NCBI RefSeq assembly: GCF_006345805.1
Contig: NW_021824629.1
Span: forward strand, 1-17,833
Direction: 5' to 3'
Length of the DNA: 17,833 bases
From: Octopus sinensis
Taxonomy: Eukaryota
Shown: one piece after another, positions 1-17,833 of the stretch
How positions within the stretch are numbered: the first letter of the stretch is position 1
How the letters are laid out: each line of letters begins with the position of its first letter
The notes under the pieces: model-generated
Database searches by the model: none
Told to the model about the DNA's origin: nothing
What the model saw: the letters and a program-made list of their open reading frames with translations, nothing else
Translations under genes and position numbers: made by a program

Positions 1-34
1 AGAACAACGCGTGAGATATAAGTGATTATGTAAT

Positions 35-172
35 TAGAGAGAGAACGAAAGAGGACGAGAGAGAGAGAGGGAGAGAGAGTCAGAGTTATAGAGGGAGACG
101 GAGGCAGAGGAGAGAAAGAAAGAAAGAACGAAAACCAAAGTGAGAGAGAGAGAGAGAGAGAGAGAAAGAGGA
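35..172. repeat. (GA)n-rich purine microsatellite
   Basis: Runs of GAGAGA with interruptions, read directly. Confidence 0.9.
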
Positions 173-337
173 AGAGTCTTGATTAAGAATAAATCGATTA
201 AGACTAAAGATAAATGAATCTTAGTGTGATATCATATTTCGGTGGAGTAGACGTACGTGTGTACGTTGATGGGGGACTAAGATTGTATTGAGATATGTGA
301 GAGTATAGGGCTGGTTTCATGTTTGCGTGAGTGGGCA

Positions 338-346
338 TGCGTGTGC

Positions 347-381
<35 letters not shown>

Positions 382-486
382 TGCGTATGTGTATTTGTGA
401 ATGTGTGTTTATGTGTGTGTATGTATGTGTGCGTATATACTTCTGTGTGTGTGTGTGTTGTTTTGTGTGTGGTGTGTGTGTGTGTG
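338..486. repeat. (GT)n microsatellite, imperfect
   Basis: Long TG dinucleotide runs; source of the spurious CV/TH ORFs. Confidence 0.95.
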
Positions 487-756
487 TTTATGATGGTGTC
501 AGGCACGAACTGAGGTGAAGGAAACTGAACGGTACTGAATGTAAGTGTAATTTTTCTGTGCGCTTGTCTAAGCATGCGTAAGTATATTCTTTTTTGCTAA
601 CTTTCATTCAATTAGCGCAAACGTCTATCTAAGCGTATTAATAGTATATATACATGCATATATATAATATAAATAATAAATATGTGTGATTGTTTTTATT
701 AAAAACCTTAATGTTATAGATATATGCATACATATGTGTGTGTGTTGGGGGTGTAT

Positions 757-758
757 GT

Positions 759-803
<45 letters not shown>

Positions 804-817
804 TATATATATATAAT
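757..817. repeat. (TA)n microsatellite
   Basis: Read directly. Confidence 0.95.
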
Positions 818-1239
818 ACGTAACTTAATACAGAACACTGTTAACCTTCAATTAATATCACCCATACATCCCATACACCATTCACATTACAGAATTATAT
901 CTACCCTAATTGCACCAAATCCAGAGCTACTTACCTCCCTTACACACAATATTTTTACTCATGGACTAGTAGACCCGACAACGTTCGGTAATCGGTGTCC
1001 ATTCAAAGCTGGGATCAGTAATTTTATGAAACCGGTATGCTTTTGAATCTATCTAACAATTCACAATAATGACTTTTATTAATTTTATTCCTACCTCAGT
1101 TCATCTAATTGTATATATGTATCGTTACTTTTCATAGAAACCATTTACTTTTTTTGATTTCCAATGTGCATTTTCGCTTATTTTTGTCTTACTTTCCCAT
1201 TACATTTCCACGTGTAGTTTCTATTTTCTATTTGTTACA

Positions 1240-1243
<4 letters not shown>

Positions 1244-1322
<79 letters not shown>

Positions 1323-1346
1323 TGTGTGTGTCTGTGTGTGTGTGTA
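1244..1346. repeat. compound (TA)n(TG)n(GA)n microsatellite
   Basis: Read directly. Confidence 0.95.
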
Positions 1347-1524
1347 TAAACGTGATTTAGTTATGTAATTTAGGTCAATATTGAAGAGAATAGTGCATAT
1401 AAAAACAGAATTCGAAGCGCATTGTGACTAGTGGTATGTAAGAGCATCCGATGGTATAGTCTATACTGTTGTACTGTAGAATATATAATCATATGCCATG
1501 TATACTAACATGTGTGTGCATGAA

Positions 1525-1643
1525 TGTATATATATATATATACATATATATACATATATATAAGTATATGTATATATATATATGCGTGTGCGTATATACA
1601 TATATGCATATGTGTATATATATGTACATACATACACACTAAA

Positions 1644-1676
<33 letters not shown>

Positions 1677-1685
1677 CATACATAT
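1525..1685. repeat. degenerate (TA)n/(CA)n microsatellite
   Basis: Read directly. Confidence 0.9.
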
Positions 1686-2324
1686 TTCTCACAGGAAACG
1701 GGTGTCGTGATGTCTGACTATGGTTGTGAGAAGACAGTAAACATGAAGCAGTCATACCCTACGGTATTGAGTTCTCCTTTACTGGGGATTGCTACGAGGA
1801 ACAGCTCAAGATCTATCGCTATACGTATGTAAGCATATATGCACACACACACACACACACACTCACACACGCACGCACATATCGATAGCTAGATATATAG
1901 GCAGATAGACACATACACAAATACACACATAGATGTGGATGTATGGTGGCTTAGACACCCGGATGGCAATATAGATATTGATGGAGTGGGCGGCGGATGG
2001 TCGGATGAATGCTTGACTTGGTAAATTGTTAGAGAAATAGATATAGCAATAGGCAGACTGGTAGATTGATGAGTTTGAAGGCAGGCTTGATTGATGGATG
2101 CTATTATATCAGGAGAGTCAGCTTAATAAATATAGCATGCACAAAAGCACATTCGTGTGTATACATCTGCGTGTGTGTGTGTGTGGGGGGGGGGCAAATA
2201 ATTGGTTGTATGTGGTTGTATATTTATATAGATCCGTTGATGGCCCTGGGTATTTATAGGCAGATATGTGATTTGTTTCATACACTGTATCAAGAATACA
2301 CCGCGCACACAATCGAATTATCAT

Positions 2325-2673
2325 TAATATTATTATTATTCAGTAGTATAGTTTTTATAGCGTGCTTTCACTTCACTACCGAGCGCAGCTCTGTGTGCCT
2401 TGGGTATGTGCTGTGATTTGTTGTGATGCTCTGATGGTTATTGTATGGAAAGTGTTCTGCGTAGGATGTGGTGCAGTGCCTAGTAGTGCAATTTCTGTAT
2501 TTGTATATTGTTTTGTAAGTCCTGGTGTTTTGTTAAGTAATTTGTCTGAATATTTTTTTATCATGCCTAATATGATAGGAATTGTTTCTGTTTTTAGATT
2601 CCACATTCTGGTTACCTCTATTTCCAGGTCTTTGTATTTTGAAAGTTTCTCCATTTCTTTTAGAGACACGTTG
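2325..2673 (-). mobile_element. 5'-truncated 3' end of an R4/Dong-like (restriction-like endonuclease) non-LTR retrotransposon with (TAA)n tail
   Basis: Minus ORF 2376-2669 reads KEMEKLSKYKDLEIEVTRMWNLKTETIPII..LGMIKK...IALLGTA, the K..KY.DL / PII(VGA)LG C-terminal signature of RLE-clade LINEs. A short 3' UTR ends in AATAATAAT at ~2325-2340, and the 5' side abuts a long (TAA)n. Confidence 0.8.
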
Positions 2674-2674
2674 T

Positions 2675-2803
2675 ATTATTATTATTATTATTTTATTATT
2701 ATTATTTTATTATTATTATTATTATTATTATATTATTATTATATTATTATTGTTACTATTGTTATTATTATTATCATTATTATTATTATTATTATTATTA
2801 TCA
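2675..2803. repeat. (TTA)n microsatellite
   Basis: Read directly. Confidence 0.95.
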
Positions 2804-3358
2804 TTTAGTGAGAGAGCAGTGCATGCCATCAAGGTGAAACGGGTAAAATATACGAAGCCCAGTATAACCATCATGACTACCCGTCTGATAAGGGTACACT
2901 AGGCACATGCATCACAACCATATGTTCGCGACATGGTGGTCTCATATCAAGATAAATAGCACATGACCTTGCAGGTGAGGTCCAGTTAGAATTTTCTTCT
3001 GGTCGAGTAACCCATCCCGCTCAAAAAGTCCCTGAATAAGGATTGTTTAAGGATGTTGAACGAAACACCCATATTTCCAGAGGTGAATTATCCAAACCTC
3101 CAAAAATTCCTCTCAACACATGGCTATGATGCTCCCCCACTACTTCTGCTTGTGATCAGAGATGCACATATCGTCAACCACTAAGGGACATGCTCAACTG
3201 GTTAAGGTCAAACAATTGACAAGCAAATCTGTGGTATTGAGCAGAATATTTGCTGTAGCCCATCTTTTATACCAAGACAAAACAATGTACATGATAACAC
3301 TTCCAATCAGTTAAGATCAGAAGCCATGAGAGCCACTGCCTGGTACTGCATCGGGGCC
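2804..3358 (-). mobile_element. ~550-bp non-coding interspersed element embedded in a (TAA)n array, family unresolved
   Basis: Complex sequence with sharp edges, bounded on both sides by TTA repeats, with no meaningful ORF. It resembles a high-copy octopus repeat from memory. Strand is inferred from the (TAA)n tail. Confidence 0.5.
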
Positions 3359-3426
3359 TATTATTATTGTTATTATCATCATCATCATCATCATCATCAT
3401 TATCATTATTATTATTATTATTATTG
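3359..3426. repeat. (TTA)n/(TCA)n microsatellite
   Basis: Read directly. Confidence 0.95.
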
Positions 3427-3427
3427 T

Positions 3428-3585
3428 GGAAGCACAACGGCCCAGTTGTTAGGGCAGCGGACTCGCTGTCGGAGGACCACGATTTCGATTCCCAGACCGG
3501 GCGTTGTGTGTGGGGTCGATCTAATCGAGTGGCCCCCCCCTCCCCTAAAATTTCGGGCCTTGTGCCTGGAGTAGAAAAGTATATT
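3428..3585 (+). mobile_element. tRNA-headed SINE, internally deleted or chimeric
   Basis: A-box-like CGGCCCAGTTGTTAGG and B-box-like ATTTCGATTCC; the head matches 12893-12980 (minus). The 3' part GGGGTCGATCTAATCGA...AAATTTCGGGCCTTGTGCC..AGTAGAAAAG matches the tails of the copies at 6501-6817 and 12118-12260. Confidence 0.8.
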
Positions 3586-3752
3586 GGTTTCCAGTTTTGG
3601 CACTTCCGTAGTAATTAAGAAATAGGGGTAAGTCGATCCTAGTGTTTAAATGGTAATTATTTTCAACAACGAAAGGCAAAGAGGACGACGGCGGAATTTG
3701 AACTCAGAAGGTAAATTCTGCTAATTATTTTGTCTAGCGTGTTGACGATTCA
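3586..3752 (-). mobile_element. old, degenerate SINE copy of the family at 3775-4152
   Basis: Retains GAAAGGCAAAG..GAC..CGGCGGAATTTGAACTCAGAA, the reverse complement of the B-box region. Confidence 0.65.
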
Positions 3753-3774
3753 ACCTAAAGTGATATACAAATAG

Positions 3775-4152
3775 TGTTTTCTATTCTAGGTACAGGACCC
3801 GAAATCTTGGGCGAGCGGGGCCAGACGATTAGATCGACTCCAGTACGCAACAAAAGGATGAAGGCAAAGTTGTCCCCGGCGGCATTTGAACTCAGAATGT
3901 AGCGGCAGACGAAATACCTATTTCTTTACTATCCACAAGGGGCTAAACACAGAGAGGACAAACAAGGACAGACAAAGAGATTAAGTCGATTATATCGACT
4001 ACAATGCGTAACTGGTACTTAATTTATCGACCCCGAAAGGATGAAAGGCAAAGTCGACCTCGGTGGAATTTGAACTCAGAACGTAACGGCTGACGAAATA
4101 CCGCAAGGCATTTCGCACGGCGTCCTCACGTTTCTGCCAGCTCGCCGCCTTA
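3775..4152 (-). mobile_element. dimeric tRNA-derived SINE with Meta/MESC-like central domain
   Basis: Minus strand starts AAGGCGGCGAGCTGGCAGAA (A box), then B box GAGTTCAAATTCC and central GCCTTTCATCCTTTCGGGGTCGATAAATTAAGTACCAG. A second partial unit restarts at ~3918. Near-identical copies at 6216-6817, 12118-12260 and 17782-17833. The domain name is from recall. Confidence 0.9.
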
Positions 4153-4184
4153 GTGATATATAAATAATGGGTGTATTCATTTCT

Positions 4185-4261
4185 TCGCGGAATGCAGTTT
4201 CGATCTATGGACCTCCCGGTTATGGGACCAGCTAACGTCACTCCGCATCCACCACGTCGAT
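4185..4261 (-). pseudogene. degenerate initiator tRNA-Met (CAT) pseudogene
   Basis: Minus strand GTGGTGGATGCGGAGTGACGTTAGCTGGTCCCATAACCGGGAGGTCCATAGATCGAAACTGCATTCCGCGA aligns by eye to metazoan tRNAiMet (GTGGCGCAGCGGAAGCGTGCTGGGCCCATAACCCAGAGGTCGATGGATCGAAACCATCCTCTGCTA). Anticodon CAT at 4222-4224 and initiator-specific T loop GATCGAAA are kept; acceptor and D stems are broken. Confidence 0.75.
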
Positions 4262-4725
4262 CACATCAGCGAAAACTTTAGTAAATGTATAAAGTATTAT
4301 GTCTTTCACTATTTGTTTTGGTGTCAAATGTACGAATACAGTAACTACAAATATCCCAGCTCTGGGATGTCAGTGCAGATGCTGAAAGACAACATTTCAC
4401 CCTGGCAATAGACCGAGAGTCACATTTGACAAACTACATGCGTAGCTCCATGCCTTCCACATTATTCTGGGTGTCTCGTCTTTTGACATTTTCAGATCAG
4501 CCAGAAACAAATCAATTTTATAAACTTTTCCCCAGCGCAGCGAAGTCAGAGAGCTTGAAAATATAGCAAGCGCATTTCCAAGTAAGTCTGTTATACAGAA
4601 ATATATACCTGTATATATGTAGGTCTCTATGAGTGCATACATATATATTATTACTATTACTATTATATTATTATATGATCGAACGACTCGCATCCATTTC
4701 CCAGTAAGTTTTACCTAAGTTTACC

Positions 4726-4920
<195 letters not shown>

Positions 4921-5209
4921 GTTATCCGTAATAATGAAGGTGAAATTAATTAATTTGGAATAATTATCAATTACACCAAGTAGTCTTCGGCATGTAAAGC
5001 CTCATTCGAGGAAAATTTAAGTAATACTAAGCAATAAGGGTTTAGCAACGAATTGCCTTACCACATACCGAATTTAGAAATAGCAGTCAAAGGGTTATAG
5101 CTATTTCTTCTACTAAAAAGGGAGATCTCAGTAAAACAGCAATTGGAAGGCTGACACAAACAGGTAAGAGAGAATGAATGACTGCAATCTATCATACATT
5201 TTTAAGTTA

Positions 5210-5311
5210 TACGGATGCGTTTTCGAAATCAAGTTTTTAGGAAAGCATAATAATTAAATATTAAATATTAAATAATTCTATCTTACCGAAACTTCTTTTC
5301 TCTTCAGCGTA
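5210..5311 (-). ncRNA. hammerhead ribozyme, type I, degenerate copy
   Basis: Minus strand TACG-CTGAAGA-GAAA...TTTC-GAAA-ACGCATC-CGTA. Core boxes are present, but stem III is disrupted and stem I shortened relative to the copy at 5841. Confidence 0.65.
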
Positions 5312-5840
5312 GAATACTATATCATAATGATTATATATTGAATTTTGAGATACTAGGAGGCACCAACTCAACTCAGTATCAGAGCGAGCTAGAATCCGCA
5401 ACTAGTATCACCGAATTCAAATTTGTGAATGAACGATTGTGTCAACAGCCCCTTCCCACCCGCGGTGTAGCCAAAACAAGATGCTGTGGTCATCTACTGA
5501 GATAAAATATGGTTATCCGTAATAATGAAGGGTGAATTAATTAATTTGGAATAATATCAATTACACCAAGTAGTCTTCGGCATGTAAAGCCTCATTCGAG
5601 AGGAAATTTAAGTAATACTAAGCAATAAGGGTTTAGCAACGAATTGCTATTTTATCTCAGTAGATGACCACAGCATCTTGTTTTGGCTACACCGGGTGGG
5701 AAGGGGCTGTGACACAATCGTTTCATTCACAAATTTTGAATTCGGTGATACTAGTTGCGGATTCTAGCTCGCTCTGATACTGAGTTGAGTTGGTGCCTCC
5801 TAGTATCTCAAATTCAATATATAATCATTTATGATTATAG

Positions 5841-5948
5841 TATCTACGCTGAAGAGAAAAGAATTTTCGGTAAGATAGAATTATTTAATATTTATTTAAT
5901 TCTTATGCTTTCCTAAAAACTTGATTTCGAAACGTACGTCCGTAGATA
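5841..5948 (+). ncRNA. hammerhead ribozyme, minimal type I, intact
   Basis: Stem I TATCTACG (5841-5848) pairs with CGTAGATA (5941-5948). Core CTGAAGA 5849-5855. Stem II is closed by GAAA/TTTC (5856-5928). GAAA 5929-5932. Minimal stem III C-GTAC-G with palindromic loop. Cleavage triplet GTC 5938-5940. Confidence 0.88.
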
Positions 5949-6123
5949 ACTTAAAATGTATGATAGATTGCAGTCATTCATTCTCTCTTACCTGTTTGTG
6001 TCAGCCTTCAATTGCTGTTTTTACTGAGATCTCCCTTTTTAGTAGAAGAAATAGCTATAACCTTTGACTGCTATTTCTAAATTCGGTATGTGGGGCAATT
6101 CGTTGCTAAACCCTTATTGCTTA

Positions 6124-6124
<1 letters not shown>

Positions 6125-6177
<53 letters not shown>
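6125..6177. repeat. (TA)n microsatellite
   Basis: Read directly; right flank of the hammerhead element. Confidence 0.95.
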
Positions 6178-6178
<1 letters not shown>

Positions 6179-6215
6179 TGGTCGGCGAAAATGCATGGAG
6201 GGAATATAAAGAATT

Positions 6216-6489
6216 AATATTCTTTTCTACTCCAAGCACTTAATTTATCGACCTCGGCGGACGAAATAACTTTTTCTTTACTACCCACAAGGGGCTAAAC
6301 ACAAAGAGGACAAACGGATTAAGTCGATTATATCGACCCCAGTGCGTAACTGGTACTTAATTTATCTACCCCGAAAAGATGAAAGGCAAAGTCGACCTCG
6401 GCAGAATTTGAACTCAGGACGTAACGGCAGACGAAATACGGCTACGTATTTCGCCCGGCGTGCTAACGTTTCTGCCAGCTCGCCGCCTT
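6216..6489 (-). mobile_element. dimeric tRNA-derived SINE (same family as 3775-4152), second unit heavily deleted
   Basis: High identity to 3908-4151, including A box, B box and central domain. Confidence 0.9.
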
Positions 6490-6500
6490 TATGAACAATT

Positions 6501-6665
6501 AATATTCTTTTCTACTCTAGGCATAAGGTCTGAAATTTATTGCGAGAGGGCCAGTTGATTAGATCGACCCCAGTACGCAACTGGTACTGAATTCATCGAC
6601 TCCGAAAGGATGAAAGGCAAAGTCGACCTCGGCAGAAATTGAACTCAGAACGGAGCGGCAGACGA
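6501..6665 (-). mobile_element. SINE, same family, lacking the A-box part
   Basis: GATCGACCCCAGTACGCAACTGGTAC...GGATGAAAGGCAAAGTCGACCTCGGCAGAAATTGAACTCAGAAC. Confidence 0.9.
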
Positions 6666-6817
6666 GGTCGACTTTGCTTTTCATCTTTTCGGGGTCGATA
6701 AATTCAGTACCAGTTGCGTACTGGGGTCGATATAATCAAGTACTTGGGTCATCTAATCGACTGGCACCCTCCCTAAAAATACTTCGAGCCTTGTACCTAA
6801 AGTAGAAGAGAATATTA
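6663..6817 (+). mobile_element. SINE, same family, 5'-truncated, inverted relative to 6501-6665
   Basis: CGAGGTCGACTTTGCTTTTCATCTTTTCGGGGTCGATAAATTCAGTACCAG...AGTAGAAGAGAATATT. Confidence 0.9.
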
Positions 6818-7299
6818 TCAAGATTGAAATCGTACTCCAGAACGACGCAATTGCGTCATCATTTCCCCGTTTCTGCCGCTCAACCGCCGCCAGCCAATAT
6901 TTTGTTTAAATATTAACTATCTCATAGCTGTGTATAAAACCAGCATATATATACATGTCATGCTGGCTGCAGATATGAAACATATTAATTTATTTTTCCA
7001 AAACCACAGCTGCCATATATTTTACCTCGTTTCCTTTTTTCCCTTCTCATTGTGTATTTTATCTTGGCAGATTATTATTAAAACGTTCCTCTAAATCTTA
7101 GCGCTTTCCTTGATTCTTTTGTTTCCCACCATTTCAACAACTCTAATACTGTTTAACAAGAGAATGGAGATCGCTTGATATGGCCGCCATAGCGTATTTA
7201 TTTTACGTCTTATTTTCTGCTTTATTTTGTTTGATTCTTTTCTCTTTTTGGCAACAACATTGGCAGAAAACGGTGGCCAAACACTTAATTGATATACAT

Positions 7300-7333
<34 letters not shown>

Positions 7334-7583
7334 GTCTGCAGACAGACATACACGTTCATATATCATACAGCGCATTCGTACACAAGACGTACATATACGC
7401 AACACAAACAACCACACAAGCACAACTACACACGCACATGGATGTTTAAACACGTAACTGATAATTGTGTTTTCTCACCACGATTGACACCGTGTCTGTC
7501 TGTCTGTCTAGATTATCGATGTTCTTGATTCTTTTCTTTTTATTTTCGTAACCGACCAAATGTATACATGCGTATGTATAAGT

Positions 7584-7586
<3 letters not shown>

Positions 7587-7662
<76 letters not shown>
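7587..7662. repeat. (TA)n(TG)n microsatellite
   Basis: Read directly. Confidence 0.95.
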
Positions 7663-7663
<1 letters not shown>

Positions 7664-7867
7664 AAGTCCATATATATTATATATGAGTTTGCATGCGAGT
7701 GATCGTGTGCGTGTGTTCATTTAGCCGATGCTTTCCATATCTGCTGCATACGTTCATGTAAGCCGTGTGTTTTATATAACTAAATCATACGTTGACGAGC
7801 TTTATGCATTTGGTATAGAAACATGTAACCCAATAATTGAACAGTTCATATTAACAATCAAAATCGC

Positions 7868-8082
7868 ATACATACACACATATGCACGCACACACACACA
7901 CACCCATATATATATATTCATATAATATATAAGTGCATGTGTAAATATATATATAATATATACTATTTATAGAAATATATATACATATATATATATATAC
8001 ATACATATAAACATATATATACATATATATACATATGTAGATATCCATATGTACATATAAACATATATATATACATATAAAC

Positions 8083-8122
<40 letters not shown>

Positions 8123-8155
8123 ACATATATGCATATATAGATATGTATATGTATA
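7868..8155. repeat. degenerate (CA)/(TA)/(TG) low-complexity tract
   Basis: Read directly. Confidence 0.9.
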
Positions 8156-8181
8156 TTTGTCTATGTATGTACGTATAGTAA

Positions 8182-8448
8182 TTTTTGCTTGTTTCAGCCA
8201 TTAGACTGCATGCAGGCTAGGCGACCGGTTTGTGGAGTTTTAATCAAACCTATTTTGCGCAGTATTTCTCTTTTTAAAAGCCTAACATTATCTATCTATC
8301 TATCTATCTATCTATATCTATCTATCTGTCTGTCTGTCTGTCTGTCTATTTATCTATCGGTCTTTTGACTGAACCGCTAAGTTACGGGGGTGTAAACAAA
8401 CAAACACAAGTTTTTTATTGTTGCGGTGGGATATAAACACAAACACAC
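8182..8448 (-). mobile_element. 3' half of a high-copy SINE, interrupted by (CTAT)n(CTGT)n
   Basis: Shares CTTGTTTCAG.CATT.GACTG and CTGAACCGCTAAGTTACGGGG with 16659-16872. Confidence 0.75.
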
Positions 8449-8469
8449 GTGATATAGAGCAAACTAGTT

Positions 8470-8680
8470 TGTGTCCCTGTTCTAGTGTCAAGTAAATCCC
8501 CATTAGTGTAAAACCAGCCTTCAGCCCAACTTACCTCCTTAGGTACAAATATAGGCCATCTTTGAAATCCCTATCCGCCGAGTAACTCACCTTGCAGAGG
8601 TCAATATAGGCTGCGAACACACCCGGCCCAAAATTCTGCTTGACTTCAACGAGTGCAAAGAAGAGCCAGGATCCCCTCTT
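8470..8680 (-). mobile_element. decayed RTE-clade LINE reverse transcriptase fragment
   Basis: ALVEVKQNFGPGVFAAYIDLCKVSYSADR matches the RT motif (AAY(V/I)DL.KAFDSV.R), followed by GLY and a QG-like remnant. Stops and deletions are present. Confidence 0.65.
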
Positions 8681-9324
8681 TAGTTGAAACTTGTAAACTC
8701 GTAGTGTGAATGATTGTAACCATTGTAGGAATGACTGCATGGAGACTGTTGTCCTCTTTGTGATATGTTTTTGTTGTGGAGAAATTGAGAAATTTCTTTC
8801 ACTGAATTTCTCTTGTTTTCGAGTCCACCAAATCTAAGTCTGTGTGTCGTGTCAAATATCATTTCTTCTAAAATAAATTACGTCTAATACTAATAATATG
8901 TCATTTCCTATGATTGATCGATTGATTGATTCTTTGAATGATTTCTATAATTCCATCACATCTGAAGAGAGTCGTAGCTGTCCAGGTCAATAGGGCATTT
9001 GGCTGTCAAAAGACCACAGATACGATTAAATGATACGTAATATCATGTATATGTGATGTGTGCATGCGTTTGTGTATATGTGTATGTGTATTCAAATATG
9101 CCCACACACACACACACACGCGCGTTCGCACACATACGTATGCAAACACGATCACATATTCGTATTTGTTTTTAAGTTGTTTATTAGAATTAAACATTAA
9201 TTTGAAGTATTACTCAATACTCTTCGTAGGAGACATTTTTATTGAAATTATACAAGAAGAAAATGACAGTGACTTCGAAGTTTCGGTCTTCTAGCCTTTG
9301 GTAGCACAATAAAAACGCTTAAAT

Positions 9325-10330
9325 CACTGGTCATATCAGATGTGGGGACATGCGGCTTTGCAGCGCGTTGCTTCGATCACCATTTGTTGGTATTTCCGAG
9401 TCCTTCTGGTCAGTCTCCATCAGTCGCTATCTTTGTGGGGTAACTCTTCATCTGCCATGAACATATAACATGCAGAACCCAGCCGGGCCCCAAATGAAGA
9501 GAACCCAGTAGACAGGATATAACTCGGAAAATTGAGCAACGCGGCCTAATAGGTTGAGTTGGCGCTTCAGAATCATGCAAGCGATAGGACGCATCTCCGT
9601 TTCTGAGTAAAGTCGTAAGTTGAATTCGAAATCCGACTTATGGTAAACTCATATTCCTGTGAAGTGTCCTGGTACCAGAGGACCCTAGGCGACTCCTAAG
9701 AGCCCCGGACAGCGTCCAAGTCTCACAACTATAGAGCAGGACAAGAGGCGCCACAGACCTGAACAAACGAACCTTTCTCTTCCTGCGCAGATAATGGCGG
9801 CAGCAAATATCCTTGTCCAATGACTTCACAACTGCACCAGTTTGTTCAAGTCCTTTTAAGATTTTCTCTCGAAGCTAATGTTGCTCACTGCCAAGATAAA
9901 TGAAACGGTCAACAATTATGACAATCTCCAAGCAGCAGAAACAGACGAGGTGGAATTTTGCGAGAAGCCAACGAAAGGACCAAGGACGAAGTCTATTCAG
10001 TTTCTCACTCCCTGAAAAGAGAGCGATGCTTAAGACACCTGGAGACTCGACAAGAATAACCGCGTACTCATCAAAATGTACGTCTGTAATCGTAGTTTCA
10101 CCAATGAATGCCCCACAACTCGTTCGAATCACCATTCGGCCAAGTATCCAATACATGCAGACATTGAACACAGGCTCGGGTCCAAGCCCCGCACCAAATT
10201 TAACTGTCAAATGTTGATCCCACAATCCGTTCTGCACTCACTGTCCGGGCGAACAACGTCAGTCCACTCAGCCGAGGAGATATATTACGCAGCTACAGAG
10301 TCCTCGAAAGCACATCCTTGACCACCGAGC
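9325..10330 (-). mobile_element. 5'-truncated, decayed RTE-clade LINE (RT C-terminal half to 3' end)
   Basis: Ordered motifs on minus: PVFNVCMYWILGR...CGAFIGETTITDVHFDEYAVILVES (FADD region), VDRFIYLGS, KVRLFRSV..VLLYSCETWTL, ETEMRPIACMILKRQLNLLGRVA, ending ATRCKAACPHI-stop with a TGACC-like tail remnant. Multiple frameshifts. Confidence 0.88.
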
Positions 10331-10638
10331 CAAAAGCCTTGCAGAGGCCGTGACAGGCCGCAAACAACCACTGCCGAAAGATCCGCTTGCGTTCAATAAG
10401 TTATAAAAAAATTAACAGTACATATCGATGGACCCTCAGTAATAGAGGTCTCATATGTGAGCACCAAAACGCCGAAGACACTTAAAGAGAATTCCAATTC
10501 TCTGCAAATTTGTAGGAGCTTATTGAAATAAACAATGTAAATGCTAGGTTTTAAAATATAATTAATACTTTATTGACAAGCAGTCCTCTTAATTATTTGA
10601 TTTAGGACAGCATATATGTGTTGTGTGTGTGCAAGCGC

Positions 10639-10639
<1 letters not shown>

Positions 10640-10715
<76 letters not shown>

Positions 10716-10728
10716 GTGTGTGTGTGTG
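10640..10728. repeat. (TA)n(TG)n microsatellite
   Basis: Read directly. Confidence 0.95.
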
Positions 10729-11191
10729 TTTGTAATTTGAACTAGAGAAAAATAAAAAGAAAGCCAAGCAAGCAATCGAACATAATTTTTTTATGATAAA
10801 TCAATGTTCATAATTGTAACTTGAGTATATTTTTGCCTTCTGTATGTTCCATGAAGCTTATACTAACGTAACCTCGTTACGATCAGATCAAGGGTTTTAA
10901 CATTGATGGAATAATTTTTCTATGGCTGTTTAATTCAGCCGATGTAGAACAGAATATTAATTTATATTAGTGAGAACAAAGAACAAATATTGCTTTTTCG
11001 TTATTTTAAGCTATTTCAGTTGAAAGGCCCCATTAGTAAATTTATTCTGTTCATAACATCAGTCGGTGGCTCTCGAGATAAAATGTCGGAATTTATTTGT
11101 AGTTATATGTGGAACGTTAATTATTTGGACGCCATTACTTTGGAGACATATAATATGTATGTAAATAGTAAACACATCTACGTGTGTCTGG

Positions 11192-11319
11192 GATATATAT
11201 ATATGTGTATATGTATGTGTGTGTCTCTGTATCTGTGTGTATACACATATATATATGAATATATATATACACATATCTATATGCATATGTCTGTGTGCGC
11301 GCGTGTTTATATATATAAT

Positions 11320-11355
<36 letters not shown>

Positions 11356-11657
11356 GAGAGAAGAGAGACAGTGATAAATATAAATGTATGTCCGTGTGCG
11401 CATGTCATATACATGCGTATATATGTGTGCGTATGCGTTTTGTAGACGAATGTGCTGTGTGTGTACGCGTAAATAAATAAATATATACATATACTTATAT
11501 ATATATTTGTTTATTTATATACATATATATATACATATACATATATGTATACACATATATACATATATATATACCTATATATATATACATACATATATAT
11601 ATATACACATATATATATCTATATATGCATATACATAGATAGATGCACACACATACA

Positions 11658-11689
<32 letters not shown>

Positions 11690-11890
11690 GAAATGAACAT
11701 ATGAGTGTGTGTGCGTATGTGTGTGAGCGGATATATCTATCTATGCATTTACACCCTCTCTTTCTCTCTCTCACACCCCTTCCCTCTTTCTCTCTTTGTT
11801 AATTCGATAGGAACTCTTGAGTAACTGACACACACGCACACACACACGCCTACACACACACACATATAATACATATATACATACATACTA
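11192..11890. repeat. extended low-complexity tract of (TA)/(TG)/(GA)/(CA)/(CT) microsatellites
   Basis: Read directly. Confidence 0.85.
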
Positions 11891-11891
11891 C

Positions 11892-12045
11892 GTGATTCTT
11901 TCAGTTTCCTTCTGTGAAATCCATTCAAAAGTATTTGGTTAACCCGAGCCTATCGTAGAAGACACTCGTCCAAGGTGCCACATAATGGGATTGAACCTGG
12001 AACCATGTGGTTGGGAGCAAACTTCATACCACACAGCCACACCCT
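11892..12045 (-). mobile_element. tRNA-derived CORE-type SINE, 5' half
   Basis: Reverse complement aligns to 12722-12887: TGGCTGTGTGGTA A box, GGTTCAATCCC B box, CORE-like CACCTTGGACGAGTG, and GGAAACTGAAAGAA. Confidence 0.85.
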
Positions 12046-12117
12046 CACCCGTGTATACAACATTAAAATCAACAAATATTTCGAAAGTCGTACAAATGTA
12101 AGTTACTACATTGAGAT

Positions 12118-12260
12118 GAGTTCAAGTGAATACGGGGTCGACTTTGCTTTTCGTCCTTCCGGGGTCGATAAACTAAGTACCAGTTACGCATTGGGGTCAA
12201 TGTAATCGACTCATCTCCTCCCACAAAATTTCGGGCTTTGTGCCTATAGTAGATAAATTA
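12118..12260 (+). mobile_element. SINE with Meta/MESC-like domain, 5'-truncated
   Basis: GGTCGACTTTGCTTTTCGTCCTTCCGGGGTCGATAAACTAAGTACCAGTTACGCA...AAATTTCGGGCTTTGTGCCTATAGTAGA. Confidence 0.88.
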
Positions 12261-12390
12261 CATATACTCGACTTCTTCAGACAAAGAATTCTTCTTTTCT
12301 TTCTTTATTTTGTAAAGTATACGAGATTTTGAGAGTTGTGCTACACCGTATATATGTCCGTTTGTATATCTATGTATCTTCGGTTTTAGA

Positions 12391-12445
12391 CCGAGGCTGA
12401 CCAATAATTTCTAAGTGAATTTGGTTGAAACTGTGTGGAAGCCCG
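12391..12445 (+). mobile_element. short fragment of the CORE-type SINE
   Basis: GACCAA...AGTGAATTTGGTTGAAACTG...GAAGCCCG resembles 12828-12883. Confidence 0.55.
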
Positions 12446-12721
12446 AACGCCCATTTGTATTGTTCTGTTTTCTTTTTCTTTTATTTTTTTTGTACCTAGA
12501 AACCGGACCTAGAAACAACTCTGAGTCGGATCTACAGTTTAAATTGGATTTGGTACCTATATATATATATAATATCTCCAGTATCCTAGCAACGCACCAA
12601 CACGTGATCACTTCCTGGATGTTTACCTCACTGGGAAACTTATGTTCTTGTACCTGGCGATTTCTGGTGTCATACAAGTTGATGTACCTAGTTTCCAATG
12701 AATTCTTTAACTAATCTACCC

Positions 12722-12888
12722 AGGCGTAGGAGTGACTGTGTGGCAAGTAGCTTGCTTACCAAACACATGGTTCCGGGTTCAGTCTCACTGCGTGGCTCCT
12801 TGGGCAAGTGTTTTCTATTGTAACCTTGGGTCAACCAAATCCTAGTGAGTGGACTTGGTAGATGGAAACTGAAAGAAGCCCGTCGTAC
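12722..12888 (+). mobile_element. tRNA-derived CORE-type SINE, 5' half
   Basis: A-box-like TGACTGTGTGGCAAG, B-box-like GGTTCAGTCTC, CORE motif CCTTGGGCAAGTG; homologous to 11892-12045. Confidence 0.88.
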
Positions 12889-12892
12889 ATAG

Positions 12893-12980
12893 GGAGCTTA
12901 GGTGTTTTTGCTCAATAAACATTCACAATGCCTGGTCCGGGAATCGAAACCGCTGCCCTAACCACTGGGCCATTGCGCCT
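12893..12980 (-). mobile_element. tRNA-derived SINE head with a deletion between A and B boxes
   Basis: Minus strand AGGCGCAATGGCCCAGTGGTTAGGGCAGCGGTTTCGATTCCCGGACCAGGCATTGTG, homologous to 3428-3510. Confidence 0.8.
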
Positions 12981-13084
12981 CTACTGGGGTCTGTGGTTGC
13001 ATGCTGTATCAATACTTTTAGCAAAGCTACAAAGAGCGAAATAGCGGAATGGAATAAAACACTGGATGGTCAAAACGATGAAGG

Positions 13085-13237
13085 GAGACCTCTACATGGT
13101 TGATCAATCTACTTGAAATAGCAAGCAATTCCATCTCAAATCATTCTGTATCATCTTAACAAAAAAAAAAAAAAAAAAAAAGTGGGGAAGTGTGTCTGAA
13201 GAAAGAGTGGATGGTCGTAACTGGAAAGTCTTCGAAC
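13085..13237 (+). mobile_element. fragment of another interspersed repeat with an internal poly(A)
   Basis: GGATGGTCGTAACTGGAA resembles the reverse complement of 17513-17550; also resembles a recalled octopus repeat. Confidence 0.4.
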
Positions 13238-13288
13238 TTAGCTGTGGTAAATCAGTGCCGCTAGCGGTGGTGATGACAACAATAATCA

Positions 13289-13809
13289 TGATGATGATGA
13301 TGGCTAGGACGATGACGACAATGACGATGATAAGGATGATGGTGATGATGATGATGACGATGATGATGAGGAGGAGGAGGAGGCGGAGGAGGATAATGAT
13401 GATTATGATGATGATGATGGCTAGGACGATGACGACAATGACGATGATAAGGATGATGGTGATGATGATGATGACGATGATGATGAGGAGGAGGAGGAGG
13501 CGGAGGTGGATAATGATGATTATGATGATGATGATGGCTAGGACGATGACGACAATGACGATGATAAGGATGATGGTGATGATGATGATGGACGATGATG
13601 ATTAGGAGGAGGAGGAGGCGGAGGAGGATAATGATGATTATGATGATGATGATGGCTAGGACGATGACGACAATGACGATGATAAGGATGATGGTGATGA
13701 TGATGATGACGATTGAGGATGATGAGGAGAGGAGGCGGAGGAGGATAATGATGATGATGGATATGATGATGATTATGATGTGACGACAATGACGATGATA
13801 AGGATGATG

Positions 13810-13840
<31 letters not shown>

Positions 13841-14244
13841 ATGATGAGGAGGGAGGAGGAGGATGATGATGTCTCTGATGATGATGATGGCTAGGACGAT
13901 GACGACAATGACGATGATAAGGATATGGTTGATGATGATGATGACGGATGATGATGATGAGGAGGAGGAGGCGGAGGAGGATAATGATGATGATGATGAT
14001 GATGATGATTATGATGATGACGACAATGACGATGATAAGGATGATGGTGATGATGATGATGACGATGATGATGATGTGAGGAGGAGGAGGCGGAGGAGGA
14101 TAATGATGATTATGATGATGATGATGGCTAGGACGATGACGACAATGACGATGATAAGGATGATGGTGATGATGATGATGACGATGATGATGATGAGGAG
14201 GAGGAGGCGGAGGAGGATAATGATGATTTTGATGATGATGATGA
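13289..14244. repeat. ~117-bp minisatellite, about 8 units, built of GAT/GAC/GAG triplets
   Basis: Landmark GCTAGGAC at 13303, 13420, 13537, 13655, 13890 and 14127. Units near 13775 and 14010 lack it but keep GACGACAATGACGATGATAAGG. Confidence 0.95.
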
Positions 14245-14339
14245 CCATCCTCCTTCTGCTCCTCCTCTTCACATCATCATCATCATCATCATCATCATCA
14301 TATGATAATAACCAATATAAAACCAACCATGGGAAAATA

Positions 14340-14489
14340 CTGCTGCCGAGTCTGCAGCAGCAGAGCAGCAGCAGCAGTAGTAGTAGTAGTAGTTGCAGAA
14401 ATAGTGTTCCCCCCTGACACCACCCCCGCCAACTGCTTTTGCTGCTGTTTCTGATAGAAGACTAACTGCTGCTGCTGTCGCTGCTATTG

Positions 14490-14521
<32 letters not shown>

Positions 14522-14750
14522 GTCCCACGATTGCTGCTGCTGTTCCGCGCTGCTGATATTTGCTCTATTGCTACTGCTATTACAACTGAGACTGCTGCTA
14601 CGGCTGCTGCTGCTGCTCTCTTTTTTTTCCGCTGCACATGTCACCACTGCCCCCCCCCGGTCCTGCTGCTGCTGCTGCTGCTACTGCTAATCCAGCCGCT
14701 ATGATCCCGCTGCTACTGCTGATGATGACCCTGTTGCTGCTGCTGCTACA
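14340..14750. repeat. mixed CAG/CTG/TAG/CTA trinucleotide-rich region
   Basis: Read directly. Confidence 0.85.
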
Positions 14751-15154
14751 GCCACGAACACAACACGAAACATTTGTGTAATGTCAGCGAGCGACCATTT
14801 TCGTCTGTTTTTTTTTTTTGCTTTGTTTTTTTGTTATAAATGTTGATTGATTCACCAAGAGACTAGTTTCTACGTGAAATTGATGGTAAGAAAACTCCAC
14901 CTCCACATGACGAGAAGGCCATCTCAAAGAATTCCTCAGAGATTCCTTAAGCGAGAATCAGATGGTTCTAGCGGTGCCGGTGGTGGTGGTAGTGGCCTGA
15001 TGGGTTTGAGTGTTTGTCTTTAAAGTGTTCTTGGTGTCAAACACCCAATTATACACAATTTCTTTCAATTTATTAACATTAATCCATTATTTATTTCATA
15101 TTATTGATATGGTTATTTTTTGTCTTATTTTTCTTTAATTTTCGACTTGCATAG

Positions 15155-15237
15155 ACATACATACATTAATACATACATACATACATATATCCATCTATAT
15201 ATATATACATACACACACAGACACACACAGACACACT

Positions 15238-15272
<35 letters not shown>

Positions 15273-15585
15273 GCAGATGGAGAGAATTATAGATAGGTCT
15301 ATATATATATTTTATATATATGTATGTGCGTGTGTGTGCGTTATAATGGTTTATCGTCCTTTCCTTTACTTTCTTTGAACCTCTCTCTTCTCTCCTTCTC
15401 TCTCTCTTCCATTGTCTTACTCTCTACTAACAGACTATGTGTGTATATGTGTATATGTTTGTACGACTGCATGTATATATATATACCTATACATACATAT
15501 ATCTATATATATTCTATATATATATATATATCTATAATATATATCTATGTGAATGTATGTATCTATGTGTGTGTGTGTGTGTATG

Positions 15586-15630
<45 letters not shown>

Positions 15631-15845
15631 AATGTATATGTATATATAGAGAGTAAATACATATAATGTATATATATAAATATATGCATATGCTACACAC
15701 ACACACACCATACACTATAAAATATATAGAGTAAATACATATATATATATGTATATATATATATACATATACATATGCATATGCATACACACACACACAC
15801 CCATATATATATATATACATATGCGTGTGTGTGTATATATGTATG
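15155..15845. repeat. extended (TACA)/(TA)/(TG)/(CT) low-complexity tract
   Basis: Read directly. Confidence 0.85.
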
Positions 15846-16133
15846 ATTTTATTCTATTTATATAATTTTCATTGTTAAAAGTCTCTTACGGACAACAAAA
15901 ATACAGGAATCATTTGCTGCACAATTAAGATAATGCATTTTAACCATTCTAGCACGACAAGCAAGCTGAGATATTCTAAATTTACGTCAACTTTCCCTGG
16001 AGAGAAACACGTTGAAATACAGACAGAGCCGAAGAGTAAAGAGAGAAGATGTATGCAGCCTACTTGATTCGACGTGTCCATTGGAGCGTTGGACATTTTC
16101 AGATTACTTTAGCTGTTTGTAAAGCTTACTTTA

Positions 16134-16243
16134 GCAGCAGCAACAACAATAACCTCAACACCAGCAATGGTAACAACAACAACAACAACAACAACAAAGA
16201 CAATTACAACATCAACATTAGCAGCAATAAGATTAATAACAAT
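16134..16243. repeat. (AAC)n degenerate microsatellite
   Basis: Read directly. Confidence 0.85.
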
Positions 16244-16508
16244 GATATCTTAATGTGGTTACGATTAACAAATAGAGAGGGTGAAAGCAACAAACGAAAA
16301 CTATAACAAAAAAATAAATAGAAAAGAAAACAAATGGTGCGATTTGGTTTCACTTTCGTTTTCCCGCCCTTGTTGTACTTGTCTGTTTCTTTCTCTCGCG
16401 TATATATACACATATATATAGAATGATACAACCTAGCTTATACGTGTGACTATAAATATATAATCACAACATTTTTATCTGCGAGAGTGTGTATGCGTAT
16501 GTGTGAAT

Positions 16509-16634
16509 GAGGAGAGCGAGTGAGAGAGAGAGACAGAGAGACAGACAAAGAGAAACTGACAGAGGGACAGAGGGAGAACGAGAGATAGAAGGTGAAACAG
16601 GCGATCAGAGAGAGAGAGAGAGAGAGAGAGAAAG
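16509..16634. repeat. (GA)n-rich microsatellite
   Basis: Read directly. Confidence 0.9.
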
Positions 16635-16658
16635 AAATATTTCGATAGAAATACATAC

Positions 16659-16872
16659 TCTTTTACTCTTTTACTTGTTTCAGTCATTTGACTGTGGCCA
16701 TGCTGGAGCATTGCCTTGAGGGGTTTCAATCATAGACATGAACCCCAGAACTTAATTTTAAGTCCTAGTATTTACTCTATCAGTTTCTTTGCTGAACCGC
16801 TAAGTTACGGGGATGAAAACACACCAACACCTGTTGTCACGTAGTGATGGGGCACAAACACGAACACAAAGA
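16659..16872 (-). mobile_element. 3' half of a high-copy SINE with short tandem tail (AAAAGAGT)n
   Basis: Homologous to 8182-8448; CTCTTTTACTCTTTTACT tail; runs into (CA)n. Confidence 0.8.
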
Positions 16873-16945
16873 TACACACACACACACACACACACACACA
16901 ATCTCTCTCTTGCACTCACCCACACACTCTCACTCACACGCACTC

Positions 16946-17023
16946 GTGTTCTACGATAGACCTGGGCCGATAAATGCCTTGTGGGTGACATCAGTTGTCG
17001 GAAAGTGAGTGTAAGCCCGTAGT
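16946..17023 (+). mobile_element. degenerate fragment of the CORE-type SINE
   Basis: TTCTACGATAG.CCTGGGCCGA...GCCTTGTGGGTG...CGGAAAGTGA...AAGCCCGT aligns to 12808-12886. Confidence 0.6.
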
Positions 17024-17025
17024 AT

Positions 17026-17039
17026 CTTCTCTCTCTCTC

Positions 17040-17101
<62 letters not shown>

Positions 17102-17133
17102 CTGTGTGTGTGTCTGTGTGTGTGTGTGTGTGT
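17026..17133. repeat. (CT)n(TA)n(TG)n compound microsatellite
   Basis: Read directly. Confidence 0.95.
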
Positions 17134-17621
17134 ATCCTACACAACGTGGATAATCTGTAAAAAAAGAAATCCACCACACTGCAGTATTTGTCTTGAGAAA
17201 GAATCTCGTATAACCCAATTCTTCTAAGAAGCCCAGAGGTCTCTGTAGCAGACGGAAAGCTAAGTCTATCCCTTTGTGTCCTCGCATCAGTACAATATTT
17301 CTTTAGTCTCTTATAGCCATGGAGACCAAGGATAAAGTGGAGCACAACCTTCGGTAGAGTGCGACGATAAAAATCGAACCTAAAGGGATTGACGATAAGA
17401 ATTGCTTTCCATTTGTAGTTGTTCGTTTGGCCATAGGTGAGCACTGGTCACTGAGTGAGTACTGGTCAATCAGACGATTGATGAGGTGATCTCTGATCAA
17501 TTAGACTGTTGATTAAAAGTTATTCCAATCATGACCGTCACGTTCTTTTCTTCTATCCTTTATTTCTTTCTTTATTTGCGAAATGGAAAGTGTCTAGTAA
17601 CACGAATTCGATGTGTTCGTC

Positions 17622-17730
17622 ATGATGATGATGATGATGGTGATGATGACCATGATTGTATGGTGATGATGATGATGATGATGATGATATTGATGATGAT
17701 GATGATGATGACGACGACGACGACGATGAC
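17622..17730. repeat. (GAT)n/(GAC)n microsatellite
   Basis: Read directly. Confidence 0.95.
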
Positions 17731-17781
17731 AATGGTCTCAAATTTTGCTGCAAGGGCAGCCATTTGGAAGAGGGAATTAAT

Positions 17782-17833
17782 TGAGTACCAGTTACGCACT
17801 GGGGTCGATATAGTCGACTTAATCCGTTTGTCT
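17782..17833 (+). mobile_element. SINE fragment (family of 3775-4152) running off the window
   Basis: AGTACCAGTTACGCACTGGGGTCGATATAGTCGACTTAATCCGTTTGTC is the near-exact reverse complement of 6308-6357. Confidence 0.85.

Follow-up and report, generated by a model that had tools for sequence, protein, structure and literature searches.

The window analysed here, a stretch of 17,833 nucleotides of Octopus sinensis contig NW_021824629.1, raises the question of whether a hammerhead-like motif at its positions 5841 to 5948 is a genuine ribozyme and, if so, what kind of element carries it. All letters of the motif lie where the original prediction had placed them. The two strands of stem I occupy 5841-5848 and 5941-5948, CTGAAGA occupies 5849-5855, 73 nt fill 5856-5928, and GAAA (5929-5932) precedes an A-U and a C-G pair closing GTAC and a GTC triplet ending at C5940, after which cleavage is predicted from the sequence. 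A search of the window finds the pattern once, and none of 200 shuffles of the window contains it; the motif is real and above chance. Its assignment as a type I hammerhead holds, with core elements CUGANGA, GAAA and NUH, three helices and an open helix I, and so does the proposed long imperfect helix II, which consists of 4 bp, a 2x2 loop and an AU-rich hairpin. The parts of the motif, which belongs to a repeat family designated A, are as follows.

5843-5848, plus strand: helix I 5' arm, 6-bp core; the extra upstream T of the family is absent after 5842
5849-5855, plus strand: catalytic core box 1, CUGAAGA
5856-5928, plus strand: extended helix II of 73 nt, compared with 76 nt in most copies of family A
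G5856-A5859/T5925-C5928, plus strand: base of helix II, 4 bp
A5860, G5861/G5923, A5924, plus strand: 2x2 internal loop of helix II, followed by the imperfect AU-rich hairpin
5929-5940, plus strand: core box 2 (GAAA) and helix III (A-U, C-G) on palindromic GUAC, including the 8-nt palindrome ACGUACGU
5941-5947, plus strand: helix I 3' arm and U1.7 (T5947), which is paired here and unpaired in the family

Comparison with other family-A copies contradicts the description of this copy as intact. Typical copies have one more T in the helix I 5' arm, which lies upstream and opens loop 1, and a G at 5864 in stem II. The loss of the T and the G-to-T change are each found in 1 of 103 copies, namely the window copy alone. 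The supposedly perfect 8-bp stem I results from the missing T, the family having 6 bp and a 2x2 internal loop, and the proposed TTTT/AAAA pairing in stem II uses the private T at 5864. Because 1-nt indels are frequent among the copies, the 1-nt deletion in the window may be an assembly error. In the predicted folds, the base of helix II has a probability of 0.05 in the window copy, compared with 0.97 in a typical copy. The core bases of the window copy pair with the 5' strand of stem II, U1.7 is paired, and the active form lies 3.8 kcal/mol above the minimum energy (1.1 kcal/mol in a typical copy). When the whole locus is read through, the motif is predicted to be buried in a long duplex. On these models, the window copy is likely an impaired family member.

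The typical copy is predicted to fold alone into a structure with helix I of 6 bp, a 2x2 loop and further pairs, and helix II of 4 bp, a 2x2 loop and a long extension; the probability of helix I is also 0.97. Among ten other folded copies, two of family B (7.4 and 14.2 kcal/mol) and one of family C (P 0.30) were unfavourable. The 6-bp helix I and the 4-bp helix II with G10.1-C11.1 are present in families A and C, whereas in family B the basal pair of helix II is mismatched. In place of a short terminal loop 2, there is the internal loop with its long extension. We designate the motif as canonical with an extended helix II, because PMC4209133, in its accessible part, defines the canonical metazoan form by helix dimensions (helix I of 6 bp, helix II of 4 bp, and helix III of 1-2 bp with a palindromic loop). 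The earlier label "minimal" is therefore replaced, the 2-bp helix III on a palindromic tetraloop being described as canonical metazoan type I in the accessible parts of PMC4209133 and PMC7229834. As had been suggested, the palindromic loop 3 appears able to dimerise: when a natural 753-nt tandem dimer is folded without constraints, the predicted minimum-energy structure is a double hammerhead with both cores open, and forcing an 8-bp helix III between the copies leaves the energy unchanged.

The conservation and covariation that had been named as a check are seen in the genomic copies. The core is invariant across families that are 7-40% apart, while the helices covary, and older scattered copies have the same core with different helix I sequences. 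Among 16 A/C representatives, 94% of the cells pair, 5 of 24 pairs change on both sides, and the covariation score is exceeded by 0 of 500 shuffles, a score that depends on five pairs in related rows from which the structure itself was derived. We also sorted 229 motif instances into 64 proximal types, of which 28 have at least 5/6 of helix I and at least 3/4 of helix II. U1.7 is found in 22 of these 28 well-paired types, an A just before the 3' strand of helix II in 22, and both in 19. U1.7 and the last A of loop 2 are described as Hoogsteen contact bases in the Schistosoma ribozyme (PMC11875169, accessible part). By analogy, we infer that the internal loop docks by this contact. According to a paper on therapeutic ribozymes, activity in trans can be inhibited when stem II carries extensions that contain internal loops.

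How common such long arms are was determined by counting exact patterns (core box 1, a spacer and GAAACGTACGT) in the genome, with the reversed pattern as a control. With stem II relaxed, as had been proposed, spacers of 67-95 nt (GTC required) gave 1,861 matches and the control gave 0; spacers of 39-66 nt and 8-38 nt gave 679 and 3,618 matches, respectively, with 4 control matches each. Approximately 6,150 motifs have a helix II of 24-95 nt genome-wide, and only 26 have spacers of at most 22 nt, many of these being deletion copies. A long helix II is the rule in this genome. Several groups of matches were discarded: many of the 41 with spacers of 96-125 nt are an upstream CTGANGA inside family-B units, 37 GTC matches are mostly 1-nt-deleted copies of the family with a GUU site, and 16 in viral contigs, with a helix I of 0-1 bp, were rejected as chance. 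Eight viral contigs (L186, L187, L194, L195, L197-L199 and L201) have a 77-nt pattern match without helix I in common, which is probably a conserved coding stretch.

The expectation that searches with a capped stem II miss the motif proved correct. The Rfam Hammerhead_1 model (RF00163) aligns to 5842-5947 with a 69-nt insertion and scores 21.9 bits (E 0.0042 in a 241-nt search), below the cut-off of 34. No Rfam hammerhead reached the cut-off in five loci holding the window motif and related motifs, and none is among the 150 listed of the 199 matches in a scan of the whole window. The microRNA matches of that scan were set aside as hairpin or repeat noise; the top match corresponds to the inverted junction of an insertion described below. 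The min-HHR descriptor in the supplement of PMC4209133 has a gaaaNNuh core without helix III, a helix II of at most 7 bp and a loop 2 of at most 10 nt; the window motif lies outside it and cannot be found by it because of the limits on helix II and its loop. In the accessible parts of published work, a "long" hammerhead helix II is one of 6-8 bp. Thousands of hammerheads in one animal genome thus lie below the Rfam cut-off and outside the published descriptor, and hammerhead censuses are likely too low because the length of helix II hides such motifs.

A DNA search of the octopus genome (2.72 Gb) returned 1,341 candidates, and the 40 scored, apart from the window itself, are 95-96% identical. 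In 30 fetched loci, the motif lies in a head-to-tail unit. The 27 monomers obtained (22 distinct) are 593-604 nt long, and the distinct ones are 0-6 substitutions from the majority sequence. The helix II lengths of family A cluster at 69-70, 74-76 and 81-83 nt, and the steps come from a 7-nt AT-rich word that is repeated towards the apex. Family C, 7-14% from family A, has a unit of 577-586 nt and a helix II of 60-61 nt. The sister family B, about 40% from A, has a unit of 531-561 nt, a helix II of 24-31 nt and a GUU site; the 100 listed of the 3,618 matches with 8-38-nt spacers look like this family. Two further groups were noticed. Family D (L180, L202-L205) has a unit of ~500 nt, 102-105 nt between the core boxes, a helix I two bases out of register in 5/5 copies, and a two-site 3' region in common with family A (70%). 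In an old family E (L177, L181, L206-L210 and L094), the core boxes are 64-114 nt apart and helix I has 4-5 bp.

Tandem non-coding units that each hold a type I hammerhead are the mark of non-LTR retrozymes, and this is the arrangement found. Circular monomers of A, A-83, C and B are predicted to be strongly self-paired (fold z of -8.2, -7.2, -4.0 and -8.6, respectively, from 25 shuffles each), and their GC content (0.33-0.36) is below the 50% bound for retrozymes. No ORF linked to the unit was found in the hammerhead loci, and loci L001-L100 gave a single weak protein match (E 1.5e-4). The motif belongs to a retrozyme family that is young and high in copy number, and whose hammerhead is canonical but has an atypically long arm. 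In line with the earlier supposition, literature searches on octopus or cephalopod hammerheads, extended stem II and retrozymes gave no description of this multi-copy family; the supplement of PMC7229834 may show a similar motif, and the unit may be catalogued without its ribozyme in Repbase or Dfam. The giant squid genome paper gives 235 Rfam hammerhead hits without detail.

The tandem unit of ~600 nt and its Penelope-type insertion ends were overlooked in the original prediction, whose proposed link to Penelope-like elements is supported. The window holds an inverted insertion, both arms of which run into (TA)n.

4813-4920, no strand: (TA)n target microsatellite, left flank
4916-5647, minus strand: inverted arm of 732 nt (1.2 units), read from 5647 to 4916; 3' end at site 2, ~300 nt past the cleavage site
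4916-5023, minus strand: "tail" of ~105 nt between site 1 and site 2, only at the end of the inverted arm
5207-5313, minus strand: another copy of the hammerhead, with a damaged loop 3 that has lost its palindrome and a damaged helix I 3' arm
5648-6127, plus strand: plus arm, which covers 480 nt of the ~600-nt unit, contains a single hammerhead and has its 3' end ~195 nt past the cleavage site, at site 1
6125-6177, no strand: (TA)n target microsatellite, right flank

The two hammerheads of the window lie on opposite strands and therefore cannot form a dimer within one transcript. Elsewhere in the window, there are two pairs of inverted dispersed repeats of 76-77% identity (6508-6647 with 12117-12256, and 11886-12014 with 12759-12887), which are probably SINE-like copies, a stretch at 2376-2675 on the minus strand that reads like the end of a LINE frame, and a 957-nt (ATG)n-based compound microsatellite at 13288-14244 with a higher-order period of about 117 nt.

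The same ends recur throughout the families. Among 87 3' ends surveyed at 58 A/C loci, 80 run into (TA)n, 50 of the ends being at site 1 and 26 at site 2, which are ~100 nt apart. Inverted loci with both ends in TA number 25, and 20 of them combine site 1 with site 2; in one both arms end at site 1, and in four one end is off-site. Single-orientation loci end at site 1 in 25 of 27 cases, and six loci are unclassified. Family B (26 loci) uses homologous sites, with site 1 and site 2 combined in 11 of 12 inverted loci; its single-orientation loci end at site 2 in seven cases and site 1 in four, although a second arm may lie outside the fetched stretch. The stretch with both sites is the region most alike between A and B (65-70%). 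The 5' truncation, inverted 5' copy, one-end tail and microsatellite target correspond to the insertion anatomy of Penelope-like elements.

The arrays reach 14.6 head-to-tail units without an ORF and start at arbitrary phases. One of 8,759 nt, flanked by TA at either end, contains 13 units that were measured; they are 1.0 substitution apart and have 13-15 differences from the majority in common; at another locus, the arms are 6.2 and 5.3 kb long and end at sites 1 and 2. Divergence is 0.38% within arrays compared with 2.2% between loci. This homogeneity fits copying round one circular template, and it also fits read-through or later amplification.

Four sequencing runs compared with the window consist of assembled contigs. 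In one of them, low-depth contigs (depth 3-9) over window positions 5296-5414, in the minus arm, show A>G at 5342, 5352, 5355, 5358, 5366, 5370, 5381 and 5414 and T>C at 5296 and 5297, letters seen in none of ~110-126 genomic copies at those places. They hint at A-to-I hyper-editing on both repeat strands, the RNA nature of the contigs being a guess and their origin perhaps another species.

Our preferred reading, to which we give a probability of roughly 70%, is that the motif is the type I hammerhead of a young non-LTR retrozyme of ~600 nt, the transcripts of which are predicted to self-cleave, are likely circularised and are likely copied into (TA)n by the proteins of a Penelope-like element, the window copy being predicted to be impaired. 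Tandem arrays would be transcribed, and neighbouring hammerheads would pair their ACGUACGU palindromes into a shared 8-bp helix III; the dimer is predicted to cut after GUC and release monomers of ~600 nt. The 2x2 internal loop past the first 4 bp of helix II would replace loop 2, its last A contacting U1.7, and the distal hairpin would therefore be a tolerated appendage that grows by 7-nt slippage. By analogy with the retrozymes of other animals, the monomer would be ligated to a highly self-paired circle. A Penelope-type RT/GIY-YIG protein may then nick (TA)n and start cDNA internally at site 1, one of the observed ends, and priming of the other strand at site 2 would produce inverted insertions. 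An RT going round the template would yield multi-unit arrays. PMC7229834 reports that non-LTR retrozymes are expressed as circles and proposes a Penelope-like helper, and 10.64898/2026.07.22.740005 reports that in vertebrates retrozymes co-occur with Penelope elements and are homologous to pLTRs. PMC8557442 lists inverted 5' copies, microsatellite targets and a tail confined to a single end as Penelope traits, and in vitro work on a Penelope element equates the tail with the interval separating two internal positions at which RT starts, which are used on both target strands (PMC11167929). Against this mechanism, only one of nine tested Xenopus retrozyme dimers cleaved in vitro (10.64898/2026.07.22.740005), and the tail here is ~100 nt, compared with 30-40 nt in described Penelope elements.

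Candidate helpers are present in the same genome. A GIY-YIG search gave 5,029 candidates, of which 150 were scored and 55 loci were fetched. Young elements, L123 among them, have an intact 781-aa RT + GIY-YIG frame with a CX4CXXC linker of the Neptune/Nematis kind and end in (TA)n at two points 40 nt apart, and minimal hammerhead variants lie near the end of autonomous elements (one by pattern match, others by eye). No homology to unit A was found by blastn in the 55 endonuclease loci, some of which overlap, and local alignment of six of their 3' regions with the unit, judged against shuffles, gave none. A strong family-B match at L116 proved to be a neighbouring insertion. Because 0 of 55 loci share unit A sequence, only their target and insertion anatomy make these elements candidate helpers; no RT + GIY-YIG ORF joined to the repeat was found in the loci examined. 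Among these loci, a young Neptune-type Penelope (L123:1374-5077, L127 and L130) has a separate 479-aa upstream frame overlapping the RT-endonuclease frame (possible frameshift), a 3' region of ~1.1 kb with internal repeats and, in L130, a pseudo-LTR of ~600 nt. In the 3' regions of L122, L123, L128, L104, L115 and L119, minimal hammerhead variants, mostly recognised by eye, lie 65-150 nt upstream of the (TA)n end; their cores are altered (CCGAAGA, or U at 3 combined with A at 8), and their palindromes are CAUG, GUAC and CCGG.

Whether the hammerhead and the circle are needed at all can be questioned. Penelope machinery might move the unit from unprocessed multimeric transcripts, with cleavage rare or protein-assisted and the circle unneeded, and the insertion ends ~195 and ~300 nt from the cleavage site, none being at it, speak for such a route. 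So do the results on an anole Penelope hammerhead, whose cleavage needed protein and whose mutation left insertion of the element unaffected (PMC11167929), and multi-unit copies could also come from read-through of an existing homogeneous array. However, families that have diverged retain the core, the palindrome and the tertiary nucleotides, which argues for selection on the active fold, the circular monomers are predicted to be strongly self-paired, and each array has its own set of common variants. We therefore regard movement without processing as rather unlikely.

It is less probable still that an autonomous Penelope-like element supplied the unit as its pseudo-LTR and left the arrays as truncated remains. 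The insertion anatomy is Penelope-like, 24 of 57 Xenopus families of vertebrate retrozymes show homology to pLTRs (10.64898/2026.07.22.740005), and the loci examined are 55 of the 5,029 endonuclease candidates. Yet the longest arrays are free of ORFs, the only protein match in loci L001-L100 is the weak one, and the autonomous elements of this genome bear minimal hammerheads, which are of another type. A satellite model, proposed in the accessible part of 10.64898/2026.07.22.740005, would have monomers insert singly and arrays arise by later DNA-level amplification, with the long helix II as a neutral by-product; unequal crossover also gives near-identical units within an array. We consider it very improbable, as both arms of an inverted insertion can be multi-unit with fixed 3' ends in TA and the arrays start at arbitrary phases.

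Beyond the preferred retrozyme reading, we tentatively entertain a broader possibility, which we think is somewhat doubtful: a lineage-wide class of long-arm hammerheads (helix II of 24-110 nt, docking by an internal loop 2) may drive several circular-RNA retrozyme families, the insertion ends would be direct genomic evidence of a Penelope protein copying the circle by priming at two internal sites on both target strands, and the arm would be a selected folding or protein-binding domain. If true, those families are invisible to current searches and the extended arm is no passenger. The natural helix II series (24, 60, 70, 76 and 83 nt) provides material for testing an internal loop as loop 2, a question that matters to the design of ribozyme switches. 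As one genome contains both a young family and candidate helpers with intact frames, mobilisation can be tested directly, and the two-site, one-per-arm ends bear on which retroelement mobilises animal retrozymes, and how.

Among known systems, as described in the accessible parts of the papers cited, the metazoan non-LTR retrozymes of coral, mussel and axolotl (PMC7229834; vertebrate survey in 10.64898/2026.07.22.740005) share with this family the non-coding tandem units of low GC content, one type I hammerhead per unit with a 6-bp helix I, a 4-bp helix II and a 2-bp helix III on a palindromic tetraloop, the self-paired predicted circle, and coexistence with Penelope elements bearing minimal hammerheads. 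In contrast, helix II here continues past an internal loop for 24-95 nt (~100-114 in old copies), the unit is 530-600 nt long compared with 170-400 nt in the invertebrate retrozymes tested, and those descriptions mention no 3' ends fixed at two sites, no inverted arms and no targeting of (TA)n. The Neptune/Naiad-type (TA)n inserters and the anole Poseidon (PMC8557442, PMC11167929) show the same 5' truncation, inverted 5' copy, one-end tail, microsatellite target and internal RT start at two sites, whereas the unit has no ORF, a tail of ~100 nt instead of 30-40 nt, a canonical rather than minimal hammerhead, and no sequence homology to the autonomous elements examined. The minimal hammerheads of Penelope pLTRs (PMC4209133) are likewise of type I with a palindromic loop 3 and a dimer-dependent design, but they have no or one extra helix III pair, a helix II of at most 7-8 bp with a short loop, and a short helix I without loop 1, in contrast to the extended, internally looped helices I and II of this family. 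The discontinuous Clec2 hammerhead (reviewed in PMC6155905), a natural ribozyme, also has its core boxes held apart by a long insertion. It is, however, a type III motif with 150-1500 nt inserted in helix I and lies in a single-copy mammalian 3' UTR, whereas the octopus family is type I, has its insertion in helix II and exists in thousands of mobile copies.
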